DNA from: Minisyncoccota bacterium
GTDB lineage: Bacteria; Patescibacteriota; Minisyncoccia; Phycocordibacterales; JABAAK01
Direction: 5' to 3'
Length of the DNA: 64,000 nucleotides
Assembly (NCBI GenBank): GCA_963668425.1
Contig: OY764332.1
Coordinates: forward strand, 359,504-423,503
In this document: positions 1 through 64,000 of the stretch, in pieces
How positions within the stretch are numbered: the first letter of the stretch is position 1
Layout of the letters: the number at the start of each line of letters is the position of its first letter
Notes under the pieces: generated by a model
Told to the model about the DNA's origin: nothing
The model's input: only the letters and a program-made list of their open reading frames with translations
The model's database searches: none
Position numbers and translations under genes: made by a program

Positions 1-1
1 T

Positions 2-925
2 GAGTATGATGGTGTTGGGGGTCAGCCGGCGTATTTCCGTTCTGATGTTCCGAAAAGTAAGCATATTTTTCTTCACACATTGTCACCTGGTCAGGTGCAG
101 GAGGAGGGGATTATTGTGCATAATCTTGATTCTTCGGGGTCTGATAAGGTTATTTTGATACATGGGGTAGATACCGTACACTCAAGCGGAGGAGGTGTGG
201 CGTGTGCACAGGTACTGGACACACAGAATGAGGTGGGATCCTGGATTGCATTTGAAACAAATGAAGTTATAATTCCTGCGCTAGGAAAAGAAAAAGTGCC
301 GTTTACCATTACTGTTCCAGAAGGTGTTTCTGCGGGTGAGTATAACGGGTGTGTTGTTATCCAGGAGAAAAAGGATGTGCAAGGATCCGGACTCTCTCTT
401 TCCACTCGTGTTGGATTGCGTGTTGCCATTACCGTACCTGGTGTGTTGCACCGAGAGATTGTTGCTCCGTCGGTTGTAATGCATACTCAGGATGATGGGG
501 ATTTTTCTTTTCAGGTTTCTGGTACAAATACAGGAAATGTTTCCGTTACTACGGAAGTTTCTCTGAAGACCCGCTCTCTTATAACTGGACTGTTGGTGTC
601 TGAGCAGGGTGGGGGATATCCCGTCTATCGTGGAAAAACACAGCGGTGGAATTTTGTTCTGGAGAAACCGTTTTGGGGAGGTCCTTACCTTGTTACCACA
701 CAGATTTCCTATGGTTCTAGTGATGATAGTGTGTATGATGTTGTTCTGAAGGCGTCTAATATTTTTTTGTTTGTGTTTCCCGCACCACTCGCGATTGGTA
801 TTGAGGTTGGAGTACTCTTTCTCATTGTCATTTCTCTTATCTTGCTTCGACGAAGGAGACGTGCGAGACGTGCGAGACGTGCACGTGGTGGTGCACGAAC
901 CACAAGGGTTGGTCGTGGCGAGTAA
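2..925 (+). CDS. Cell-surface/membrane-anchored hypothetical protein, 5'-truncated by the window edge. C-terminal TM helix followed by a poly-Arg tail (RRRRRARRARRAR).
   Basis: The frame of ORF 80..925 is open back to nt 2 with no stop, and the listed 'M' at 80 is a TTG codon. Hydrophobic C-terminal segment plus basic tail. No recognisable catalytic motif. Confidence 0.45.
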   Translation, partial: EYDGVGGQPAYFRSDVPKSKHIFLHTLSPGQVQEEGIIVHNLDSSGSDKVILIHGVDTVHSSGGGVACAQVLDTQNEVGSWIAFETNEVIIPALGKEKVPFTITVPEGVSAGEYNGCVVIQEKKDVQGSGLSLSTRVGLRVAITVPGVLHREIVAPSVVMHTQDDGDFSFQVSGTNTGNVSVTTEVSLKTRSLITGLLVSEQGGGYPVYRGKTQRWNFVLEKPFWGGPYLVTTQISYGSSDDSVYDVVLKASNIFLFVFPAPLAIGIEVGVLFLIVISLILLRRRRRARRARRARGGARTTRVGRGE

Positions 926-978
926 GATAGATCTTATACCCCATTCTTTTTTTGGTATACTTACTATGTTGAATCTGT

Positions 979-1599
979 ATGCAGTTACTGATGTTTTATA
1001 TTTTTGTACTCAGTGTGGTTTTTTTGGTAGTAGGGGGTGTTGTTGTACTTCCTTTTGCTGTGGAGGCAGTATCGGCGCGTGCCGTGATTGCTATTCAGGA
1101 TGATGAGGTTACGCCACCTCCTCCGCCCCCACCTACAACACCTACAAAGCGAACTTCTTCAGGGTTTTCTACTGTGGGTGGGTATTCTCTGCAATCTCTT
1201 TCAGATTGGTTTCTTTCCTTTTCCGAAGATCCACCTTCGCCGGTATCTGCACCTTCTGCGGATGTGCCTCCTGTTCCGGATACCTTCGTTGGTGTTCCTG
1301 AGCAACCTTCTTCTGTTGTGGTTGAAGAGATACGTCCATCACAGCCCGCGTTGACTCCTGTTACTGAGGATTCTTCCTCCACTGATTCTGATGCTGTGTC
1401 TTCCTCTGTGGAGTATCTGCGTGAAACTGTGCGTGATGTGGTTGATCTTCCGACACCTTCAGTTTCTACTTATGTCGGAAGCGTTGAGGAGCCACTGATT
1501 GTTTCTATTAAAGTGCTCTTTTCGAATGTGGAGTTAGAGGTGGTTGATCTTGATGTTGAGGAAGGTGCCGGCGTAGGATTCTTTTCCACACTGTTGTGA
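979..1599 (+). CDS. Hypothetical proline-rich membrane/secreted protein: N-terminal TM, PPPPPPPTTPT tract, acidic C-terminus.
   Basis: ATG start, N-terminal hydrophobic helix, low-complexity Pro/Ser/Val-rich body. Confidence 0.4.
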   Translation: MQLLMFYIFVLSVVFLVVGGVVVLPFAVEAVSARAVIAIQDDEVTPPPPPPPTTPTKRTSSGFSTVGGYSLQSLSDWFLSFSEDPPSPVSAPSADVPPVPDTFVGVPEQPSSVVVEEIRPSQPALTPVTEDSSSTDSDAVSSSVEYLRETVRDVVDLPTPSVSTYVGSVEEPLIVSIKVLFSNVELEVVDLDVEEGAGVGFFSTLL

Positions 1600-1626
1600 T
1601 GTGGTGCACAATACTATATACGGTCT

Positions 1627-2193
1627 ATGTTTATCTGGTGGAAATTTTTTAAAAAGAAAGGACTTGTAGCACTTGTGTTTCTTGTATTGGCGCTTTTGTC
1701 TGCGGTTTTTTCATTTCGTACGCACATTGTGAGTCGCGCTACTGCGTTTACGTCAGGTGTCACTATTGTTGTACAGAACCTTTCATTGTACGAAACGGCA
1801 CCTGTTGTGTTTACCTATGCTCTTTCTCAGGATGACACTGTGCTGTTTCTTGAGGAACGGGCAGTTGATGTTGTGCAGGAGCCAGTAGAAGCAATTCCTG
1901 GGACTAATCAGCATGCTCTATCTCTTTCACATACGTTCTATATCTCAAAGGAAGCCGTTCGAGGTTGGTATACCTTTACGGTTACCGCTCGGCAGCCACA
2001 TGAAACGGCGGGACAGGAGATAGCGCGGACAGATCTCTTTGTCGCTCCTTCACTGTTGGCGTTTCCTTTCTTCCGTTTCGGTATGTTTTTTTCCCTTCTT
2101 CTTTCACTCCTCCTTTTCTCGCTTTCTTTGCGTGATCGTTTTAATGCTCGGAGATATGCAGATTCTCCTGATACGGCGGGGACGGTTTCGTAA
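1627..2193 (+). CDS. Hypothetical membrane protein (TM helices at N- and C-terminus).
   Basis: ATG start. Hydrophobic N-terminal segment and C-terminal FPFFRFGMFFSLLLSLLLF helix. Confidence 0.35.
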   Translation: MFIWWKFFKKKGLVALVFLVLALLSAVFSFRTHIVSRATAFTSGVTIVVQNLSLYETAPVVFTYALSQDDTVLFLEERAVDVVQEPVEAIPGTNQHALSLSHTFYISKEAVRGWYTFTVTARQPHETAGQEIARTDLFVAPSLLAFPFFRFGMFFSLLLSLLLFSLSLRDRFNARRYADSPDTAGTVS

Positions 2194-2343
2194 GGAAATG
2201 ATGTGCACAAATCGTAACATCCTTGGTGTGTTATCTTGTTGCAGGTATGTGGTACTTCATCGTTGCTGTGGGATACGGTTTATTAGGTGATGTGCTGAGA
2301 GGTGTGCTTTTATGTGGTTCATCGTAGTGATATGCTGTAAATA

Positions 2344-2802
2344 ATGGATATTGCTATTCGGACACTTGAGGAGACGCGAATTTTTGCTGAGCAAATAGTA
2401 TTGGCGTTGCGTGGGGTGCCGTGGCGTTCTGATCGGGCAGTTGTGTTGGGGTTGTCCGGTCCACTTGGTGCAGGAAAGACCTCTCTTGTTCGGTGTGTTG
2501 CTGAAGTGTTGGGAGTTACTGATGTGGTAACAAGCTCTTCGTTTGTATTACGGTCTGATTACACCACAACTGATACTGTTTTTAAGCACTTAACTCATAT
2601 TGATGCATATAGATTTGAGCGCGCTGATGAGGTTGATACTATCGGTTGGGATGTAGTGCTTGCAGCACCGAACACTCTTGTGGCTGTTGAGTGGGCTGAC
2701 AAAGTTGCCGACCGTATCCCTGCTGATATGTTTTCTGTTGTTATCACTGTTCGTGGTGATGAGCGGGTTTTTACCACTACTATACTTTCGGATCATCAGT
2801 GA
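2344..2802 (+). CDS. tsaE: tRNA threonylcarbamoyladenosine biosynthesis protein TsaE (YjeE-family P-loop ATPase).
   Basis: Walker A 'LGLSGPLGAGKTSLVR' in the characteristic TsaE N-terminal context; ~150 aa. Confidence 0.7.
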   Translation: MDIAIRTLEETRIFAEQIVLALRGVPWRSDRAVVLGLSGPLGAGKTSLVRCVAEVLGVTDVVTSSSFVLRSDYTTTDTVFKHLTHIDAYRFERADEVDTIGWDVVLAAPNTLVAVEWADKVADRIPADMFSVVITVRGDERVFTTTILSDHQ

Positions 2803-2899
2803 AGAAATTGTTGCGTTTGATGTTTGTGGGTTTGTGGTAGTTGTGCCGGTGTTATACTGATTCTGTTTGGTGGCGGTGTGGTGTTGCCCGATGTTGTGT

Positions 2900-5254
2900 A
2901 TGATTTTGTATATAGATACCCTTGCCCTACTGTACCGTGCGTATTATGCATTTCCTGATTTGCGGGCGTCTGATGGTACACCTGCAGGAGCGTTATTCGG
3001 ACTGACGAATACACTTTTTCGTGTTGTTGCTGAGATGGAGCCGGATCATATTGTTGCGTGTTTTGACAGACCAGAGGAAACTTTTCGGCAGCAGTTGCAC
3101 GCTGAGTATAAGGCGAATCGTGAGATGCCGGAGGAGGATATGATTATGCAGATTGATTTGTCGCGGGAAATGTTGCAGTCGTATGGTGTGCATACTGTTG
3201 AAAAAGCAGGATACGAAGCGGATGATTTATTAGGGACACTTGTTGTTATTGATGCAAAACGTGAAGAAGAAGCGGTTATTGTCTCTGGTGATGGGGATTT
3301 GTTGCAGTTGACAGTGTATCCGAATGTGCGTGTGTATTTACTTCGGAAAGGGATGAGTGACTTTGTGTTGTATGACGAGAAGGAGGTAGAGAAGAAGAAT
3401 GGGTATCCGGCGAGGTATGTTATTGATTATAAAGGACTTGCGGGAGATAGTTCTGATAATATCACTGGTGTTCCGGGTGTTGGTGATGTCTATGCGAAGC
3501 GACTCATTACTGCTTTTGGTGATCTTGATGCGATTTATAAGGCGGTTGACGCCGAGGTTTTAGAAGGTGAGGGGTTTACAAAGCGGATTGTTACCTTGCT
3601 TGAGCAAGGTCGTGACAGCGCGTTTGCCTCGCGTGAGTTGGCGACTATTCATACTGATGTGCCGATTATTGCTCCACACACCAAGGCAAAGAAATGGAAA
3701 GATTTCATAGTATATTCTGATGCTCAGAAGATGCTTGAACGATATGCTTTCACATCACTCTTGTCGCGCTTGAGTGCTATTACTGGAGGTGGTGATGGTG
3801 CTGGAGGCAATAATGGATCTTCTGACGTTGTTGACACACCTTCTGGCGCTGTTTTTGAGGATGCTGCTACTCGGGCGGTGTCTGTCGCATTGTGGGTACT
3901 TGATGCGACCAAAACAAATGCAAGTTTTGAAGATGTGTGTGTTTGTACTGGTCAGCGTTCTCCAGAGGATGCACTTGCGTTTATTGAGAAGGAGTTGAAG
4001 GCGAATAACTTGTTGTCGGTGTGGAGGGATATTGAGCAACCACTTCTTCCTGTTGTTGAGGAGATGGAGCGGATTGGAGTTTGTTTTGACTTACAGGGTG
4101 CGAAAAGATTGAGCGGTATGTATCAGAAAAAGATTGCATCTTTGACAAAAGAAATATACAACCTTGTTGGCAAAGAGTTTAATATTAGTTCTCCGAAGCA
4201 ATTAAGTGAGGTGTTGTATGGTGATCTTAATTTAAAGCCAAGGCGTGCATCAAAGACCGCTTCTGGAGGAAAGACGACCAAGGAATCAGTGTTGTTGCAA
4301 ATGGTTGATGATCATCCTGTTGTGTCGTTGGTGCTTGAATATAGACGTTATGAGAAATTGCGCTCCACCTATGTTGATGCATTGCCTTCGTTTGTTGCTG
4401 CTGATGGGCGAATACACACAACCTTACAACAGAATGGGACAGTGTCAGGACGGTTTTCTTCTCGAGATCCGAATTTGCAGAATATACCAGCTGGTGGTGA
4501 GGATGGTATCGCTATTCGCAATCTGTTTGTTGCTGCTGATGGGTGGGAGATGGTGGCAATTGATTATTCGCAGGTGGAGTTGCGGCTCGCCGCTATTTTG
4601 TCGCAAGATAAGGCACTATTGGATGTTTTTCGACGAGGTGTGGATGTTCATCGGGCAGTTGCTGCGCAGGTTTTTTCGGTTTCGCAGGATGCTGTAACAC
4701 CAGAGCAGCGTCATAATGCGAAGACAATTAATTTTGGGGTTCTTTATGGCATGGGGGCACAGTCACTGAGTCGTTCGTTGGCTGTCCCGTTGACTGAAGC
4801 AGATGCATTTCTCACTGACTACAAAAAAGCATTTCCGGCGTTGTTTGATTACCTTGATGGACTCAAAGGAGAAGCGTTGACTTCTGGTTTTGTGACCACT
4901 GCGTTTGGGCGGGTGCGACCGATTAGTGGTATCACCTCTTCACTTGCTTTTGTGCGGGCACAAGCAGAGCGGACTGCTGCAAATACAGTGATACAAGGTA
5001 CCGCCGCTGATATCACCAAGATTGCGATGGTTCGTGTTGATGCGATGTTGAAAGAGACAGGGTTGGTGGAAGATGTGCGCATGCTGTTGCAAATTCATGA
5101 TGAATTGTTGTTTGAGATTCGCCCTCGTGTTGCTGATCGGGCGATAGAGAAGATTGTAGAGGTGATGGAATCGGTGTATCCGGAGAATAAGAAGCCAATA
5201 CCACTGTTGGCAAGTGTTGGCAGAGGGAAGTCGTGGGGGATGTTGAAAGAGTGA
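2900..5254 (+). CDS. polA: DNA polymerase I. It has a 5'-3' exonuclease domain plus a family A polymerase domain, with only a ~100-aa vestige where the 3'-5' proofreading domain would be.
   Basis: N-terminal 5' nuclease region (LYRAYYAFP, GDSSDNITGVPGVG). Pol A motifs 'RDPNLQNIPAGGEDGIAIRNLF', 'RHNAKTINFGVLYGMG', 'QIHDELLFE'. Start moved to the internal ATG (MILYIDTLALL). Confidence 0.9.
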   Translation: MILYIDTLALLYRAYYAFPDLRASDGTPAGALFGLTNTLFRVVAEMEPDHIVACFDRPEETFRQQLHAEYKANREMPEEDMIMQIDLSREMLQSYGVHTVEKAGYEADDLLGTLVVIDAKREEEAVIVSGDGDLLQLTVYPNVRVYLLRKGMSDFVLYDEKEVEKKNGYPARYVIDYKGLAGDSSDNITGVPGVGDVYAKRLITAFGDLDAIYKAVDAEVLEGEGFTKRIVTLLEQGRDSAFASRELATIHTDVPIIAPHTKAKKWKDFIVYSDAQKMLERYAFTSLLSRLSAITGGGDGAGGNNGSSDVVDTPSGAVFEDAATRAVSVALWVLDATKTNASFEDVCVCTGQRSPEDALAFIEKELKANNLLSVWRDIEQPLLPVVEEMERIGVCFDLQGAKRLSGMYQKKIASLTKEIYNLVGKEFNISSPKQLSEVLYGDLNLKPRRASKTASGGKTTKESVLLQMVDDHPVVSLVLEYRRYEKLRSTYVDALPSFVAADGRIHTTLQQNGTVSGRFSSRDPNLQNIPAGGEDGIAIRNLFVAADGWEMVAIDYSQVELRLAAILSQDKALLDVFRRGVDVHRAVAAQVFSVSQDAVTPEQRHNAKTINFGVLYGMGAQSLSRSLAVPLTEADAFLTDYKKAFPALFDYLDGLKGEALTSGFVTTAFGRVRPISGITSSLAFVRAQAERTAANTVIQGTAADITKIAMVRVDAMLKETGLVEDVRMLLQIHDELLFEIRPRVADRAIEKIVEVMESVYPENKKPIPLLASVGRGKSWGMLKE

Positions 5255-5280
5255 TATTGTAGTGTTATTATGGCAATACT

Positions 5281-5982
5281 ATGTTGTATGTGTTTTGTGG
5301 GGATCGATTTGGGGCGCGGGAGCTGAGTAAAGAGTTTGTTGCCGTGTGTCAGAAGAAGCGGGAGGGAGCTGAATATATCTATCTATCACCTGCAATTGCA
5401 TATCACTCCTTGGAGGAGTTGCTGTTTGGGCAGGGGTTGTTTGAACAGAAGTATATTGTGTTTTGTGATGAGATGTTGCATGATTCTTCAGGTCAGCACA
5501 TGATTGACAATTTGTCGCTCTATTCTGAGTCACCACATATGTTTGTGGTATTTGAGCCGTCTTTGTCCTCAGGGGATGAAAAAAAGCTTGTTAGCGCTGG
5601 TGCAGTGATTAAACGATGTGAGGAAGGAAGGGCAGTAGCAGAGGATGTTCGTCCAGTGTTTGCATTTGTTGATGTGTTTTTACGTGGAGATCGGGAGAAG
5701 TCGTTTGTTGCGCTGTATTCTTTGTTGGAGAGTGGAGCGTTGCCATCCTCGGTGTTGAATATGATGTTGTGGCAGTTGCGGATGTTGGTATTAGTGTCGC
5801 AATCTGATAGTGCCACCACCGCTGGTGTGAAGCCATTTGTATACACAAAGGCGAAAAAGGCACTCACTGTTGTCCGCGATCCCTTTGTTTTGTTTGTGCG
5901 AGCTGAAGAGGGTGTTCGTCAGAGTCGACTACGTGGTTTGCAGGATACGGAGATTGTAGAATGCCTTGTTTTAAGTTTGTAG
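5281..5982 (+). CDS. holA: Probable DNA polymerase III delta subunit (short HolA-like).
   Basis: The N-terminus 'MLYVFCGDRFGARE' resembles the delta-subunit 'IYLLYGEE' start. Size and position next to polA/ruvA are consistent. Assignment is by weak similarity only. Confidence 0.45.
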   Translation: MLYVFCGDRFGARELSKEFVAVCQKKREGAEYIYLSPAIAYHSLEELLFGQGLFEQKYIVFCDEMLHDSSGQHMIDNLSLYSESPHMFVVFEPSLSSGDEKKLVSAGAVIKRCEEGRAVAEDVRPVFAFVDVFLRGDREKSFVALYSLLESGALPSSVLNMMLWQLRMLVLVSQSDSATTAGVKPFVYTKAKKALTVVRDPFVLFVRAEEGVRQSRLRGLQDTEIVECLVLSL

Positions 5983-6064
5983 TTTTGCTTTGTGCCGTAA
6001 TTATTACCTGTGTTCTGCGTGTTTCTCTCGTGTGTGATTGTGGGTAGTATGGCATACTGGCTAT

Positions 6065-6637
6065 ATGATAGGAATACTTATGGGTACTGTTCGGGATGCG
6101 GGTAAGGATATGGTGGTGGTAGAAACAAAGGGAGGTGTTGGGTATGCGGTTGTTGTTTCGGCAGCAACAAAAAATAGCGCTCTTTCCAAAGAGCCCTGTA
6201 CCTTGTACACACATACTGCTGTTCGTAAAGATACAATAGATCTGTTTGGGTTTCTTGAGCAGGAGGAGTATTCTACCTTTTTACTACTTCTCTCTGTTTC
6301 TGGCGTTGGTCCGAAGAAGGCACTTGCAGTGCTTGATGCGATGCCGGTGCAGACACTTTTGTCAGCCATCCAAAAAGAGGATGTTGTCACCTTGGCTTCG
6401 TTTGGGGTAGGGAAAAAGCAGGCACAACGGATGGTGCTTGACCTGCAGAAGAAGATAGAGATTGATTCGGTTGATTCGGAGGTATCCAATGACCTTTTCG
6501 CTACTCTTATTGCACTTGGGTATGAGAAAAGGGAAATTTCAGAGGTCTTGAAGGATGTTGTTCTACAAGGTAATACAGTTGAGGAGCAGGTGCAGACATT
6601 TTTAAAACTTGTGCGTGAGGCGAAGGTTCGTCGCTGA
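6065..6637 (+). CDS. ruvA: Holliday junction DNA helicase RuvA.
   Basis: 'MIGILMGTV' start. HhH motifs 'LLLLSVSGVGPKKALAVLD' and a C-terminal domain III-like tail. ~190 aa. Confidence 0.85.
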   Translation: MIGILMGTVRDAGKDMVVVETKGGVGYAVVVSAATKNSALSKEPCTLYTHTAVRKDTIDLFGFLEQEEYSTFLLLLSVSGVGPKKALAVLDAMPVQTLLSAIQKEDVVTLASFGVGKKQAQRMVLDLQKKIEIDSVDSEVSNDLFATLIALGYEKREISEVLKDVVLQGNTVEEQVQTFLKLVREAKVRR

Positions 6638-6640
6638 GGT

Positions 6641-7627
6641 ATGAGGATTTTTCATAAGGTGTTTTTGGCTTTATGTGTTGTTGGTGTTATATTTTATTTT
6701 TCTTCATATCCGCAGCAACAGATTTCACTTACCTCATCAGAGCATCATCAAAAAAAACAGGAGGATTCATATACGATATTTTTTGCCGGTGATGTGATGT
6801 TGGACAGAGGTGTTGGTTTGCAAGTTGCACGGTACGGTGATGATGATTGGCGATTTCCGTGGCGTTTTATTGCTGAACAATTTTTATCGGCAGATGTGGT
6901 GTTTTTGAATCATGAGGGTGTGATGAGTGATGTTGGGCAGGATGCCGGTGGTGTGTATTCTTTTAATTTCCCTCTCGCCGCTCTTGATGGATTGTTATTT
7001 GCTGGTGTTGATGTGGTTAGCTTGGCGAATAATCATAGTTTTGATTGGGGAGGAGTGGCGCTATGTGACACAAAGAGACGGCTGAATGAGCATGATATCG
7101 GGACTGTTGGTGCTGGATGTTCGTATACAGAGGCAAATGCGCCATACGTTCATGCATTTGATGATGGGAGTAGTGTTGGTTTTCTTGGGTATACCTCATT
7201 TTATCCGAATGGTGTTGCCGGCAATACATACCCTGGTATTTCTGACTACACTCTGGAGAATATGCAACAGAATATTACTACTTTGAGGGAATCTGTTGAT
7301 GTGATCTTTGTTTCTCTACATTGGGGTGAGGAGTATCAGCCAAGGTCAAATGCAGAGCAGCAGATGATTGGGCGTGCACTTATTGATGCTGGAGCTGATA
7401 TTATTATTGGACATCACCCACACGTTATTCAGGAAGTTGAGGAGTATAATGGTGGGTGGATTTTTTATAGTTTGGGCAACTTTATTTTTGATCAGTATTT
7501 TTCTGCGGAGACGATGGAGGGTTTGGTTGCTATGGCAACTGTGCAAGGAGGTGCGATTGTGTCCGTTGATACTAAAAAAGTACTCCTTAATACCTATTTT
7601 CAGCCAATGTTTGTGGATGTGGAGTGA
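6641..7627 (+). CDS. CapA/PgsA-family calcineurin-like metallophosphatase (poly-gamma-glutamate capsule synthesis family).
   Basis: 'IFFAGDVMLDRGV', 'LANNHSFDWG' and 'GHHPHVIQEVE' are the conserved CapA motifs. N-terminal TM anchor. Confidence 0.75.
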   Translation: MRIFHKVFLALCVVGVIFYFSSYPQQQISLTSSEHHQKKQEDSYTIFFAGDVMLDRGVGLQVARYGDDDWRFPWRFIAEQFLSADVVFLNHEGVMSDVGQDAGGVYSFNFPLAALDGLLFAGVDVVSLANNHSFDWGGVALCDTKRRLNEHDIGTVGAGCSYTEANAPYVHAFDDGSSVGFLGYTSFYPNGVAGNTYPGISDYTLENMQQNITTLRESVDVIFVSLHWGEEYQPRSNAEQQMIGRALIDAGADIIIGHHPHVIQEVEEYNGGWIFYSLGNFIFDQYFSAETMEGLVAMATVQGGAIVSVDTKKVLLNTYFQPMFVDVE

Positions 7628-7674
7628 GTTTTATAATAGTATGTGCTGTTTCTAATATGTTATCTTGATGATGT

Positions 7675-8733
7675 ATGAAAGGTATGCAGTTAGGCACACT
7701 TTTGCCGATTTTTCTCTTCTTTTTACTCTTTGCTGGTATTCTCATTATCTACAGGGAAGAGATAGAAAAGATGGAGCTCTTTGGAAAATTGCACACGTCT
7801 CCGGTTCCCGCAACACGCATTGATCAACCTGCTGTCCCTTCTGCTCCGGTCATCCCACTATCTCTCACTTCTTCTGCGACTACTACATCAGTGTCCAATG
7901 TTCGTGTGATTTCTTTTGGGGATGGGCGTGTTGTTGATTCTACCTTACGTAATATTCCGATTGTTGATTTGCGTGCCGGTGTTGGATCGCTACACACCCT
8001 TTTACCAAACGTCAGTGATTATTACGCTCGAGCGTTTGTTGAAGAGTCGTCCGATTTGTATAATCCGTCTCCACATGTCGGTTCTGTTATTTTTCTTGAT
8101 AGGGTTTCTAATATCAAGGAAACAGACCCAGATCGTGAGTATTTTGTACTTCTTGTATCCAATGCTCTGTCAGCACCTATTACTATCACAGGTTGGAAGG
8201 TGCTTGATCGGCAGGACGGTGTTTCGTATACGTTTTCTCGTGGGGTTAAGGTATTTGGCTCAGGTGATGTTTCCTTGCCGATTGAGGTGTATTCTGGTGA
8301 CAGAATTTTTGTCTCTTCTGGGGATTCTCCGACCAACACTTCGTTTCAGGTGAATAAATGTTCTGGGTATCGTTCTCAGTTTGAGAACTTTACTCCGACC
8401 ATAAAAACATTTTGCTCAGATCCGGTTCAGGATTTTTCGGATTACGGAGATGTCCCTTTTTCTGATGCTGTGTGCTACTCAATGGTTTCCTCTCTTTCGC
8501 CTTGTACGACAGTGCGTACTATTCCTTCTGGTGTTACTGCAAAATGTCGTAGTTTTTTGCAGGACGTTTTGACTGAAAAAGGGTGTGTGTCCCGTCATCG
8601 CAATGATCCTGATTTTTTTACTGGAGAGTGGCGGTTGTTTTTAAAATCGGATAAAGAGATTTGGAAAAATCGTGATAATGTTTTGTATTTACTTGACGAG
8701 AATGACCTTCTCGTCGCCACTCTGGTGTATTAG
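7675..8733 (+). CDS. Membrane-anchored hypothetical protein with a lamin-tail-domain (LTD)-like segment.
   Basis: N-terminal TM. 'EYFVLLVSNALSAPITITGWKVLDRQDGVSYTFSRGVKVFGSGDVSL' matches the LTD pattern (EYIELxN...L.GW.L.D......F). Confidence 0.4.
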   Translation: MKGMQLGTLLPIFLFFLLFAGILIIYREEIEKMELFGKLHTSPVPATRIDQPAVPSAPVIPLSLTSSATTTSVSNVRVISFGDGRVVDSTLRNIPIVDLRAGVGSLHTLLPNVSDYYARAFVEESSDLYNPSPHVGSVIFLDRVSNIKETDPDREYFVLLVSNALSAPITITGWKVLDRQDGVSYTFSRGVKVFGSGDVSLPIEVYSGDRIFVSSGDSPTNTSFQVNKCSGYRSQFENFTPTIKTFCSDPVQDFSDYGDVPFSDAVCYSMVSSLSPCTTVRTIPSGVTAKCRSFLQDVLTEKGCVSRHRNDPDFFTGEWRLFLKSDKEIWKNRDNVLYLLDENDLLVATLVY

Positions 8734-8821
8734 TGCTACAAGTTGTACTACAGGGTCTGTGCACTCTTTTCAAATATTGTACATATTTCGTATTCCTATT
8801 TTTTCTTGATTTGAAAGTTTG

Positions 8822-8852
8822 TTAAAAAATATAAGATGAGGTGGTACATCTT
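8822..8852 (-). terminator. Rho-independent terminator downstream of tRNA-Lys (hairpin ATAAGATG...CATCTTAT followed by a U-run on the minus strand).
   Basis: 8-bp perfect stem with an 8-nt loop; A-run on the + strand (TTAAAAAAT) corresponds to a U-run in the minus orientation. Confidence 0.55.
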
Positions 8853-8863
8853 ATGTTATTGGG

Positions 8864-8936
8864 TCCGCCCACCAGGGCTCGAACCTGGGACCACCGGCTT
8901 AAAAGGCCGTTGCTCTACCAACTGAGCTATGGGCGG
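8864..8936 (-). tRNA. tRNA-Lys (anticodon UUU).
   Basis: Manual fold of the reverse complement: acceptor CCGCCCA/TGGGCGG, U8 A9, D-arm GCTC-AGTTGGTA-GAGC, anticodon stem ACGGC/GCCGG with loop CUUUUAA, T-arm CCAGG-TTCGAGC-CCTGG. CCA is not encoded in the canonical register. Confidence 0.85.
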
Positions 8937-9096
8937 AGTGAGTAGATAGTGAAAGGATACCACAGTATTCTTTCAATTCTACGAATGACAAGTTTATCAA
9001 ACTACGGCTTGATATGGGCGGAGTGAGTAGATAGTGAAAGGATACCACAGTATTCTTTTAATTCTACGAACGACAAGCTTATCAAACTACGGCTTG
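8929..9096. repeat. Tandem direct duplication (2 x 84 bp, about 4 mismatches) covering the 5' end of tRNA-Lys (TATGGGCGG...) and the region immediately upstream of it on the minus strand.
   Basis: Copy 1 is 8929-9012 and copy 2 is 9013-9096. Both begin with TATGGGCGGAGTGAGTAGATAGTGAAAGGATACCACAGTATTCTTT. Confidence 0.85.
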
Positions 9097-9244
9097 CTGT
9101 GTGCAGGGTTTGCTACCACTAGAATGATAGCATTGTTTCTGCTGTTGGCAAATTTATCAGAATATACCACACACTTTTGTCATTTGTATTGATTGCAGTG
9201 ATTTAGTGTTGCTATGTGCTGTTGTATGCGGTATAGTGTTTTTA

Positions 9245-9520
9245 ATGGCTAATACAGCTGCGGCTAAAAAGGCAATGCGCGTTTCTGCGCGGAAGAGGGT
9301 GTTTAACCTGCGTCGTTCGCGTACCATGCGGTCTCTTATGAAGGAGGTTGTTTTGAAGTATCGGAGTGGTGATGCTGAGGGTGCACGCACGCAGTTTCGT
9401 GAAGCACAGCAGGCGATTGACAAGGCGACAAAGCGGGGGGTGATTAAACAGCGGACAGCATCTCGCAGAAAGGCGATGTTGTCTCGGGCAATAAAGCCGG
9501 AGGTGGTAAGCAGTACATAG
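9245..9520 (+). CDS. rpsT: 30S ribosomal protein S20.
   Basis: 'MANTAAAKKAMRVSARKRVFNLRRS...' matches the S20 N-terminus (MANxKSAKKRA). Start taken at the internal ATG. Confidence 0.8.
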   Translation: MANTAAAKKAMRVSARKRVFNLRRSRTMRSLMKEVVLKYRSGDAEGARTQFREAQQAIDKATKRGVIKQRTASRRKAMLSRAIKPEVVSST

Positions 9521-9529
9521 GTGTGTTGT

Positions 9530-9874
9530 ATGGATATGATTGGTATTGAACATTTTTCTTCGGTTGAGATGGTTGTTGGTCGGATTGTGTTTGCTGAGAG
9601 TATGGACGGCTCTGATAAAATGTTGCGATTACTTGTTGATACTGGCGGTCCCAATAGCCGAACCATCCTCTCTGGCATCGCGCAGCACTATACTCCTGTT
9701 TCTCTGATTGGGCGGAAATGTGTTGTTGTGGTAAATTTGCAACCAAAGGACATTATGAATGTTGAGAGTAATGGTATGGTGATATGTGCAACGTACAAGG
9801 ATGGGTTGGGTGATGTCAGTGTACGGTTGATAGAGCCGGCACTTGGAATCCCTGTCGGATCTCGACTGTCGTAG
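9530..9874 (+). CDS. Standalone tRNA-binding OB-fold domain protein (Myf/EMAP/CsaA-like, as found at MetRS C-termini).
   Basis: 'MIGIEHF...VVGRIVFAESMDGSDKMLRLLVDTGGPNSRTILSGIAQHYTPVSLIGRKCVVVVNLQPK' is the tRNA-binding domain signature. Located directly upstream of metG. Confidence 0.6.
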   Translation: MDMIGIEHFSSVEMVVGRIVFAESMDGSDKMLRLLVDTGGPNSRTILSGIAQHYTPVSLIGRKCVVVVNLQPKDIMNVESNGMVICATYKDGLGDVSVRLIEPALGIPVGSRLS

Positions 9875-9903
9875 GTTTTTCTATTTTCTCTTGTTGCGGT
9901 AGT

Positions 9904-11643
9904 ATGGGTAGTATGAAGGGTGTTTCTGAATCAAAGCATGTTTTTGTCGCATCTGCGTGGCCCTATGCGAATGGGTTGTTGCACTTGGGACACATTGCTT
10001 CGCTTGTCGGGGCAGATGTGCTCGCGCGATATCATCGGCTGAAAGGGGATCAGGTATTATTTGTTTCAGGGAGTGATTGTTATGGCACTCCTGTTGCACT
10101 TGAGGCAGTTGCACAAGGTGTTGACCCTGCGTCCATTGCTGATAAGTACCATGCCGAATTTTGTAAATCATTTGATGCACTTTCATTTTCGTTTGATTTA
10201 TACACTAAAACTACCACACTGGAGCACCAAAAGGTAGTGCAAGATATTTTTTTACGTTTATATACATCTGGATATATCTACACCAAAGTTGATAAAGCAT
10301 TGTACTCTCCCGCTCTGCAACGATTTTTGCCGGATCGGTTTGTTGAAGGTGAGTGTCCTCACTGTGGTTTTGATGGTGCTCGAGGTGATCAGTGTGATGC
10401 GTGTGGTACGTTACTTGACTCATTGTTGCTTAAAAATCCTCGTGTTAACTCCAAGATGTTTGTAGGACAAGATGCTTCTGTTGACCAATCTCTTGAGGTG
10501 CGTGAGTCGGAACATTTTTATTTAAAACTTACCGCGTTTCAAGATGTGTTGGAGCAGTGGGTTGGTTCTGTGAGTGATTCATGGCGAGTACAGGCAGCAC
10601 AATTTACGAAAGGTTTTCTAAAGCAGGGGTTACATGATCGTGCTATTACACGAGATACTGATTGGGGGGTTCCAATACCGGTTGACGGCTATGATGATAA
10701 GCGGATATATGTGTGGTTTGAGGCAGTGTTGGGGTATTTGTCCGCGGCAATGCACTGTTGTCATGATCGGGGAGATGCTGCTGGTTGGAAGCAGTGGTTT
10801 TTTTCCGATGATGCGGTGCATTATTACGTACACGGTAAGGATAATGTGCCGTTTCATAGTATTATTTTGCCGGCGATTTTGAAAGGTGCAGGTACATATC
10901 ACTTACCGGATATGTTGTTTTCTTCGGAATATTTATCCCTTGAGGGAAAACAACTTTCTACTAGTCGCGGGTGGGCGATATGGGTTTCTGATTTTCTTGA
11001 GCAGTTTGATTCTGAGTTGTTGCGGTATTATATGTTGGCGCATGGTCCTGAGACCTCCGATACTGATTTTCGTTGGTCTGAATTTGGGCAGAGGGTGAAT
11101 GGGGAGTTGATCGGCACTTTTGGTAATTTGGTACATAGGATATGCTCATTTACACAGAAAAATTTTCCTGATGGAGTTTCCTTCAATGGTGAGGTTGATG
11201 ATTTTTCAAAGCAGCTACTTTCTGGTGCTGAGGGGGCGTTTGCTCTTGTTGGTGCACACATAGAATCTGGGCAGTTTCGGCAAGGGTTTCGTGAGGTGTT
11301 AAGGGTTGCTGAGGAGGCAAATCGTTTTGCACATACCAAGGAGCCATGGAAGCATTTGGATGATGTGGCTCGTGTTCAGACCGATCTTTCCGTGTTGTTG
11401 CATACTATTCGCACTCTTTCGGTCTTGGTGCAGCCGTTTTTGCCGAGGACTTCCGTTAAGATACAAGGTTTTTTTGGTTCTGATAGTATTGAGAGCACGT
11501 CTTGTGTTTCCCATGCACTTTCCACTTGGCGTTATTCTGAATTACCAAAAACTTTTACTTTGCAGGAGATTGAACCACTTTTTCAGAAGGTTGAAGATGA
11601 CGTGATACAGAAGCAGCAAGAAATATTACGTGCGCGTGGGTGA
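9904..11643 (+). CDS. metG: Methionyl-tRNA synthetase.
   Basis: 'WPYANGLLHLGH' (HIGH region), zinc knuckle 'CPHCGFDGARGDQCDACG', KMSKS-region 'GKQLSTSRG', and an anticodon-binding C-terminal domain. Confidence 0.9.
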   Translation: MGSMKGVSESKHVFVASAWPYANGLLHLGHIASLVGADVLARYHRLKGDQVLFVSGSDCYGTPVALEAVAQGVDPASIADKYHAEFCKSFDALSFSFDLYTKTTTLEHQKVVQDIFLRLYTSGYIYTKVDKALYSPALQRFLPDRFVEGECPHCGFDGARGDQCDACGTLLDSLLLKNPRVNSKMFVGQDASVDQSLEVRESEHFYLKLTAFQDVLEQWVGSVSDSWRVQAAQFTKGFLKQGLHDRAITRDTDWGVPIPVDGYDDKRIYVWFEAVLGYLSAAMHCCHDRGDAAGWKQWFFSDDAVHYYVHGKDNVPFHSIILPAILKGAGTYHLPDMLFSSEYLSLEGKQLSTSRGWAIWVSDFLEQFDSELLRYYMLAHGPETSDTDFRWSEFGQRVNGELIGTFGNLVHRICSFTQKNFPDGVSFNGEVDDFSKQLLSGAEGAFALVGAHIESGQFRQGFREVLRVAEEANRFAHTKEPWKHLDDVARVQTDLSVLLHTIRTLSVLVQPFLPRTSVKIQGFFGSDSIESTSCVSHALSTWRYSELPKTFTLQEIEPLFQKVEDDVIQKQQEILRARG

Positions 11644-11783
11644 TGAGTTGATTTGCTATTTCCATTCTTGCACCAAGAGAGATTACCTTATTTTGTTTGT
11701 TGCTTTATTGGTTGGTGCTTGGCGTTGTTAGAAGTGTTGGGTGTGTTTTTGCTGAAAACCCGATGTGCTATACTGTGTTTGTT

Positions 11784-12365
11784 ATGAGGAATTTGGTAAT
11801 ACCAACTGTTATAGAGCAGACCAGCACTGGGACTCGGGCATATGATATTTACTCTCGTTTGTTGAATGATAGAATAATTTTTCTTGGGGGGTCGATTGAT
11901 GATCAGAGTGCGAATTTGGTTGTGGCACAGTTGTTGCTGTTGGATTCGCAGAGTAAGGATAAACCAATGTATTTATATATCAATTCGCCGGGTGGCTCGG
12001 TAACAGCGGCCATGGCAATACTTGACACCATGAATCATGTGAAGGCGGATGTTGCAACGGTATGTGTCGGATTAGCTGCATCTGCGGGGTCAGTGATATT
12101 GTCAGCAGGGGAGCCGGGACATCGGTCAGCGTTGCGAAATGCGGAGATCATGATACATCAGCCACATGGTGGTGTTGAAGGACAGGTGTCTGATATTACT
12201 ATCGCTGCGAAGCGGATGCATGATGTTCGGGCTCGGCTGAATAAGATACTAGCGAAAAATACCGGTAAAACGGTGCAGCAGGTTGCTGAAGATGTTGAGC
12301 GGGATAAGTATATGATTGCTGAAGATGCAAAGAAATACGGGATAATAGACAAAATTCACGCTTGA
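11784..12365 (+). CDS. clpP: ATP-dependent Clp protease proteolytic subunit.
   Basis: '[36 protein letters not shown]...[11 protein letters not shown]...IMIHQPHGG', with the catalytic Ser/His contexts conserved. Confidence 0.9.
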
Positions 12366-12472
12366 TGACATTATATCCTCTTTTTGTGTAAGGTGTTTTG
12401 TTTTTTATTTCTTTGGTATACTCTGTATGTGGGCGAGAGCCCTCTTTTATCAGAAATATAAATCACATAGCT

Positions 12473-12751
12473 ATGATGAATAAGGCAAGTTTAGTAGAAA
12501 ATTTGCAGACGGAACAGGATTTGACCAAGGCGCAAGCTGAGCAGGTAGTTGAAGGTATTTTTGACTCAGTTGTAAAAGAAGTTGCAAAAGGTGAAACTGT
12601 TTCAATTGCTGGTTTTGGTATATTTGAGTCGAAAGAGCGAGCAGCGAGAATGGGAAGAAATCCAAAGACCGGTGAGGCAATACAGATTAAAGCATCGGTC
12701 AACCCAAAATTCCGACCTGCGAAGGCATTTAAAGATGCTGTTAACAGTTAG
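12473..12751 (+). CDS. hup: DNA-binding protein HU.
   Basis: 'MNKASLVENLQ...GFGIFESKERAARMGRNPKTGEAIQIKASVNPKFRPAKAFKDAVN' is the canonical HU/IHF fold sequence. Confidence 0.85.
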   Translation: MMNKASLVENLQTEQDLTKAQAEQVVEGIFDSVVKEVAKGETVSIAGFGIFESKERAARMGRNPKTGEAIQIKASVNPKFRPAKAFKDAVNS

Positions 12752-12770
12752 AGAGGAGTGGCATAATATG

Positions 12771-12812
12771 CAAAACAAACAACGACTGCACAGCAGTCGT
12801 TGTTTGTTTTGT
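12771..12812 (+). terminator. Rho-independent terminator after hup (AAACAAACAACGACTGC..GCAGTCGTTGTTTGTTTT).
   Basis: ~17-bp inverted repeat ending in a T-run. It lies inside the 5' part of ORF-track entry 12582..13451, which supports the later sodA start. Confidence 0.6.
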
Positions 12813-12859
12813 GTATCAAAAGGTGTGCGGTGTTATATCTGTTGTGTTATACTTACGGT

Positions 12860-13451
12860 AATGAAAGAATATCAACCAATGGAATTTGCTCTACCTGCCA
12901 TAGATGGTATTTCAGAGAAAACAATTGAAACTCATTTAGGTCTCTATAAGGGATATGTGACTCATCTGAATATGCAGTATCAGAAGATCAAGGAGATGTG
13001 CGAACAGGAAGCGGGCACCACAATCACCGTTTCCGCATTAACCAGAAGAATACCGTTTGAGCTTGCTGGGGTGATCAATCATGAGCGTTATTTCGGCGCA
13101 CTTGAAGGCGGAGCAACATCTCTGAGTGAGGGGAGTGCCTTTAGTGCTATAGTGCGTGAGCAGTTTGGTTCACTTGATGAATTTAAAATGGCAATACAAC
13201 ACACAGCGGCTGTTATGCGCGGGGTCGGGTGGGTAATTGTTGCATATGACAGTGCGCGCAGTGCACTACATATATACTGGGTTGTTGATCACGAGCTGGG
13301 GAACGTGAATTTGCCGACTGTCGTTGCGCTTGATATGTGGGAGCACTCGTATATGCTTGATTATTTACCGTCAGACAAGGGGAAATATGTTTCGGCATAT
13401 TTGGATGCGGTTAATTGGCACTATGTTGAGAAACAATTTGATTTGATTTAG
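12860..13451 (+). CDS. sodA: Fe/Mn-type superoxide dismutase.
   Basis: 'LPAIDGISEKTIETHLGLYKGYV', 'HERYFGAL' and 'DMWEHSYMLDY' are Fe/Mn SOD signatures. Start placed at the ATG after the hup terminator. Confidence 0.85.
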
Positions 13452-14122
13452 TAGCAGTCCTGTTGTTTTGCGATGTTTTTTGCGGGTGTTGTTAATGCTT
13501 CGTAGCTTTTCTTTTTGAACGGGGAAAGATATGCGGTTGCGATGGCATATCCTACGGAACACGCGGTGAATGGTGGTATTTTTTCTTTTTCATTACCCCA
13601 AAACCATTTTTCTATGTCTGGAGATGATGTGCTGTGCTCACTTTTTATTTTTTCCCATAGCCGTTTTATTTCCTTTTTTGGCAGTTGTGTGAAGCGACCT
13701 TTCGGCTTTGCGGACATTTTTTCTGTTACAAATGTCTCTGCAAGTCCTTCATTTATTACCTCTTCTAGTAGTCCACAGTCCGCATCAAGACCAATATGTT
13801 TTGTGCGTGCGGTTGTGTATAAGCTGCGGTAGCAGTGCTCTGTGATATTTTTTGTGATTATATTTTTGTTACTTGGTAGTGCCTTGTGTATCGTGTCAAC
13901 ATCAGCGAAGAGGTATATGGCAGTTTCATCACATGAGGATCCAAAAAACATTTCGCTATCAAGCATCTTTTTAGGGTTGGTGGAAATGAGTACTTCGCAT
14001 TCTGTGAGATTGAGATCGTTATGCGCTTCTTTATATATTTGGTCAATTGTTTGAGCAATGATATCCTGTGCAACTTTTTTGAGTGTTGTGATGTTGTTTT
14101 TTAAGAAGTGGATTCTATACAT
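13448..14122 (-). CDS. Hypothetical protein, possibly DUF2268-like (predicted metallopeptidase-like fold with a degenerate HExxH).
   Basis: The pattern 'EH..R...EGLAETF...W..L..EE.KRLWEKIK...WFWGN...P...GYAIATAYL' resembles DUF2268 members as I remember them. No intact HExxH. Confidence 0.3.
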   Translation of the reverse strand: MYRIHFLKNNITTLKKVAQDIIAQTIDQIYKEAHNDLNLTECEVLISTNPKKMLDSEMFFGSSCDETAIYLFADVDTIHKALPSNKNIITKNITEHCYRSLYTTARTKHIGLDADCGLLEEVINEGLAETFVTEKMSAKPKGRFTQLPKKEIKRLWEKIKSEHSTSSPDIEKWFWGNEKEKIPPFTACSVGYAIATAYLSPFKKKSYEALTTPAKNIAKQQDCY

Positions 14123-14213
14123 TGTCTTTATGGTACCAGATTTTGCTATTTTAGATTGTTGGCATGGTATGTTGGTAGTAATGGGCTTTTACAGCAGTTT
14201 CTTTTATGGAAAG

Positions 14214-17200
14214 ATGCGACGACCGGTGTTGTTTTTGTTATTGCTTATTTCTTGTTATTTGTTTTTTGTCACATTTGATGGCTTTGTGCATAACGATCAG
14301 ATTTTTGCTCATGCGCAGTCACTGAACACTGGCTCTTCTGATCAATCTTGGTCGGTACGATCGTTTATCTGGAATCAAAGGGGAAATACTTGGTTGCGTA
14401 CGCATTGTACGATGCGTATAGGTGGCTTGGGATCATTGGTGCCTGGTGAATCGTCTCGGTCGTCATGTAGTAATACCTCTGTGGATAAAAAATTGGGTTT
14501 TGTTCAATACTATCATGACATTGATCCTGATGACACTACACCGAATGATGATACTGATGATGTGTATGGTAAGTTGAAAGGTCGAGCGTGGTCTCCTTTT
14601 TATGGGGCTGTGTATTTTGATTTGTCTGATTTTCCCTCTTCTGGTAATGCCGCTTCTTGTTATGGACTCACTGGTGTCAGTAGGCAGGCGCGGGTACGGC
14701 GGTTGAGTGATGAGGTGAAGTTGGTTGGTTGTGCATATGTGCCGCTATTGAAGAATTATATTCTTTTTAATAAGTTTGGCACAACAGATTCTAGTATTCC
14801 TTCTTCTAGTTGGAATGGGGTTTCTGTTAGTGCTGTTGAAGATCCTGTCAGTGCGTATCTTACACTCTCTGGTTGTGCGTGGTCATCAAGGAGTGGTTTT
14901 TGGTCTGTTGGACCGAATAGATCTTCGGTGTTAAACAATGAGAACTGTTTGCCGCCAGGACATAACACTGCACTTCGGAGAGTGCTCCCTGAATCACGTA
15001 TTGGCTCTCCTGGTGGTGTGCTTACTACAGTCAGTCCGACTCGTACTTCCGCTAAAATTGGACAGGAGGTTGGATATCAGTATGTGTGCCCCGATGGTTA
15101 TTCTGCTCCATCTCTTCGTGTTGGTTCTAGGATTGTTTCCTCAATTCTTTCGTTTTTTCGTGGTTCATATCGTGAGATTTTCACTGATCCTGTTGACACC
15201 CTTTTACTCACTTGCACTGATAGAACAGGTGTTTTTACTACTTTACGAAATTCCTCTGGTGCAGTCAGCACCTCAGTTCAGAATTCCCTTTTTATTTCTT
15301 CATTTACTGCTACACCACCAGTGCTTACTGGAGGTGGCTTTATTTCGTTTGGTGGGCAGGTGAGCAATCAGGGTGGGTTTGCGAGCAGAACTTTTATTGA
15401 TACTGCTGTTGGACATTGTGATAATACCGTGCGGAACGGATGTCTTAACGGTGCTGTGAATGATGCAGTGATTGCTGATGATTCTCTGTATTATAAGTGG
15501 CGGTGTGAGGGGGTGGGTGGTGCAGCACACTCGGGAACTTGTCAATCTGTGAAGGTGCTATCTGTACCTACTCAGGCAAAGGTGGTTGCATCTGATAGAG
15601 CGGGCGATGATACTTTTGGCTACTCTGTTTCTATAGACGGAGACACCGCTATAGTTGGTGCTCACCTTGAGGATCACGATGCAAGTGGTAGCACTCCTAA
15701 ACCTGATGCTGGCTCCGCTTACATTTTCACCCGCACAGGAAGCACCTGGAGTCAGCAGGCAAAGATTGTTGCGTCTGATAGAGCGTCTTATAATTACTTT
15801 GGACACTCTGTTTCCATAGATGGAGATACCGCTATAGTTGGTGCTCACGCTGACGCCGGTTCCGCCTACATTTTTACCCGCACAGGAAGCACCTGGAGTC
15901 AGCAAGCAAAGATTGTTGCGTCTGATAAAGCGAGCGATGATACTTTTGGCTACTCTGTTTCTATAGACGGAGACACTGCTATAGTTGGTGCTTACAACGA
16001 AGATCACGATGTCAGCGGCGGCGCCTCTCAATTTAGTGCCGGCTCCGCTTACATTTTCACCCGCACAGGAAGCACCTGGAGTCAGCAGGCGAAGATTGTT
16101 GCGTCTGATAGAGCGTCTACTGATTATTTCGGCTACTCTGTTTCTATAGACGGAGACACCGCTATAGTTGGTGCTTACAACGAAGATCACGATGTCAGCG
16201 GTGGTGCTTCTAAAAATAACGCCGGTTCCGCCTATATCTTTACTCGTACAGGAAGCACCTGGAGTCAGCAGGCAAAGATTGTTGCGTCTGATCGATTTGA
16301 GAGGGACGATTTTGGTCGCTCTGTTTCCATAGATGGAGACACTGCTATAGTTGGTGCTCGCTTTGAGGACGACGATGTCAGCGGTGGCGCTTCTAAAAAT
16401 AACGCCGGCTCCGCTTACATTTTTACCCGCACAGGAAACGCCTGGAGTCAGCAGGCAAAGATTATTGCGTCTGATAGAGCGGTCAGTGATTCTTTTGGCT
16501 ACTCTGTTTTCATAGACGGAAACACCGCTATAGTTGGTGCTTACCTTGAGGATCACGATGTCAGTGGTGGCGCTTTTCAAACTAACGCCGGCTCCGCTTA
16601 CATTTTTACCCGCACAGGAAGCACCTGGAGTCAGCAGGCAAAGATTGTTGCGTCTGATAGAGCATCTAATGATTATTTTGGCCACTCTGTTTCCATAGAT
16701 GGTGGTATAGCCATGATTGGTGCTTATAATGAAGATCACGATGTCAGCGGTGGTGCTTCTAAAAATAACGCTGGTTCCGCTTATGCATTCACTTTTCCTA
16801 CTCAAGGGCTTTGTGATAACACTGTGCGAAATGGTTGCATGCTTGGTGTTGTGAATGACGCTGCGATTGTTGATACTGCCACACATTATCGTTGGCGGTG
16901 TGGTGGTGCTAATGGTGGTGGTGACTCTGGTGCTTGTCAGTTTTCTAAGGCGACTATTCCAGGTAATGAAGGGTATTGTGCTATTGTCAATAAGGTGACA
17001 GGGCGTGAGGTACACCGTTTTGACGTTGATGGATCTGCTGTTTCTGTTTCTGGCTCTGACTTGGTGGTGCGAGATACGGTGTATGACTTGCAGTGTCAAT
17101 ATAAAAAATTTACTGCTGATGGGCTGTTTGATAAATGGCAGTCGATCTCACCCCCCTCTGTTGTGGTGAAGGTGTTGCCGCGGAATGTTTCTGAGCGGAA

Positions 17201-18743
17201 TGTTTCTGGTTCTGTTGGTTTACCGGTTTTCTCTGAGACCAATGCTGCTGTTTCGGTTACTATTCCACCTAGTGCTGCCATGGTGTATGTGTATCGTCTT
17301 GATGTGTCCTCTTTGAGGCAGGTTACTCCGAACTCGTTGTATAAGATTTTTGTTGATCGAGATGCCGTTGAGTTGAGTGATAGTGAGACCATTAATGCTC
17401 TGAAGGCGCGATTGTTTGAGAGTGCGGTGCAGAGTAGGGTTGTGGTTGTTGGTTCTGGCTCTGGGAGTATTACCAGATCTGCTCTAACTGACAAATCTTT
17501 GGTTGCTGTTGCGCGAACTGTAGATGGTGCTTGGAGTCAGCAGGTCATATATTCTTTTTTGGTTGCCGGCTCTTGTGACAACGGTGTCCGTAACGGCTGC
17601 TCTGCCGGTTTCTTCAATGATTCAGCAGAGCCAGATACTGCTACTGAATACCGATGGCGGTGTGATGGAACGAGAGGTGGGGAAAATTCAGGTCAATGTT
17701 CCATCTTGAAATCCTCTGTTGTTGTCGGCTCTTGTGACAACAGTGTCCGCAACGGTTGCTCTTCTGGTACCCTCAATGATGCAGTAGAGTCAGATACTGC
17801 TACTGAATACCGATGGCGGTGTGATGGGGCTGGAGGTGAGAAAAATTCAGTCCAGTGTTCCATCGCTAAACCTGTTATCGGCTCTTGCAATAACAGTGTC
17901 CGCAACGGTTGTTCTACTGGAGTTGCTAATGATGCAGCAGAGTCAGATACTGCTACTGAATATCGATGGCGGTGTGATGGGGCTGGAGGTGAGAAAAATT
18001 CAGGTCAGTGTTCCATCTTGAAATCCTCTGTTTTCGCCGGCTCTTGCAATAACAGTGTCCGCAACGGTTGCTCTTCTGGTACCCTCAATGATGCGGCAGA
18101 GTCAGATACTGCTAGTGAATACCGATGGCGGTGTGATGGGTCTGGGGGTGGGCAAAATTCAGGTCAGTGTTCCATCTTGAAATCCTCTGTTGTTGTTGGC
18201 TCTTGTGACAACAGTGTCCGCAACGGTTGTTCTACTGGAGTTGCTAATGATGCAGCAGAGTCAGATACTGCTACTGAATATCGATGGCGGTGTGATGGGG
18301 CTGGGGGTGGTGTTCGTTCTGGTGTTTGTAAAAGAAACAAGCCAATTGATGGTGGCTGGAGTAAATGGGCACCACTCTCTGGAGCTAAAACTTGTGGTGA
18401 TGCATTTGTCCAGACGAGATCCTGCACTAATCCGGCACCGGCACATGGTGGTAAGGTGTGCTCTGGCTCTTCAAGTCGTCAGGATGTCGGTACGCAATGC
18501 TCATCCGGCAAGATTTGCAAGGATAAGAAGTGTGTGGTGTCGTCGATATCTTGTTCTGCTAACAATGCGTCTTTCAGACGCTGGGGCAGTAATGGCACCT
18601 GTTATGCTATTGGAGCTCGTGCTACTATTCCTGCCGGAGTGGTTGGAGGTCGCCACACAATTCAAGCTAATGTTGGAACTGGGAGGGCGGTATTTGAGTG
18701 TACGGATTCTGGTTGGACAGAAGTTAGCTCTACCTGTTCTTAG
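14214..18743 (+). CDS. Giant secreted/cell-surface protein (~1509 aa) with a signal peptide, 7 FG-GAP-type propeller repeats, 8 copies of a 4-Cys ~47-aa repeat, and a thrombospondin type-1-like module near the C-terminus.
   Basis: Start moved to the internal ATG giving 'MRRPVLFLLLLISCYLFF...'. Repeats 'FGYSVSIDGDTAIVGA...AGSAYIFTRTGSTWSQQAKIVASD' occur x7. 'GSCDNSVRNGCSxGxxNDAxESDTATEYRWRCDGxGG..SGQCSI' occurs x8. 'WSKWAPLSGAKTCGDAFVQTRSCTNPAPAHGGKVCSG' is TSP1-like. Confidence 0.7.
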   Translation: MRRPVLFLLLLISCYLFFVTFDGFVHNDQIFAHAQSLNTGSSDQSWSVRSFIWNQRGNTWLRTHCTMRIGGLGSLVPGESSRSSCSNTSVDKKLGFVQYYHDIDPDDTTPNDDTDDVYGKLKGRAWSPFYGAVYFDLSDFPSSGNAASCYGLTGVSRQARVRRLSDEVKLVGCAYVPLLKNYILFNKFGTTDSSIPSSSWNGVSVSAVEDPVSAYLTLSGCAWSSRSGFWSVGPNRSSVLNNENCLPPGHNTALRRVLPESRIGSPGGVLTTVSPTRTSAKIGQEVGYQYVCPDGYSAPSLRVGSRIVSSILSFFRGSYREIFTDPVDTLLLTCTDRTGVFTTLRNSSGAVSTSVQNSLFISSFTATPPVLTGGGFISFGGQVSNQGGFASRTFIDTAVGHCDNTVRNGCLNGAVNDAVIADDSLYYKWRCEGVGGAAHSGTCQSVKVLSVPTQAKVVASDRAGDDTFGYSVSIDGDTAIVGAHLEDHDASGSTPKPDAGSAYIFTRTGSTWSQQAKIVASDRASYNYFGHSVSIDGDTAIVGAHADAGSAYIFTRTGSTWSQQAKIVASDKASDDTFGYSVSIDGDTAIVGAYNEDHDVSGGASQFSAGSAYIFTRTGSTWSQQAKIVASDRASTDYFGYSVSIDGDTAIVGAYNEDHDVSGGASKNNAGSAYIFTRTGSTWSQQAKIVASDRFERDDFGRSVSIDGDTAIVGARFEDDDVSGGASKNNAGSAYIFTRTGNAWSQQAKIIASDRAVSDSFGYSVFIDGNTAIVGAYLEDHDVSGGAFQTNAGSAYIFTRTGSTWSQQAKIVASDRASNDYFGHSVSIDGGIAMIGAYNEDHDVSGGASKNNAGSAYAFTFPTQGLCDNTVRNGCMLGVVNDAAIVDTATHYRWRCGGANGGGDSGACQFSKATIPGNEGYCAIVNKVTGREVHRFDVDGSAVSVSGSDLVVRDTVYDLQCQYKKFTADGLFDKWQSISPPSVVVKVLPRNVSERNVSGSVGLPVFSETNAAVSVTIPPSAAMVYVYRLDVSSLRQVTPNSLYKIFVDRDAVELSDSETINALKARLFESAVQSRVVVVGSGSGSITRSALTDKSLVAVARTVDGAWSQQVIYSFLVAGSCDNGVRNGCSAGFFNDSAEPDTATEYRWRCDGTRGGENSGQCSILKSSVVVGSCDNSVRNGCSSGTLNDAVESDTATEYRWRCDGAGGEKNSVQCSIAKPVIGSCNNSVRNGCSTGVANDAAESDTATEYRWRCDGAGGEKNSGQCSILKSSVFAGSCNNSVRNGCSSGTLNDAAESDTASEYRWRCDGSGGGQNSGQCSILKSSVVVGSCDNSVRNGCSTGVANDAAESDTATEYRWRCDGAGGGVRSGVCKRNKPIDGGWSKWAPLSGAKTCGDAFVQTRSCTNPAPAHGGKVCSGSSSRQDVGTQCSSGKICKDKKCVVSSISCSANNASFRRWGSNGTCYAIGARATIPAGVVGGRHTIQANVGTGRAVFECTDSGWTEVSSTCS
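15570..16800 (+). repeat. Coding tandem repeats (~138 bp x 7) encoding the FG-GAP-like propeller blades.
   Basis: Near-identical nucleotide periodicity. The antisense ORF 15558..17099 is an artefact of this. Confidence 0.8.
17560..18330 (+). repeat. Coding tandem repeats (~141-150 bp x 6, plus 2 diverged copies upstream) encoding the 4-Cys module.
   Basis: Repeated GGCTCTTG(T/C)(G/A)ACAACAGTGTCCGCAACGG(T/C)TG(C/T)TCT...TACCGATGGCGGTGTGATGG units. Confidence 0.8.
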
Positions 18744-18770
18744 TTGATGTAATTACACTGCTTTCTGTTG

Positions 18771-19125
18771 GAGGGGGAGTAGTGTGCATAGTAATGCACG
18801 CCACTCCCCCTCCTTACTCCCCCTCCTTTTTTTAAAAACAAATATTTTTTACCTGCTTTTTTCTTCTTTTTTAAAAACAAATATTTTTTATCTGCGGAGG
18901 GGGAGGGATTCGGCGTCAAGTTTCTAAGCTCGCTATCGCTCACTAAGAACTTCCTGCCCGGGCTCGGCGACAATTTTGCTTCGCCCTGCTTCGCAAAATC
19001 GTAGACCGCCTCCGCCTTTCAAATCCCAACGTAGTGTGCATTACTATGCACACTACTCCCCCTCCTTACTCCCCCTCCTTTTTTTAAAAACAAATATTTT
19101 TTATCTGCGGAGGGGGAGGGATTCG
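18771..19125. repeat. Complex repeat region between the giant-protein gene and tRNA-Ser. Two ~250-bp-spaced copies of [palindromic hairpin GTAGTGTGCAT..ATGCACACTAC + CTCCCCCTCC T-rich tract + 17-nt tRNA-Ser 3' end]; the first copy lacks the rest of the tRNA.
   Basis: Copy 1 spans about 18771-18912 and contains an internal duplication of TTTTTAAAAACAAATATTTTTTA. Copy 2 spans about 19031-19125 and runs into the intact tRNA. 'TCTGCGGAGGGGGAGGGATTCG' is present at 18891-18912 and at 19104-19125. Confidence 0.8.
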
Positions 19126-19195
19126 AACCCTCGATACGGATAATCCGTATGCCGGTTTTCAAGACCGGTGCCTTCAACCACTCAGCCACCCCTCC
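19108..19195 (-). tRNA. tRNA-Ser (anticodon UGA) with a long variable arm.
   Basis: Manual fold: acceptor GGAGGGG/CCCCTCC, discriminator G, anticodon stem CCGGT/ACCGG with loop CUUGAAA, variable-arm hairpin ATACGGA-TTAT-CCGTAT, T-arm GAGGG-TTCGAAT-CCCTC. Confidence 0.85.
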
Positions 19196-19233
19196 AGTGT
19201 GTATGATACTGTATTTTGTCTGTGCGTGCTATT

Positions 19234-19791
19234 TTAGACAATCACTGTGGTGAGGCGATCTATGACAGTTGGTTCCAATGTTTCCTCTTTTGGTATTTCC
19301 ATCTCTGTTAAGGTGCGCTCTATGTCTTGTATGTGTACATCATAGATTGGGATAATTTCATTGATGTGTACTATTTTTTCTATTTTAAGTATGAGGCGGG
19401 CGCGGCTGCCTGGATCGTCTATAATATTGAATCCCTTGATGCATTTTGTTTCTATGAAGTCGTCATCCATGAACATGCCGATGGGTGTTATGTTGAATAG
19501 GAGGTGCTTGGGTTTTTTTCTCACAGTGCTTATGAGTGTGACGGTTGCAAGTGTAAGCAGTGCGCCGAATATGTAGTTTTTTGCGATGATTGTCAGTAGT
19601 ATTGCTCCAATGCCAATGATTATCATGAGCAGTTCCTTGTCTTTTGTGTACACCTTCTTTTCTTCGGTAAATTGCCACTTGATAAGTGACTTCATGTCTT
19701 CTGTGACATCTCTATTTTTTCTATTGCTACTTGTTTTTTCTGTTGTAGTGTGTTGTTTCATGTGCGTATGTAGGCAGTATACACCGCTCAT
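19234..19791 (-). CDS. Hypothetical membrane protein (two central TM helices).
   Basis: ORF with 'MIIIGIGAILLTIIAKNYIFGALLTLATVTLIST' hydrophobic hairpin. No family recognised. Confidence 0.35.
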   Translation of the reverse strand: MSGVYCLHTHMKQHTTTEKTSSNRKNRDVTEDMKSLIKWQFTEEKKVYTKDKELLMIIIGIGAILLTIIAKNYIFGALLTLATVTLISTVRKKPKHLLFNITPIGMFMDDDFIETKCIKGFNIIDDPGSRARLILKIEKIVHINEIIPIYDVHIQDIERTLTEMEIPKEETLEPTVIDRLTTVIV

Positions 19792-20059
19792 ACACAGTGA
19801 TTCGTCCGTCCGTTTTTATCTATGGCAGCATACTATTGTATGAGAAGGAGTATTTTTTCGTATCTCAATCTTTTTGTAACTTCGTTTCTATTTACGTATA
19901 GTATTGTGAATTTACTGGCACATTTTTTTGCGCGTTTTATATAGTTGGTGTACCTGTTGTTTGTGGATGGGGTGCTATTTGACTGTTGCGTGGTTAGATA
20001 GAGTGATTTTCGCTGTCGTTGGCACTGTGTTTTTGTTGTATTATGTATGATGTGGGTTT

Positions 20060-20133
20060 GGGCGATTAGCTCAGTTGGCTAGAGCGTCTGGTTTACACCC
20101 AGAAGGTCGCAGGTTCGAGCCCTGCATCGCCCA
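20060..20133 (+). tRNA. tRNA-Val (anticodon UAC).
   Basis: Manual fold: acceptor GGGCGAT/ATCGCCC, D-arm GCTC-AGTTGGCTA-GAGC, anticodon stem TCTGG/CCAGA with loop UUUACAC, T-arm GCAGG-TTCGAGC-CCTGC, discriminator A. No encoded CCA. Confidence 0.9.
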
Positions 20134-20156
20134 CCGAGGTCTGTAGTGTTATATGC

Positions 20157-20190
20157 GAAAAACCCTATGCAAATAGGGTTTTTATTTTGT
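20157..20190 (+). terminator. Rho-independent terminator after tRNA-Val (AACCCTAT-GCAA-ATAGGGTT + T-run).
   Basis: 8-bp perfect stem, tetraloop, followed by TTTTATTTT. Confidence 0.65.
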
Positions 20191-20294
20191 GCATCATCCA
20201 TACATTTGTGAATGATGCGTTTGTTGTTAAGCAACCTTTTGAGCTTTTTTGTGTGTGTGGTTGTGGTGGGTGGGGTATACTGGCGGTATAGAAT

Positions 20295-21035
20295 ATGTCG
20301 GATATGGAACCAGTGGTATTGTATGAGGACGCCTATATTGTGGCTATTGACAAGCCGTCGGGGCTAGTGGTGCATCAGGGAGTTGGGACTGATGAGACGC
20401 TGGTTGATTGGATTCTTGAGCGATACCCAGAGATGCGGGAGGTGGGGGAACGTGACTGCAACTTATTGCGACCTGGTATAGTGCATCGGCTTGACAAGGA
20501 GACCTCTGGGGTTATGGTGCTTGCAAGGCAGCAGGAAGTATTTGTGACATTGAAAAAGCATTTTCAGAAAGGGAAGGTTGAAAAGGAGTACCATGCTTTT
20601 GTGTATGGGAAGCCGCGGGAGTCGCGAGGGACGATTTCGTTGTCCATTGGGAAGAGCAGGTCTGACTTTCGGCGTTTTGCCACGCGACATATGCGAGGAG
20701 AGGTGCGTTCTGCGCGGACAGAGTACGTGGTCGTTGGATCGTGTGCGGAGGGGGTGTCGTTTGTGCGGTTTTATCCGAAGACGGGACGGACACACCAGAT
20801 TCGGGTGCATTCTCAATCGTTGCATACACCGATTGTGTGTGATTCACTGTATGCGGCAACGAAGTTGAAGATGTTGGGTTTCTCTCGGCTGGCATTGCAT
20901 TCACGGCGACTGTCGTTACAGGTGCATTGGTACAATAAAGTGTTGCATCTCGTTGCTCCACATCCTGCTGATTTTTTGCATGCACTTTCTTTTTGTGATG
21001 CTGCGGTGCAGAAGTCACTTTCGTTTCCGCGATAA
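20295..21035 (+). CDS. RluA-family pseudouridine synthase (no S4 domain).
   Basis: Catalytic motif 'VHRLDKETSGVMVLA' and overall RluA/RluC-family architecture. Confidence 0.8.
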   Translation: MSDMEPVVLYEDAYIVAIDKPSGLVVHQGVGTDETLVDWILERYPEMREVGERDCNLLRPGIVHRLDKETSGVMVLARQQEVFVTLKKHFQKGKVEKEYHAFVYGKPRESRGTISLSIGKSRSDFRRFATRHMRGEVRSARTEYVVVGSCAEGVSFVRFYPKTGRTHQIRVHSQSLHTPIVCDSLYAATKLKMLGFSRLALHSRRLSLQVHWYNKVLHLVAPHPADFLHALSFCDAAVQKSLSFPR

Positions 21036-21260
21036 TGGTATACTATTTTTGTTTAAAGTGGTGTATGGTTTTATTAGAGTCGTCACTGATTTTTAAAAAG
21101 TAGCTCTTTTAACTTGATGTAAAAAAAGGGGGTGATGGGTAGTGCGAATTTTTTTGCCACCTCTGGTTTTTTCGTTTTCTGAAACTATGGTTTGCATGCC
21201 CTGAAAGGGGGTGATCTAACATCTTAATGAGTGATTCTCTTGAGTCACTCATTATTTTTA

Positions 21261-21746
21261 TTAGTTGGCATTGTTGAATGCGGAGATGTAGGCATCTATA
21301 ATGGCACGGGTGGATTGTTGGACGGTCATACCAAGGTTATAGCATTTGAGTTGTCGCTCTTTTTCTTCGGTTTCTTGGTTGCGGAGGATGTTGTTTAGTT
21401 TTCCTGATGATTTCTGGAGATTGGTATATATTTTTTCGGTGAATTCGGCAAACTTTTCTCTTTCCTTGTGCAGATCTTCATTTTGTTCTACGTGACTTTT
21501 TATTTTTTCTATAGTTTGGGTTGCTGTTTCCATTATATTGTTACAGCGTTGGCGACAACTGTTGCCGTAGGTGGTTGCTTCAAAATCGCGTATCCTTGGA
21601 TCAATAAGAAGTTCTTCTGCGAAGATGTTTTTCAATTCGTTAAGGAGAGTATTCATTTTATCGACTGTGGTTGATTGTTCTTGTTTTGCTGTTGTTTGTC
21701 CAACATCCTTCTTCTTTTTTAATTTTGAAAGTATTTTTTTGAGCAT
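21261..21746 (-). CDS. Hypothetical coiled-coil protein, Lys-rich.
   Basis: Start moved to an internal ATG (MLKKILSKLKKKK) to avoid a 5' overlap with the divergent gene. Heptad-like charged sequence, no known motif. Confidence 0.3.
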   Translation of the reverse strand: MLKKILSKLKKKKDVGQTTAKQEQSTTVDKMNTLLNELKNIFAEELLIDPRIRDFEATTYGNSCRQRCNNIMETATQTIEKIKSHVEQNEDLHKEREKFAEFTEKIYTNLQKSSGKLNNILRNQETEEKERQLKCYNLGMTVQQSTRAIIDAYISAFNNAN

Positions 21747-21910
21747 ACGGCTGTAGTATATCTTATATTTTACTAAATATTGGTGTTGTGTTTTTGGCGT
21801 GGCACAATAGAGAATGTATGAGATTGCGCGATGTTTCACGAATGTTGTATTATGACAAGAGGAAGAGAGTGATTGATAAAAAGGCAAATCTTACCCGTCA
21901 GAAGGCAGAC

Positions 21911-23758
21911 ATGGATTCGCAATGGAGTGGTGAGGTTGAGCGACCGGTGCGGTCAAGGTACCTCGTGTATTTGACTATTGGAACTTTTTTGTTTTTTGTT
22001 ACAGCTGTTGCGACTGCATATTTTATTAGATATGCAGGCATTGATCGGACGGTTTCTCCGGAGAAGATCATGATTGTGACGCAGGGTGCAACTGCGGCTG
22101 ATGGTGGAGTTGCGGTGCCGTTGACGATACGGGTGGCAAATCAGAATTCTGTTGCTGTGGAAGGGGTGACTTTATACATTACGTATCCAAAAGGGGTTTA
22201 TATGTGGGAAGGTGATACTGTTGTGCCGCTTCAGAACAAAGATAAGGAATTGTTCTTGGGGGAAATACAACGAGGTGAGATACTAAATCGACATATTATG
22301 CCAGTGTTTTATGGAGAGAGTGGCGATGTGAAGGAGATTTCGTATTTGTTGGAGTATAAGGTTCCTGAGGTTGCGAAGCGACAGACGCGACGAGGATCGC
22401 ATGAGGTGTTGCTCCGCACCGCCCCTGTGTTGGTTAGTAAGCCGGAGTACAGTAGTGTGGTTGCAGGGAAGGAGGTGACTTTTACTTTTGATGTGCAGTC
22501 AAACTCTTCTTTTGTATTGCCAATGGTGTATGTTGATTTGCGATACCCTGTTGGTTTTACTCCGAAGCGTTTTTCACCACTTCCGGCTAATGTAGACGGG
22601 ACGGAGTGGCGGTTTCCTGGGTTGCGACCTGGCGCCAAAAAGACCATCACTATAACCGGCACGATTCGTGGCAAGGAACAAACACTACAAGCGATTTCCG
22701 CGCGTGCGCGCGTTGCGCCGTCTGGGGAAAAGTTTGTGGATGCTACTGTTGTTGCATCTGAAGAGGATGTTGTGGATGTTGGGGAGGCATTTCTTGACGT
22801 GCAGGTACGACTGAATGGTAAGATTTCTGATCGGATCATTGCTTCTCCTGGTGATGTGGTGCGGGGAGACGTTCGTTGGGTTAATCGGGATTCATCACAA
22901 CTGCATACTCTTGTTCTTACAGCGACCATTAGTGGGACAGGGTTAGATGAGAGTAGTATTGTTCCTGAAGATGGCGGGTACTTTGATGAGGTTAAGCGAT
23001 ATATCGTGTGGGATAAGGAGAGCGATAGGTCGTTTTCTTCTGTGCGTGTTGGCGATGGCGGTACTTCTTCTTTCACTTTTCGTGTTTTGCCGGATTTGGC
23101 TGAGTTTGTGCAGATGCAGCAGTCCATACAGGTGCATGTATCTGCGCAGGCACATCGGGTGAGCACCGGAGCGGTTGAGCGGATTGAGGATGTTGCGGTT
23201 GGTCAAGTAGATGTGCGGAGCGTGTTGCATGTCGTGGGGAATACACTATATTCAACGAGTGCGGTGCGGAATTCTGGACCGTTGCCGCCGCAGGTAGGGA
23301 AGGAGACTACCTATGTTTTGAAGTATTTTTTGAAGAACAGTGGTAATGATGTGTCTCAGATTGTGATTGTGGTGCCACTTGGGCGAGAGGTTGTGTTGAC
23401 AGATGTTACTTCGGGGATTGCGTTGAGTGAGTGGGAGTATGATGAAGATCAACATTTGGTGCTGGTACGTATACCACAGCTGGTGGCAGGTGGGCCTCGG
23501 TCAAGTCGATCGGTTGAGTTTCAGGTTGCGGTTAAGCCGCAGGGGCAGGATGTCGGTCGGCATCTTGTTTTGGCGAAGCGGGCAGAGTATAGCGCGCGGG
23601 ATGCTTATGTTGATGAAGTGTTTGAAGGCAGTGTTGATCCGTTAACTACAGAGATTACATCTGAGCCAGTAGGGGAGACAAGGGTTGTTGAATATCAGCG
23701 AGAGGTTGTTGAGCAGGGGCGGGTGGATATGGTTGATATTGTTACCCCTGTCCGCTGA
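21911..23758 (+). CDS. Large hypothetical membrane-anchored protein (~615 aa), N-terminal TM then a beta-rich extracellular-type sequence.
   Basis: Start placed at the ATG 'MDSQWSGE...' downstream of the overlap. 'YLVYLTIGTFLFFVTAVATAYFI' TM helix. No catalytic motifs. Confidence 0.35.
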   Translation: MDSQWSGEVERPVRSRYLVYLTIGTFLFFVTAVATAYFIRYAGIDRTVSPEKIMIVTQGATAADGGVAVPLTIRVANQNSVAVEGVTLYITYPKGVYMWEGDTVVPLQNKDKELFLGEIQRGEILNRHIMPVFYGESGDVKEISYLLEYKVPEVAKRQTRRGSHEVLLRTAPVLVSKPEYSSVVAGKEVTFTFDVQSNSSFVLPMVYVDLRYPVGFTPKRFSPLPANVDGTEWRFPGLRPGAKKTITITGTIRGKEQTLQAISARARVAPSGEKFVDATVVASEEDVVDVGEAFLDVQVRLNGKISDRIIASPGDVVRGDVRWVNRDSSQLHTLVLTATISGTGLDESSIVPEDGGYFDEVKRYIVWDKESDRSFSSVRVGDGGTSSFTFRVLPDLAEFVQMQQSIQVHVSAQAHRVSTGAVERIEDVAVGQVDVRSVLHVVGNTLYSTSAVRNSGPLPPQVGKETTYVLKYFLKNSGNDVSQIVIVVPLGREVVLTDVTSGIALSEWEYDEDQHLVLVRIPQLVAGGPRSSRSVEFQVAVKPQGQDVGRHLVLAKRAEYSARDAYVDEVFEGSVDPLTTEITSEPVGETRVVEYQREVVEQGRVDMVDIVTPVR

Positions 23759-23878
23759 ATATGTCTTGCTCCGTGCTGTAATTGTTACATGTTTGGCGTG
23801 TATTTCTTGCGAGAGGGTGGAGTGGCACTTGTTTGACATTATCTCAGTTGGCGTTTTGTGTGGTACGATAAAAGTGGC

Positions 23879-24925
23879 ATGAAGAGTAAGAATGTTACTA
23901 TACAGATTACTTCTGGCACGATTATTTTAGCACTGTTTTATTTGCTGGTTGCGTGGTTTTTGTATGAGATACGAGACATTCTTTTGATTGTTATCTCTGC
24001 AATTATATTTTCTATGGCACTAGCGCCGGGGAAACGTTTTTTTGCACGATTTAAGGTGCCGGAGCCGGTTACGGTGGTGCTGTTGTATGCAACAGCTTTT
24101 TTGGTGTTTTCTTATTTTTTGTATTCATTATTGCCGACCGTGCTGCAGCAGTATCAAGTGTTTTTAGAAACCTTGCCGAGTACCATTGACTCTATTAGAG
24201 GTGCAGCTGAAGGAACTGTTTTTGAAGGCATTATTGCCACGCACTCTATTGAGGCGTTGGCGAATTCACCGCAGCAGATAACAGAGACCGTACAGCGTCT
24301 GTTGCAGGTTGGCGGTGTCGGTGTCTTTTCTTTGTTTGGTGGGTTGGTGAACATAACGTTATTTTTTCTACTTACTTTCTTATTTGCGGTGAATCCAAAG
24401 TCATTGGACACCTTTTTGTTTGTTATGACACCTTTGAAATATCGGGAGTATGTGCTTGATTTGTGGGGTCGGGTGCAGGTGAAGATGAGTCAGTGGTTTC
24501 AGGGGCAGGCGTTGCTGATGCTTATCATCGGTGTCCTTACGTACTTGGCATTGGTTATTCTTGGCGTGCCAAATGCGCTGTTTTTATCAGTGTTTGCAGG
24601 TGTGATGGAGATTATTCCTATTTTTGGGCCGATTTTCGGTGCGATTCCGGCAGTTTTGATGGCATCAACAACCGGCAGTATCACTACGGTGTTTTTCGTG
24701 GTGGCATTATTTATTATTATTCAACAGCTTGAGAATAATCTGATCTATCCGTTAGTGGTGAGTAAGGTGGTTGGTATTTCATCTATACTTATTATTCTTG
24801 CTGCTGTGGTTGGAGGGGCGATTGCCGGGTTTGTTGGTGTGGTGATTTCAGTGCCATTGGCTGGGGTTATACAGGAGTTCTTTAGTGATGTGCGGGATGG
24901 GAAGTTAGAGAGGTTGCGATCTTGA
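23879..24925 (+). CDS. AI-2E/PerM-family (UPF0118) transporter-like polytopic membrane protein.
   Basis: ~8 predicted TM helices and a C-terminal conserved-looking 'GAIPAVL...VVSKVVGIS...VISVPLAGVIQEFF' region typical of the AI-2E family. Assigned by pattern memory only. Confidence 0.45.
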   Translation: MKSKNVTIQITSGTIILALFYLLVAWFLYEIRDILLIVISAIIFSMALAPGKRFFARFKVPEPVTVVLLYATAFLVFSYFLYSLLPTVLQQYQVFLETLPSTIDSIRGAAEGTVFEGIIATHSIEALANSPQQITETVQRLLQVGGVGVFSLFGGLVNITLFFLLTFLFAVNPKSLDTFLFVMTPLKYREYVLDLWGRVQVKMSQWFQGQALLMLIIGVLTYLALVILGVPNALFLSVFAGVMEIIPIFGPIFGAIPAVLMASTTGSITTVFFVVALFIIIQQLENNLIYPLVVSKVVGISSILIILAAVVGGAIAGFVGVVISVPLAGVIQEFFSDVRDGKLERLRS

Positions 24926-24979
24926 TTGTTGGTGAGCAGAGGTGTTGCGGTTTTGGTTTGCCCTGCTATACTGTGTAGT

Positions 24980-25468
24980 ATGGGAAATAAGAGTCCAGAG
25001 AAAGTGTATGAGGTGAGCTTTCATCTTATACCGACATTAGACGCAGATGGCGTTTTGAAAGTGTTTGAGCGAGTGAAGAAGGTTGTGTCGGAGACAGGGA
25101 AGGTGCTTAGTGAAGAGCATCCTGTGTTGCGTGATCTTGCATATATGATTCGACATACGGTTCGGCAACGTGATGGGTCGTATAATCGGTATACTGAGGC
25201 GCATTTTGGCTCTGTTAAGTTTTCGGCTCCTCGGGACAGTGTGAAGCAGGTTGAGCGGGCACTTTTAGATGATGATGAGGTGTTGCGATTTTTGATGCTT
25301 GAGACCTCTGCTGAGGATACTCGTGCCGGTGAGGTGTTGCCGGAGGATGAAGAGGAGAAAAAGGTGCGTGATGTTGCTGATACCTCTGGTGCGGATAAGC
25401 AGAAGCAGGAGGAGGGTGAGAGTGGTATTGCTGAACAGTCGAGCAAGGATAAGGATAGTGCAGAGTAA
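24980..25468 (+). CDS. rpsF: 30S ribosomal protein S6 with an acidic C-terminal tail.
   Basis: 'YEVSFHLIP...GKVLSEEHPVLRDLAYMI' matches the S6 fold pattern. It sits in the conserved rpsF-ssb-rpsR arrangement. E/D-rich tail. Confidence 0.65.
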   Translation: MGNKSPEKVYEVSFHLIPTLDADGVLKVFERVKKVVSETGKVLSEEHPVLRDLAYMIRHTVRQRDGSYNRYTEAHFGSVKFSAPRDSVKQVERALLDDDEVLRFLMLETSAEDTRAGEVLPEDEEEKKVRDVADTSGADKQKQEEGESGIAEQSSKDKDSAE

Positions 25469-25571
25469 GGACTCCTTTTAGTTTTTGATCTGTTATGGTG
25501 CGTAATAGGCGTTATTGTATGGGGGTAGCGTGAATATTATGTGGGTGGTATACTGATTGGCAAGGAAATAT

Positions 25572-26066
25572 ATGTTTGTAAACAAGGTAATGATATACGG
25601 CAACTTAACGCGGGATCCTGAACTTCGTCAGCTTCCGAGTGGTATTAATGTGGCGAATTTGGGTGTTGCGACTAATCGGTACTACAACAATCAGGAAGGG
25701 GAAAGAGTTGATGAGGCGGAATTTCATAACGTTGTGCTTTTTGGGCGATTGGCGGATCTTGCGCAGCAGTACTTGACAAAAGGTAGTGGGATTTTTATTG
25801 AAGGACGTTTGCGCACGAGCAGTTGGGATGATAAGGATACTGGACAGAAGCGATATCGGACGGAGATTGTTGGTGAACAGATGCAGTTTGGACCACGGCG
25901 GGATGGTGGTGGAGGTTCTGGGCAGGGTGGTGTTCAGCAGGCGACTCCTCCTGCACAGTCATCAACATCAAGAAGTGCGTCTGGTGCACCTAGTGCATCT
26001 AGTGCGCCTGCAAAAGCACCTGATTATCCTAAGGCGACTATTAACCCTGATGATATTCCATTTTAA
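25572..26066 (+). CDS. ssb: Single-stranded DNA-binding protein.
   Basis: OB-fold region 'MFVNKVMIYGNLTRDPELRQLPSG...VVLFGRLA', Gly/Gln-rich linker, and the C-terminal 'DDIPF' tip. Confidence 0.85.
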   Translation: MFVNKVMIYGNLTRDPELRQLPSGINVANLGVATNRYYNNQEGERVDEAEFHNVVLFGRLADLAQQYLTKGSGIFIEGRLRTSSWDDKDTGQKRYRTEIVGEQMQFGPRRDGGGGSGQGGVQQATPPAQSSTSRSASGAPSASSAPAKAPDYPKATINPDDIPF

Positions 26067-26081
26067 TATATTTATTTGCCT

Positions 26082-26300
26082 ATGCGTATGAAAAAAGGAG
26101 AACAATTTTGTTATTTTACAAAACATAACATACAATATGTTGACTATCGTGATGTACATCTGTTGACCCGTTTTGTTAATCCATATGGGAAGATGTTATC
26201 CCGACGCCGAAGCGGACTTTGTGCGAAATATCAGCGGAAAGTTAAGAAGGCAATAAAAAATGCACGGTATATGGCATTGATGCCATATATTAAGAAGTAG
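26082..26300 (+). CDS. rpsR: 30S ribosomal protein S18.
   Basis: 'MRMKKGEQFCYFTKHNIQYVDYRDVHLLTRFVNPYGKMLSRRRSGLCAKYQRKVKKAIKNARYMALMPY' is canonical S18. Confidence 0.8.
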   Translation: MRMKKGEQFCYFTKHNIQYVDYRDVHLLTRFVNPYGKMLSRRRSGLCAKYQRKVKKAIKNARYMALMPYIKK

Positions 26301-26331
26301 CGCTTGAGTATGTGCCTGATGTAGTGAGGTG

Positions 26332-26907
26332 CTAGTGGTTTTTTGTTATGCGCTCTGTATATTCGCCGGTTGTGGTGTTGATGCGGATACGATCACCTGT
26401 TTCTATGAAGAGGGGGGTGGTGATGGACGCACCGGTTTCTACCGTTACTTTTTTGGTGCCGCCTTGCGTGGTATTACCGCGGATGTTCGGTGGTGCCTCT
26501 TTGACGATGAGGTCAACCTTCATTGGTAGCTGTATTGTAATGATGGTGTCCTCCTCCTCCAGCGCAGTAACTTTTGTGCCGGATGGTATGAGGTGTATGT
26601 TTTGTATTGCGTCTGCAGGAACTGTTATTCTCTCCGATGGGTTGTTTTCAGGGTGTATCACCGCTTCATTATTACGAGTGTATACAAATATATAGCCCTC
26701 CTTTTTTAGTGATACTTTTTCAATTTTGTCTGATGTGTGGAGTGTTTTAACTGTTGTTGCACCCGTTTTGAGATTTTTCATACGGACTTGATTGGATCCT
26801 TTTTGACGACTCTTTTTGGAGAATGTTGCTGTAAGAGATTCATAGATGATACCATTCATTTTGAAATATGTACCCGCTTGTATTTCGGTGTAATCAAGAG
26901 ATGTCAT
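26332..26907 (-). CDS. efp: Elongation factor P.
   Basis: Three OB/KOW-like domains. 'GTYFKMNGIIYESLTATFSKKSRQKGSNQVRMKNLKTGA' contains the EF-P loop region. Confidence 0.85.
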   Translation of the reverse strand: MTSLDYTEIQAGTYFKMNGIIYESLTATFSKKSRQKGSNQVRMKNLKTGATTVKTLHTSDKIEKVSLKKEGYIFVYTRNNEAVIHPENNPSERITVPADAIQNIHLIPSGTKVTALEEEDTIITIQLPMKVDLIVKEAPPNIRGNTTQGGTKKVTVETGASITTPLFIETGDRIRINTTTGEYTERITKNH

Positions 26908-26913
26908 GGTGTG

Positions 26914-27972
26914 TTATTCACTGTTAGAGAGTTTTGTGTGAATTTCTTTTTCCAAATGTTCTTTAATTGGTTTGTTTTCTCGTAGGAATGTGCGTGCCGC
27001 ATCGTACCCTCTGCCGAGCTTATGCTCGCCGTAGCTGTATGATGCCGCTTTTTTGGTTATCAGGTCATATTTTTCTCCAAGCGCGAGAAGCTCACCTTCG
27101 CGTGTAATTCCCTCGTTGTACATTAGGTCAAACTCGGCACTGCGGTATGGTGCGCCGACCTTATTTTTTACCACCTTTACTCGCACGCGTCCTCCCATCA
27201 CTTCATCACCCTTTTTTATCTGTTGGATACGGCGTACATCAAGTCGCACGGAGCTGTAGAATTTTAATGCTTTTCCGCCTGATGTGGTCTCTGGATTGCC
27301 GAACATCACCCCAATTTGCATACGGATTTGGTTGATGAAGATAATGATTGTTGAGGAGCGGGAGACGATTGCTGTTAGTTTTCGTAGTGCCTGGCTCATC
27401 AGTCGCGCTTGACGACCGACATGATGTTCTCCCATGTCCCCCTCTATTTCTGCTTTTGGTGTTAGTGCTGCAACAGAATCAACCACGATGACATCCACAG
27501 TATTTGTGCGGGTTAATGAGTCAACAATGTCCAGTGCCTGCTCTCCGGTATCTGGTTGTGATACCAGCAACTCATCAAGTCGCACACCGATTCGTTTCGC
27601 GTAGCTCGGGTCAAGTGCGTGCTCTGCATCTACGAATGCGCAGATACCTTTCTGTTTTTGTGCTTCGGCAATGATGTGTAGTGCAAGCGTGGTCTTTCCG
27701 GATGATTCCGGTCCGAATATCTCAATGACTCTTCCGCGTGGCACACCACCGATGCCGATTGCAGTGTCAAGTCCAAGTGAGCCGGTTGGTATCGCTTCTA
27801 TTTTTTTGTGGGTTTCCTCGCCCATGCGTATGATGGACTCTTCGCCAAATTTTGTTTTGATGTCTGTCAATGCGTCATTCAGTGCGTTTGTATTTTTTGT
27901 GTTAGTATTCTTTCTTTTTTTCGGAAATACTTTCTTGTCTTTTTTTGTTGCTGTTTTCTTGAGTGGTGTCAT
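26914..27972 (-). CDS. recA: Recombinase RecA with a ~25-aa Lys-rich N-terminal extension.
   Basis: '[36 protein letters not shown]' (Walker A) and the L1/L2 loop regions are conserved. Confidence 0.9.
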
Positions 27973-28300
27973 AGGGCTGTATGTAGAGAGGTAGGTAAAT
28001 AATTCGTTCGCGTTTTTGTCGGTTGTGTGCGTACAGTTTCACTATAGTATATCCTGCTGACAATACCAAATCTTTTTCAAAAAAACCTTTTTTATCGGGA
28101 TATATTCTTTGATCGTTGATACTGAGGTAGGTGCTGTTTTTTGTGAATCCACGTAGGGTGAATGTGTGCTGAATGTGTTGATGCATCTTTGGGAACAGCA
28201 CTTCAAGTGTTGGTCCGAATAGGAATGATTGTGCTCGGAAGAATGCGTAGGCACCGACGATGAGAACTATGATGAGAGCGGCTATGGTGCTTATGCGCAT
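27902..28300 (-). CDS. Hypothetical small membrane protein (N-terminal TM). Its 3' end overlaps the recA 5' end by ~70 nt.
   Basis: ORF between ftsK and recA on the same strand. '[21 protein letters not shown]' helix. Uncertain whether it is really expressed. Confidence 0.3.
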
Positions 28301-28303
28301 ACG

Positions 28304-30487
28304 CTATAGATTGGTGTTGCCGAAGGTGTCAGATCCTGCATTGGTGTTGTCATGGTCTCTTTCTATTAGAATTTCGCGAGGTTTTGAGCCGACTTGTGGA
28401 CCCACTATACCATTTTCTTCCAACATATCAATCAGGCGGGCGGCACGGGAGTAGCCAATCTTTAATTTTCGTTGCAAGAGGGAGGTGGATGCTTTTTGTG
28501 CTTCTATGACGATGCGTAGTGCTTCAGGGTAGTGCTCGTCTTCATCATCTCCTCCTCCAAAATCAGTACTTCCTGCGACTTCTTGATTTTTGGTGATGTC
28601 AATGATACCTTCGGCGACACCGTTGTGTTTTAATAGATATGCGACCACCTTTTTTACTTCTATGTCAGTTACGAATGCTGATTGTGCCCGAACTGGTTTT
28701 TTGTTTTCAGAAGAGGAGAATAGCAAATCACCCGCGCCGATGAGATTTTCTGCCCCTGTTGTGTCAAGGATGGTGCGGGAGTCAATGTTTGAAGTGACTT
28801 GTAGTGCGATTCGTACTGGGATGTTCGCCTTTACGACACCGGTGATGATGTTGACAGACGGTCGTTGTGTTGAGATGATGAGATGAATGCCGACAGCGCG
28901 ACTTTTTTGTGCTATTCGAACAATGTTTGCCTCTATTTCTCGCGGGAAACTTTGCATCAGGTCTGCTAACTCGTCTATGACTACCACTAGGCAGGGTAGA
29001 TATCCTTCCTCATCGTCAATTGCTTCGTTGTATGCGCTTATGTTTCGTGCGCGGTGTGCTTCTAATAACTCGTAACGGCGTTCCATCTCTGAAACAATCC
29101 ATACTAATGCTTGTAATGCCTTCTTCGGGTCGGTGATAGGGTCGGTGTAGAGGTGTGGCACTCCTTTGTACAGTGTTAATTCCACCCGTTTCGGATCAAT
29201 GAAAATAAAGCGAAGGTCTCGTGGACCGTAATTGAACAGGAGTGAGAGGATGAAGTTGTGGATGAGTACACTTTTGCCTGATCCAGTAGTGCCGGCGACT
29301 AAAATGTGTGGCATTTTTTCTAAACTTTTCGCGAATATTGAGCCGTTGATGGTTTTTCCTATTACCAGTCCTAGGGAGTTTTTGATGCGGGTAAATTCTT
29401 TTGACTTTAGGAGGGTTTGCAGTCCTACTGTCGCCCGAGTGGAGTTTGGCACCTCAATGCCGATGAGCGATTGTCCCGGTATTGGTGCTTCAATGCGGAT
29501 TGGGTGCGCGGCGAGCGCTAACTCAAGATTTTGTTGTAAGCTGGTGATGCGAGAGACGCGTACCCCTTCTGCCGGGCGCACTGAATAGCGAGTGAATGAT
29601 GGTCCGACAGTCACTTCTTCAACCTCTACGTGTATTTTGAAGTTTTGTAGTGTTCGTTGTATGGCGAGTGACTGTGCCTTGGTGTTGTTTGCCGCTTGCC
29701 CCTTCCCTTTTTCGGCATTCAGTAGTGATGAAGGAGGGGCGATGTACGGGGGCGTCTCATTATCTGTGTGGTATTCTTCTTCATCCTCGTCGTCATCATT
29801 GTCCTCTTGCTCTTCATCATCATCATATTCATCCTCGTCATATTCATCCTCTTCATCATCCTCTTCATCTTCATCTTCCTCCTCTTCCTCTTCTTCATCC
29901 TCATCATCATATTCCTCATCTTCATCTTCATCCTCATCATATTCATCTTCCATGAAATCAAGATCGTTCAGCCATTTCCAGATGGTGAATGGTGAGAAAA
30001 TCTTAAGGATGTAGAGTGCACTGAGTAGTGCCAATGGCATCAACACGTATGAGAAAACCCCTAACACATCCTGCAGTGTACTGAAGATTGTCGCGCCGAG
30101 CACTCCGCCGGCAATTTCATCGGATCCTGCAGCGAAGAGTACTGATGCACTTACGATTGCCAGTATGCCACCGAGGATGAGTCGGATGTATGATAGTGGT
30201 TCTTTGACAAAGAGAAGATAGACCCCTCCTGTGGTTAGTAAGGTGATGAGGACAATGAAGCTCCAGCCGAGCAGTGCAGGAGAGCCGTCGGGTTTCATAA
30301 AGAGGTATTCGCGTATCCATGTGCCGAATGAGCCGGCGGTATCAAAGATGATAAGTGTGCAGAATAGTGCCGCGAGGAGGCATACGATGCTCACAGAGAC
30401 CGCGCGAAACCGTGATGATGTGTTTGTATACCAGTCGGCAGATCGCCGCAGCAGAGAATCTTTTCCTTTTTTTTTCTTTCGTGTCAT
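28304..30487 (-). CDS. ftsK: DNA translocase FtsK/SpoIIIE with an extremely acidic (~65-aa poly-D/E) linker.
   Basis: N-terminal TM helices. Walker A 'GTTGSGKSVLIHNFI'. Gamma winged-helix 'LLQRKLKIGYSRAARLIDMLEENGIVG'. Linker 'DEYDEDEDEDEEYDDEDEEEEEEEDEDEEDDEEDEY...'. Confidence 0.85.
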   Translation of the reverse strand: MTRKKKKGKDSLLRRSADWYTNTSSRFRAVSVSIVCLLAALFCTLIIFDTAGSFGTWIREYLFMKPDGSPALLGWSFIVLITLLTTGGVYLLFVKEPLSYIRLILGGILAIVSASVLFAAGSDEIAGGVLGATIFSTLQDVLGVFSYVLMPLALLSALYILKIFSPFTIWKWLNDLDFMEDEYDEDEDEDEEYDDEDEEEEEEEDEDEEDDEEDEYDEDEYDDDEEQEDNDDDEDEEEYHTDNETPPYIAPPSSLLNAEKGKGQAANNTKAQSLAIQRTLQNFKIHVEVEEVTVGPSFTRYSVRPAEGVRVSRITSLQQNLELALAAHPIRIEAPIPGQSLIGIEVPNSTRATVGLQTLLKSKEFTRIKNSLGLVIGKTINGSIFAKSLEKMPHILVAGTTGSGKSVLIHNFILSLLFNYGPRDLRFIFIDPKRVELTLYKGVPHLYTDPITDPKKALQALVWIVSEMERRYELLEAHRARNISAYNEAIDDEEGYLPCLVVVIDELADLMQSFPREIEANIVRIAQKSRAVGIHLIISTQRPSVNIITGVVKANIPVRIALQVTSNIDSRTILDTTGAENLIGAGDLLFSSSENKKPVRAQSAFVTDIEVKKVVAYLLKHNGVAEGIIDITKNQEVAGSTDFGGGDDEDEHYPEALRIVIEAQKASTSLLQRKLKIGYSRAARLIDMLEENGIVGPQVGSKPREILIERDHDNTNAGSDTFGNTNL

Positions 30488-30808
30488 AGATGGGAGTATA
30501 TCCTATTGTCAATATTGCTTTTATGTTGTTTATTATCACATGATTTTTTCCTTCTGGTTTCCATGCTGTTATTTGCGTGTTGTGTTACGTGTCAAACTCC
30601 TCTACTATTTAAAAAATGTGTGCCAAGTTCCTGGTAATAGTGTATTTTTGTGTTGGTTATTATCCACACGTCTCTTTTGACACTCCGAACATATCCTATA
30701 CAATACAATTGTCGTGTAGTGTTATGCAGTTTTTATATACCGTGTGTCATTTATGCGACACAAGAAATTATTAATTTTTTGTTAATTTAGTAAAATTCTT
30801 AATCGATT

Positions 30809-33800
30809 ATGAGTATTACAAATAAAGTAACCGTAGGGTTAGTTTCTTTTGCTTTCGTCTTTTCTTTTGTTGTGGTTAATTCTGTAACCGCACAGAACGA
30901 CGAAGATCAAATAGCCACTCTTCAGGCGCAGATTGCACAATTGCTTGAGCAAATCAAGGGATTGGAATCAGGGCAGACGAGTGGTGGTAGTAGCAGTACT
31001 TACACTGCCACTGCTACAGGAAGCAATGCAGCATGTTCATATACATGGACACGAAACCTTTCCATAGGATCTACTGGCGATGACGTCCGCCAGTTGCAAC
31101 GATTCCTCAATGGTAACCCTCAAACTCAAGTAGCTGTAACAGGTGTTGGTTCTCCTGGTAATGAGTCTAGCTACTATGGACCTGCAACCGCTCGGGCGGT
31201 GAGCAAGTTCCAAGAGATGTATGCTGCGCAAATCTTGACTCCGCTTGGTCTGACGAATGGTACTGGTGGTTTTTACACCTCAACACGTGCCCGCTTGAAT
31301 GAAGTGTGTCAGGGAAGCAGTGGAAGTGGATCTGGTATTTCAGTTAATCATGCTGGAACACGATCAGCGACTTCGCCTGCTGTTGTGCGGGTAACGGGTG
31401 ACGCCCTTGCAGTAACGGCTGGAAATCCAATCAGTGATTCATATGTTGTGCTTGGTGCGCAACGAGCGCCGTTTACCTCGGTTGTGTTGACCGCAGGATC
31501 TGATGATGTTCGGATAGAGAGTATTCGTATTAAGCGATTCGGACTCTCTTCATCTGACAACTTTGAGAGTATTGCGTTGGTTGATGCCAATGGTGTACAA
31601 GTTGGCTCCGCTCGATCGTTGAACAGTCGGGATGAGGTTAGCTTAGGTAGCAATTTTATAGTGCCGGCGAATCGATCAGTAACCTTGGCGGTCATTGGTA
31701 ATATGTCCAGTGATACTGACGAGTTTACTTCAGGATCTATCGCAGGTCTTGAGGTGGCAGAGGTTGTCGCTGATGCTCGGGTTCAGGGTACATTCCCAAT
31801 TCGTGGAGCAGCTCACGTTCTTTCGACGAGTATTGAACTCCAGAAAGTTGAGATTGAAGTGAGTGGAGGAGGTGGTAGTATTGAGTTTAATGAGGATACT
31901 GAGGTTGCCTCAGTTTCTATTGATTTGAGATCTGAGACCGTTGGAGGTGTTGATGCTGATAAGGAGGATGCGTATCTTCGGTCTGTTATTCTTGAGCAGA
32001 TTGGTAGTGTAGATGCTAGTGAAATCGGAGATCTCACAGTGTTTGTGGATGATGATAGAGTTGACCATGTTATTGCTGTTGATCGTGACCGTTTCATTAT
32101 CAATTTTGGTGGTAAGGGTGTAATGATTGAAGAAGGTGATGATGTGGAAATAACCGTTGAGGCGAACACCGATCGTGGCTATGAGGAGACCGTGCAGTTT
32201 GCTATTGATGACATGTCTGATGTGTATATTCTCGGTGCGAGTTATGGCTATGGTCTGCCGGTTTGTTTTGCAGGTGACGATAATTGTGATGGTAAGCAGG
32301 ATGAGACTGATTCATGGGACGATAACACCAAGACCTCTGTGGCGACTATTTCTTCCGGAAAGATTGCTAAAGGTGATCGTCTGAAGAAGTTTGAGGATGA
32401 AGTTCACTATGGCGACGATGTTATCCTTGGTGCGTATTCTGTTGAATTTGAGGGTGAAGATGTTTTGATGGAAGACCTAACTTTTGAAGTTTCGTTGAGC
32501 AATTATCCATGGACAAGCACCAGCGACAATGCGTGGGTAGACGCGGATGAGGACACTGTTCGTTTTGATAGTGTTCGTCTGCGAGTGGATGGTGAGAATG
32601 TCGCCTACGCTAGTGACAGTATTGACTTTGATGATTCGGATGCGGATGGTACTAGTATAGATTTGGATGTTGAATTTGATGGTGGTTTCACCGTTGATGT
32701 TCGTGATGATCGCGAAGTTATCTTTGAGATTGTCGCTGATCTTGATGCGGCATGGGGTCACTTCGAAGGCACATCTGTTGAATTTACCCTTACGGATGTT
32801 GATACTGCCGAGGGTGTGAGTTCTGAACGGGACTACACCGCTACGGGTGAGTACTTTGCGTCTGCTATTGAATTTGAAGATGTGAAGATTATGGGTAATG
32901 AGATTTCCTTTGATATTAACGATGATGGTGTTGATGGTACCAGTTTCGTTAGAGGTGCTGACAGTGTCGTGTTTGGTACCTTTGAAGTTGATGCGAAGGA
33001 TGCTATTGATGATGTGGAATTGCGTGATCTCTACTTGAGCTTCCAGATTCCATCTGACTCTGACCTTAGCACTGCTGTTGGTGACTTGAGTGATTTGAAT
33101 AACTGTCGCATTCTTGACGAAGGTGGTGATGAGATTGCCGATAGTCGTGGTGTTACAGGTGTGAAAGTAGCTGCTGACACTGATGTGGTAAATGATCAGG
33201 CGCGATTCCGATTTGACGACTATGTTGTTGAAGCAGGAGAGCGTGAGGATATGGATATCGTCTGTGATATTGATGACGGAGCTGACTCTGGAGATGCATT
33301 CAGGATTTCTGTTGATGTTAGTTCTACTGTGAATGACCGTGTGAAGTATAGAATTGGTCGAGATGAGGATGACATGTCGCTTGGTACTGGTTCGTCATCT
33401 ATTATTCAGATTGGTTCAAGTGGTGAGCTTACGATCTCAACAGATTACCCTGATGAGGATGAGGCTGTTATAGCAGTGGCAACTGGTAAGAGCGGTGCTG
33501 ATGATGTTGCTGTGCTTGAGATTGAGCTTGAGGCGGAGAAAGAAGATATAGAGATTTTAGATGTGTATCTCTCGCTCCCAACAAACATGGGTGCTCAAGT
33601 TGGCGGTAGTGCTGTTACTGTAGATGCAGATGAGCTGGAGGAGGTGTATGATCGCTTTACTCTGAAACTCGGTAACACGACCGCTGATGTGGATGATTAT
33701 ATGGCAACTGAGACATTTGCTGCGGCTGATTATGTCAATCAAAGTAGTGATGTTACTGGCACTAAATTAGTTATGTTTGAAGATGTGAATGAGATTGTTC

Positions 33801-34537
33801 GGGAAGGTGATGACAATGCGGAGACATTTGACCTGACATTTGACTTTAATGGTATTGACGATGATGATGGTGTTGCCGGTCAGTTTATTAAAGGATTCGA
33901 ATTGATTGTTGTTTGGGAAGGTGATGATAGTGGTACGGTTAACCTTACTAGACACACAATTGGTGATATCTTTACTGTTGCGTTGCCATTCCCAACTGTG
34001 CCGACTGTTTCAACGACGGAGACGAATCGCACATTGCAGGTAAGCGAGCAGAAGATCTATGAATTTACCGTGAATGCTGATGATGAAGGTGATGTGTATC
34101 TTGGTCAGGTTGGGTTTTCTATCAGCTTGAGCGATGGTGCCCAAATTGACGCAGGAGGTATTAAAGTCTATCGGGGTACTGGTAACAGTGGTGATTCTCG
34201 CGGTACGAATGCTTCTGCTGCTTCTGCTGCTACGAAGGTTGAGTTTACCACTCCTGAGCGAATTGACGCTGGTGAATCAAGAACGTACTCAGTGTATGCT
34301 GATGTGGGGGATGGTCTTGGGGAGAATGCTTCTGTAACTGTTCAGTTACTTCACGATGAGAAAGAGACCACTCCAGAGGCCGGTCGTCAGCATGGGGCAG
34401 CAAAAACAGCTGGTAACTTTGTTTGGTCACCGAATGCGCTTGACAATGACGGAGCGAAAACTAGCAATGCTGACTGGTTTACTGGTTGGACGGTTGTTAA
34501 GGACTCTGACACTAAGCAGTGGCGCCTTGAGAGATAG
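30809..34537 (+). CDS. Large (1242 aa) secreted, strongly acidic protein with an N-terminal signal/TM, a coiled-coil, a peptidoglycan-binding (PG_binding_1-like) domain and a long D/E/V/G-rich beta-type body.
   Basis: 'LSIGSTGDDVRQLQRFLNGNP...YYGPATARAVSKFQEMYAAQILTPLGLTNGTGGFYTSTRARL' fits the PG-binding domain pattern. The rest is low-complexity acidic. Confidence 0.5.
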   Translation: MSITNKVTVGLVSFAFVFSFVVVNSVTAQNDEDQIATLQAQIAQLLEQIKGLESGQTSGGSSSTYTATATGSNAACSYTWTRNLSIGSTGDDVRQLQRFLNGNPQTQVAVTGVGSPGNESSYYGPATARAVSKFQEMYAAQILTPLGLTNGTGGFYTSTRARLNEVCQGSSGSGSGISVNHAGTRSATSPAVVRVTGDALAVTAGNPISDSYVVLGAQRAPFTSVVLTAGSDDVRIESIRIKRFGLSSSDNFESIALVDANGVQVGSARSLNSRDEVSLGSNFIVPANRSVTLAVIGNMSSDTDEFTSGSIAGLEVAEVVADARVQGTFPIRGAAHVLSTSIELQKVEIEVSGGGGSIEFNEDTEVASVSIDLRSETVGGVDADKEDAYLRSVILEQIGSVDASEIGDLTVFVDDDRVDHVIAVDRDRFIINFGGKGVMIEEGDDVEITVEANTDRGYEETVQFAIDDMSDVYILGASYGYGLPVCFAGDDNCDGKQDETDSWDDNTKTSVATISSGKIAKGDRLKKFEDEVHYGDDVILGAYSVEFEGEDVLMEDLTFEVSLSNYPWTSTSDNAWVDADEDTVRFDSVRLRVDGENVAYASDSIDFDDSDADGTSIDLDVEFDGGFTVDVRDDREVIFEIVADLDAAWGHFEGTSVEFTLTDVDTAEGVSSERDYTATGEYFASAIEFEDVKIMGNEISFDINDDGVDGTSFVRGADSVVFGTFEVDAKDAIDDVELRDLYLSFQIPSDSDLSTAVGDLSDLNNCRILDEGGDEIADSRGVTGVKVAADTDVVNDQARFRFDDYVVEAGEREDMDIVCDIDDGADSGDAFRISVDVSSTVNDRVKYRIGRDEDDMSLGTGSSSIIQIGSSGELTISTDYPDEDEAVIAVATGKSGADDVAVLEIELEAEKEDIEILDVYLSLPTNMGAQVGGSAVTVDADELEEVYDRFTLKLGNTTADVDDYMATETFAAADYVNQSSDVTGTKLVMFEDVNEIVREGDDNAETFDLTFDFNGIDDDDGVAGQFIKGFELIVVWEGDDSGTVNLTRHTIGDIFTVALPFPTVPTVSTTETNRTLQVSEQKIYEFTVNADDEGDVYLGQVGFSISLSDGAQIDAGGIKVYRGTGNSGDSRGTNASAASAATKVEFTTPERIDAGESRTYSVYADVGDGLGENASVTVQLLHDEKETTPEAGRQHGAAKTAGNFVWSPNALDNDGAKTSNADWFTGWTVVKDSDTKQWRLER

Positions 34538-34571
34538 TGCAGTTCTGAGATTTGCCATCAACTATGGCAAT

Positions 34572-34728
34572 CAAAACCAAAAACCCGCTGAAAGAAAAGC
34601 GGGTTTTTGGTTTGTCTCGTAGGGGTTACTTGAGCAATCTATTGAACAGAGAATATTTGGATGGGATACTGTACTGCATTGCCCAACATCCTATGTGTTG
34701 GCAGAGAGTGCAAAACTGGTGCTTAGGT
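34572..34728. repeat. Direct repeat copy 1 (~150 bp incl. a 23-bp insertion). Contains a bidirectional terminator-like hairpin AAAAACCCGC-TGAAAGAA-AAGCGGGTTTTT followed by a conserved ~90-bp segment.
   Basis: Near-identical to 35744-35880, with about 5 substitutions in the shared ~130 bp. Confidence 0.85.
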
Positions 34729-35019
34729 TGCGTATTTTACAGTGTTGATTGCAATAACAATAAGTCCGGTAACCCCAGAAACCAATAGGATTGACTGAAT
34801 GGCAATATATAGCCAGCTCTTCTTGAGCGATTCTTTGATTTTTTGATCAATAGTATCACCAAACTTCCCACTATCTATGTGCTCTCCTATGATGGTTTTG
34901 ATTATTCTTTCAACCTCCTTGCTTTCAGAAAGCATGTGTAGCATGCGGCTTTCAAAGTCTTCATTAGCAACAAACGTGTCTCGTTGTTTATCTGTGATTG
35001 TTTCTTTATTTTTTGCCAT
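34723..35019 (-). CDS. Hypothetical small tail-anchored membrane protein (98 aa, single C-terminal TM).
   Basis: ORF with 'WLYIAIQSILLVSGVTGLIVIAI' C-terminal helix. A-rich codon usage unlike the flanking genes. Overlaps the upstream 73-aa ORF by 14 nt. Confidence 0.35.
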   Translation of the reverse strand: MAKNKETITDKQRDTFVANEDFESRMLHMLSESKEVERIIKTIIGEHIDSGKFGDTIDQKIKESLKKSWLYIAIQSILLVSGVTGLIVIAINTVKYAT

Positions 35020-35227
35020 CTTTCATTTCATCAGAGGGTGTGTATTTTTTGGAGCCAACAGATAACCCCTGTCCTTTTGACTGCTCTGCAACATCCAAGA
35101 GAAAGGCAATTGTGCTTGCATCTCCTTTCATTCCGTACTCTTTAGTGATGGTGCGAAGTTTGTCAAAGTGTCCGTTAGTGAATTCAACGTTAATCTTGTT
35201 GTCAGTGTTTTCTAAGTTGATAGCCAT
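35006..35227 (-). CDS. Hypothetical small soluble protein (73 aa), first gene of a two-gene minus-strand pair.
   Basis: ATG start. A -10-like CATACT lies immediately upstream, so the transcript may be leaderless. No recognised domain. Confidence 0.3.
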   Translation of the reverse strand: MAINLENTDNKINVEFTNGHFDKLRTITKEYGMKGDASTIAFLLDVAEQSKGQGLSVGSKKYTPSDEMKDGKK

Positions 35228-35340
35228 ACCAATAGTATGCCATGACTGCCTAATCTGTGCTATTCTGAAGACACAATAGTTTTCCCCACGTTAACCACAT
35301 TTTTTGTTGGTTGCCGTTGAAACTGAAAGCATTGAAATGA

Positions 35341-35358
35341 CTCCTCTACGGAGAGGAG
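35341..35358. promoter_or_regulatory. Perfect 18-bp palindrome CTCCTCT-ACGG-AGAGGAG in the divergent intergenic region between the small-gene pair and the STAS-like gene. Candidate operator or hairpin.
   Basis: 7-bp arms with a 4-bp spacer. Followed by a T-run and a TATACT -10-like box 7 nt before the ATG at 35391. Confidence 0.35.
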
Positions 35359-35390
35359 TAGGGGTATTTTTTCTTTTGTATACTAAATAT

Positions 35391-35723
35391 ATGAAAAAAG
35401 TGTTTCTTAAAGCATATGGCACTGTCTTGGTTGGTAGGAAAGATGGTACTGAGGCATTTGTTGCACTAGAGAGAAATATGCGGGACATGCCTGAGGGTGA
35501 GGTACTATTTTTTGATTTTTCAGACATTATCACCTTTGCACCAACATGGTGTGATGAGTTCTTTGGAGAAGCTACAATCAAATATCCTGGAAGAATAGTC
35601 ATTGATGAATCAATTGGCGAAGGATTAAGGAAGCCCTTTGAGGTTATAGCAGAAGCAAGAAAAATAGCATTCACTTTTGGATCGTTTGTTGAAACCAAGA
35701 ATGAGAAGATGAGCCAAGATTAA
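35391..35723 (+). CDS. Small STAS-like (DUF4325-like) domain protein (~110 aa).
   Basis: The pattern 'K.YGTVLVGRKDGTEAF..LE......EGEVLFFDFSDIITFAPTWCDEFFGE' resembles the DUF4325 STAS-like signature (..DF..V..isSSF.DEl.G.). Start moved to the internal ATG 'MKKVFLKAYG'. Confidence 0.35.
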   Translation: MKKVFLKAYGTVLVGRKDGTEAFVALERNMRDMPEGEVLFFDFSDIITFAPTWCDEFFGEATIKYPGRIVIDESIGEGLRKPFEVIAEARKIAFTFGSFVETKNEKMSQD

Positions 35724-35743
35724 GGAATGATACACCGGCAACC

Positions 35744-35880
35744 TAAAACTAAAAACCCGCTGAAAGAAAAGCGGGTTTTTGGTTTGTCTTCTATTGAACA
35801 GAGAATATTTGGATGGGATGCTGTACTGCATTGCCCAATATCCTATATGCTGGCAGAGAGTGCAAAACTGGTGTTTAGGT
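35744..35880. repeat. Direct repeat copy 2 (~130 bp); see copy 1.
   Basis: Shares the AAAAACCCGCTGAAAGAAAAGCGGGTTTTTGGTTTGTCT...GGCAGAGAGTGCAAAACTGGTG core. Confidence 0.85.
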
Positions 35881-35896
35881 GATATAGTAGAAGTAT

Positions 35897-36367
35897 ATGG
35901 GAGATATAGCATTTACTGTTAATGCACTAAATGTATTAATTGCGTGTGGAGGATTAATTGCACTCACTTTGGGGTGGTTATTCAAAATACACGGCAGGGT
36001 GTCAGAGCTTGAAGGCATAAACAAAGGTAAAGAATTAGCAAAAGAACAAAGCCCACTTACTCTCACAGATGCAGGCAATGCCTTATTGTGTGATAGTGGT
36101 GGTAAAAAATACATTGAAGATAACGAAAAATCATTGATAAAAAACTTTAATGACTTGGACAATGCTTTTGATATACAGGAGAAGGCAAAAGACATAATAC
36201 GGGAAAAGATGAAAGAGCCAAACGCTCTTAAAAATATCAAGATATACCTTTTTGATAATGGAAAGTCCGTTGAAGATATAGTTTTGGTGATGGGGTTGGA
36301 ATTGCGCGATGCTGTCTTTAAGCATAAAGGTATAGCAGTTGAGCAAGTGGACGCAGACAAAAGTTGA
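35897..36367 (+). CDS. Hypothetical membrane-anchored protein (N-terminal TM + ~120-aa soluble domain) immediately upstream of the MTase-HNH gene.
   Basis: 'VNALNVLIACGGLIALTLGWLF' helix. A-rich codon usage. No family recognised. Confidence 0.35.
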   Translation: MGDIAFTVNALNVLIACGGLIALTLGWLFKIHGRVSELEGINKGKELAKEQSPLTLTDAGNALLCDSGGKKYIEDNEKSLIKNFNDLDNAFDIQEKAKDIIREKMKEPNALKNIKIYLFDNGKSVEDIVLVMGLELRDAVFKHKGIAVEQVDADKS

Positions 36368-36463
36368 CCTTGCTCTATATAAGCAAAAGAACATACAAGT
36401 TTGAGTTCTTAACAATTCGCTCTTATAAACGCTGGCTGAATTGCCTGACTGCCATAGAGTAAA

Positions 36464-37915
36464 ATGCTTGTGGTTTATACTGTTTTCAAGATGTCTACTC
36501 CTAATTTCAAGCCGAATACACTCTTCACGAGAGATAATTTGTATATTTTGCGTGGCATGAACAGTGAGTGTGTTGACTTGATATATCTTGATCCGCCATT
36601 TAATTCAAAAAAAAACTATGTTGCACCTTTGCCTGTGAAGGATGAAGAAATACTTGCCTCATTCAAGGATGTATGGAAACTCATTGATATTGATGAAGCG
36701 TTGCATGAGGAATTGCAGGAGACTCAGCCATGTTTGTATGAGATTATTAAGGGTGTTGAAGCAGCACACTCCAAGGCGATGTTTTCATACTTGATATACA
36801 TGACCATGCGACTGGTTGAAATGCATCGTGTGCTAAAACCAACAGGAAGTATATTTCTGCACTGCGATCCAACGGCAAGCCACTACTTAAAAATAGTGAT
36901 GGATTGTATTTTTGGAAAGAGTAATTTTAGAAATGAGATTATTTGGTGTTACGGTGAAACGGCCAGAGGTGCAAAGGCAAAAGCCAGTCAGTTTGCACGA
37001 AATAATGATGTGATACTTTTTTACGGAAAAACAAGTCAACATCTCTTTAACAAAACATATTTTGAAAGGAAAATAAAGTTTGAGGGGTCAGGGTATCAGC
37101 GGGAGGATGATGGACGATGCTTTAGAACAGCACCACGAGGCGATTATACAGATGACAGTATTGAAAGGTTAAGAAGGGAAGGTAGGATTTATGAGACAAG
37201 AAACGGGACTATACGCATTAAATATCATGAAAAATGTGATGAAACCTTTGTGTATGAAAAAAAACTTTTTGGTAATGTTTGGTCAGATATACCTGATATG
37301 ATGCACGCAGAAGAGATAGAAAAAACCGGCTATTCAACTCAAAAGCCGTTAAAACTATTACAGCGAATCATCAATACAGGTAGCAAAAAAGGTGGTTGGG
37401 TACTTGACCCATTCTGTGGATGTGCAACTACCATGGTTGCCGCAGAAAAACTGGGGAGGAAGTGGGTTGGCATTGATGCCTCTCATTTTGCAAAATTTTT
37501 TGTTAAAAGCAGAATGGAAAAAGAATTGGAGAAAAAAATTCCTTTTATTTTTCTCAAGGATATATCTGGTAGGCAGTTCAGTGATGAAAAAGAATTGAGT
37601 GATTGGGAAAATAAGAAAAGGATGTATGAAGAGCAGGAAGGTGTATGCAATGGATGCGTTGGTCATTATCATGAAAAAGATATGACTATTGACCATATCA
37701 TACCAACATCAAAGGGCGGTCAAGACACACAAGATAACAAGCAATTACTTTGTTTTCACTGTAACACGACAAAGGGGACAGGAACAATGCCAACGCTATG
37801 GCAAAAACTTGCAAAAGGGCATGTATTGGAGTATCACGAAGCGGATAAACTCATACAAGAGCACAAAGACAGAAAAAAGAAACTTGAAAAAGAGTATGGA
37901 ACTAAAACACTATGA
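36464..37915 (+). CDS. DNA methyltransferase (beta-class N6-adenine/N4-cytosine type, motif IV before motif I) fused to a C-terminal HNH endonuclease domain.
   Basis: 'DLIYLDPPFNSKKNY' (DPPF catalytic motif) near the N-terminus and 'VLDPFCGCATTMVAAEKLGRKWVGID' (SAM-binding motif I) near residue 315. C-terminal 'CNGCVGHYHEKDMTIDHIIPTSKGGQDTQDNKQLLCFHCNTTKG' is a Zn-finger HNH motif. Confidence 0.8.
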   Translation: MLVVYTVFKMSTPNFKPNTLFTRDNLYILRGMNSECVDLIYLDPPFNSKKNYVAPLPVKDEEILASFKDVWKLIDIDEALHEELQETQPCLYEIIKGVEAAHSKAMFSYLIYMTMRLVEMHRVLKPTGSIFLHCDPTASHYLKIVMDCIFGKSNFRNEIIWCYGETARGAKAKASQFARNNDVILFYGKTSQHLFNKTYFERKIKFEGSGYQREDDGRCFRTAPRGDYTDDSIERLRREGRIYETRNGTIRIKYHEKCDETFVYEKKLFGNVWSDIPDMMHAEEIEKTGYSTQKPLKLLQRIINTGSKKGGWVLDPFCGCATTMVAAEKLGRKWVGIDASHFAKFFVKSRMEKELEKKIPFIFLKDISGRQFSDEKELSDWENKKRMYEEQEGVCNGCVGHYHEKDMTIDHIIPTSKGGQDTQDNKQLLCFHCNTTKGTGTMPTLWQKLAKGHVLEYHEADKLIQEHKDRKKKLEKEYGTKTL

Positions 37916-38063
37916 GCAAAAAAGCATTTCTAAAACTTTTGAACAAAACCCTTACACCCGTGAAAGCAAAACCTGAAACAAAGGAACAGAGGAAAGACGG
38001 TGGTTGTAATGTGTTTTTGCACAAGATGTGGACATCTGTGTAAGTGTGTTATACTTTTGGTAT

Positions 38064-39215
38064 ATGGAAGTAGGAAAAAAGGTTGGGGCAATTTTTATTA
38101 TTTTAATTGTATTAGCGGTGGGGTATTATGTGACGCAGGGTGGTGTTGGAGGTGATGGATCTGATAAGGTTCTTACCATCGGTTTTGTCGGTCCTTTGAC
38201 GGGAGATGCGGTGAGCTATGGTGAGCCAATTAGCAATGCTGTTCGTATGGCGGTGGATGACATTAATCAATCTGGTGGTGTGAATGGTATGATGCTTGAG
38301 GTTATTTATGAGGATGGTCGGTGTTCTAATGAGGATGCATTGAACGCAGCACAGAAGTTGGTGAATGTTGACCGAGTCAAGATGATTGTTGGTGGTGTCT
38401 GTAGTGGGGAGGCATTGGCTATGTTGCCGATTACTGAAGTAGCGGGTGTGATTATTGTCTCACCGTCTGCGTCAAGTCCTGATCTGACAGGGATTGGGCA
38501 GTACTTTTTCCGAAACGCTCCCTCTGATGATGCAGGTGGTAGAAAACTGGCAGAGATTGTAATGACATCCTATAAAAAAGTTGCGCTTATTTCTGAGGAG
38601 ACCGATTACGCGCAGGGTTTTGCGCGGGTGTTTAAGGAGAATGTGTTGCTTGCGGAAGGTGAGATCGTTGCGGATGAGAACTTTACCCCTGAGACCAGTG
38701 ACTTTAGGAGTATATTGACTAAAATAAAGGCAGCTGAGCCGGAGGCAATTTTTGTTAATCCGCAAACGGAGATTGCAGGTGGCACTGTTATCAAGCAGGC
38801 AAGAGAATTGGGTATCACGGTACCTCTGTTTGGTTCAAATGTGACCGGTGGTACGGCGTCAATAGAGATTGCCGGAGATCATATAGAAGGACTTGTGTTT
38901 GTTGATGCGCCAGGACTGAGCCCAGCTAATCCAAAAGCGGTTGCGTTTCTTGACCGGTATCGTGCGCGTTATGGAGAGCCGAGTATAGAATTTTACACCG
39001 GAGCCGCGTATGATGCTGTGCATATTCTTGCGTTGGCAGTAGAGATGGTTGGATCTGTGGAGGATATTGAGCCGGTGCGTAACTACCTTAGTACGATGGG
39101 TAATTTTGACGGTGTTGTTGGTAGTTACCGATTCCGACCCGATGGTGATCCTGAAGGCATTGGATTTATCACGAAGCAAATTGAAGGAGGGGAAATTGTA
39201 GTGACAGAGCAGTAG
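38064..39215 (+). CDS. Periplasmic binding protein type 1 (LivJ/LivK-like branched-chain amino acid/amide ABC substrate-binding protein), membrane/signal anchored.
   Basis: 'LTIGFVGPLTGDAVSYGEPISNAVRMAVDDINQSGGVNGMMLEVIYEDGRCSNEDALNAAQKLVNVDRVKMIVGGVCSGEA' is the typical Leu/Ile/Val-binding family N-terminal lobe. Confidence 0.7.
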   Translation: MEVGKKVGAIFIILIVLAVGYYVTQGGVGGDGSDKVLTIGFVGPLTGDAVSYGEPISNAVRMAVDDINQSGGVNGMMLEVIYEDGRCSNEDALNAAQKLVNVDRVKMIVGGVCSGEALAMLPITEVAGVIIVSPSASSPDLTGIGQYFFRNAPSDDAGGRKLAEIVMTSYKKVALISEETDYAQGFARVFKENVLLAEGEIVADENFTPETSDFRSILTKIKAAEPEAIFVNPQTEIAGGTVIKQARELGITVPLFGSNVTGGTASIEIAGDHIEGLVFVDAPGLSPANPKAVAFLDRYRARYGEPSIEFYTGAAYDAVHILALAVEMVGSVEDIEPVRNYLSTMGNFDGVVGSYRFRPDGDPEGIGFITKQIEGGEIVVTEQ

Positions 39216-39240
39216 AGCTTTGTCTTCTGTAGCAGTAAGA

Positions 39241-39272
39241 AAGCCGCCAAATGCATGTTTGGCGGTTTTTGT
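39241..39272 (+). terminator. Rho-independent terminator (GCCGCCAAA-TGCATG-TTTGGCGG + TTTTT) after the binding-protein gene.
   Basis: Perfect 8-9-bp stem followed by a T-run, and preceded by an A-run, so it may be bidirectional. Confidence 0.65.
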
Positions 39273-39326
39273 GTGTAGCAGTAGCATACTTTTTGGTGTT
39301 TTGTGTGCTGTATACTATCTTTATGT

Positions 39327-42044
39327 ATGGTTGCCGCTCCAAAGAAGAAAAAAACGCTCAACAGTAGAGTTGGTAAGCGTGTTGGTGTAGCAAAGAAGGG
39401 TATTGGGGTAGCGAAAAAGAAGGTCTCATCAACAAAATCTGTTACTAAGACATTGGTTGGTGGTGACAGTGGTTGGATACGGGTACATGGCGCGTCCACG
39501 CATAATTTGAAGCATATTGATGTTGCTATACCTCGGAACAAGATGACCGTGTGTACCGGTTTGTCGGGGTCTGGGAAGTCATCGTTGGCGTTTGATACTA
39601 TTTTTGCGGAGGGGCAGCGGCGGTATGTGGAGTCGTTGTCGGCGTATGCACGGCAGTTTTTGCGACAGATGCAGAAGCCGGAGGTGCGGGAAATCACCGG
39701 ATTGTCGCCTGCTATTTCTATTGATCAAAAAAGTCGTTCTAATAATCCGCGATCTACTGTTGCTACTATTACTGAGACCTATGATTATTTGCGAGTGCTG
39801 TTTTCTCGGGTTGGTGTCCCTTACTGTCCGACATGTGATACGATAATTGAGCGTGTGTCTAAAGATGAAATTGTCAAGCGGTTGGAGAAAAAGATACAGC
39901 AGGAGAAGTGGTTTGAAAAGAATACGAAGGTGGTCGGTGTTTCCTATAATGATCGGGCTATTGCAGTGTTTGCTCCGGTGGTGGTCGGGCGGAAAGGTGA
40001 GTATTACCAACTGTTGTATGATATGTTGCGGAAAGGGTATGAGATGGCACGGATTGATGGCAAAGAGTATAGTTTGCGGAACCGTATCACGCTTTCTAAG
40101 AATAAAAAGCATGACATTGATATTTTTGTTGATTCGTTGTACTTGAGTGATTATGCTAAGGATCCGAAGGTGTTTCGTGAGCGGCTTTCTGATGCGGTTG
40201 AGCGGTCGCTGCACGAGGCGGATGGATTGGTTCGATTTCAGTACCCGGATACCTCTGATGTGTTGGTGTCGTCACGTTTTTTGTGTCCGAAGTGTGGTTT
40301 TTCATTTCCTGAAATTGAGCCACGACTATTTTCTTTTAACTCGCCGTATGGGGCGTGTACTGCCTGTAATGGCTTGGGGCAGATTGATATGATTGATGAT
40401 TCTGAGTGCTCTGAGTGTGAAGGTGCGCGACTGCGTCCTGAAGCACTACATGTTTTTTTACTGAATAAAGATGGTGAGCGTTTTGCTATTAATACTCTTA
40501 TCGGCATGACCATTACTGACGCGATGGCGTTTTTTGAAAATTTGCAGGTTTCAAAACAGCAGCAGGAGATTGTTGAGCCGTTGCTTAATGAGATTGTCGG
40601 ACGGATTTCTTTTTTGTCGGATGTTGGTCTTGCGTATATGGCGCTTAATCGACGGGCGAATACCTTGTCTGGCGGAGAGGCACAGCGGATACGGCTTGCA
40701 TCTCAACTTGGTTCTGGGTTGGTTGGTGCGTTGTATGTGTTGGATGAGCCGACTATTGGCTTGCATCAGCGGGACAATGATAGATTGATACAGACGCTTA
40801 CACGTCTGCGGGACTTGGGGAACACGATTATTGTGGTTGAGCATGATGAGGATACTATTTTTGCTTCTGATTACCTTGTTGACATTGGTCCGGGGGCGGG
40901 AAAGCACGGTGGGGAGGTTGTGGTTTCAGGATTCCTTGATTCACTGTTGTCAGCGAAGCGGAATGTGTCCGGGTCGGTAACGTTGTCGTATTTGCGAGGG
41001 GATCGGCGGATTGAGGTACCGGATAGGAGGCGGAATACGCAGGTAGGGCGATTAGTGCTTGCCGGTGCATCAGCAAATAATATTAAAAATATGCACGTTG
41101 AGATTCCGCTCGGACGAATGACATCTATTACAGGAGTTTCCGGGTCGGGTAAGTCAACATTGTTGTATGATTTGGTGTATAAGAATTTGCGACATAAATT
41201 AGACAGGCGGCTGACTGTTGCGAAGGCGTTTAATGCAAAGCAGTTTACTGGGTATGAGTTTTTACATCGAGTGGTGTTGGTTGATCAATCGCCGATTGGT
41301 CGGACACCGCGATCCACGCCGGTTACCTATGTTGGGGCGTTCACCCATATTCGTGACTTGTTTGCCTATACTGAGGAAGCGCGATATCGTGGTTGGAAGC
41401 CGGGACGATTTTCGTTTAATGTTTTTGGTGGGCGATGTGAGAAGTGTCAAGGGAATGGATCGGTTGCGGTTGAGATGCACTTTTTGCCAACAGTGTATGT
41501 TACTTGTGATATGTGTTTTGGGAGGCGGTATAGTAAGGAAGTATTGGATATTTTGTATCGTGATAAAAGTATTTATGATGTTTTGTCTATGTCGGTTGAG
41601 GAGTCCGTGAAGTTTTTTCAGGATATACCGGCGGTTCATGATCGACTACGATCCCTGCAAGATGTTGGGCTTGGGTATTTGGAGCTTGGGCAGCCGTCCA
41701 CTACTCTTTCTGGCGGTGAGGCACAGCGGGTGAAGATTGCGTCTGAATTGTACCGACCGAATACCCACAAGACAATATACTTATTGGATGAGCCGACGGT
41801 TGGGCTGCATTATGAGGATGTGGCGCGGTTGATAGAGATACTGAATCAGTTAGTTGATCGTGGTAATACAGTGCTTCTTATTGAGCATAATCTTGATGTG
41901 ATAAAATGCTCTGACTATATCATTGATATTGGTCCCGAGGGAGGGTTGCAGGGTGGTAGTATTGTGGCAAAGGGCACACCTGAGCAAGTGGCAAATGTGA
42001 AGGAGAGTTATACGGGACAGTACTTAAAGAAAGCACTTGGTTAG
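39327..42044 (+). CDS. uvrA: Excinuclease ABC subunit A with a Lys-rich N-terminal extension.
   Basis: '[24 protein letters not shown]', '[30 protein letters not shown]', zinc-finger CxxC pairs, and two ABC signature/Walker sets (LSGGEAQR x2). Confidence 0.9.
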
Positions 42045-42378
42045 ATGGATGAGAGGGTTTGTGTGAGTTGCGTATTGGTTTTCTATCACCGTCTGCGGTG
42101 TTGCCAGATAGATTATTGAGTTGTTTTATGGTTACAGATATCATTTTCTATCTGTGATGGTGTGCTGTGTGTTGTTGTTGTTTGCCTATTTTGTTCTTGA
42201 CGATGATTTATAAACAGGTTAGTATATATATGTCGTGTGAACGACAGTAGTGCATGTGGCTCTTTTTTGCACAGCGCCCTTTTTGGTGTATCGGTATTTG
42301 GGCGTTGAGGTGGTTGTGGCGGAAGGCGAAAAATCCTTGATTGCAATAATTTTATTCATATACAGAAAAAGAAATACT

Positions 42379-43569
42379 ATGGCAGAAATGTTTGACAGAA
42401 GTAAACCACATGTTAATGTGGGAACAATCGGTCATGTTGACCACGGTAAAACGACACTCACTGCGGCTATTTTGAATGTTTTGGATAACGCAGAGGAGTA
42501 TAGTGCTCGAGTGAAAAATGTTGAAGGTATTGATAATGCGCCTGAAGAGAAGGCGCGTGGTATCACTATCGCGCTTTCGCATAATGAGTACGAGACACCG
42601 AAGCGACACTATGCGCACGTGGATGCTCCTGGGCATGCTGATTATATTAAAAATATGATTACTGGTGCGGCACAGATGGATGGTGCTGTTATTGTTGTTG
42701 CGGCGACGGATGGTGCTATGCCGCAGACAAAAGAGCACATCTTGCTTGCTCGGCAGGTAGGTGTACCGAATTTGATTGTATTTATTAATAAGTGCGATAT
42801 GGTTGATGATGAGGAGATTATTGAGTTGGTTGAGGCGGAGATGCGGGAATTGTTAACCAAGTATGAATTTGATGGGGAGAAAACTCCAGTGATTCGCGGT
42901 TCTGCGTTGAAAGCTCTTGAAGATCCGAGTGGTGAGTGGGGGCAAAAGGTGTTAGAGCTTGTGAATACTATGGATGAGTACTTTCCGGAGCCGAAGCGGG
43001 AAATGGATAAGCCATTTCTTATGCCGATTGAAGACATCTTTTCTATTGAGGGTCGTGGTTCTGTGGTAACTGGTAAGATTGAGCGTGGTGTGGTGAAGGT
43101 AGGAGAAGAAATTGAAATTGTCGGTATCAAGGAAACTGAGAAAACGATCGTTACTGGTGTTGAGATGTTTAATAAACAGTTGGAGGAAGGGCAGGCAGGA
43201 GATAATGCCGGCATTCTTCTCCGTGGTGTGAAGAAGGAAGATATTCATCGTGGGCAGGTTCTTGCAAAGACGGGATCTGTAACGCCACATAAGGAGTTTG
43301 AAGCGGAGATTTATATCCTCTCAAAAGATGAGGGTGGAAGACATACGCCTGTCTTGAATGGTTATAAGCCACAGTTCTATATCAGGACGACTGATGTGAC
43401 TGGTGAATTGAAATTGTCGGAAGGTACTGAGATGGCGATGCCTGGAGATACGATTAAAACAACTATTTCTCTAATCAACGCGGTTGCTTTGGAGGAACAA
43501 CAGCGATTTGCTATTCGTGAAGGTGGGAGAACAGTTGGTGCGGGAGTGGTAACAAAGATACTATCCTAA
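42379..43569 (+). CDS. tuf: Elongation factor Tu.
   Basis: '[31 protein letters not shown]', 'DAPGHADY', 'NKCD'. 396 aa. Confidence 0.95.
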
Positions 43570-43608
43570 TACCCTGTCCTTTTATTATTAACATAGGATT
43601 ACTATAGT

Positions 43609-43953
43609 ATGGCGAATACTAAAAAGCCCGCAAAAGGGTCACATATCAACAAGTTACGCATTCGTGTACAGGCGTATGAACCGAGAATATTGGACTCTTC
43701 TGTGAAGCAGATTATAGAAACAGCGACACGGCTTGAGACAGAGATTGCTGGCCCTATTCCACTTCCGACTAAGATCAAGAAACATTCAGTTAATCGTGCT
43801 TCATTCATCTTCAAATCCTCTCAGGAGCAGTTTGAGATGCGTACACACACTCGCCTCATTGATATTAAGCATCCATCACCGCAGGTGATAGAGGCACTCA
43901 GCAATCTTTCGTTGCCGGCTGGGGTGTCTATTGAGGCACGAATGCTTTCATAA
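43609..43953 (+). CDS. rpsJ: 30S ribosomal protein S10.
   Basis: 'RIRVQAYEPRILDSSVKQIIETATRLETEIAGPIPLPT...EMRTHTRLIDI' is canonical S10. First gene of the S10 operon after tuf. Confidence 0.85.
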   Translation: MANTKKPAKGSHINKLRIRVQAYEPRILDSSVKQIIETATRLETEIAGPIPLPTKIKKHSVNRASFIFKSSQEQFEMRTHTRLIDIKHPSPQVIEALSNLSLPAGVSIEARMLS

Positions 43954-43962
43954 GCAATCAAT

Positions 43963-44526
43963 ATGAAATTCGTATTAGGTAGAAAATTACAAATGACACA
44001 GCTGTTTGATGAGAACGGTGTTGTGCGACCAGTGACTGTTGTTGCACTTGAGCCGTTGGAGGTTTCGTTATGTCGCACTGACGAGCGAGATGGTTATGAG
44101 GCGGTGCAGGTTCAGTATGGCGATGGCAAGAGAAAGCAGCAGAGAAAAGAATTCAGAGGTGATACTTCGTCGTATAAGGTTGGAGAATCTATACATAGTG
44201 TTGAGGTTTTCAGCCCCGGGGATGTGGTGCGAGTGAGTGCTCAATCAAAAGGGAAAGGATTTCAAGGAGTTGTGAAACGTTACGGATTTGCTGGTGGACC
44301 GAGAACACACGGACAGAAGCATAATGAGCGGCAACCTGGCTCTATTGGATCTGGGTTGCGAAACCGTGTCCCAAAGGGGACTAAGATGGGTGGGAGAATG
44401 GGTGGTGATCGAGTAACTGCTCGCGGAACGCAGGTGATTTCTATTGATAAGGAGCGTGGATTGTTGCTATTGCAAGGTTCTATTCCTGGTAGGCGAGGTA
44501 CTCTTGTTGAAATTCAAGGCGTATGA
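43963..44526 (+). CDS. rplC: 50S ribosomal protein L3.
   Basis: 'GRKLQMTQLFDENGVVRPVTVV...GKGFQGVVKRYGFAGGPRTHGQ' matches L3. Confidence 0.85.
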   Translation: MKFVLGRKLQMTQLFDENGVVRPVTVVALEPLEVSLCRTDERDGYEAVQVQYGDGKRKQQRKEFRGDTSSYKVGESIHSVEVFSPGDVVRVSAQSKGKGFQGVVKRYGFAGGPRTHGQKHNERQPGSIGSGLRNRVPKGTKMGGRMGGDRVTARGTQVISIDKERGLLLLQGSIPGRRGTLVEIQGV

Positions 44527-45224
44527 TAGAGGTACCAATCTACAAACAGGACGGTAGTAAAAAGGGAGTAGCCCAACTTCCTGAACACTTGTTTACCCTT
44601 CCATGGGTAGATGCACTGGTGCATCAGGTGGTAGTTGGTATTGCGAGTAATCAGCGATCTGCTACCGCACACACGAAAGGTCGTTCTGAGGTTCGAGGTG
44701 GTGGGCGGAAGCCATGGCGACAGAAGGGGACTGATCGAGCGCGGCATGGGTCTATTCGGTCTCCACTATGGGTTGGAGGCGGTGTTACTTTTGGCCCGAA
44801 TAAGGAGAAGAAATACGCAAAGTCAATTAATAAAAAAATGCGAGCACAAGCATTTTTTATTGTACTGTCTCAAAAGATGCGCAATGGTGTACTTGCATTT
44901 GTTGATGACTTTGCTATGGAGATGCCGTCAACAAAAACCGCGGTGACTTGTATTGAAAAGATATGTGGTGAGCCGGTAGAGAAGAGAAAGAATATTTGTA
45001 CTGTGGTGTTCTCGGAACGTGATGCGGTGTTGCGAAAGAGTTTCGCTAATATACAGGGTGTAAACACTGTTGCATTAGAGGCGTTTAATGTTAAAGATGC
45101 GTTACGTGCGCGGAAAATTCTTTTTTTGGATTCAGAGAAGTCCATTGATTATCTGAAAAATCGTGGTGGAAGTATGCAGCAGCAAGTGGATGGACATAAC
45201 ACAAAACATAATACAGACGTATGA
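44523..45224 (+). CDS. rplD: 50S ribosomal protein L4.
   Basis: Operon position, ATGA overlap with rplC, and 'SNQRSATAHTKGRSEVRGGGRKPWRQKGTDRARHGSIRSPLWVGGGVTFGP'. Confidence 0.85.
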   Translation: MIEVPIYKQDGSKKGVAQLPEHLFTLPWVDALVHQVVVGIASNQRSATAHTKGRSEVRGGGRKPWRQKGTDRARHGSIRSPLWVGGGVTFGPNKEKKYAKSINKKMRAQAFFIVLSQKMRNGVLAFVDDFAMEMPSTKTAVTCIEKICGEPVEKRKNICTVVFSERDAVLRKSFANIQGVNTVALEAFNVKDALRARKILFLDSEKSIDYLKNRGGSMQQQVDGHNTKHNTDV

Positions 45225-45769
45225 TTTTTGATCGACTATTTAAGAGAAAAAAGGATTCGGTATCGGATCAGCAAGCCACACAGGATGATGATGTGCAGGC
45301 AACTGCATTGCATGAGGAGTATGGTGGCGATGTGTCTCCATTGACTGAACAGTTCACAAAGAAAACGAAGCAGGATAAAAAGAACACTGCGTTAGACAGA
45401 AAGCGAAAGAGACGGTCAAATAGGGTGGTGCACACAAAGCGATCATTTCATCGTGGAGAGCGGCATGAAGCGGGGCGTGTGAATGTGTATGATGTTATTG
45501 AGCGACCAGTCATCACTGAAAAAGCAGCGAATCAGTCCGAGGGCGGGGTGTATACTTTTCTTGTGCGCGGAAGTGCGAATAAGTATGCTATTGCGGATGC
45601 TATTGAGGTGCTGTACGGTGTGCGACCAAAGAAGGTTCGGATTGCAAAACGTCCTTCAAAAAGAAAGCGTATTCGTATTTCTGGAAAGGAGCGTGAATAT
45701 GGTATGACAACACAGAAGAAGAAGGCGTACGTGTTTCTGCGTGAAGGTGATACTATCAAGTTAACATAG
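45221..45769 (+). CDS. rplW: 50S ribosomal protein L23 with a ~90-aa basic N-terminal extension.
   Basis: The C-terminal 90 aa 'VYDVIERPVITEKAANQSEGGVYTFLVRGSANKYAIADAIEVLYGVRPKKV' is L23. ATGA overlap with rplD. No internal ATG to shorten it. Confidence 0.75.
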   Translation: MIFDRLFKRKKDSVSDQQATQDDDVQATALHEEYGGDVSPLTEQFTKKTKQDKKNTALDRKRKRRSNRVVHTKRSFHRGERHEAGRVNVYDVIERPVITEKAANQSEGGVYTFLVRGSANKYAIADAIEVLYGVRPKKVRIAKRPSKRKRIRISGKEREYGMTTQKKKAYVFLREGDTIKLT

Positions 45770-45774
45770 TGTGT

Positions 45775-46632
45775 ATGACAGCCAAGATAAAAAAATATAA
45801 ACCAAAGACACCCGGGCTTCGTGGTACTGTGTTGCCGTTGTATAGAAATCTGTTGTCGCAGGGGAATTTGCCGCATAGAAGTTTGACTAAAGGAATGAAT
45901 AGAAGTGTTGGTAGGAATAATGCTGGGCGAATTACCACTCGACACAAGGGTGGTGGACATAAGCGACTGCACCGTGCTATTGATTTTTTACAGGATAAAT
46001 TTGATGTTCCTGCGAAGGTTGAGTCAGTGGAATATGATCCAAACCGCTCATCGTTTATTTCACTTATTTGTTATACGGATGGTGAGCGACGATATGTCCT
46101 GACCCCTGATGGTGTTTCAGTTGGTGATACTTTAACTGTTGCGGAAAAGGCGCCGCTGAGACCGGGGAATAGGATGATGTTGTACAATATCCCAGTTGGC
46201 AGTGCGATTTATAATATTGAGATGAAGGTTCGTGGTGGCGCAAAGATTGCTCGATCAGCAGGGAATGCAGCAACATTACTTGGGTATGATGCTTCGTTTG
46301 CACATATTCGGATGCCGTCTCAAGAGGTGCGAAAGGTACCGGCACAATGTTTTGCGTCAATCGGTGCTGTTAGTAACAAAGGACATCGTTTGCGGGTGGT
46401 TGGGAAAGCAGGCAGGAGTCGTTGGATGGGGAAGCGTCCGACTGTTCGTGGAAGTGCAATGAATGCCGTTGATCATCCGCATGGAGGTGGTGAAGGGAAG
46501 CAGGGGCGTGGGCGGCGGCGGGCGGTGACGAAGTGGGGTAAACCGTCTGGAAAAGGGCAGAAAACAAGGAAACCGAAGCGATATTCAAATCCGCATATTG
46601 TGCGACGACGGCAGGTAACGAAGAGGAAGTAG
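45775..46632 (+). CDS. rplB: 50S ribosomal protein L2.
   Basis: 'MTAKIKKYKPKTPGLRG...' N-terminus, plus 'GGGHKRLHR', 'VDHPHGGGEGK'. Confidence 0.9.
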   Translation: MTAKIKKYKPKTPGLRGTVLPLYRNLLSQGNLPHRSLTKGMNRSVGRNNAGRITTRHKGGGHKRLHRAIDFLQDKFDVPAKVESVEYDPNRSSFISLICYTDGERRYVLTPDGVSVGDTLTVAEKAPLRPGNRMMLYNIPVGSAIYNIEMKVRGGAKIARSAGNAATLLGYDASFAHIRMPSQEVRKVPAQCFASIGAVSNKGHRLRVVGKAGRSRWMGKRPTVRGSAMNAVDHPHGGGEGKQGRGRRRAVTKWGKPSGKGQKTRKPKRYSNPHIVRRRQVTKRK

Positions 46633-46700
46633 ATAAGGTGTTTGACCAACGTGAGAAATATGAGTACCATATATAGTATTGTTATTATGTATACATATCT

Positions 46701-47036
46701 ATGACTAGATCAGTTAAGAAAGGTCCCTTTGTGGACGTAAAGTTATTGAAGAAAATACAGGGTAAAAAGCCGGAGGATGTCGGTGTTGTTCAAACGTGGG
46801 CTCGACAGAGTCAGATATCTCCTAAAATGATCGGGTTTACTTTTGGTGTACATAATGGGCGTGTGCATACTGATGTCTTTGTAACTGAGGAGATGGTTGG
46901 ACATCGTCTTGGTGAGTTTGCCTCATCAAAACGATTTGTTCGGCATGGTGGAAGAATACAGAAGGATGCAGATGACGCAAAGCGGGGTGCGGAGATACAG
47001 GCAGCAAAGGCAGCGCGTGCGGAGCCAGCCGCATAA
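46701..47036 (+). CDS. rpsS: 30S ribosomal protein S19 with a C-terminal basic/Ala-rich extension.
   Basis: '[20 protein letters not shown]...[24 protein letters not shown]' is canonical S19. Confidence 0.85.
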
Positions 47037-47056
47037 TGTATATATGATATATTTTT

Positions 47057-47377
47057 ATGAAAGCAACACTTAAAAATTTTAAACAGTCGCCAAGAAAGGT
47101 GTCTCTTGTTGCGAGATCATTGCGTGGAAAGCAGGTGAAGCAGGCGTTGGAGACGTTGCGTTTGGTTAACAAGAAGTCCTCTGACCCGTTGCGTAAGCTT
47201 ATTCTTTCTGCGGTAAATAATGCAGGGGAGAGTGGTGTGGAAAATATAGATACTTTATTGATTAGAGAGGTTCGGGTTGATCAAGGTATGTTGTTGAAGC
47301 GATGGCGACCGAGAGCGTTTGGCAGAGCGACATTGATTAGGCGACGGTCCAGTACTATACACATAGAATTACAATAG
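47057..47377 (+). CDS. rplV: 50S ribosomal protein L22.
   Basis: 'ATLKNFKQSPRKVSLVARSLRGKQVKQALETL' plus the beta-hairpin region 'RWRPRAFGRATLIRRRSSTIHIEL'. Confidence 0.85.
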   Translation: MKATLKNFKQSPRKVSLVARSLRGKQVKQALETLRLVNKKSSDPLRKLILSAVNNAGESGVENIDTLLIREVRVDQGMLLKRWRPRAFGRATLIRRRSSTIHIELQ

Positions 47378-47380
47378 CAT

Positions 47381-48052
47381 ATGACACATTCATCACATCC
47401 TTATGGTTTTAGATTAGGCATTACCCGGGACTGGCGTACCCAGTGGTTTGCTAGTGATCGCAAAAAGTATCAGTCGCTGTTGCGGGAGGATTACTATATT
47501 CGCACTTTTCTTGAGAAAGATCTGAGTAGTAAGATGGTGAGTAGTATTTTGTTTGAGCGGGAGCGGGATACCTTAGTTATTACTATTAAGACCGCTCGTC
47601 CAGGACTTATTATTGGTAGAGAGGGTGCCGGTATTGAAGATTTAATACTTCGTGTGAAACATCTTGCTCGCAAACGTGCCTTGAATGATGATATTAAGAT
47701 ACGTGTTGAGGAGGTTCGGTATGTTGAGCAGGATGCTATGCTGGTTGCTGAGTCAATCGTTGAGTCGCTTAAGCGGTATATGCATCCGCGCCGCTTGATA
47801 AAGCACACTGTTGAGAAAGTTATGGCAAATCGGAATGTGCGTGGGTGTCGGATTACTATCTCGGGGCGGTTAGGAGGTGCTGAGATTGCCCGGACTGAGA
47901 GTGTTAAAAAGGGGAGTATACCGTTGCAGACCCTGCGTGCTGATATAGATTATGCACAGAAAGAGGCCGTTCTTTCATACGGCACACTTGGTATCAAGGT
48001 TTGGATATACAAGGGGGATATTGAGAGAGAAAAAAAAGAAGATAAAGGGTAG
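47381..48052 (+). CDS. rpsC: 30S ribosomal protein S3.
   Basis: 'GFRLGITRDWRTQWFA', KH domain, 'GREGAGIEDL'. Confidence 0.85.
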   Translation: MTHSSHPYGFRLGITRDWRTQWFASDRKKYQSLLREDYYIRTFLEKDLSSKMVSSILFERERDTLVITIKTARPGLIIGREGAGIEDLILRVKHLARKRALNDDIKIRVEEVRYVEQDAMLVAESIVESLKRYMHPRRLIKHTVEKVMANRNVRGCRITISGRLGGAEIARTESVKKGSIPLQTLRADIDYAQKEAVLSYGTLGIKVWIYKGDIEREKKEDKG

Positions 48053-48053
48053 T

Positions 48054-48470
48054 ATGTTGTTTCCTAAGAAGGTAAAATATCGTAAATTTCAGCGGATGCG
48101 GAGTTTTCTCGGCAATAGGAATGCTGGTCGTGGTGCTACTGTTGTTTTTGGTACCTATGGCATGAAGGCGATGTCTCAAAAGCGGGTTCGTTCTAATCAA
48201 ATAGAGGCGGCGCGGAAAGTTATTGTGCGGACGCTCGGGAAGACCGGTCGGGTGTGGATTCGCATTTTTCCTGATCGTCCATGGACGCAGAAAGCAGCTG
48301 AAATGGGTATGGGTAAAGGGAAGGGAGACCCGCAAGGGTTTGAGGTTGAGGTTTTGCCGGGGCGAGTTTTGTTTGAAGTGTCGGGTGTTTCGGAGGATGT
48401 GGCGCGGAGCGCTATTGTGCAGGCGGGAAAGAAGTTGCCGGTGAAGGTAAAGCTTGTTACCAAGGTGTAG
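48054..48470 (+). CDS. rplP: 50S ribosomal protein L16.
   Basis: 'MLFPKKVKYRKFQRMRSFLGNRNAGRG...' canonical L16. Start at the ATG one nt after the rpsC stop. Confidence 0.85.
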   Translation: MLFPKKVKYRKFQRMRSFLGNRNAGRGATVVFGTYGMKAMSQKRVRSNQIEAARKVIVRTLGKTGRVWIRIFPDRPWTQKAAEMGMGKGKGDPQGFEVEVLPGRVLFEVSGVSEDVARSAIVQAGKKLPVKVKLVTKV

Positions 48471-48607
48471 CCCTTATCTGTCTGTGTATGAAATATGTTT
48501 GTTGCTATTTATTATTGGTAAGTAGTTGAGTGTATGTTCTTGATGGTTGTTGTGTGTAAAAAAATAATATGCGGCTTTGTGGTGGTTTTCCAAAGCCGCA
48601 ATTTATG

Positions 48608-49213
48608 TTACTTGTATAGGTTGAGTTCGGTGAGGAGATGGATCGCGTTATTGAAGACATCTTTCGGTAAGGGTATGTTTCTATCCGCCGCATGCCTCTT
48701 GATGTCTGAGATAGTACGTTCTATCGGTAGATTGTTCGGTTGGTGGTGGCTATGTAGCAGATGAGTTGCGACTGAAAGAGCGTGCCAATCTTTGCCGCTC
48801 GGATGCTCGTTGACTTGATCAATAACCCCTTGCCATCTCTTGAAATCGGGGTTGTTGGTGGTGAGGTATCGGTCTTCAATTTGTTCACAGGAAAGTGTTA
48901 CAAGTTTTTGGCGTAATTCACCACAATAGTTTTCTGTGCCTTCACTTTCCTTATTTACTATCTTTGCGAGATCAAACCATCCTATCATTCTTATTCTGTC
49001 TTGTATGAAATTGCTAGCTATGCCGCCGGTATGGTTCTGACTGAATCCGAATAGGTCAAGTTTGCGCATTTTCTCTACCAAGTAGCATTTCTTGGTTAGG
49101 TACGGAAATCCAAATAATCCCTCATTGCCCTCTGATCTTATAATTTCCAGCAGGACGGTTAGGGTGTAGGATGTGGATGTCTCTCCAAAAGAGTTGAACC
49201 TTTCAAATTTCAA
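48608..49213 (-). CDS. Hypothetical protein (201 aa) encoded antisense within the ribosomal-protein gene block, between rplP and rpmC. Family not recognised.
   Basis: TTG start preceded by a strong SD (TAGGAGGT, 7-nt spacing). Its own terminator hairpin GCGGCTTTG..CAAAGCCGC plus a U-run at ~48557-48599. Cytoplasmic-looking and His-rich (HLLHSHHQ). Confidence 0.5.
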   Translation of the reverse strand: MKFERFNSFGETSTSYTLTVLLEIIRSEGNEGLFGFPYLTKKCYLVEKMRKLDLFGFSQNHTGGIASNFIQDRIRMIGWFDLAKIVNKESEGTENYCGELRQKLVTLSCEQIEDRYLTTNNPDFKRWQGVIDQVNEHPSGKDWHALSVATHLLHSHHQPNNLPIERTISDIKRHAADRNIPLPKDVFNNAIHLLTELNLYK

Positions 49214-49574
49214 TATCGTAACCTCCTATGTAAAAGTGTTCAGTACTGTATTGGGTCTTTGTCAAGTATACCATATTTAGTTCCTTTGCCTTGAATGTAA
49301 ATAGCTACGTTGCCATTGGTATATAAAAGGCGATATTTGCATGATGTTTGGTTAGAGGAAATGCCTGTTGCCAGTACTGTTGTCCGAAAGCAGGTTGCTC
49401 TGTGTGGTGGTGCATGAAATGAGGTGGTAGGTGTGTGGGTTTTTGCTACTGGGTGTGGTAGTATGGAAATGTATGGTGAAGAAACGTGTTAGTAGCACGA
49501 AAAAGGAAATGACGGATCTCTCTTCTGGTGATGCTAAGAAGGCAACTGCCTCGCAACGCAAGAAAGCGTCAAAA

Positions 49575-49769
49575 ATGCCAAAGGTAATGAAGAAGGAGGA
49601 TTTAGTTGAGCAGATGCATAAGCACAAGAAAGGAGTGCAGGAGATGCGGTTTGGGCTTTCTAAAGAGGGGCAGCAGAAAGGTGATTCCCGTCAGAATTTG
49701 CGTAAGCAGATTGCTCGGACGGCGACACAGTTGACTGCGTTGCGAAAAAATGATGGTGTACGTGCGTGA
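49575..49769 (+). CDS. rpmC: 50S ribosomal protein L29. Start uncertain; upstream in-frame starts at 49509 or 49473 would add a basic N-terminal extension.
   Basis: 'MKKEDLVEQMHKHKKGVQEMRFGLSKEGQQKGDSRQNLRKQIARTATQLTALRK' is the L29 pattern. AAAGGA SD before the 49509 ATG. Confidence 0.6.
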   Translation: MPKVMKKEDLVEQMHKHKKGVQEMRFGLSKEGQQKGDSRQNLRKQIARTATQLTALRKNDGVRA

Positions 49770-49832
49770 TACTTGGTGTCGCGTAAAAATTGTATTTGTG
49801 CCATACTGTATGTATCTTATATACCTTTGTAT

Positions 49833-50081
49833 ATGGAAGAGAAAAAGAACAGAAAAACGTTGCGTGGGGTAGTGGTTTCAGACAAGATGCAGGACACTGT
49901 TGTAGTGGCAGTTGATAGGTATGTGCGACATCCTGTGTATGGCAAGTATCGGCGTATAACCAAGCGGTATAAAGCACATTGTCCGGGGAGTGATGTCCTT
50001 ATGGGTGAGCAGGTGGTCATAGAGTCGTGTCGACCTATTTCAAAAGAAAAGCATTTCCAAATAATTTCTGAGAACATATGA
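49833..50081 (+). CDS. rpsQ: 30S ribosomal protein S17.
   Basis: 'KTLRGVVVSDKMQDTVVVAVDRYVRHPVYGKYRRITKRYKAHC' is canonical S17. Start at the internal ATG. Confidence 0.85.
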   Translation: MEEKKNRKTLRGVVVSDKMQDTVVVAVDRYVRHPVYGKYRRITKRYKAHCPGSDVLMGEQVVIESCRPISKEKHFQIISENI

Positions 50082-50449
50082 TACAGCCACAGACCATTGT
50101 AAAAGTAACTGATAACTCGGGTGCAAAGATTGCGCGAGTGTTTAAGGTCTTGAGAGGGAGTAAGCGGCGGTATGCGCGGATTGGTGATGAGGTGGTGTGT
50201 GCGGTGCAGATTGCGGAACCTCGGAAAGAGGTGAAAAAGAAACAGGTGGTACATGCAGTGGTGGTGCGGCAGCGGAAGCCGTTTCGTCGGGAGGATGGGT
50301 CATATGTTTCTTTTAGCGAGAATGCGGTTGTGGTGGTGGATAGTAAAAAGAAAGAGCCGTTATCAACCCGTGTTTTTGGTCCGGTGCCGCGGGAGCTTGA
50401 AAAGGTTGGGTATGGCAGAATAACTTCTATGGCACCTGAGGTGGTGTAA
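50078..50449 (+). CDS. rplN: 50S ribosomal protein L14.
   Basis: 'MIQPQTIVKVTDNSGAKIARVFKVLRGSKRRYARIGDEVVCAV' is canonical L14. Confidence 0.9.
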   Translation: MIQPQTIVKVTDNSGAKIARVFKVLRGSKRRYARIGDEVVCAVQIAEPRKEVKKKQVVHAVVVRQRKPFRREDGSYVSFSENAVVVVDSKKKEPLSTRVFGPVPRELEKVGYGRITSMAPEVV

Positions 50450-50461
50450 TACAATACTATT

Positions 50462-50815
50462 ATGAAAATACATACTGGAGATATCGTGACTGTGTGCAAG
50501 GGCGTTGACCGTGGTAAGGAAGGTGCTGTTTTGCGTGTGTTGCAGGAGAGTGGCAAGGTTGTGGTTGCTGGTGTGAATATTCGTACCTTCCATAGGAAGC
50601 CACAAGCCGGCGAGGAAAAAGGTCGTATTGAAAAGAAAGAGGCGCCTATTGATTGTTCTAATGTGATGTTGCTTGATCCATCAGATAAGCAGCGGACGCG
50701 AGTTGGTTACACTGGGCTTGGTCGGGAAAAGAAGCGAATTGCTACGCGTACTGGTGCCGTGCTTAAAAATATTTCTAAGAAAAAGAAGAGTGCTTCTGTT
50801 CAAGAAAAAGTATAA
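50462..50815 (+). CDS. rplX: 50S ribosomal protein L24.
   Basis: 'MKIHTGDIVTVCKGVDRGKEGAVLRV...' KOW motif. Confidence 0.85.
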   Translation: MKIHTGDIVTVCKGVDRGKEGAVLRVLQESGKVVVAGVNIRTFHRKPQAGEEKGRIEKKEAPIDCSNVMLLDPSDKQRTRVGYTGLGREKKRIATRTGAVLKNISKKKKSASVQEKV

Positions 50816-50817
50816 TT

Positions 50818-51360
50818 ATGACTATAGTAGAGACAAAAATGAATAGTGCATTTGAAACATTGAAAACTTTGTTTCAATGGAAGAATGCTATGCAGGTGCC
50901 GAGAGTTGAGAAGGTTGTTATTTCAGTTGGTGTTGGGCGTGTGCGTAAAGATAAACAACGGATTGACTTAATACAGGATCGTTTGGCGAAGATTGCCGGG
51001 CAGAAGGTGGTTCCTCGAAAAGCGAAGAAATCCATTGCCTCTTTTAAGTTGCGGGATGGTGAATGTGTCGGATTTATGACTACTTTGCGTGGCAAAAAAA
51101 TGTATGCGTTTTTGGATAAGTTTATCAATGTTGCTATTCCCCGGACACGTGATTTTCGTGGCATACCAAGGCATTCCGTTGATGAGGTGGGTAATTTGAC
51201 TATCGGTGTGTCTGAACATACGATATTTCCTGAGACACCAGATGAAAACTTGCAGGATATTTTTGGCATGTCGGTAACTGTTGTTACCACGGCTCAGGAT
51301 AGGGAAGAGTCGTTGGCATTTTTGCGACACATTGGTGTACCTTTTGTTGATGCGAGTTAG
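50818..51360 (+). CDS. rplE: 50S ribosomal protein L5.
   Basis: 'NAMQVPRVEKVVISVGVGR...DFRGIPRHSVDEVGNLTIGVSEHTIFPE' is canonical L5. Confidence 0.85.
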   Translation: MTIVETKMNSAFETLKTLFQWKNAMQVPRVEKVVISVGVGRVRKDKQRIDLIQDRLAKIAGQKVVPRKAKKSIASFKLRDGECVGFMTTLRGKKMYAFLDKFINVAIPRTRDFRGIPRHSVDEVGNLTIGVSEHTIFPETPDENLQDIFGMSVTVVTTAQDREESLAFLRHIGVPFVDAS

Positions 51361-51509
51361 TGTTGTATTTGTGGTGTTGATTTATCTGTTTTTGATATAC
51401 GTGCCACCTATCATATTTTTTATTTTTGTCCAGTTTCCACAGATTTGATTTTGTTGTTGTGTGGGCGGGTGTTTTGGTGGTGCTATGGGTGTGTACACTA
51501 CTGTTGTTT

Positions 51510-52589
51510 ATGAGTGATATTGTGTTGCCATCTGGGTATCATTTTGGGTCGGTACCTTCGTCACCAACTGTGGCTGGTGACGGTGTTATTGCTGATATTA
51601 CTGATAGTGATGATGAACCGTTGTTGCGGGAGAATAAAGATCGGTTTGTCTTGTTTCCTATTGAGCATAATGATATTTGGGAGTTTTATAGACATGCGGT
51701 GGCGAATTTTTGGGTGCCGGAGGAAGTAAATTTTTCTGACGATATCAGTCACTGGCAGGAGCGGCTGAGTGATAATGAACGGCATTTTGTTAAGCATATT
51801 TTAGCGTTTTTTGCGGCTTCTGATGGGATTGTGAATGAGAATTTAGCAGAGGACTTTTTGGAGCGAGTGCAGTATACAGAGGCAAAATTTTTTTATGGGT
51901 TCCAAATTGCGGTTGAGAATATTCATTCGCACACCTATTCGTTGTTTATTGATACGTATATAAAAGATAGGTCCGAGCAGGATTATTTGTTACATGCCGT
52001 TGAAACAGTTCCATCGGTGAAAAAGAAGGCGGATTGGGCGTTGCGGTGGATTGAGCGGGGGAGTTTTGTGGAGCGTTTAGTCGCGTTTGCTATTGTTGAA
52101 GGTATTTTCTTTTCAGGGAGTTTTTGTTCTATTTTTTGGTTGAAACACCGAGGATTGATGCCGGGGTTGTCGTTTGCGAATCAGTTGATTTCTCGGGATG
52201 AGGGATTGCATCGTGATTTTGCGTGCTTGTTGTATCGTGATCATATTGAGCAGCAGATGCCGCGGGAGAAACTGATATCTGTTATACAGGAGGCGGTCGC
52301 ACTGGAGAAGGAGTTTGTTACAGAGTCGTTGCCGGTGCGGTTAATTGGTATGAATGCTGATAAGATGTCACAGTATATTGAATATGTGACAGATCACTTG
52401 TTGGTGGAGATGGGGTTGGAGAAGCTGTTTAATGCCTCCAATCCGTTTGATTTTATGGATATGATTTCGTTGGAGGGTAAGACGAATTTTTTTGAGCGGA
52501 GGGTGTCGGAGTATCAGAAGGCAGGTGTGGCAACTGGTGGTGAACAGGAAACCGCGCGGCTGGACTTTAATTTAGATCAGGATTTTTAG
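51510..52589 (+). CDS. nrdB: Ribonucleotide reductase class I small subunit (R2).
   Basis: '[29 protein letters not shown]', di-iron ligand contexts ([24 protein letters not shown]), and a C-terminal R1-binding tail ending '...DF'. Start moved to the ATG 'MSDIVLP', because the listed start is a TTG. Confidence 0.85.
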
Positions 52590-52590
52590 T

Positions 52591-55035
52591 ATGATGTATG
52601 TTCTTAAAAGAAGTGGAGAGCGGGAAGAAGTGCGGTTTGATGCCGTTTTGGAGCGAATTTCCGCGTTGACTGATGGTTTGGATAAGAGGTTTATTGATCC
52701 GGCGGAGATCACACAGCGAGTTGTTGATGGTTTGTATGATGGGATTAAGACAACTGATTTGGATGAGTTGGCGGCACAGGTGTGTGCATCTATGGCGACG
52801 GTGCATTTTGATTTTGCTCGTCTGGCGGCGCGAATTGCTATCTCTAATTTGCACAAGGAGACACATGCTTCTTTTTCTGAGACGGTGAAGAAATTGCATG
52901 CCTATGTTGAGCCGCGGACGGGATTGCATGCGCCGTTTGTGTCTGATGAGTTGCTTGAGTTGGTTACATTGCACGGTGAAAAAATAGATGCAGCGATTGA
53001 TCACAGTCGGGATTATGAGATGTTTGACTATTTTGGTATCAAGACCTTAGGGAAGGGATATCTCATGTCGTTTGGTGATGTTCCGGTTGAGCGACCGCAG
53101 CATATGTTTATGCGGGTTGCACTTGGGATACATGGTAGTGACTTTGATGCGGTGTTTGAGACCTATGATCATCTTTCTTTGAAGGATTTTACGCATGCCA
53201 CACCGACATTATTTAATGCAGGTACACCACTGCCGCAGATGAGTTCGTGTTTTTTGGTGGCGATGTCGGATGATAGCATTAAGGGGATTTATAAAACGTT
53301 GTCTGATGCTGCATTAATTTCACAGCATGCGGGTGGTTTGGGTATCAATGTACACAATGTTCGCGCAAAGGGGAGTTTCATTGCTGGATCTCGTGGATAC
53401 TCTAATGGATTGGTGCCAATGTTGCGAAATTTTAATGAAACAGCTCGATATGTTGACCAAGGGGGTGGTAAACGGAAAGGGGCATTTTGTGTGTATCTTG
53501 AGCCGTGGCATGCTGATGTGTTTGACTTTCTTGATTTGCGGAAAAATCATGGAGCAGAGGAGATGCGGACACGAGATTTGTTTTTGGGGTTGTGGATTCC
53601 TGATGAGTTTATGCGGCGTGTTGAGGTGGATGGTGAGTGGACACTGATGTGTCCGAAGGAGTGTCCGGGGTTGTATACCTCTCATGGGGAGGAGTTTGAG
53701 TCGCTGTATCGTCGGTATGAACAGGAAGGACGGGGACGTAAGACCATAAGAGCGCGGGATTTATGGCATACCATTATTGATTCGCAGATAGAAACAGGCA
53801 CACCGTTTATGCTGTATAAGGATTCGGCGAATCGGAAGTCCAATCAGAAGAATTTGGGGACGATTCGCAGTAGTAATTTGTGTACTGAAATTATTGAATA
53901 TTCTGATGAGAAGGAGACAGCGATGTGTAATTTGGCATCTATTTGTGTGAATAAATTTGTTCAGCCGGATGGATCATATGATTTTAAGCGGTTACATGCT
54001 GTGACAAAGGTGGCGTGTCGTAACCTGAACAAGGTGATTGATCGAAACCATTATGTGGTACCGGAGTCGTCATACTCTAATTTGCGGCATAGACCTATTG
54101 GTATCGGAGTGCAGGGGCTTGCTGATGCGTTTGCTTTATTGAAGTACTCGTTTGATGAGTCGCGAGCACGGGAGTTGAACAAAAGTATTTTTGAGACAAT
54201 TTATCACGGAGCAGTTGAGGCGTCTATTGAGTTGGCGAAGAAGGATGGAGCATATGAGACCTTTGCAGGATCTCCCGCATCTGAGGGGAAGTTTCAGTTT
54301 GATTTATGGGGAGTGATTCCTGATTCTGGATTGTGGGACTGGGAGGCAGTCCGGAAAGAAATGATTGAGCATGGTTTGCGGAATTCGTTGTTTTTGGCAC
54401 CGATGCCAACAGCGACGACGGCGCAGATATTTGGTAATAATGAGTCGGTGGAGCCGTTTACTTCTAACTTGTATGTGCGGCGAGTGTTGTCTGGAGAATT
54501 TATTGTGATCAATAAGCATTTGTTGCGGGATTTACAGGAGTTGGGTATTTGGAATGAGGATATGCGTATGCGGTTGATTGCTGCGCGCGGTTCAGTGCAG
54601 GATATTGTGGAGATTCCTGAGGAGGTGCGGCAGAGGTATCGTACGGTATGGGAGATATCACAACGGCATATTGTTGATATGGCAGCTGATCGAGGTCCAT
54701 ATATTTGTCAGAGTATGAGTTTGAATATTCATATGCGGGATGCGACTGCCGGGAAGTTGACTGCGTTACATTTTCACACATGGAAGCGTGGGTTGAAGAC
54801 CGGAATGTACTATTTACGTAATACGCCGGCTGTTGAGGCGGTGCAATTTACTGTTGATAAAACAAAGGTTGAAGGTGGTGTGGTGCAAAAAGTACGTGAT
54901 TCTGATGTTTCAGACGTGCCCTCATCGGTGACGGAGGTGGATTTGGCACAGGAGGTTGAGGAAGAGGTTGCTTCGGTGACGGCTTCTGGAGGAGATGATG
55001 AAGATAAGAATATGTGTATCTCTTGTGGGTCTTGA
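52591..55035 (+). CDS. nrdA: Ribonucleotide reductase class Ia large subunit (R1) with an N-terminal ATP-cone.
   Basis: ATP-cone 'MYVLKRSGEREEVRFDAVLERISAL'. Active-site regions 'NLCTEI' and 'PMPTATTAQIFGNNESVEPFTSNLYVRR'. C-terminal Cys pair 'CISCGS'. Confidence 0.9.
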   Translation: MMYVLKRSGEREEVRFDAVLERISALTDGLDKRFIDPAEITQRVVDGLYDGIKTTDLDELAAQVCASMATVHFDFARLAARIAISNLHKETHASFSETVKKLHAYVEPRTGLHAPFVSDELLELVTLHGEKIDAAIDHSRDYEMFDYFGIKTLGKGYLMSFGDVPVERPQHMFMRVALGIHGSDFDAVFETYDHLSLKDFTHATPTLFNAGTPLPQMSSCFLVAMSDDSIKGIYKTLSDAALISQHAGGLGINVHNVRAKGSFIAGSRGYSNGLVPMLRNFNETARYVDQGGGKRKGAFCVYLEPWHADVFDFLDLRKNHGAEEMRTRDLFLGLWIPDEFMRRVEVDGEWTLMCPKECPGLYTSHGEEFESLYRRYEQEGRGRKTIRARDLWHTIIDSQIETGTPFMLYKDSANRKSNQKNLGTIRSSNLCTEIIEYSDEKETAMCNLASICVNKFVQPDGSYDFKRLHAVTKVACRNLNKVIDRNHYVVPESSYSNLRHRPIGIGVQGLADAFALLKYSFDESRARELNKSIFETIYHGAVEASIELAKKDGAYETFAGSPASEGKFQFDLWGVIPDSGLWDWEAVRKEMIEHGLRNSLFLAPMPTATTAQIFGNNESVEPFTSNLYVRRVLSGEFIVINKHLLRDLQELGIWNEDMRMRLIAARGSVQDIVEIPEEVRQRYRTVWEISQRHIVDMAADRGPYICQSMSLNIHMRDATAGKLTALHFHTWKRGLKTGMYYLRNTPAVEAVQFTVDKTKVEGGVVQKVRDSDVSDVPSSVTEVDLAQEVEEEVASVTASGGDDEDKNMCISCGS

Positions 55036-55328
55036 CTCGGGTATCCGTTGTACACTTTTTTACCGTAAGCGGCACTCCACAATCTTTCTTTTGTAGGGGG
55101 AGATAAGCAGGAACTCCCAACAAAAGAAAATTGTTCCGTACCATAGATTTGTTGCTTGTTCAACGTGTACCTCTCGCATGTGGGTTGGGCGATATTTGGT
55201 TGGTGTTGGGTTGAATGGGGTGCTTGTCGCGGGTACTGTGTTTGGTTAAACGGGGTGATCTTCACTGGGTAAATATTGCCTGTGTTCTGCGTACTTATTT
55301 TTGTTTATTTTGATGGTAGTATGCAGAT

Positions 55329-55366
55329 GTAGGGTTGATAGGTGTATACACCCTACAAGATTTTTT
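55329..55366 (+). terminator. Hairpin GTAGGGT-TGATAGGTGTATACA-ACCCTAC followed by TTTTTT, ~290 nt downstream of nrdA.
   Basis: 7-bp stem containing an inner palindromic GGTGTATACACC, followed by a T-run. Confidence 0.5.
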
Positions 55367-55419
55367 ACGAGAGACGACTGTTAGTGCTTTGGTGTAGGCA
55401 CTCGGATATTTCGTCTCAA

Positions 55420-55456
55420 CAAAAGAGAGCCCTCCCTGGACTCTCTTTTGTTTTTT
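55420..55456. terminator. Bidirectional rho-independent terminator (CAAAAGAGAG-CCCTCCCTGGA-CTCTCTTTTG + TTTTTT) at the convergent nrdA/recG junction.
   Basis: Perfect 10-bp stem, A-run upstream and T-run downstream, 27 nt from the recG stop. Confidence 0.7.
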
Positions 55457-55482
55457 ATACGTGGGAAGATGTATATATTGCT

Positions 55483-57672
55483 TTATTCGTTGTGGATTTC
55501 TTTGCGCTTGAGGTAGTGTTTGAGAGTTTTGTGGTTTTGGAGTGTTGGGTCAATTTTTACGATATCTGCCGCTTCTTTTCTGGCAAAGGCGGTGAGTTTT
55601 TGGTTTTTGAGTCCTTCCATGACGAGATCGGGGATGCCGGATTGACGGAGTCCAGCGAGTTCACCACTGCCTCGAGTGTCTAGATCTTTTTGTGCAAGAG
55701 TGAATCCGTTGTGTGTGCTCTCAAAGATTTTGAGTCGATCTAGAGTTTGTTTGTTTTTGCTGTCGGTTATTGCATAACAGTATGATTGGTGATTGCTGCG
55801 GATAACTCTGCCACGGAGCTGGTGGAGTTGGGCAAGTCCGAATCGTTCGGCGTGGAGTATTGTGATAATGGTTGCGTTCGGGATGTTCATTCCTACTTCC
55901 ACAACTGTTGTGCATACAAGGATGTCTATGTCGCCATCACTGAACTGCCCCATTATTTTTTGTTTTTCACCTTGCTTCATTTTGCCGTGTATGCTGTTGA
56001 TAGTGAGATCGGGAAATATGTTTTTTGTGAGATGCTCGTACTCTTCTTCTACCGATCGGAGATTTGATTCTTCGCTTTCTTGTATGCGTGGGCAGAGGAC
56101 GTATGCCTGATGCCCTTTTTTGATTTCTTTGCGGATATAATCATATGCTTTTTGTATATGACCCGTTGAAAGGAGCTTTGTTTTGACTGTTTTTCGCCCC
56201 TTTGGCATTTCTTCAATAATGCTAATGTCCAGATCGCCGTATATAGTGAGTGCGAGTGTGCGAGGTATTGGTGTTGCAGTCATTGAGAGTAGATGTGGAA
56301 TATGGGTGTCTGTGGTGTTTATGAGTTTTTGTCGTTGTGCTACACCAAAGCGATGTTGTTCGTCTATGATGACCAGCGTGAGGCGTTTGAATTGTATATT
56401 TTTTTGTATGATTGCGTGTGTTCCGACAATAATTGCAAGTTCACCAGATGCTATCCATTTCTTCAGCTGTGTTTTTTCTATTTTTGTTGGCTCTTCTGAA
56501 TTTACCTTTGATGGATATTTGAGGCACTCTTTGCCACTAATAAAACCAATTTTTAGTGGGAGATGGTTGAACAGCTGCACAAGGGTGTTGAACTGTTGTT
56601 TTGCTAGTATTTCTGTTGGTGCAAGGTATGCGCATTGGGGCTTGCCACTTGTTCTTTCTTTAGCAGATGCTGTTACCACGCCGTGCATTATTGCTGCTGC
56701 GACCGCTGTTTTTCCTGATCCTACATCACCTTCCAGCAGGCGGGACATTGGTTGATTTCTGTGTATGTCTTTGAGAATTTCAGCTACAACTTTTTTCTGA
56801 TCTTCAGTCGGGGTGAATTCAAAGCGTTTTTGCATGAAAGCATCTGTTTTTTTTGTGTCTATTGATAGATTGTATGCTTGTGATGTAAGGCGGTTGTTTT
56901 TTGTTATCTGTTGTGCAATTTGTAGTGCGAATGTTTGTTCAAAAGAAAATCGCTTTCTTGCTGCCTCGTGTTCGTTTTGTGTCGTTGGTTTATGTATGTA
57001 GATGAGGGCGTTATAGCAGTTGGGGAGACGGAGACGATTGCGTATCTCTTTTGGTATTGGGTCTTCCATTTTCTTAATATCTTCTTCTGCAAGAATTTTC
57101 TCTATGTTGGCGCGAAGCCAGAGTGATGAGATACCCTTTGTTTCTGGATAAATAGCAATACGTTCCCTGCGGAGATCTGTATCTTCGGTGTTATTGCTTG
57201 TGGTTGGTGCACCTTCCTTTTGTCTTGTTGCGTGTTTGATAATTGGGTTTGCAAAGTATGGATTTTTCTCTCCTGTTACTTTACCTGTTATTTCTACCAC
57301 ATCTCCTTCAGTGTGTTGTCTTGCGATGTAGGGTTGGTTGAACCAGACGGCTCGTATTTTTTGTGTGTCTGTGTAGAGAGATGCCTCGGCTATCATGATT
57401 CTTTTTTTCCCACCAGTTCGACGCATGATTATCTTTTCTATGGTGCCTGTGAGTGCAGCTTCCTGCCCCTTTTTGAGTGTTCCATTGAATGTTTCTGCGG
57501 CATCTGTGTAGTGGCTTGGAAAGTGGTAGAGGAGGTCGTGTGTAGTTTCTATGTTTAGTTTTTTAAGTGCACTTATTTGTGTTTTTTTGATAAATGGTAG
57601 GTAGTGAGATATTGGAGATGACTCCTGCATAGTATCATTAGTATACTTTGTGTTTCGCTGTATATTTCTCAC
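55483..57672 (-). CDS. recG: ATP-dependent DNA helicase RecG.
   Basis: N-terminal wedge/OB region. Helicase motifs 'LLEGDVGSGKTAVAAAIM', 'VIIDEQHRFGVAQR', 'QLHQLRGRVIR'. ~730 aa. Confidence 0.85.
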   Translation of the reverse strand: MRNIQRNTKYTNDTMQESSPISHYLPFIKKTQISALKKLNIETTHDLLYHFPSHYTDAAETFNGTLKKGQEAALTGTIEKIIMRRTGGKKRIMIAEASLYTDTQKIRAVWFNQPYIARQHTEGDVVEITGKVTGEKNPYFANPIIKHATRQKEGAPTTSNNTEDTDLRRERIAIYPETKGISSLWLRANIEKILAEEDIKKMEDPIPKEIRNRLRLPNCYNALIYIHKPTTQNEHEAARKRFSFEQTFALQIAQQITKNNRLTSQAYNLSIDTKKTDAFMQKRFEFTPTEDQKKVVAEILKDIHRNQPMSRLLEGDVGSGKTAVAAAIMHGVVTASAKERTSGKPQCAYLAPTEILAKQQFNTLVQLFNHLPLKIGFISGKECLKYPSKVNSEEPTKIEKTQLKKWIASGELAIIVGTHAIIQKNIQFKRLTLVIIDEQHRFGVAQRQKLINTTDTHIPHLLSMTATPIPRTLALTIYGDLDISIIEEMPKGRKTVKTKLLSTGHIQKAYDYIRKEIKKGHQAYVLCPRIQESEESNLRSVEEEYEHLTKNIFPDLTINSIHGKMKQGEKQKIMGQFSDGDIDILVCTTVVEVGMNIPNATIITILHAERFGLAQLHQLRGRVIRSNHQSYCYAITDSKNKQTLDRLKIFESTHNGFTLAQKDLDTRGSGELAGLRQSGIPDLVMEGLKNQKLTAFARKEAADIVKIDPTLQNHKTLKHYLKRKEIHNE

Positions 57673-57834
57673 CTGATGTGGGTGAGTTGCCTTATTGGCT
57701 TGATTATGGTGTAGCTCTGTTGATTATTCAATATATATTGTCAATGGTTGTTTTTATACTGTTTTTAGGTGATACTACTGGTGTATTGACGGTGTTTGCT
57801 AGTTATGTAACGTGTAAAGAAAAGGAGGTGCAAA

Positions 57835-58335
57835 ATGCGTAGTTTTGCTGTTTATGTATGCTCTTTCCTCTTTTTGGCCTTTTTGGCTGGGTGCAGTGGT
57901 ATGAATAACCCTCTTCAATCCACGCCTACCACCACCTCTTCCCGTATTTCTTCTGGAGGAGAAGGTGCTGCTTCTGATGAGGCGGAGGATGAGGGTACTG
58001 TTATTTTCAATGATCATCTTGTTATATCTTCTGGGGGATTGGTGAATCCTATCCCATCACTACTAGAACAGGGTATGGAGAGGGGTGGCACTAATGATGA
58101 CGGTGATATATGGCCTGATGAGGTGCGAAATCCTGTTGATGAGGCACCGGAGCCCGATGCGATTGAAGATAGCAGTGGCGGTATTAATCCTGATGATGTG
58201 GTTGAGGATTCTGATGATGATGATGGTTTAATTCCTGAAGTCATTAATGATGCCTCTTCGGATGATGATCAACCAGGTGAGCCCGATGAAGTTATTGAAG
58301 ATGACGGGGAAATTTGGGGTGAAGTTGTTGATTGA
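57835..58335 (+). CDS. Acidic lipoprotein (lipobox LAGC), D/E-rich, no recognised domain.
   Basis: 'MRSFAVYVCSFLFLAFLAGCSG' is a signal peptidase II-type signal. The rest is Asp/Glu/Pro-rich. Confidence 0.5.
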   Translation: MRSFAVYVCSFLFLAFLAGCSGMNNPLQSTPTTTSSRISSGGEGAASDEAEDEGTVIFNDHLVISSGGLVNPIPSLLEQGMERGGTNDDGDIWPDEVRNPVDEAPEPDAIEDSSGGINPDDVVEDSDDDDGLIPEVINDASSDDDQPGEPDEVIEDDGEIWGEVVD

Positions 58336-58347
58336 GGGGGATATTAT

Positions 58348-58515
58348 ATGTATCAGAAAAGAAGTCGGTCAAAAAGAAGGGTATTTTTTCGCTCTACTTC
58401 TGTGACGCACTTGAAGCGATGCAGAGAGCATTGTGATGATGATACTTGCGCTTGTTACGTCCGAGATCGGAAAGGTAACCGTCATAGATCACGGCAACGG
58501 AAGCGTTTACGGTAG
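58348..58515 (+). CDS. Unlisted small ORF: a 55-aa extremely basic protein with four Cys (C-x3-C-x4-C-x-C): MYQKRSRSKRRVFFRSTSVTHLKRCREHCDDDTCACYVRDRKGNRHRSRQRKRLR.
   Basis: Strong SD GAGGGGG 7 nt upstream of the ATG. Followed by a terminator hairpin (AATGCCGGTTGTG-TTTTA-CACAGCCGGCATT + T-rich) at ~58528-58567. Below the 60-aa cutoff of the ORF track. Confidence 0.45.
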   Translation: MYQKRSRSKRRVFFRSTSVTHLKRCREHCDDDTCACYVRDRKGNRHRSRQRKRLR

Positions 58516-58557
58516 ATAATCACATATAATGCCGGTTGTGTTTTACACAGCCGGCAT

Positions 58558-58818
58558 TTATTGATTTAGAACACGGATGGTTTGTGAGTTGTTGAGTATG
58601 TTTTCACTTGGTTTTTTGTTACTACTGTATGTAACCATTGAGCTGATGCTAATGAATATGAGGGCGATCATCAGAAGTCCGATGGTTGTCGTCTGTAGTG
58701 GTGTTAATCGTTTTCTGCTTGCTACAATTTTGCTTGATGCATCTTTTTTAACTATGTTTATTTTTTCGTTCATACACTTCTGTACCTTTTTGTATATATG
58801 TAGTATATAGTCATACAT
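58558..58818 (-). CDS. Hypothetical small membrane protein (single TM 'IGLLMIALIFISISSMV').
   Basis: ORF only; no family recognised. Confidence 0.3.
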   Translation of the reverse strand: MYDYILHIYKKVQKCMNEKINIVKKDASSKIVASRKRLTPLQTTTIGLLMIALIFISISSMVTYSSNKKPSENILNNSQTIRVLNQ

Positions 58819-58879
58819 TTTTTTTTACGATAGTAATCCACAATGGTATTATGGTGTTGTTTTATCTCCCTGTTTATTT

Positions 58880-60754
58880 ATGTTAAACAAAGAACAAGAA
58901 GAGGCGGTGCAAAAAAATGATTGTTCTCTTTTGATTGTTGCGGGCGCGGGTACTGGGAAGACGCGAGTGTTAGTTGAGAAGGTTGTGTATTTATTGCAGA
59001 GCTCTGTTGCGGCTCATCGTATCCTTGCACTCACCTTTACCAACAAGGCAGCGGATGAGATGCTTTCTCGGGTGCGTGAGAGATGTCCATCTGTACAACT
59101 TCCTTTTGTGGGTACCTTTCACTCGGCTTGTGTAACTCTCTTGCGGGAGTTTTATGTTGATGCCGCAGTTCCTGAGAGATTTGTTATTTTTGATCGCGAT
59201 GTTTGTCGGCGGATTCTGAGGCGATGTATGAAGCAGGTTGGTATTACTGCTATAACACCGCGAGTTATGCAGCATGCTGTTGGTAAGTTGAAGACCGGTC
59301 TTGCATCTGGAGAGGCGGATGATCTTATTGTTGCTGCGGAACAGGTTTTGCCGTTGTATGCGCGTGCTCTAGAGCAGGAGCATGCACTTGATTTTGATGA
59401 TTTGTTGCTAAAGGTGATTGCACTGTTGCAGCGTAGTGCTTCTGTGCGGGAGCGGGTGCAGTCCCGCTATGCATACATTTTAGTTGATGAATTTCAGGAT
59501 ACCGATGGTATACAGAGCCGTCTCATTTCTCTTTTGAAGGGTGAACAAACATTTGTTATTGCGGTCGGAGATACTGATCAGACCATTTATTCGTGGCGTG
59601 GTGCTAGTATTCATACCATGCTTTCTTTTGCTGAGCGGTATGATCCGGTTTCTACTATTTTTCTTACGCAGAATTATCGTTCAAGCGGCAGAATACTTGC
59701 TGCTGCTAATGCTGTTATTGCACAGAATGTATTTCGTCAGGATAAGGATCTTGTCGCCACTCGTGCTGAAGGAGATCGAATTGGCCTGTTAATTTCTGAT
59801 GATGGAGAGAGTGAGGCAATGACCATTGCACAAACCATTGTTGATTTGCGCGCGCGCGGTGTCTCGTACAGTGATATTGCCATCTTGTTCCGTGCTAATT
59901 TTCAGGCGCGTGTACTTGAGTCGCAGATGCTTGCGGAGCGGATACCTTATATTGTCCTCGGCACTCGTTTTTTTGAGCGTTCGGAGGTGAAGGATTTACT
60001 TGCGTATCTTGAATTGGTGCAGAATCCGAATTCTCGTGAGGCATTTACTCGCGCTGCTAGTGTGCCACGGCGTGGTATTGGCGCACGCACGCTTGAGCGG
60101 ATTTTTGCTGGTCAGGAGCATTTACTTTCTGCGGCGGCTGCCTTAAAAGTCGCAGAATTACGTTCTTGTATTGTTCGCATTGCTGCTCTTGCAGAGACAC
60201 AACCTGCCGTTGCGCTATTGCAGGAGTTGCTGGTTGTGCTTGAGTACCCGAAGTATCTTGCCGGTGCGTATGATAATCCTGATGAGCGGATGCAAGAAGT
60301 TGGGGAGTTACTCTCTTTTGCTGACCGTTTTTCGCACCTTTCTGGCATTGTTGGTATTTCGCAGATGCTTGCTGAAGTCGCGTTGAGTAGTGAGCAGGAT
60401 TCTTTGCGTGCTAACACAAAGGATAGTGTTCGGCTCATGACGATACATGCGGCAAAAGGGCTTGAGTTTCCATGTGTGTTTATTGCCGGTATGGAAGAAG
60501 GATTGTTTCCGTTTTTTCATGATGAGGATGGCGTGCGTGATGGGGAAGAGGAGCGGCGATTGTGCTATGTTGCGATGACACGGGCAAGAGATAGATTGTA
60601 TTGCTCGTATGCGCAACGGCGCAACATATTTGGTTCATGGCGCAGTATGCGGCCATCTTCGTTTCTTTCTGATATTCCTGAATACTTGATTGCTGATGTT
60701 GGTGATGTTTCAGGGTGTGATGGTGTGGAGGAGGAGGATGCTATTGCATGGTAG
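58880..60754 (+). CDS. UvrD/PcrA/Rep-family superfamily 1 DNA helicase.
   Basis: 'LIVAGAGTGKTRVLVEKVVYLL' (Walker A), 'ALTFTNKAADEM', 'ILVDEFQDTD', 'TIHAAKGLEFPCVFIAG', 'YVAMTRARDRL'. Confidence 0.85.
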   Translation: MLNKEQEEAVQKNDCSLLIVAGAGTGKTRVLVEKVVYLLQSSVAAHRILALTFTNKAADEMLSRVRERCPSVQLPFVGTFHSACVTLLREFYVDAAVPERFVIFDRDVCRRILRRCMKQVGITAITPRVMQHAVGKLKTGLASGEADDLIVAAEQVLPLYARALEQEHALDFDDLLLKVIALLQRSASVRERVQSRYAYILVDEFQDTDGIQSRLISLLKGEQTFVIAVGDTDQTIYSWRGASIHTMLSFAERYDPVSTIFLTQNYRSSGRILAAANAVIAQNVFRQDKDLVATRAEGDRIGLLISDDGESEAMTIAQTIVDLRARGVSYSDIAILFRANFQARVLESQMLAERIPYIVLGTRFFERSEVKDLLAYLELVQNPNSREAFTRAASVPRRGIGARTLERIFAGQEHLLSAAAALKVAELRSCIVRIAALAETQPAVALLQELLVVLEYPKYLAGAYDNPDERMQEVGELLSFADRFSHLSGIVGISQMLAEVALSSEQDSLRANTKDSVRLMTIHAAKGLEFPCVFIAGMEEGLFPFFHDEDGVRDGEEERRLCYVAMTRARDRLYCSYAQRRNIFGSWRSMRPSSFLSDIPEYLIADVGDVSGCDGVEEEDAIAW

Positions 60755-60846
60755 GTTTGGCATTTACCTCTTGTGTGTTGTTGGGCCGTTTGGTAGGCAG
60801 ATTTTTCTTTTTTGGTATATGTGGTAGTGTTGTGTAAAATAGGGGT

Positions 60847-61620
60847 ATGAGGAGAAAACTTGGTCAGTATTTTTTGCGATCGCGCGAAGCGTTGCGAGCA
60901 GTTGTGGGAGCATTGGATATTTCGCAGGATATGTTGGTTGTTGAGGTTGGTCCGGGGAAGGGGGCGTTGACCGAGCATATTCTTGAGGGGTATGATTTTG
61001 TGGTTGCGATTGAGCGGGATCCTGCTCTCGTGGAAGTATTGCAGAGGCGTTTTTCTGATGCCATCTCTGAGGGACGATTGGTGCTTGTTGCCGGAGATGT
61101 ACGTGATGGTGAGTGGTTAGGAGTGGTGGGGGACAGGTCGTATGCTGTTATTGCGAATATTCCGTACTATCTTACTGGTTCGCTTATACGGGACTTGCTA
61201 ACCGGCGGACATGCGCCGACTGCGATGTCGCTTGTATTGCAGAAGGAGGTTGCGGAACGAATCACCAGACGGAACAGTGATAAGGAGTCATTGTTATCGC
61301 TTTCAGTGCAGTTGTTTGGCACTGCAACATACGTTCGGACTATTTTACGATCGGCATTTTCTCCGCAGCCACAGGTTGATTCGGCAATTATTGCTATTAC
61401 TGGTATACAGCAACCACCTCGGTATATTCAGGATACTTTTTTTAGCATTATTAAGATTGCGTTTCAGGAGAAGCGGAAGACCGTTTTGAAAAAGTTCAGA
61501 TATATTCCGGGTGTTCAGGACAAACTTTTGCAAAGTGGTGTTTCTCGCACTGAGCGTGCAGAAGACATTCCTTTTGATGTGTGGTTTGCTGTAGCTCGAT
61601 CTATTGTAGGTGATAGTTAG
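60847..61620 (+). CDS. rsmA: 16S rRNA (adenine1518/1519-N6)-dimethyltransferase.
   Basis: 'KLGQYFLRSREALRAVV...VVEVGPGKGALTEHIL...ANIPYY' are KsgA/Dim1 signatures. Confidence 0.85.
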   Translation: MRRKLGQYFLRSREALRAVVGALDISQDMLVVEVGPGKGALTEHILEGYDFVVAIERDPALVEVLQRRFSDAISEGRLVLVAGDVRDGEWLGVVGDRSYAVIANIPYYLTGSLIRDLLTGGHAPTAMSLVLQKEVAERITRRNSDKESLLSLSVQLFGTATYVRTILRSAFSPQPQVDSAIIAITGIQQPPRYIQDTFFSIIKIAFQEKRKTVLKKFRYIPGVQDKLLQSGVSRTERAEDIPFDVWFAVARSIVGDS

Positions 61621-62006
61621 AGTCCAAAGGCGGTGCCGTAGAAAATGCTCATTCTGCCAGTGAGCGTTACTGGTGGGATTGTTGGTGTGGTGCAATCAAT
61701 AAACGCGCCGATGAGTCCAAGTGTTGTGACTCCGAGGATTGGTGGCAGGTAGTTTCTTCTCATACGTTGGCTCGGGTAGAGGTAGACGATGGGTGTGGGA
61801 TTATTTACTTTCAGTGTCCAGAATCCGGGACCCATTGATGAGATACATGGTGTGGAAAATGCTATTGTTCCACCTTCGGGGCTTGTGAAAAAGGCGCCTG
61901 TTATTGGGGATGTGATAACGCTGATACCTATTGTTAGTGGTACCAGCACTTTTACAATGTTTTTTGATACATTTTTATAATTCATAGTTATTGGGTATGG
62001 TAGCAT
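61617..62006 (-). CDS. Hypothetical small membrane protein (2-3 TM). Start uncertain: the listed 62135 start is a GTG that would overlap the divergent gene.
   Basis: 'IVKVLVPLTIGISVITSPITGAFF' and 'LPPILGVTTLGLIGAFIDC' helices. Overlaps the rsmA stop by 4 nt. Confidence 0.3.
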   Translation of the reverse strand: MLPYPITMNYKNVSKNIVKVLVPLTIGISVITSPITGAFFTSPEGGTIAFSTPCISSMGPGFWTLKVNNPTPIVYLYPSQRMRRNYLPPILGVTTLGLIGAFIDCTTPTIPPVTLTGRMSIFYGTAFGL

Positions 62007-62013
62007 ACCATTA

Positions 62014-62883
62014 GTGAAGCGAGTTTTTTTACTTATAATTGGTGTATTTTTTGTGTTGTTGCTTTTGGTTTCCTTGTTGCTGGTTTTTCGTTCTGGTGAT
62101 GGTGATGAGCCAATTGTTTTTCTTGAAACACACACTGCGTTTTCTGGTACGACAGACAGCGATGGCGACGGTGTTCCTAACTGGCTTGAGGAAGTTACTG
62201 ATTCTGATGCGTTGAATGCGGAATCTTTTCCCTATGACAAGGATGTTGTTCGGGCGAAGAAGAGTACCGCTAATGCACTACTGTATGATGGTCCAGGTGA
62301 TTTTACTGAGGAGATTATTCAGCGATTTCTTTTTGATGTTGATGGGTCTGCCTCTGTTACCGAGGAGGAGCGTCGTCAATTTGCTGATGAATCGGCCGCT
62401 TATTTTTTACGTGCTGTTGAGAAAAGGGGTTTGCCTGATGTTGTTTTGTCTGTTGATGATACTGTTTCTCGCTCGGTGGTTTTGAATCGTTTTGTCTTAT
62501 CTATACGACGGTTTTCTGATGCGAAGAAGCCAATTGACGTTTTTGTTTTTGATGTTTTTTCAAAAGATGCCTCAGCGATTGAGTATGCTCGTCAGGCGCG
62601 CGTGTCTTGTGATTATGCCTTACAAACACTGCCAAGAGAGGTGCCGCAAGATGTGTATACGCCGTACCGTCTTGTGCTTGAGCGAGTTACTTATTTGTGT
62701 GAGTCCTTATCTATTGCCCTTACTTCTGCCACCGCTGAGAACTTCTTTTATGTTTTGCGACTGCTGAGTGCTGGTTTGTTGTTTGAAAATCTTGATTCAA
62801 GTCAGGTTTCTCAGCCCTCTGATGACCGCTCCAATGAATTTGCTCTTGCGGTTGATCAGGTTATTCGGCTGTTGCAGGAGTGA
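62014..62883 (+). CDS. Hypothetical membrane-anchored protein (N-terminal TM, acidic extracytoplasmic domain). GTG start.
   Basis: 'VFLLIIGVFFVLLLLVSLLLVF' helix. No family recognised. Confidence 0.35.
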   Translation: MKRVFLLIIGVFFVLLLLVSLLLVFRSGDGDEPIVFLETHTAFSGTTDSDGDGVPNWLEEVTDSDALNAESFPYDKDVVRAKKSTANALLYDGPGDFTEEIIQRFLFDVDGSASVTEEERRQFADESAAYFLRAVEKRGLPDVVLSVDDTVSRSVVLNRFVLSIRRFSDAKKPIDVFVFDVFSKDASAIEYARQARVSCDYALQTLPREVPQDVYTPYRLVLERVTYLCESLSIALTSATAENFFYVLRLLSAGLLFENLDSSQVSQPSDDRSNEFALAVDQVIRLLQE

Positions 62884-62921
62884 TGGTCGTAAATACACGA
62901 AAACCTTGGTTATACTAAAGG

Positions 62922-64000
62922 TATGTTTTCGTCTGACACTCAGCGTGGAGGTTTTGCTACTATTGTTATTATCGGCGGCACTGTTGTTGCGGCTGCACTC
63001 GGGGGAGTGTTTTATTTTTTGCGCAGTGAGCCAGTTGAAATTGATACTATTGTAACAGAAGAATCTGTTGCTGTTATTGGTGATGGTTCTGAGTTATCTG
63101 TTGATGCGGAGCGTGTTTTGCTTAGAGGTTTGCCGCGTGGGCGTGGCTCTAACTACTGTTCATTGCTTGGACTTGATCGGGATTCTTGTGCAGATGGTGC
63201 TGCGCGTGCATGTCGGGATTTGTTCGGTGCTTGTAGTGTTGATTTACGTAATGATGTGCCTGAGGTCCAACAACATCTTGCTGAGGCGTGCTTGGTCTTA
63301 GGGGACCCGGATGGGCAATCTATGTATTTTGCGTGGCTTGATAGTGATGATCCCAGCCCATTCCCGCTGTACTATGCTATTTTTGGCTTATCTTCGGACA
63401 CCTTTAGTCAGAAGAAGATTTCTGATGCGTACCAGGCACTATTGGATTCGTATTTTTCCACTTCATCTTGTGATAATCGTGATGCTGCTCGTCTTTTGAC
63501 CGAGGGGTATCTTGTACTTTCTGATTCTGAGGGGCGGGATATGTATGATGAATGGTTTGATGATGGTGCCAACAATCCATTTCCGCTTTATTGTGCATCT
63601 CTTGGGTTGCGTAGAGATGCTTTTGCTCGGGATGAAGTCACTGTTGCTTATAGAGAGATCTTGGATCGATATTTTGCTGGGTATTATGGTAGTAATACAG
63701 AGATTTTGCGATTGGCAACGGAGGCATATACGGTGTTACATACGTCGCCATCTTTTTCTACTTGTAGTGAAGCTCTTGATGATGGTTTGCTAACTGTTTT
63801 TTCTAACCCCTCTTTTAACCTTCCTTCTGGTGATTTAGATAATCTTCTTTCTCCTCTCAACCTTTCTTCTGGCGATCTCGGCACTCTGCTTGGCAATCTC
63901 AACCTTCCTCCTAGTGACCTCGGTACTCTACTTGGCAATCTCAACCTTCCTCCTAGTGACCTCGGTACTCTACTTGGCAATCTCAACCTTCCTCCTAGTG
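62922..64000 (+). CDS. 3'-truncated hypothetical membrane-anchored protein with three degenerate J-domain-like segments (no HPD motif), followed by at least 3 tandem 14-aa repeats (DLGTLLGNLNLPPS) that run off the window.
   Basis: Not in the ORF track because it has no stop within the window. The frame is open from the ATG at 62922 to nt 64000. 'LYYAIFGLSSDTFSQKKISDAYQALL' and 'LTEGYLVLSDSEGRDMYDEWF' resemble J-domain helix II and helix IV (DYYEILGV.., ..AYEVLSDPEKRAIYDQ). 42-bp DNA repeats at ~63870-64000. Confidence 0.5.

Follow-up and report, generated by a model that had tools for sequence, protein, structure and literature searches.

Direct repeats of a terminator hairpin and its spacer around a three-gene cassette look like a recombination scar rather than a new RNA gene

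The two direct repeats that bracket three small genes (98-aa, 73-aa and 109-aa) in the 64-kb stretch of DNA analysed here, hereafter the window, look like the scar of a recombination event and not like a new RNA gene. Copy 1 (approximately 34564-34728) and copy 2 (approximately 35736-35880) lie in the same orientation, and each joins a strong terminator hairpin, T1 or T2, to a 91-nt body (Table 1). On balance, we think that they probably arose by a recent duplication within the locus, or as a tract of gene conversion or ectopic recombination, comprising a terminator that follows a gene together with the adjoining 91 bp of spacer. The body itself is without demonstrable function of its own, and a role for it as a 3'UTR element or small RNA is unsupported.

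Table 1. Features at and around the two repeat copies (positions in the window).
Feature	Position	Strand	Remarks
1242-aa secreted/surface protein gene	30809-34537	+	PG_binding_1 domain, Pfam PF01471
T1, copy 1 hairpin part	34564-34617		stem arms 34574-34589 and 34598-34613, 8-nt loop
Copy 1-specific 20-nt segment CGTAGGGGTTACTTGAGCAA	34618-34637		absent from copy 2
Copy 1 body	34638-34728		on the minus strand, 3' untranslated segment that runs from the 98-aa gene stop (34723-34725) to T1
98-aa protein gene	34723-35019	-	C-terminal hydrophobic helix; second gene of a two-gene module
73-aa 'TNGH-motif' protein gene	35006-35227	-	first gene of the pair; overlaps the 98-aa gene start
109-aa DUF4325/STAS-like protein gene	35394-35723	+	homologs carry PF14213
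T2, copy 2 hairpin part	35736-35789		stem arms 35746-35761 and 35770-35785
Copy 2 body	35790-35880		spacer between T2 and the 156-aa gene promoter
Extended -10 element TGATATAGT	35880-35888	+	8 nt before the 156-aa gene ATG
Two-gene module, low GC (0.37-0.39)	35897-37915	+	156-aa gene and MTase-HNH
156-aa membrane-anchored protein gene	35897-36367	+	
N6/N4 DNA methyltransferase fused to HNH nuclease (MTase-HNH)	36464-37915	+	

The repeat pair is real and far above chance, as probes of 22-30 nt taken from it occur exactly twice in the window against zero occurrences expected by chance. The hairpin parts (34573-34617 and 35745-35789) are identical at 44 of 45 positions and the bodies at 86 of 91, which amounts to about 95% identity over hairpin and body, and the start-to-start spacing is 1172 nt for the hairpin parts and 1152 nt for the bodies; the similarity probably begins about 9 nt earlier, at GGCAA (34564 and 35736). 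A sequence-only reading of this DNA had described two direct repeats of the same orientation around a small-gene cassette, and this description stands with amended counts, the copies differing by six substitutions, all of them transitions, instead of about five, and by an indel of 20 bp instead of 23 bp. The additional segment of copy 1, CGTAGGGGTTACTTGAGCAA, may be a remnant of an ancestral spacer; it aligns weakly, and in a suggestive manner only, to the start of the spacer in the related loci L011 and L001. Copy 1 starts about 27 nt past the stop of the 1242-aa gene, and the last 6 nt of its body overlap the final codon and stop of the 98-aa gene, while copy 2 ends at the first base of the extended -10 element TGATATAGT; several further genes of the window likewise have this TGnTATA(C/G)T motif, 4-9 nt ahead of their ATG. 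A non-coding body of 91 bp that is 95% identical amid differing surroundings is also what selection on a functional element would give.

The bidirectional intrinsic terminator is an established concept, and by their sequence anatomy T1 and T2 are predicted terminators of precisely this textbook type. Both combine a stable GC-rich stem-loop with a T-rich tract just downstream of stop codons, with an A-tract upstream and a T-tract downstream of the GC stem, the stems being followed by a TTTTTGGTTT tract. The stem of T1 is perfect across 16 bp (AAACCAAAAACCCGCT / AGCGGGTTTTTGGTTT), whereas that of T2 comprises 15 bp plus one G-U pair; the C>T change in T2 keeps a G-U pair on the plus strand and creates an A.C mismatch on the minus strand. 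Folding energies were -26.3 (T1) and -24.0 kcal/mol (T2) on the plus strand and -24.4 and -17.8 kcal/mol, respectively, on the minus strand. Relative to shuffled sequences, T1 reached z scores of -7.5 (plus) and -6.0 (minus), and with a range of -3.7 to -7.5 over both copies the hairpins account for all of the excess stability. A terminator scan listed T2 on both strands, and the core of T1 is identical. The earlier proposal that the first hairpin terminates transcription in both directions is borne out by the stem, the flanking tracts, and the scores and energies on both strands. T1 sits between the convergent 1242-aa and 98-aa genes, its stem beginning 36 nt past the stop of the former and, on the minus strand, 109 nt past the stop of the latter, and the stem of T2 begins 22 nt past the stop of the 109-aa gene. 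Judging from this anatomy, T1 would stop transcription of the 1242-aa gene and, in the opposite direction, of the convergent 73/98-aa operon, and T2 would stop that of the 109-aa gene.

For the body, the sequence-only reading had suggested a second hairpin with a compensatory base change and, as one possible meaning, a repeated cis-acting RNA. The strings AACATCCTATGTG and AATATCCTATATG are both found in the downstream ~90 bp as it gave them, and one doubly compensated pair (C-G to T-A) is present. However, the hairpin has a stem of 4 bp and a loop of 3 nt with energies of -0.1 and 0.0 kcal/mol, and in a covariation test that has little power with only two sequences, a doubly compensated pair in a helix of at least 4 bp arose in 32% of random sets of five transitions on the 91-mer, so that the change is not beyond chance; when presence of the pair in the RNAalifold consensus was required as well, the proportion was 9%. 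The z scores of the bodies against shuffles were +0.15 and +0.84 on the plus strand and +0.63 and +0.31 on the minus strand, mononucleotide shuffles likewise revealed no excess folding stability, and the alifold energy obtained with the observed substitutions was not better than with random transitions. With no excess folding, random-like substitutions, no Rfam match and no other copy in the collections searched, a repeated cis-acting RNA with a covarying stem is not upheld.

A related alternative, which we find doubtful, is that the unit specifies a functional RNA on the minus strand, namely a 3'UTR element or a 3'UTR-derived sRNA of approximately 110-140 nt that would comprise the reverse complement of the body and end at the hairpin as its own Rho-independent terminator, with copy 1 serving as the 3'UTR of the 73/98-aa operon and copy 2 standing alone or being the remnant of a second operon. 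On this strand the order of body, terminator and U-tract is canonical, and, since the stop of the 98-aa gene is separated from T1 by no other good terminator, copy 1 must form the 3'UTR of that gene. A TATACT hexamer that can be read by eye on the minus strand (35897-35892) lies immediately upstream of copy 2; all four internal substitutions fall in pairs of the minus-strand RNAalifold consensus that are kept through G-U pairing, and the L022 island contains apparent multi-copy units of promoter, body and terminator. Set against this, the minus-strand z scores of the body are no better than those of shuffles, the preservation of structure by the substitutions is not significant (p ~0.10-0.14), the C>T change makes the stem of T2 less stable on the very strand in question (-17.8 versus -24.4 kcal/mol), the duplicated unit carries no internal promoter, and neither an Rfam match nor a homolog in the relatives or collections searched was found.

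An nhmmer search with the body against all syntenic and related loci recovered nothing beyond the two copies of the window and four loci with chance k-mer matches, and an exact 22-mer scan gave 0 matches in species-representative genome contigs and viral contigs, as did four exact patterns of body and hairpin in viral contigs. JGI metagenome contigs yielded four loci with a 20-mer, all of them chance matches of 21-25 nt with unrelated flanks, and a distant blastn search of phages and plasmids gave no match to the repeat. Rfam 15, applied to the whole window at the gathering threshold, returned three tRNAs only, and between 34400 and 36000, at E up to 10, only sub-threshold terminator-type matches of 16-21 bits. 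Within the 64-kb window the unit is present twice, both times at this one locus, and no further copy turned up among viral contigs, phages, plasmids, species-representative genomes or JGI metagenomes. Two copies only and no structural conservation elsewhere were among the outcomes that the sequence-only reading had named as speaking against its proposal, and within these searches, in which the source genome was covered by its 64-kb window, these two outcomes were obtained.

The two copies lie in a hypervariable island whose small genes are TA/defence-like and which is flanked by a surface-protein gene on one side and PBP/uvrA on the other; the host is a tiny uncultured Kaiserbacteria-like bacterium with a small genome. 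The flanking genes and the 109-aa gene are common to L001, L011 and L012 (a Candidatus Kaiserbacteria MAG and related contigs), and the content, length and gene orientation of the island differ. The 1242-aa gene is syntenic with all three (74-79% nucleotide identity), and the 109-aa gene, the product of which has a weak PF14213 match of its own (E 0.016), keeps its position in the relatives and is 87% identical to that of L011 at the nucleotide level. The 73/98-aa pair is inverted relative to L001, L011 and L012; inversion in place via inverted repeats was considered and rejected, as none of at least 14 nt exists at the presumed breakpoints. Residues N18, G19 and H20 of the TNGH motif are invariant in five aligned sequences, and the 98-aa protein has no close homolog except itself in a word-indexed search, with distant paralogs or orthologs that can be aligned. 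Among the cassette proteins, PADLOC and Pfam gave only the weak DUF4325 match and MTase/HNH. The 156-aa and MTase-HNH genes of the low-GC module that adjoins copy 2 travel as a pair elsewhere, namely in L021.

It is in this setting that the duplicated insertion boundary or recombination substrate envisaged by the sequence-only reading finds its support: the repeats lie at module boundaries of the hypervariable island, copy 2 ends at the promoter of the low-GC module, T2 is a recent copy of a T1-type hairpin, and L011 has an analog at the same two positions. The L011 repeat is its own, comprising a hairpin and about 200 nt of spacer at 85% identity, with a spacing of 1157 nt versus 1172 nt in the window, and its spacer cannot be aligned to the body of the window. 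T1 is 81-86% identical to the hairpin after the same gene in L011, and an orthologous hairpin is also present in L001. Within the window, T1 and T2 are 89% identical over the 55-column hairpin region, in addition to the near-identity of their core, and T2 is 79% identical to the first hairpin of L011 and only 62% to the second, its positional counterpart. Since orthologous coding DNA of the window and L011 is only 79-87% identical, the copies are younger than the split between the two. The islands of L021, L022 and L023 contain many intra-locus repeats of 90-260 nt with 88-99% identity, one of which, in L021, follows two different genes and joins a terminator hairpin to about 70 nt, an 11-nt indel included. 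The proposed history is read from three relatives, and no strain with an 'empty' or unduplicated site was among the material compared.

We therefore favor the duplication or conversion tract, and its course may be sketched as follows. The modules of the island would be reshuffled by homologous recombination, recA being located 7 kb from the island, and a donor fragment from a related strain, carrying a T1-type hairpin, the body, the promoter, the 156-aa gene and MTase-HNH, may have entered by ectopic recombination at the hairpin already present after the 109-aa gene. The T1-body boundary would then exist a second time, 1.17 kb downstream of the original, in a slightly diverged 'allelic' version. 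Being direct repeats of ~137 bp and ~95% identity, the copies could also mediate RecA-dependent loop-out of the 1.17-kb three-gene cassette. That the pair is instead an assembly artefact, in which the assembly placed two strain versions of a single boundary one after the other, is extremely improbable: a divergence of 4-5% is of strain-level size and the source is an apparently metagenome-derived contig of 696,550 bp, but the copies are 1.0 kb apart across unique, gene-dense sequence, the 109-aa gene within it is syntenic in the relatives, and the independent L011 assembly has a hairpin at both corresponding positions.

Site-specific recombination would be another route to such an arrangement, although we consider it very unlikely that the repeats are attL/attR or integron attC-like sites of a cassette moved by a site-specific recombinase. 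In its favor, a small cassette with a promoter lies in an island between direct repeats of ~140 bp, the ends of copy 2 match in inverted orientation over 7 nt (ACCTAAA...TTTAGGT), and similar hairpins stand at module boundaries in relatives. Yet Pfam detected no integrase or recombinase at 21.8-44 kb, nor was one present in the syntenic relatives; a tRNA target is lacking (the nearest tRNA is at 20060-20135), as are a GTTRRRY/RYYYAAC pair, an inverted terminal match in copy 1 and a target-site duplication; the unit is not a single long imperfect palindrome; and the cassette as a whole is not a recent insertion, given the synteny of its 109-aa gene in all relatives. Taken individually, known classes of element were likewise not supported by their features: attL/attR, given the missing adjacent integrase in the same interval and the synteny of the genes between the repeats; integron attC, as both copies lack GTTRRRY and RYYYAAC occurs just once, internally, in copy 1, and as the folds pair only the first 40 nt among themselves, leaving the body unpaired with the 5' end; and MITE or REP repeats, for which the terminal inverted match is at best 4 nt in copy 1 and 7 nt in copy 2 and the flanks share no duplicated k-mer. 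At the locus, no integrase, tRNA, terminal inverted repeat, target-site duplication or attC core site was found.

Function on the plus strand, with the body acting as an upstream promoter or leader of the next gene or as a 21-codon ORF for a small Cys-containing peptide, is also distinctly improbable. Both copies preserve the ORF (ATG 34661 to TAG 34726 in copy 1; ATG 35813 to TAG 35878 in copy 2) with unchanged start and stop, its stop codon lies 2 nt from the end of the repeat, and a 37-codon ORF is kept in each repeated spacer of L011. However, with four non-synonymous substitutions against one synonymous there is no sign of purifying selection, the ORF is preceded neither by a convincing ribosome-binding site nor by a leaderless-type promoter at a suitable distance, and a second frame is also open in both L011 copies, which indicates that open frames reflect the T/G-rich composition. 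A promoter-like TTGAAC-17-TGgGATACT is found at 34642-34670, but it was not reported by the promoter scan, its -10-like hexamer is without the -12 T and is degraded to GATGCT in copy 2, the extended -10 that belongs to the 156-aa gene lies outside the repeat, and there is no plus-strand gene downstream of copy 1. The body is absent upstream of the 156-aa gene homologs in L020 and L021, which rules it out as a conserved leader of that gene family.

Should the duplication or conversion tract be the true origin, the repeats are an ordinary feature, an example of how homologous recombination, acting at look-alike terminators, reshapes a variable island in a very small CPR genome, and they flag a 1.17-kb cassette that could disappear through repeat-mediated deletion. 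The units would matter more only if they were functional boundary elements or RNAs. One such option, which we regard as unlikely, is that hairpin plus spacer is a lineage-specific cis element at cassette boundaries in Kaiserbacteria-type (CPR) islands, either a recombination site for module exchange, inversion or loop-out, or a terminator-ended regulatory RNA co-evolving with a genome-specific partner. A role of either sort would explain why near-identical pairs occupy the two corresponding positions in each genome but have a different sequence from one genome to the next (window versus L011), and why the L021, L022 and L023 islands are dense with high-identity intergenic repeats. The repeated spacer of L011 (85%) is better kept than the paralogous genes that follow it (~31-45% at the amino acid level), which could point to function rather than passive homogenization. 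To our knowledge, hardly any work has addressed the exchange of gene cassettes or regulation by small RNAs in Candidate Phyla Radiation bacteria.

Compared with known systems, the unit resembles 3'UTR-derived or terminator-ending sRNAs in that the minus-strand body of ~91-111 nt is followed by a strong terminator and, in copy 1, comes directly after a stop codon, but it differs from them in being without conserved structure, homologs or an Rfam family and in being known from sequence alone. Like integron attC sites, e.g. the Vibrio cholerae repeats, the copies are direct, about 120-140 bp in length, contain an inverted repeat, and flank small ORFs of unknown function and TA-like pairs; unlike them, they have no R''/R' core sites, confine the inverted repeat to the first 40 nt, lie near no IntI-type integrase, and number two instead of forming an array. 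The hairpins themselves are close to bidirectional intrinsic terminators between genes (cf. bioRxiv 10.1101/2022.10.23.513370), with a stem of 5-6 G-C pairs extended by A/T pairs, an 8-nt loop, a stem and U-run readable on both strands and, for T1, a site between convergent genes; they depart from these in that they are duplicated along with 91 bp of adjoining spacer and that T2 lies between co-directional genes, where one direction is enough. From segmental duplication and gene-conversion tracts in genomic (defence/TA) islands the pair differs in that no paralogous genes are left beside the window copies to anchor a tract, the boundaries of which coincide here with a gene stop in copy 1 and with a promoter in copy 2. 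What it nevertheless shares with such tracts is that the direct repeats are non-coding, highly identical and restricted to a single variable locus, that the copies of one genome resemble each other more than positional counterparts in different genomes do, that recA is present, and that the related islands are full of repeats of the same kind.

The direct repeat is real: each of its two copies consists of a hairpin part and a 91-nt body, and together they bracket three small genes. Each 22-30-nt probe, taken from the hairpin or from one of two stretches of the body, had exactly two exact occurrences in the 64-kb window, where none is expected by chance. The copies differ by six substitutions over 136 aligned positions, all transitions, and by an indel that measures 20 nt rather than the 23 bp given in the sequence-only reading; their similarity probably starts about 9 nt ahead of the stem, at GGCAA. 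That the repeat is a product of misassembly is extremely improbable, since hairpins occupy the two positions in a relative that was assembled independently.

Positions of the repeat, the island genes and related features (window coordinates unless a locus is named)
Feature	Position	Orientation or strand	Remarks
Hairpin part, copy 1 vs copy 2	34573-34617 vs 35745-35789	direct	44/45 identical
Stem arms, copy 1	34574-34589 / 34598-34613		16-nt arms, 8-nt loop
Stem arms, copy 2	35746-35761 / 35770-35785		16-nt arms, 8-nt loop
Extra 20 bases	34618-34637		copy 1 only, between hairpin part and body
Body, copy 1 vs copy 2	34638-34728 vs 35790-35880	direct	86/91 identical
Island order 1: T1 + body 1			
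Island order 2: 73-aa 'TNGH' + 98-aa protein	34723-35227	minus	C-terminal hydrophobic helix in 98-aa protein
Island order 3: 109-aa DUF4325-like gene			
Island order 4: T2 + body 2			
Island order 5: 156-aa protein + DNA methyltransferase-HNH fusion	35897-37915		low GC, 0.37-0.39
Hairpin 5' of 109-aa gene	35343-35364	plus	T-run
Internal repeats, 1242-aa gene	33789-34334		families D3-D5
TGATATAGT	35880-35888		
TGnTATA(C/G)T, examples	953, 11766, 12414, 12845, 24964, 35880, 38047		
L011 hairpins	9200-9239; 10357-10393		after 1242-aa-type gene; after 110-aa gene
L011 direct repeat	9180-9440; 10335-10585	direct	~250 nt, 85% identity
Two-gene module in relatives	L001:3304-3767, 5531-6040; L011:9425-9917, 10570-10876	plus	
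156-aa/methyltransferase-HNH pair in L021	L021:6001-8123		
L021 hairpin repeat	L021:3079-3176 / 6617-6725		89% identity, 11-nt indel
L021 upstream-region repeat	L021:8281-8397 vs 9938-10057		promoter-bearing
L022 unit	L022 ~592-723, 2472-2612, 3642-3783		95-98% identical
L001 64-nt segment	L001:8489-8552, 9187-9250, 9958-10021		78-94% identical

By sequence, the hairpins of copy 1 (T1) and copy 2 (T2) qualify as bidirectional intrinsic terminators and read alike on the two strands. Plus-strand folding energies are -26.3 and -24.0 kcal/mol, minus-strand ones -24.4 and -17.8 kcal/mol; fold z-scores range from -7.5 to -3.7, and TTTTTGGTTT directly follows each stem. The 1242-aa surface-protein gene (plus), whose stop precedes T1, and the 98-aa gene (minus) converge on this hairpin, and T2 is 22 nt past the stop of the 109-aa gene (plus). 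The earlier proposal of a hairpin stopping transcription in either direction agrees with the anatomy, from which we infer that both work as terminators.

The body presents a different picture. The strings quoted as evidence of a compensatory change are present, and the C-to-T and G-to-A substitutions do turn a C-G pair into U-A; however, the stem that holds this pair (4 bp, 3-nt loop; -0.1 and 0.0 kcal/mol) is energetically negligible, and in simulations on the 91-mer a doubly compensated pair arose within a helix of 4 bp or more in 32% of random five-transition sets, and within the RNAalifold consensus in 9%. Alone, the body folds no better than dinucleotide shuffles (z of +0.15 and +0.84 on the plus strand, +0.63 and +0.31 on the minus strand), and the consensus structure is kept no better by the observed copy than by randomly mutated copies (p ~0.4-0.7, plus; 0.10-0.14, minus), so that the terminator alone accounts for the strong z-scores obtained with the entire unit. 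With no Rfam family matching the unit either, the suggestion of a cis-acting RNA element finds no backing. A minus-strand 3' UTR or small RNA ending at the hairpin would suit the anatomy, copy 1 being by position the 3' UTR of the 73/98-aa operon, but we regard it as unlikely given the lack of a structure signal in the body, of an internal promoter and of detectable conservation, and the weaker T2 stem on that strand. Very unlikely, too, is a plus-strand promoter, leader or 21-codon ORF in the body: the ORF is intact in both copies, yet it has no start signal, four of the five substitutions are non-synonymous, and in the comparable spacers of the syntenic relative L011 two frames are open simultaneously, a pattern attributable to composition.

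The last base of copy 2 is the first of TGATATAGT, an element 8 nt ahead of the ATG of the 156-aa gene. TGnTATA(C/G)T is common 4-9 nt before the ATG of window genes, and by this habit TGATATAGT is the 156-aa gene's own promoter; such proximity suggests that many genes here use extended -10 promoters and that their mRNAs are leaderless or have very short leaders. Judged in this way, the probable start of the binding-protein gene is ATG 38064 rather than GTG 38028. Copy 1 ends inside the final codon of the inverted 98-aa gene. The 156-aa/methyltransferase-HNH pair recurs in another genome (L021), and no body was found upstream of the 156-aa gene homologs in L020 or L021.

The repeat lies in a variable stretch of 3.5 kb, from the 1242-aa gene to the binding-protein gene, between housekeeping flanks (S6, SSB, EF-P, RecA and FtsK upstream; periplasmic binding protein, UvrA, EF-Tu and S10 downstream). 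The flanks and the 109-aa gene are common to the window, L001 (a syntenic contig of a Candidatus Kaiserbacteria MAG; its binding protein shares 77% aa identity with the window's) and the related contigs L011-L015, while the islands of these relatives differ from the window's in length, content and gene orientation and also contain SocA_Panacea genes. All of them carry the small-gene pair on the plus strand, as against minus in the window, and L001 and L011 have it twice. The locus is a hypervariable island rather than one inserted cassette.

Several features of the island merit mention in their own right. The small-gene pair is a recurrent module with overlapping stop and start codons, one or two per island, encoding a ~75-aa protein with an invariant N-G-H motif and a ~90-aa protein whose C-terminal helix is hydrophobic; no family is assigned to the module, and its layout is TA-like. 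The 156-aa protein is membrane-anchored and precedes an N6/N4 DNA methyltransferase-HNH nuclease fusion; the pair is GC-poor in the window (against ~0.45), adjoins AbiTii and SocA_Panacea genes in L021, and could represent a defence or restriction-like system not yet characterised. The terminator-like hairpin just 5' of the 109-aa gene follows no plus-strand gene and lies in a stretch that is conserved in L001; perhaps it remains from the relatives' arrangement, with the small-gene pair upstream on the plus strand. The ~114-117-nt period in the 3' part of the 1242-aa gene suggests tandem protein domains.

L011 has a direct repeat at the same two positions, comprising two hairpins 1157 nt apart (1172 in the window) and ~200 nt of following spacer, which cannot be aligned with the window body. 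In the hairpin region, T2 is 89% identical to T1 and 79% to L011_T1, the L011 hairpin at the T1 position, but only 62% to its positional counterpart L011_T2. Together with the 79-87% identity of orthologous coding DNA between the window and L011, against 6/136 substitutions between copies, this pattern indicates that T2 and its body were copied from a T1-type boundary recently, once the lineages of the window and L011 had separated. The 20 nt particular to copy 1 align weakly with the start of the L011/L001 spacer, which is suggestive of an ancestral segment. Conservation of the non-coding L011 repeat far exceeds that of the paralogous small genes behind it, and each spacer copy keeps a 37-codon T/G-rich ORF (MSVFF...YSCIGCCG...LTF), with a second frame also open.

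We therefore favour, at somewhat better than even odds, the earlier reading of a duplicated boundary and recombination substrate, in which homologous or ectopic recombination within a variable island duplicated a module boundary (terminator plus adjacent spacer). Related-strain DNA carrying the 1242-aa-type gene, T1, the body and then the 156-aa/methyltransferase-HNH module would have recombined at the similar hairpin that follows the 109-aa gene, leaving a T1-body boundary with strain-level divergence 1.17 kb downstream of the resident copy. This scenario appears compatible with all the points; the same outcome would be expected from gene conversion, or from a tandem duplication with a later deletion. 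The repeats could in turn serve recombination that loops out the three-gene cassette. Site-specific recombination sites are a highly improbable alternative: the genes between 21.8 and 44 kb and those of the syntenic relatives include no recombinase, and the repeats show no tRNA target, no core sites, no terminal inverted repeats common to both copies and no target duplication.

Further copies were found neither in the window nor in viral contigs, phage or plasmid records, the species-representative genome collection or metagenome data, where four loci matching only a 20-25-nt probe had unrelated flanks and were dismissed as chance matches. Repeats of other sequence abound in related islands: L021, L022 and L023 hold many intra-locus repeats (90-260 nt, 88-99% identity), which supports the generality of such island recombination. 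The L021 hairpin repeat (CCTCCGATTGCTCGGAGG + T5, with ~70 nt after it) sits behind two different genes and has the anatomy of the window repeat; a promoter-bearing upstream region is also repeated there. The three-copy unit of L022, with a TATACT -10 box, a ~100-nt body and a strong terminator (GACCTCAAAAGAAGATCTCATGTATGAGGTC + T-run), looks like a multi-copy small-RNA gene, with no Rfam match and a fold z-score of just -2.5. In L001, a 64-nt segment with TGGTATACT occurs three times directly 5' of consecutive genes, the last encoding the binding protein; the segment is a repeated promoter region, and the genes behind it are probable paralogs.

The window repeat is real but ordinary, a further instance of a known phenomenon; a functional role for such units in the variable islands of CPR genomes, as boundary elements or as RNAs, is quite unlikely. 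No described RNA family includes the repeat, and its likeness to integron attC arrays is superficial, with none of the attC features tested being present. Its hairpin matches bidirectional intrinsic terminators in sequence, and the entire unit is akin to the segmental duplications and conversion tracts that are common in genomic islands.

What the first reader, a model, noticed from the sequence alone, without database searches (positions are those of the whole stretch)
35228..35400. Perfect 18-bp palindrome between divergently transcribed small genes whose -10 boxes sit 6-7 nt before the ATGs (possible leaderless, autoregulated pair)
The palindrome CTCCTCTACGGAGAGGAG (35341-35358) lies between the minus-strand pair (start 35227) and the STAS-like gene (start 35391). 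A TATACT box sits 6 nt upstream of the 35391 ATG. A CATACT box sits immediately upstream of the 35227 ATG. Both would give leaderless mRNAs. This architecture is typical of toxin-antitoxin or regulator-controlled addiction modules: a palindromic operator in a divergent promoter, a small soluble protein followed by an overlapping membrane protein. The 98-aa tail-anchored protein is a plausible membrane-disrupting toxin.
Basis: inference. Interest (0 to 1): 0.5.

Follow-up and report, generated by a model that had tools for sequence, protein, structure and literature searches.

The report
Gene remnant mistaken for palindromic operator
The "palindromic operator" is an imperfect hairpin inside the leftover tail of a lost ATPase gene, sitting where two unrelated small gene cassettes meet in a variable island of a Kaiserbacteria genome, and start codons placed right after a promoter box are normal throughout this genome.

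Summary
The genes and start codons are real, but the description is only partly right. The palindrome is not perfect. It has 8-bp arms (35340-35347 and 35352-35359) around a non-symmetric ACGG, and it is one of about 13 such inverted repeats in the window.

It lies inside a roughly 90-nt remnant (about 35295-35386) of the 3' end of a GHKL-ATPase-like gene. In intact relatives (L005, L008, L014) that gene immediately precedes the STAS-like DUF4325 gene. The palindrome spells codons T-P-L-R-R-G-V of the remnant. The "TATACT -10 box" is the old Val-Tyr-stop (GTA TAC TAA). The palindrome is absent from all 16 related loci.

TATACT 5-10 nt before a start codon is a genome-wide trait here (9 of 52 sites against 39 of 2011 for controls), so it is not a toxin-antitoxin hallmark.

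The minus-strand pair is a recurrent, independently mobile two-gene cassette found in defence islands. It consists of a 73-aa protein with a predicted ribbon-helix-helix fold and a translationally coupled 98-aa tail-anchored membrane protein. A toxin-antitoxin-like role is plausible but untested.

A 156-nt direct repeat carrying a bidirectional terminator flanks the three genes.

Verdict: mostly ordinary, with modest interest.

The parts
34573..34728 (+). Direct repeat, copy 1 (about 156 nt; carries a 20-nt insertion at 34618-34637 relative to copy 2). Its last 6 nt hold the stop codon of the 98-aa gene.
   Evidence: D2 is 45 nt at 98% identity and D1 is 91 nt at 95% identity, with spacings of 1172 and 1152 nt; there are only two copies in the window.
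34574..34613 (.). Bidirectional intrinsic terminator: a perfect 16-bp stem with an 8-nt loop, an A-run on one side and a T-run on the other. It serves the convergent 1242-aa gene (+) and the 98/73 pair (-).
   Evidence: I2. The identical second copy was scored as a terminator on both strands.
34723..35019 (-). Gene for a 98-aa tail-anchored membrane protein. It is the second gene of the pair and overlaps the 73-aa gene by 14 nt.
   Evidence: family of 12 members with no Pfam domain; a C-terminal hydrophobic stretch is present in all 12; dN/dS is about 0.32; the AF2 model is all-helical but low confidence.
35006..35227 (-). Gene for a 73-aa soluble protein with a predicted ribbon-helix-helix-like core (beta-beta-alpha-alpha-beta-beta). 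It is the first gene of the pair.
35234..35242 (-). Extended -10-like box TGGCATACT. The hexamer ends 6 nt before ATG 35227 (positions -12 to -7 if transcription starts at the A).
   Evidence: Homologous genes carry TGGTAnnnT 6-9 nt before the ATG in L002, L005, L010 and L012, and GCTATAGT in L009.
35295..35386 (+). Remnant of the 3' end of a lost GHKL-ATPase-like gene. It reads ...LVAVETESIEMTPLRRGVGVFF, then a 1-nt deletion in the T run, then the old Val-Tyr-stop GTA TAC TAA at 35378-35386.
   Evidence: intact 272-274-aa genes sit directly upstream of the STAS-like gene in L005, L008 and L014; alignment score 46, reached by 1 of 5000 amino-acid shuffles and 0 of 2000 nucleotide shuffles; a 1-nt indel relative to L002/L005.
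35340..35359 (.). Imperfect palindrome / hairpin with 8-bp arms and centre ACGG. It equals codons T-P-L-R-R-G-V of the remnant. An alternative pairing, CCTCTAC(8)GTAGGGG followed by a T run, looks like a terminator on the + strand.
   Evidence: absent from all 16 related loci; no consensus structure.
35379..35384 (+). TATACT -10-like hexamer, 6 nt before ATG 35391. It is derived from the Tyr-stop codons of the lost upstream gene and is probably the promoter of a leaderless STAS-like mRNA.
   Evidence: Conserved as TATACT in L001 and L005; TACACT in L002.
35391..35723 (+). Gene for a 110-aa STAS-like (DUF4325) protein. Here it is an orphan, with no partner ATPase in the window.
   Evidence: dN/dS is about 0.19-0.20; no ATPase homologue in the window.
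35745..35880 (+). Direct repeat, copy 2. It contains the second bidirectional terminator (35746-35785) and ends where the extended -10 of the next gene begins (its last base, T 35880, is the T of TGATATAGT 35880-35888; ATG at 35897).

Best explanation
Region 35228-35390 is not a shared, operator-controlled divergent promoter. It is a junction between two independent small cassettes in a hypervariable (defence/mobile) island of a Candidatus Kaiserbacteria genome. The island lies between a conserved 1242-aa surface protein gene and the Peripla_BP/UvrA genes.

Left cassette (minus strand). This is a recurrent two-gene unit. Its first gene encodes a 73-aa protein with a predicted ribbon-helix-helix fold, and its second encodes a translationally coupled 98-aa tail-anchored membrane protein. 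It is expressed from its own extended -10 box (TGGCATACT), probably as a leaderless mRNA.

Right cassette (plus strand). This is an orphan STAS-like DUF4325 gene. Its former upstream partner, a roughly 273-aa GHKL-ATPase-like gene, has been deleted except for its last 30 or so codons. The imperfect palindrome lies in that remnant, at codons TPLRRGV. The TATACT box is the remnant's Val-Tyr-stop, which happens to sit at -12 to -7 from the ATG and most likely now drives a leaderless STAS-like transcript.

What is shown: gene content, the remnant homology, non-conservation of the palindrome, the genome-wide -10/start geometry, and purifying selection on all three genes.

What is inferred: that the boxes are active promoters with transcription starting at the ATG, that the RHH-fold protein represses its own promoter at a still unidentified operator, and that the pair acts as a toxin-antitoxin-like or abortive-infection-like module.
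For: Remnant:
- In L005, L008 and L014 a 272-274-aa protein ends 0-5 nt before the STAS-like ATG. It carries ExxDNAFSHN, CDFGxGF and GGNGL motifs and gives weak HATPase_c hits.
- The C-termini read ...KGSGVFFSLVY* and similar.
- The window reads LVAVETESIEMTPLRRGVGVFF in one frame. The alignment score is 46, against 17-25 in the other two frames. It is reached by 1 of 5000 amino-acid shuffles and 0 of 2000 nucleotide shuffles.
- L002 keeps RKGSGVFFSLVH* (score 66), and L007 keeps an internally deleted copy.

Palindrome:
- It is imperfect and unique to this genome.
- RNAalifold finds no conserved pairs, and the fold z-score is -0.2.

Independence of the cassettes:
- The contexts show each cassette occurring without the other.

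Genome-wide leaderless geometry:
- TATACT followed at 5-10 nt by the start of an ORF of at least 100 aa occurs at 9 of 52 sites, against 39 of 2011 for permuted hexamers (Fisher p = 1.6e-6).
- This includes the neighbouring MTase-HNH, Peripla_BP and UvrA genes.
- Homologues of the 73-aa gene carry TGGTAnnnT 6-9 nt before the ATG.

RHH fold:
-.

Real genes:
- dN/dS is 0.09-0.32.

Organism:
- Source names of L006, P0009 and P0024.
Against: - No transcription start sites are known, so the promoters and the leaderless status are consensus-based.
- The ATPase assignment of the lost partner is weak. It rests on Pfam hits below threshold (E 0.008-0.05) and motifs read by eye, with no PDB or NCBIfam support.
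- The window lineage raised pairing in the palindrome from 4 of 8 (L002) to 8 of 8 pairs. This leaves room for a lineage-specific selected hairpin or binding site.
- Remnants of about 80-90 nt are retained in three different contexts (window, L001, L002). This could mean the remnant has a function, such as a promoter or insulator.
Confidence: 0.75

Rival explanations
1. First reader's model. The hairpin at 35340-35359 is a palindromic operator in a shared divergent promoter. It is bound by the 73-aa RHH-fold protein (or by the STAS-like protein) and co-regulates a toxin-antitoxin pair together with the STAS-like gene.
For: - The 73-aa protein has an RHH-like predicted fold, as many autoregulating antitoxins do.
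- An 8+4+8 inverted repeat has the right size for an RHH tetramer.
- It overlaps the -35 region (-51 to -32) of the putative STAS-like promoter.
- The window lineage has 8 of 8 paired positions, against 4 of 8 in L002.
Against: - The palindrome is imperfect.
- It lies inside a coding remnant.
- It is 113-132 nt from the 73-aa start, outside that gene's promoter.
- It is absent from every locus carrying homologues of the pair or of the STAS-like gene.
- The divergent arrangement is unique to this genome.
- STAS domains are not DNA-binding.
Confidence: 0.08
2. The hairpin plus the downstream T run (CCTCTAC-8 nt-GTAGGGG-TATTTTTTCT) is an intrinsic terminator or insulator. It is carried at the 5' edge of the STAS-like cassette and blocks read-through from whatever lies upstream. 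In intact operons it would attenuate transcription between the ATPase and STAS genes.
For: - The terminator scan reports it on the + strand.
- L005, L007 and L014 can also form GC-rich hairpins a few nucleotides before the same T run.
- In three different contexts about 80-90 nt of remnant is retained.
Against: - The T run is simply the codons Val-Phe-Phe of the ATPase C-terminus.
- There is no consensus structure and no covariation.
- Fold z-scores range from -1.5 to 0.
- The best 8-bp stem is 7 nt away from the T run.
- In the window there is no co-directional upstream gene to terminate.
Confidence: 0.12
3. The hairpin is a chance product of neutral drift in a decaying pseudogene remnant. 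It has no function at all, and the STAS-like gene is itself on the way to being lost.
For: - The remnant is frameshifted.
- About 13 comparable inverted repeats exist in the window.
- No ATPase partner is present in the window.
- L005 carries a second, truncated STAS-like copy, which shows that decay occurs in these islands.
Against: - The STAS-like gene itself is under purifying selection (dN/dS about 0.19-0.20), so it is not decaying.
- For the hairpin alone, this reading is compatible with the best explanation and is in fact part of it.
Confidence: 0.55

Closest known systems
Type II toxin-antitoxin operons with a ribbon-helix-helix antitoxin encoded first (CopG/Arc/MetJ-type: ParD-ParE, MazE-MazF of M. 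tuberculosis, TacA-TacT, RelB-RelE)
   Same: - Two small genes that overlap (14 nt here; 4-17 nt in relatives).
- The first product has a predicted RHH fold.
- Several paralogous copies occur per genome: five family members on one 847-kb contig.
- The cassette sits in variable islands beside R-M, SMODS/SLATT and SocA_Panacea genes.
   Different: - The second product is a small tail-anchored membrane protein with no similarity to any known toxin family. Type II toxins are normally soluble enzymes.
- No operator has been identified.
- Neither toxicity nor neutralisation has been tested.
Partner-switching modules: GHKL serine kinase / anti-sigma factor plus a STAS-domain antagonist (RsbW-RsbV, SpoIIAB-SpoIIAA); Pfam DUF4325 (PF14213) 'STAS-like'
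   Same: - The 110-aa family matches PF14213.
- In L005, L008 and L014 it directly follows a protein of about 273 aa with Bergerat-fold-like motifs.
   Different: - In the window the kinase-like partner is reduced to a remnant of about 30 codons.
- The gene order is kinase first, then STAS.
- There is no sigma factor gene nearby.
- The ATPase assignment is below Pfam thresholds.
Leaderless mRNAs with a -10 box about 6-8 nt before the start codon (as described for Actinobacteria and Deinococcus-Thermus; GeneMarkS-2 'group C' genomes; from my own knowledge of the literature)
   Same: A -10-like hexamer at -12 to -7 from the A of the ATG, with no Shine-Dalgarno sequence. This holds for both genes of the finding and for many other genes in the window.
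   Different: - It is not specific to this locus.
- There is no experimental TSS data for this organism.
- I found no paper in the held library describing this for CPR bacteria.

Membership tests
Type II toxin-antitoxin module (RHH antitoxin first) | Two small adjacent, co-oriented, overlapping or coupled genes, conserved as a pair | tested here: met
   There is a 14-nt overlap in the window. The pair is conserved in L001, L002, L009, L010/11, L012, L015 and L016 with overlaps of 4-17 nt. L005 has the small gene without the partner.
Type II toxin-antitoxin module (RHH antitoxin first) | The antitoxin has a DNA-binding fold (ribbon-helix-helix) | tested here: inconclusive
Type II toxin-antitoxin module (RHH antitoxin first) | The toxin belongs to a known toxin family or fold | tested here: not met
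   There are no significant Pfam, NCBIfam or PADLOC hits. None of the 12 family members has a domain. The AF2 model is low confidence (pLDDT 61).
Type II toxin-antitoxin module (RHH antitoxin first) | A palindromic or repeated operator overlapping the module's own promoter, conserved with the module | tested here: not met
   The palindrome is 113-132 nt upstream of the start, inside a gene remnant, and absent from all homologous loci. The upstream DNA of homologues shares only the -10 box.
Type II toxin-antitoxin module (RHH antitoxin first) | Growth arrest caused by the toxin and rescue by the antitoxin | not testable with these tools
   This requires expression experiments.
DUF4325 / STAS-like partner-switching protein | Match to PF14213 above the curated threshold | tested here: inconclusive
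   The window protein scores 15.3 bits against a cut-off of 23. All 5 family members match at E of at most 1, best 1.6e-6. P0005 carries a precomputed PF14213 assignment.
DUF4325 / STAS-like partner-switching protein | An adjacent GHKL-type ATPase/kinase partner | tested here: not met
   The partner is present in L005, L008 and L014. In the window only a remnant of about 30 codons is left, and there is no homologue elsewhere in the 64 kb.
Leaderless transcription unit | A -10 hexamer ending about 6-7 nt before the start codon and no Shine-Dalgarno sequence | tested here: met
   TATACT at 35379-35384 plus 6 nt, then the ATG. CATACT at 35239-35234 plus 6 nt, then the ATG.
Leaderless transcription unit | A mapped transcription start at, or within a few nucleotides of, the start codon | not testable with these tools
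   No transcriptome data are available.
Palindromic operator | Dyad symmetry beyond chance and conservation with the regulated genes | tested here: not met
   There are two central mismatches. About 13 comparable inverted repeats occur in the window. The core motif occurs in 18 of 100 shuffles and is absent from the 16 loci.
Intrinsic terminator | A GC-rich hairpin immediately followed by a U run, downstream of a co-directional gene | tested here: inconclusive
   The scan reports an alternative 7-pair stem plus TATTTTTTCT. There is no co-directional gene upstream in the window, and no conserved structure.

The most novel reading that the evidence does not exclude
The 73-aa RHH-fold protein and its translationally coupled tail-anchored partner form a previously undescribed toxin-antitoxin or abortive-infection family. 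It appears to be confined largely to CPR bacteria related to Kaiserbacteria. It would use a small membrane protein as effector under protein (RHH) control, and it spreads as a cassette of about 0.5 kb among defence islands. In addition, the retained tail of about 90 nt of the lost ATPase gene would have been exapted as the promoter of the orphan STAS-like gene, with the Val-Tyr-stop codons reused as a -10 box for a leaderless mRNA.
Probability: 0.3. Interest if true: 0.5.

Novelty: new member of a known kind. Interest (0 to 1): 0.25.

Why it matters
The main value is corrective. A feature that looks regulatory, a hairpin between divergent genes, turns out to be leftover coding sequence. The "leaderless" geometry is a property of the whole genome rather than of this pair. 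That matters for anyone annotating promoters, operators or toxin-antitoxin systems in CPR genomes from sequence alone.

Three secondary points are worth a modest follow-up:
- The RHH plus tail-anchored-protein cassette is an uncharacterised, multi-copy resident of Kaiserbacteria defence islands. It is small enough to test easily for toxicity and immunity.
- The window supports widespread leaderless-type promoters (TGnTATACT 6-10 nt before the ATG) in a CPR genome.
- The island appears to grow by units of about 1.15 kb bounded by terminator-containing direct repeats.

Tried and rejected
- Exact look-up of the window's STAS-like protein in the contig index found nothing, so relatives were used instead.
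- Rfam found nothing in 34400-36000 apart from a sub-threshold Thr_leader hit on the terminator.
- RNAalifold on seven upstream regions predicted 0 pairs. Single-sequence fold z-scores were not significant.
- PADLOC and NCBIfam gave no hits for the 73-aa, 98-aa, 110-aa and 156-aa proteins. For the intact ATPase partners, only very weak DrmA or unrelated hits appeared.
- PDB sequence searches with the profiles of the 73-aa family, the ATPase and the STAS-like family returned nothing meaningful.
- The AF2 model of the 98-aa protein was too poor (pLDDT 61) for a fold search.
- Extended ORF 35304-35723 (139 aa, TTG start; called as 136 aa in L002) was rejected as the true gene. There is a 1-nt indel between the window and L002 in the T run, and the extension is the ATPase remnant.
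- A search for an operator in 35228-35300 found only weak, non-significant repeats (ACTATTG twice; CTATT/AATAG). Nothing was shared with homologous promoters.
- The idea that the pair always travels with the MTase-HNH gene was rejected. That holds for L009 and L010/11 but not for L012, L015, L016, L001 or L002.
- The literature search for leaderless translation in CPR bacteria and for DUF4325 function gave nothing usable.

Full report
**1. What the sequence shows**

The two start codons exist: ATG 35391 (+) and ATG 35227 (-).

The palindrome at 35341-35358 is not perfect. CTCCTCTACGGAGAGGAG differs from its reverse complement at positions 8 and 11. It is therefore a pair of 7-bp arms around a non-symmetric ACGG, extendable to 8-bp arms at 35340-35347 and 35352-35359.

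TATACT (35379-35384) does lie 6 nt before ATG 35391. CATACT (35239-35234, minus strand) is not immediately upstream of ATG 35227. It lies 6 nt before it and is preceded by TGG, giving TGGCATACT. Neither start is preceded by a Shine-Dalgarno-like sequence.

Perfect inverted repeats with arms of at least 8 bp and loops of 3-8 nt occur at about 13 distinct places in the window. That is 21 counted with nesting, against about 5.3 in Markov-1 simulations. The core CCTCT-N(0-8)-AGAGG turns up in 18 of 100 shuffled windows. The hairpin is therefore real but unremarkable.

**2. The organism and the island**

Homologues carry the source names "Candidatus Kaiserbacteria" (L006, P0009, P0024). The window's proteins come from a single 696,550-bp contig.

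The locus sits between a 1242-aa PG_binding_1 surface protein (30809-34537) and a Peripla_BP_6 gene followed by a UvrA-like gene. In L002 the same two flanks enclose completely different small genes, including two SocA_Panacea genes. This is a hypervariable island.

**3. The STAS-like gene and what precedes it**

*Family assignment.* The 110-aa protein has only a handful of close relatives. All five family members match PF14213 (DUF4325, "STAS-like"), best E 1.6e-6. The window protein alone is below threshold.

*The upstream partner in relatives.* In L005, L008 and L014 the gene is immediately preceded by a 272-274-aa gene. The gap is 4-5 nt, or there is an ATGA overlap. Its product carries ExxDNAFSHN, CDFGxGF and GGNGL motifs and gives weak HATPase_c / HATPase_c_2 hits (E 0.008-0.05). 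The ancestral unit therefore looks like a GHKL-ATPase plus STAS-like pair, reminiscent of partner-switching modules. The ATPase assignment remains weak: there is no NCBIfam, PADLOC or PDB support.

*The remnant in the window.* These ATPase-like proteins end ...KGSGVFFSLVY* (L005), ...GANVFFSVKY* (L008) and ...GANIFFTINYSL* (L014). The window's "intergenic" DNA 35295-35390 reads in one frame PHFLLVAVETESIEMTPLRRGVGVFFLLYTKY.
- It aligns to the L005 C-terminus (LIAVKNESAETPSLETSSFKGSGVFFSL) with score 46, against 17-25 in the other two frames.
- That score is reached by 1 of 5000 amino-acid shuffles and 0 of 2000 nucleotide shuffles.
- L002 retains RKGSGVFFSLVH* (score 66).
- L007 retains an internally deleted copy.
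- Relative to L005 and L002, the window has lost one T in the T run. This breaks the frame just before the old Val-Tyr-stop, GTA TAC TAA at 35378-35386.

*Consequences.*
- The palindrome is the codon string ACT CCT CTA CGG AGA GGA GTA (T-P-L-R-R-G-V) of a gene remnant.
- The T run is Val-Phe-Phe.
- The "TATACT -10 box" is Tyr-stop of the lost gene.
- The longer ORF 35304-35723 (139 aa) is an artefact of this remnant.

*Orphan status.* No ATPase homologue exists elsewhere in the window. The STAS-like gene is nevertheless under purifying selection (dN/dS about 0.19-0.20 against L001, L002 and L005).

**4. Is the hairpin conserved?**

It is not.
- The equivalent L002 sequence pairs at only 4 of 8 positions, and L001 has no counterpart.
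- The core motif is absent from all 16 fetched loci, about 140 kb holding at least 8 STAS-like homologues and more than 10 copies of the pair.
- RNAalifold predicts no consensus pair.
- Fold energies are not better than shuffles; the window's z-score is -0.2.
- The terminator scan does report an alternative stem (CCTCTAC / GTAGGGG) followed by TATTTTTTCT on the + strand. Some relatives can form other hairpins before the same T run. An insulator or attenuator role therefore cannot be excluded, but it has no statistical support.

**5. The leaderless geometry is genome-wide**

In the window, TATACT is followed at 5-10 nt by the start of an ORF of at least 100 aa at 9 of 52 sites. For the 59 permuted control hexamers the figure is 39 of 2011 (odds ratio 10.6, Fisher p = 1.6e-6).

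The nine include the neighbouring MTase-HNH (36476), Peripla_BP (38050) and UvrA-like (39311) genes. Many sites are preceded by TG/TGG, that is, extended -10. Most homologues of the 73-aa gene carry TGGTAnnnT 6-9 nt before the ATG; the two L001 copies have a GGGGGAA Shine-Dalgarno-like sequence instead.

It describes how this genome starts many of its transcription units and is no signature of an addiction module. Transcription starts remain unmapped.

**6. The minus-strand pair**

*The 73-aa protein.*
- It belongs to a narrow family with no Pfam or PDB sequence match: 39 clusters at 90% identity and 73 at 50% identity.
- AlphaFold2 with the family alignment gives a confident beta-beta-alpha-alpha-beta-beta model (pLDDT 87).

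*The 98-aa partner.*
- It overlaps the 73-aa gene by 14 nt.
- Its family has 12 members and no domain.
- All members have a C-terminal hydrophobic stretch (KD19 1.5-2.3).
- Its structure model is poor.

*Selection.* Both genes are under purifying selection (dN/dS 0.09-0.15 and about 0.32).

*Genomic contexts.* The pair occurs:
- next to N6_N4 MTase(-HNH) genes (L009, L010/L011);
- next to SMODS + SLATT_4 (L015);
- next to AAA_21 (L016);
- next to a CarboxypepD_reg gene (L012);
- on either side of the STAS-like gene, co-oriented with it, in L001 and L002.

Several paralogues can share one genome: five members lie on one 847-kb contig.

*Reading.* The pair is therefore an autonomous cassette typical of defence or mobile islands. 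A TA-like or abortive-infection-like role, with an RHH regulator/antidote and a membrane effector, is the most economical hypothesis. It is inference only. The "toxin" matches no known family, and no operator could be found. Upstream DNA of homologues shares nothing beyond the -10 box.

**7. Cassette boundaries**

The three genes are bracketed by a direct repeat of about 156 nt: 34573-34728 and 35745-35880. Identity is 95-98%, with a 20-nt indel, and these are the only two copies in the window.

Each copy starts with a perfect 16-bp-stem bidirectional terminator. Copy 1 ends in the stop codon of the 98-aa gene. Copy 2 ends where the extended -10 (TGATATAGT) of the following 156-aa gene begins, overlapping it only by its last base (35880).

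L001 shows the same periodicity. A unit of terminator, spacer, pair, remnant and STAS-like gene repeats at 1152-1154 nt. In the window the spacing is 1152/1172 nt. The 91-nt non-terminator part has no predicted structure and no Rfam match. Unequal or homologous recombination at these repeats is a likely way for the island to gain and lose units (inference).

**8. Verdict**

Its central claim is not supported: the data do not show a palindromic operator in a shared divergent promoter of an autoregulated module.

The region is best read as the junction of two independent cassettes, one of which carries the fossil 3' end of a deleted gene. Interest is modest. The uncharacterised RHH/tail-anchored cassette and the pervasive leaderless-type promoters of this CPR genome are the parts worth a follow-up.

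Noticed in passing
window 34573-34728 and 35745-35880: A direct repeat of about 156 nt (95-98% identical, with a 20-nt indel at 34618-34637) brackets exactly the three genes of the finding. Each copy begins with a perfect 16-bp-stem bidirectional terminator. L001 shows the same periodicity of about 1152 nt (terminator, spacer, pair, remnant, STAS-like gene). This suggests the island grows by tandem units or recombination at the repeats.
   Followed up: partly
window-wide, e.g. 2853, 30500(-), 36476, 38050, 39311, 57645(-), 62911: TATACT, often as TGnTATACT, lies 6-10 nt before the start codons of many long genes that lack a Shine-Dalgarno sequence. The count is 9 of 52 TATACT sites against 39 of 2011 control sites. 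This points to widespread leaderless-type transcription units in this Kaiserbacteria genome.
   Followed up: partly
window 36464-37915 (+): This gene encodes an N6_N4 DNA methyltransferase fused to a C-terminal HNH nuclease domain (Pfam 1.7e-39 and 4.6e-11). Its real start is probably ATG 36491, which lies 9 nt after a TATACT. A 44%-identical MTase-HNH directly follows the homologous RHH/TM pair in L010/L011.
   Followed up: partly
window 35897-36367 (+); L005 3938-4402(-), 4641-5120, 6366-6887; L002 9448-10116, 10167-10835: The 156-aa protein has an N-terminal hydrophobic segment and no known domain. It is another multi-copy resident of these islands, with three paralogues in L005 and two in L002. 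Its function is unknown.
   Followed up: no
L007 3822-4071: In a Peribacteria MAG the ATPase-like partner gene is internally deleted. An N-terminal fragment of about 38 aa and a C-terminal fragment of about 50 aa lie in different frames directly before an intact STAS-like gene. This is a second, independent case of partner loss with the STAS-like gene kept.
   Followed up: partly
L005 6924-7070: A second, truncated copy of the STAS-like gene (residues 55-103, 65% identity) lies about 600 nt downstream of the intact one.
   Followed up: no
L015 1427-3569 (-), next to the pair at 3790-4249: A SMODS nucleotidyltransferase plus a SLATT_4 membrane protein (a CBASS-like pair) sit divergently next to a copy of the RHH/tail-anchored cassette in another genome of about 647 kb.
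   Followed up: no
window 30809-34537 (+): A 1242-aa, highly acidic, repeat-rich secreted protein has an N-terminal PG_binding_1 domain. It borders the variable island, and its C-terminal part is conserved in L001 and L002.
   Followed up: no

What the first reader, a model, noticed from the sequence alone, without database searches (positions are those of the whole stretch)
36464..37915. Single-polypeptide DNA methyltransferase-HNH nuclease fusion with no separate restriction gene
The protein carries the DPPF catalytic motif, the DPFCGCATT SAM-binding motif and a zinc-coordinating HNH motif (all detailed in the feature entry). With motif IV preceding motif I this is a beta-class N6A/N4C methyltransferase. 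The nuclease and the methylase sit in one chain, so the protein could be a self-contained restriction-modification enzyme. Alternatively it could be a phage-type anti-restriction methylase that kept a homing nuclease. No separate REase ORF is nearby. The adjacent 156-aa membrane protein has no known role in RM systems.
Basis: partly seen in the sequence, partly recalled or inferred. Interest (0 to 1): 0.55.

Follow-up and report, generated by a model that had tools for sequence, protein, structure and literature searches.

The report
DNA methylase fused to HNH nuclease
This gene encodes one protein that joins a DNA adenine-type methylase to an intact HNH nuclease; it belongs to a large, widespread and apparently unstudied family that most likely acts as a one-protein restriction-modification system.

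Summary
ORF 36464-37915 (+), 483 aa, is a beta-class N6_N4 methyltransferase (aa 37-341, E 1.7e-39) fused to a Cys4-zinc HNH nuclease (aa 395-439, E 4.6e-11). It is not an assembly artefact: 115 of the 120 best database homologs, and at least 593 loci in GTDB genomes, have the same architecture.

Both active sites are conserved, and 184 of 200 unique relatives keep the full HNH motif. The same methylase clade also carries T5orf172 (GIY-YIG-like) or Mrr-type nucleases in the HNH position. Tandem paralogs are 95-100% identical in the scaffold and HNH but only 14-34% identical in the target-recognition region. No partner restriction gene recurs. The only recurrent neighbour is an IS1595 transposase (10 of 79 loci), with terminal repeats enclosing both genes in one locus.

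In the window the gene sits in a 3.4-kb low-GC island. A syntenic relative has toxin-antitoxin-type genes there and no methylase-HNH gene. The phage anti-restriction reading is not supported.

Best reading: a self-contained restriction-modification enzyme of an uncharacterised build (confidence 0.55). No nuclease or methylase activity was tested.

The parts
36464..37915 (+). Methyltransferase-HNH fusion gene, 483 aa (alternative start ATG at 36491)
   Evidence: ORF; domains; an identical protein is in the database and the architecture is shared by 115 of 120 top homologs.
36572..37486 (+). Beta-class N6/N4 DNA methyltransferase domain (aa 37-341)
   Evidence: PF01555, E 1.7e-39. Fold matches CcrM, EcoP15I Mod, RsrI and MboIIA.
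36590..36601 (+). Motif IV DPPF (aa 43-46), catalytic; the Asp-type motif suggests N6-adenine
   Evidence: Read. D43 P44 P45 F46 are invariant in 46 homologs. N6A versus N4C is inferred from the DPPY/F versus SPPY/F rule (established knowledge), not tested.
36959..37318 (+). Target-recognition region (about aa 166-285) inserted between motifs IV and I
   Evidence: This is the variable block in alignment A1. It is only 14-34% identical between tandem paralogs that are otherwise 95-100% identical.
37406..37432 (+). Motif I DPFCGCATT (aa 315-323), SAM binding
   Evidence: Read. D315 F317 G319 C320 T322 are invariant.
37487..37633 (+). Linker between methyltransferase and HNH (aa 342-390)
   Evidence: family consensus HRTDIPxRTD...LPxY..HK..LYGxQEG. 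The model shows a helix, a low-confidence loop, then a helix.
37634..37813 (+). HNH nuclease domain (aa 391-450): Cys4 zinc site C395/C398/C430/C433; catalytic D410-H411, N425, N434, K437
   Evidence: PF01844 E 4.6e-11. Residues conserved. The strict motif is intact in 184 of 200 unique relatives. Matches Gme HNH 4h9d.
37814..37912 (+). Lys-rich C-terminal helix (aa 451-483), present only in the closest relatives
35897..36367 (+). 156-aa protein with an N-terminal transmembrane helix and a helical bundle; function unknown; a possible accessory or island gene, not shown to be a partner
34600..38030 (.). Low-GC accessory island between the surface-protein gene and the ABC binding-protein gene
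   Evidence: GC is 0.36-0.40 against 0.44-0.49 in the flanks. The syntenic relative L175 has different cargo in the same slot and no methyltransferase-HNH gene.

Best explanation
The gene encodes a stand-alone, single-polypeptide restriction-modification enzyme of an uncharacterised build. An N-terminal beta-class amino-methyltransferase, probably N6-adenine, has an inserted target-recognition region that reads a short DNA motif. A C-terminal HNH nuclease is tethered to it by a linker of about 50 residues.

Proposed working (inferred): the recognition region binds the motif. If the site is methylated or hemimethylated, the enzyme maintains methylation and does not cut. On fully unmethylated incoming DNA, the tethered HNH cuts at or near the site. 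Beta-class methyltransferases such as CcrM, MboIIA and RsrI work as dimers, so two HNH domains could make a double-strand break.

The cassette is mobile and sits in a defence or accessory hotspot of a small, probably CPR-type genome.

Shown here: the architecture, conservation of both active sites, swapping of nuclease folds, diversification of the recognition region, absence of a partner gene, mobility, and the island context. Inferred: that cleavage happens, its dependence on methylation, and the dimer geometry.
For: (1) The fusion is conserved. 115 of the 120 best homologs carry PF01555 plus PF01844, and at least 593 GTDB loci encode relatives.

(2) Both catalytic centres are invariant or nearly so in 46 sequences of 42-77% identity. 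The strict HNH motif is intact in 184 of 200 unique proteins.

(3) The same methyltransferase clade carries nucleases of three unrelated folds at the same position: HNH, T5orf172/MUG113, and Mrr_cat with a conserved GxDG...VQVK motif. What is kept is a nuclease, not a particular fold.

(4) Tandem arrays show recognition-region exchange. Four copies in L014, three in L050 and two each in L075 and L042 are 90-100% identical in the C-terminal core, linker and nuclease. They are only 14-34% identical in the recognition region. This is the pattern known from restriction-modification specificity modules.

(5) No partner restriction gene recurs in 79 loci. The four-gene array in L014 is flanked by housekeeping genes.

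(6) The contexts are typical of defence genes. In the window the gene is in a low-GC island, in a slot that holds SocA_Panacea antitoxin genes in syntenic L175. L087 has AbiTii and SocA_Panacea genes, and L002 has Mrr_cat and PDDEXK genes. Phage-borne Mrr-type relatives lie next to an integrase or CI repressor.

(7) One relative, P0086, has an N-terminal Cro/C1-type HTH, as controller domains do in Type II systems.

(8) Precedent: an engineered Eco29kI R-M fusion is fully functional (abstract of PMC3039593).
Against: No activity was measured; every functional step is inferred.

No characterised enzyme with this architecture was found in the searchable literature or the PDB, so there is no direct precedent. 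REBASE could not be queried.

One HNH domain per chain gives only a nick unless the protein dimerises.

A CPR sub-lineage (P0007, P0061, P0108, P0118) has replaced the catalytic His with Arg. The methyltransferase can therefore persist without an active nuclease.

The census of C-terminal domains is biased towards sequences similar to the query. It used home-made HMMs and a simple ORF caller.
Confidence: 0.55

Rival explanations
1. The gene is a selfish stabilisation or homing cassette rather than host defence. The methyltransferase protects the carrier genome. The nuclease kills or cuts cells or alleles that lose or lack the cassette, promoting its retention and spread, including as cargo of IS1595 transposons.
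For: An IS1595-family transposase lies directly upstream on the same strand in 10 of 79 loci. In L043, 24-bp terminal inverted repeats enclose the transposase plus the methyltransferase-HNH gene. The gene is solitary, sporadically distributed, and sits in a low-GC island that a close relative lacks.
Against: Mechanistically this is the same enzyme as in the best explanation; only the beneficiary differs. Classic homing nucleases target one long site in an empty allele. Here the recognition region is hypervariable and arrays of several specificities coexist. No transposase or inverted repeat is present in the window.
Confidence: 0.15
2. The protein is an orphan methyltransferase whose HNH module is catalytically silent. 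The HNH serves as a zinc-finger DNA clamp or protein-interaction module, and the gene only methylates DNA for epigenetic marking or protection from others' restriction.
For: A sub-lineage has lost the catalytic His while keeping the fold and the methyltransferase (DH to DR in P0007, P0061, P0108, P0118). Pfam names a related PD-(D/E)XK family 'inactive REase' (NA-iREase1 hits). A fused active nuclease is a self-toxicity risk.
Against: D410-H411, N425, N434 and the Cys4 site are conserved in 184 of 200 relatives and in the window protein. Three different nuclease folds replace one another, each with its catalytic signature. That is hard to explain for a mere DNA clamp.
Confidence: 0.12
3. The protein is a methyl-directed nickase for repair or replication (MutH-like or Vsr-like logic). 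The HNH nicks the unmethylated strand near hemimethylated sites written by its own methyltransferase.
For: The closest solved HNH is a nicking endonuclease (4h9d). There is one HNH per chain. CPR genomes are reduced and could fuse such functions.
Against: Hypervariable recognition regions, tandem arrays, transposon carriage, patchy distribution and absence from the syntenic relative do not fit a housekeeping repair function.
Confidence: 0.05
4. The gene is a phage-derived anti-restriction methylase that retained a homing or packaging HNH nuclease.
For: The methyltransferase core is common in phages: 147 INPHARED records and 319 IMG/VR stretches match. The HNH resembles phage HNH families in PHROGs.
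Against: There are no phage genes in the locus. No phage record covers 80% or more of the protein. 75 of 78 viral relatives carry an Mrr-type domain and only 3 carry HNH. The phage copies sit in lysogeny modules, not packaging modules.
Confidence: 0.04
5. The fusion is a sequencing or assembly frameshift artefact joining two genes.
For: None found.
Against: The same single-ORF architecture occurs in hundreds of independent assemblies and phyla. The linker is conserved.
Confidence: 0.01

Closest known systems
Type IIC/IIG/IIL single-polypeptide restriction-modification enzymes (MmeI, BpuSI, Eco57I; also Type ISP LlaGI and mycobacteriophage Panchino gp28)
   Same: Nuclease and methyltransferase are in one chain. 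One recognition module presumably serves both activities. The gene is stand-alone with no partner. The recognition module is swappable.
   Different: Those enzymes have an N-terminal PD-(D/E)XK or Mrr nuclease, a gamma-class methyltransferase and a C-terminal recognition domain. Panchino gp28 has Type I-like domains. Here the order is reversed, the methyltransferase is beta-class with an internal recognition region, and the nuclease is HNH. No sequence or fold relation exists beyond the Rossmann core.
Beta-class Type II and orphan amino-methyltransferases (M.MboIIA, M.RsrI, CcrM, M.BceJIV)
   Same: Same Pfam family, same motif order (IV, recognition region, I) and same fold.
   Different: None of them carries a nuclease domain. 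Their restriction partners, where they exist, are separate genes.
Type III Mod subunits (EcoP15I, Mbo45V)
   Same: The best overall structural match to the query (TM-score 0.48, 4zcf_A). They are beta-class with a central recognition region that is swapped between alleles.
   Different: Type III systems need a separate Res helicase-nuclease. No res gene is near the window gene or recurs in 79 loci.
Small zinc-binding HNH nicking endonucleases (Gme HNH 4h9d, HK97 gp74-type phage HNH); HNH domains of IscB and Cas9
   Same: Same beta-beta-alpha-metal core with a Cys4 zinc site and DH...N...N catalytic residues.
   Different: Those are free-standing, terminase-associated or RNA-guided. Here the domain is fused to a sequence-specific methyltransferase.
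Engineered RM.Eco29kI fusion (PMC3039593)
   Same: Shows that a fused restriction-modification polypeptide can keep both activities.
   Different: It is artificial, and the methyltransferase belongs to a different class (a C5-cytosine enzyme, from my own knowledge).
Transporter IS (tIS) of the IS1595 family
   Same: In 10 of 79 relatives the gene is cargo directly downstream of an IS1595 transposase, inside the terminal repeats in L043. tIS are described for the IS1595 family.
   Different: Not the case in the window: no transposase and no inverted repeat. The passenger cited for IS1595 in the review read was a transcription regulator.

Membership tests
Beta-class N6/N4 DNA amino-methyltransferase (PF01555) | Significant match to the family model above the curated cut-off | tested here: met
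   136.5 bits against a cut-off of 26.7, E 1.7e-39.
Beta-class N6/N4 DNA amino-methyltransferase (PF01555) | Motif order IV (DPPY/F), then recognition region, then I (FxGxG-like) | tested here: met
   DPPF at aa 43-46, variable region at about aa 166-285, DPFCGCATT at aa 315-323.
Beta-class N6/N4 DNA amino-methyltransferase (PF01555) | Fold of solved beta-class enzymes | tested here: met
   Foldseek E 6e-15 to 1e-12 against CcrM, EcoP15I Mod, M.BceJIV, RsrI and MboIIA.
Beta-class N6/N4 DNA amino-methyltransferase (PF01555) | Methyl transfer to DNA at a defined motif | not testable with these tools
   Needs expression plus SMRT or nanopore methylome.
HNH (beta-beta-alpha-metal) nuclease | Family model match plus catalytic His, Asn and metal ligand, with the Cys4 zinc site | tested here: met
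   PF01844 at 43.1 bits against 21.4. C395, C398, D410-H411, N425, C430, C433 and N434 are present and conserved.
HNH (beta-beta-alpha-metal) nuclease | Metal-dependent DNA cleavage | not testable with these tools
   Biochemistry is required.
Single-polypeptide (Type IIC) restriction-modification enzyme, functional definition | Restriction and modification domains in one polypeptide | tested here: met
Single-polypeptide (Type IIC) restriction-modification enzyme, functional definition | Sequence-specific cleavage that is blocked by the enzyme's own methylation | not testable with these tools
   Only indirect support: recognition-region diversification and nuclease-fold swapping.
MmeI/Eco57I/BpuSI-type Type IIG/IIL family (homology) | N-terminal PD-(D/E)XK nuclease, gamma-class methyltransferase and C-terminal recognition domain | tested here: not met
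   The methyltransferase is beta-class, the nuclease is a C-terminal HNH, and no such enzyme appears among the PDB or Pfam matches.
Type III restriction-modification system | Mod gene paired with a res gene (helicase plus nuclease) | tested here: not met
   No res-like ORF in 28-44 kb of the window. No recurrent helicase neighbour in 79 loci.
Classical two-gene Type II system | Separate restriction endonuclease gene adjacent to the methyltransferase | tested here: not met
   Neighbouring ORFs have no hits. No conserved neighbour family occurs across 79 loci except an IS1595 transposase. A novel restriction enzyme among the small ORFs cannot be formally excluded.
Prophage or phage-borne methylase with packaging or homing HNH | Phage structural, terminase or integrase genes in the neighbourhood | tested here: not met
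   Neighbours are FtsK, a surface protein, an ABC binding protein, UvrA and EF-Tu. PHROGs finds nothing for the neighbours.
IS1595 transporter IS cargo | IS1595 transposase adjacent and terminal inverted repeats enclosing both genes | tested here: not met
   Absent in the window. Met in relatives: L043 clearly, L071 probably.

The most novel reading that the evidence does not exclude
Beta-class methyltransferases with plug-in C-terminal nucleases (HNH, T5orf172/GIY-YIG-like, Mrr) form a large, so far uncharacterised class of one-protein restriction-modification enzymes. They diversify specificity by exchanging the internal recognition cassette within tandem gene arrays. They travel as cargo of IS1595 transposons and, in the Mrr form, of temperate phages. 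They are a major defence type in uncultivated lineages such as sponge symbionts and CPR bacteria.
Probability: 0.4. Interest if true: 0.75.

Novelty: new variant of a known kind. Interest (0 to 1): 0.6.

Why it matters
If the HNH domain really restricts unmethylated DNA, this is a compact single-chain restriction-modification design of about 400-480 aa. It is built from parts other than those of all characterised fused enzymes.

The naturally modular recognition cassette could provide new specificities or programmable nickases. The family would help explain how genomes that often lack CRISPR (CPR bacteria) or face heavy phage load (sponge symbionts) defend themselves with very little coding space. 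It would also add restriction-modification genes to the cargo of IS1595 transporter IS.

The family is almost absent from cultured-organism plasmids and sequenced phages. That may be why it has escaped biochemical study.

Tried and rejected
- Literature: eight full-text searches were run. Those aimed at a methyltransferase-HNH fusion, and reading of reviews, found no characterised fusion of this kind. REBASE itself could not be queried.
- Panchino gp28, the 'single-subunit restriction system', has a Type I-like domain set. It is only a functional analogue. The original paper was not available.
The CPR assignment is therefore inferred from the 696-kb contig, the Kaiserbacteria homolog and the gene content.
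- phmmer of the linker plus HNH alone against 1.84 billion representatives gave 298 hits at E <= 1e-10. Most were generic small HNH proteins, so this did not define the family.
- The 150-nt direct repeat upstream is not in Rfam, not elsewhere in the window, not in the metagenome collection and not in other loci. Only its hairpin part is shared with L175.
- A weak similarity of about 28 nt between the two junctions of the methyltransferase-HNH insertion is too poor to call a target duplication.
- No IS1595 inverted-repeat motif was found in the window.
- The promoter and terminator scan did not resolve whether the 156-aa ORF and the fusion gene are co-transcribed.
Full report
**1. The observation**

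The ORF is at 36464-37915 on the + strand and encodes 483 aa. Pfam places an N6_N4_Mtase domain at aa 37-341 (E 1.7e-39). It places an HNH domain at aa 395-439 (E 4.6e-11), with supporting HNH_5 and Endonuclease_7 hits.

DPPF is at aa 43-46. DPFCGCATT is at aa 315-323. The zinc-type HNH core is C395xxC398 ... D410-H411 ... N425 ... C430xxC433-N434 ... K437. Motif IV comes before motif I with a variable block between them, which is the beta-class permutation.

NCBIfam gives only sub-threshold matches: adenine methyltransferase models for the N-terminal part and the HNH domains of Cas9d and IscB for the C-terminal part. PADLOC sees only Type II, Type III and orphan methyltransferase models.

An AlphaFold model built on 46 homologs is confident (pLDDT 86, pTM 0.79). 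Foldseek against the PDB returns beta-class methyltransferases for the first ~340 residues: CcrM, EcoP15I Mod, M.BceJIV, RsrI and MboIIA. It returns the Gme HNH nicking endonuclease 4h9d for the C-terminus. No solved chain contains both parts.

The true start codon may be the ATG at 36491, where most homologs begin.

**2. Not an artefact, and not rare**

The database holds the identical protein on a 696,550-bp contig. Homologs of 77% and 65% identity (473 and 483 aa) have the same architecture; the second is named as Candidatus Kaiserbacteria. Of the 120 best hits, 115 carry PF01555 plus PF01844.

The 80 best come mostly from MAGs of Poribacteria, Dehalococcoidia and other Chloroflexota, Acidobacteriota, Latescibacterota and Binatia. 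They also include various Proteobacteria and even a Nitrosopumilus archaeon. From my own knowledge these are largely lineages typical of sponge symbionts.

In contrast, the fused form is almost absent where cultured biology is sampled. None of 147 matching INPHARED phage records covers 80% or more of the protein. Only 1 of 2033 matching plasmid records does.

**3. Both activities look selected**

In an alignment of 46 proteins (42-77% identical to the window protein), several residues are invariant. These are D43 P44 P45 F46, D315 F317 G319 C320 T322, and the HNH residues C395, D410, N425, C430 and C433. C398, H411, N434 and K437 are conserved in at least 90%.

A regular-expression census of 200 unique family members finds the strict motif C..C...DH...N...C..CN..K in 184. 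Sixteen lack it. Some are truncated or carry another C-terminal domain. A CPR sub-lineage (P0007, P0061, P0108, P0118) has changed DH to DR. This shows the methyltransferase can outlive the nuclease in some lineages. The window protein has the intact set.

**4. The C-terminal nuclease is interchangeable**

Members of the same methyltransferase clade (about 35-58% identity over aa 4-371) carry other domains at the position of the HNH. Some carry a T5orf172/MUG113 domain, a GIY-YIG-like fold: P0033, P0058, both L075 copies, L081, L082 and L085. Others carry an Mrr_cat PD-(D/E)XK domain: Streptomyces phage Werner gp48, Marinitoga phage MPV1_55, L084 and L038.

I built HMMs from these examples. 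Among the GTDB loci, 75 C-termini classify as HNH, 5 as T5orf172, 5 as Mrr-type and 2 as none. Among IMG/VR viral contigs the split is 75 Mrr-type to 3 HNH. The Mrr-type domains keep the GxDG...VQVK signature.

This census is biased towards sequences similar to the query, and it rests on a simple ORF caller. The qualitative point stands: what is conserved is 'a nuclease', not a particular fold. The phage copies lie beside a serine integrase or a CI-like repressor. From my own knowledge, that is where prophages usually keep defence genes.

**5. Specificity diversifies on a constant scaffold**

Several genomes carry two to four copies, and some are tandem:
- L014 (Flammeovirgaceae): four genes in a row.
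- L050: three genes.
- L075: two, of the T5orf172 type.
- L042: two.

Within these sets the C-terminal methyltransferase core, the linker and the nuclease are 90-100% identical. The region corresponding to aa 166-285 of the window protein is only 14-34% identical. This cassette-like exchange of the recognition region is the pattern known from Type I HsdS, Type III Mod alleles and the MmeI family (established knowledge). It is expected for enzymes under pressure to vary their DNA target. The L014 array is flanked only by housekeeping genes.

**6. No partner, but a vehicle**

I called ORFs in 80 GTDB loci; 79 of them held a match to the window protein. I then clustered all neighbours of those 79. 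The only family that recurs is an IS1595-type transposase (PF12762 plus PF12760). It lies directly upstream on the same strand in 10 loci.

In L043, a 24-bp terminal inverted repeat (GGGGAATTATATCGAAAAGTAAAC and its complement, 23 of 24 matching) encloses the transposase and the methyltransferase-HNH gene. L071 shows the same repeat core. Such 'transporter IS' are described for the IS1595 family. The window has neither a transposase nor the repeat motif. One relative, P0086, carries an N-terminal Cro/C1-type HTH, reminiscent of controller domains of Type II systems.

**7. The local context**

The gene lies in a 3.4-kb low-GC island, about 34.6-38.0 kb, with GC 0.36-0.40 against 0.44-0.49 in the flanks. 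The island sits between a 1242-aa surface-protein gene and an ABC binding-protein gene. UvrA, EF-Tu and ribosomal-protein genes follow.

A metagenomic contig from a close relative, L175, has the same flanks: UvrA 91%, EF-Tu 92% and binding protein 77% identical. It has different cargo in the slot. That cargo includes homologs of the 73-aa and 139-aa ORFs, two homologs of the 156-aa ORF and two SocA_Panacea antitoxin-domain genes. There is no methyltransferase-HNH gene. The gene is therefore an acquired insert in an accessory or defence hotspot, between the 156-aa ORF and the binding-protein gene.

Close CPR homologs sit in unrelated places. L001 is among housekeeping genes. L002 is next to Mrr_cat and PDDEXK genes. 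L003 and L004 are behind a D12 methyltransferase. L087 has a second copy plus AbiTii and SocA_Panacea genes.

**8. The 156-aa neighbour**

Eight contexts are known:
- Three are adjacent to methyltransferase-HNH genes (window, L087, L002).
- One abuts a HinfI-type system (L171).
- One is two genes from an EcoRI-type system (L088).
- Three are elsewhere.

Two copies also sit in the L175 hotspot without any restriction-modification gene. I therefore read it as an island-associated gene rather than a required partner, but the link is worth recording.

**9. Interpretation**

The best-supported reading is a self-contained restriction-modification enzyme. One recognition region directs both methylation and HNH cleavage of unmethylated DNA. 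Dimerisation, as in solved beta-class enzymes, would supply two nuclease domains. I give this 0.55.

Because no activity was measured, the alternatives remain open:
- A selfish addiction or homing cassette. This is the same chemistry with a different beneficiary (0.15).
- An orphan methyltransferase with a silent HNH (0.12).
- A methyl-directed repair nickase (0.05).
- A phage anti-restriction methylase (0.04).
- An assembly artefact (0.01).

**10. Comparison with known systems, and novelty**

The protein would work like Type IIC/IIG/IIL enzymes such as MmeI. It is not a member of those families, because the methyltransferase class, the domain order and the nuclease fold all differ. It is a member of the beta-class methyltransferase family and of the HNH superfamily.

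It is neither a Type III system (no res gene) nor a two-gene Type II system (no partner). I found no published characterisation of this architecture. REBASE could not be checked, and the family is plainly visible in databases as 'DNA methyltransferase'.

I therefore rate it a new variant of a known kind, with interest 0.6.

Noticed in passing
window 34573-34728 and 35745-35880: A direct repeat of about 140-155 nt (95-98% identical, with a 20-nt indel). Each copy starts with a perfect 16-bp-stem bidirectional terminator hairpin. Copy 1 follows the surface-protein gene and copy 2 precedes the 156-aa ORF. Three small ORFs without family hits lie between them. The repeat is not in Rfam, not elsewhere in the window and not in other loci. 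Only the hairpin is shared with the syntenic relative L175.
   Followed up: partly
window 35897-36367; L087 5001-5618; L002 9768-10277; L171 1966-2433; L088 5001-5624: A small family (8 clusters, all from metagenome assemblies, probably CPR) of membrane-anchored helical proteins. It lies beside or within two genes of restriction-modification modules in 5 of 8 known contexts: three methyltransferase-HNH genes, one HinfI-type system and one EcoRI-type system. No fold or family match.
   Followed up: partly
L014 6950-12870; L050 27-3738; L075 5566-8371: Tandem arrays of two to four methyltransferase-nuclease genes. They are nearly identical (95-100%) in the C-terminal core, linker and nuclease but 14-34% identical in the recognition region. 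This suggests cassette exchange or gene conversion.
   Followed up: yes
L043 5968-8420 (also L071, L035, L062, L064, L067, L069, L081, L085, L007): IS1595-family transposase directly upstream of the methyltransferase-nuclease gene. In L043, 24-bp terminal inverted repeats enclose both genes, giving a 'transporter IS' with a putative restriction-modification gene as cargo.
   Followed up: partly
L005 4010-5653 (Streptomyces phage Werner gp48); L006 2716-4272 (Marinitoga phage MPV1_55); 75 IMG/VR loci L093-L169: Phage-borne relatives of the same methyltransferase carry a C-terminal Mrr_cat-type PD-(D/E)XK domain with a conserved GxDG...VQVK motif. They sit next to an integrase or CI repressor. 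They are annotated only as 'DNA methyltransferase'.
   Followed up: partly
P0007, P0061, P0108, P0118 (CPR homologs; P0118 shares an 847-kb contig with P0004 and P0009): A sub-lineage has replaced the catalytic His of the HNH (DH to DR) while keeping the zinc site and the methyltransferase. This is probably nuclease-dead. Three paralogs occur in one small CPR genome.
   Followed up: no
L175 3000-9900 against window 34540-38030: The slot between the surface-protein gene and the ABC binding-protein/UvrA genes is a variable hotspot. The relative holds two SocA_Panacea antitoxin-domain genes, a 352-aa unknown ORF and two 156-aa-like genes in place of the methyltransferase-HNH gene.
   Followed up: partly
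window 28304-30487 (-): An FtsK-like protein with a run of about 70 residues made almost entirely of Asp and Glu between the membrane part and the motor domain.
   Followed up: no
window 1-64000: GC skew is positive in every 2-kb bin, so the cumulative skew rises monotonically. This fits one replichore with strong strand bias; no skew turning point lies in the window.
   Followed up: no
window 35304-35723; L170 about 4024-4275; L175 4975-5385: The 139-aa ORF of the island has homologs in L175 (64% aa identity) and near the 156-aa homolog in L170. In L170 the overlapping called gene has a weak DUF4325 hit. These small island genes travel together in varying combinations.
   Followed up: no
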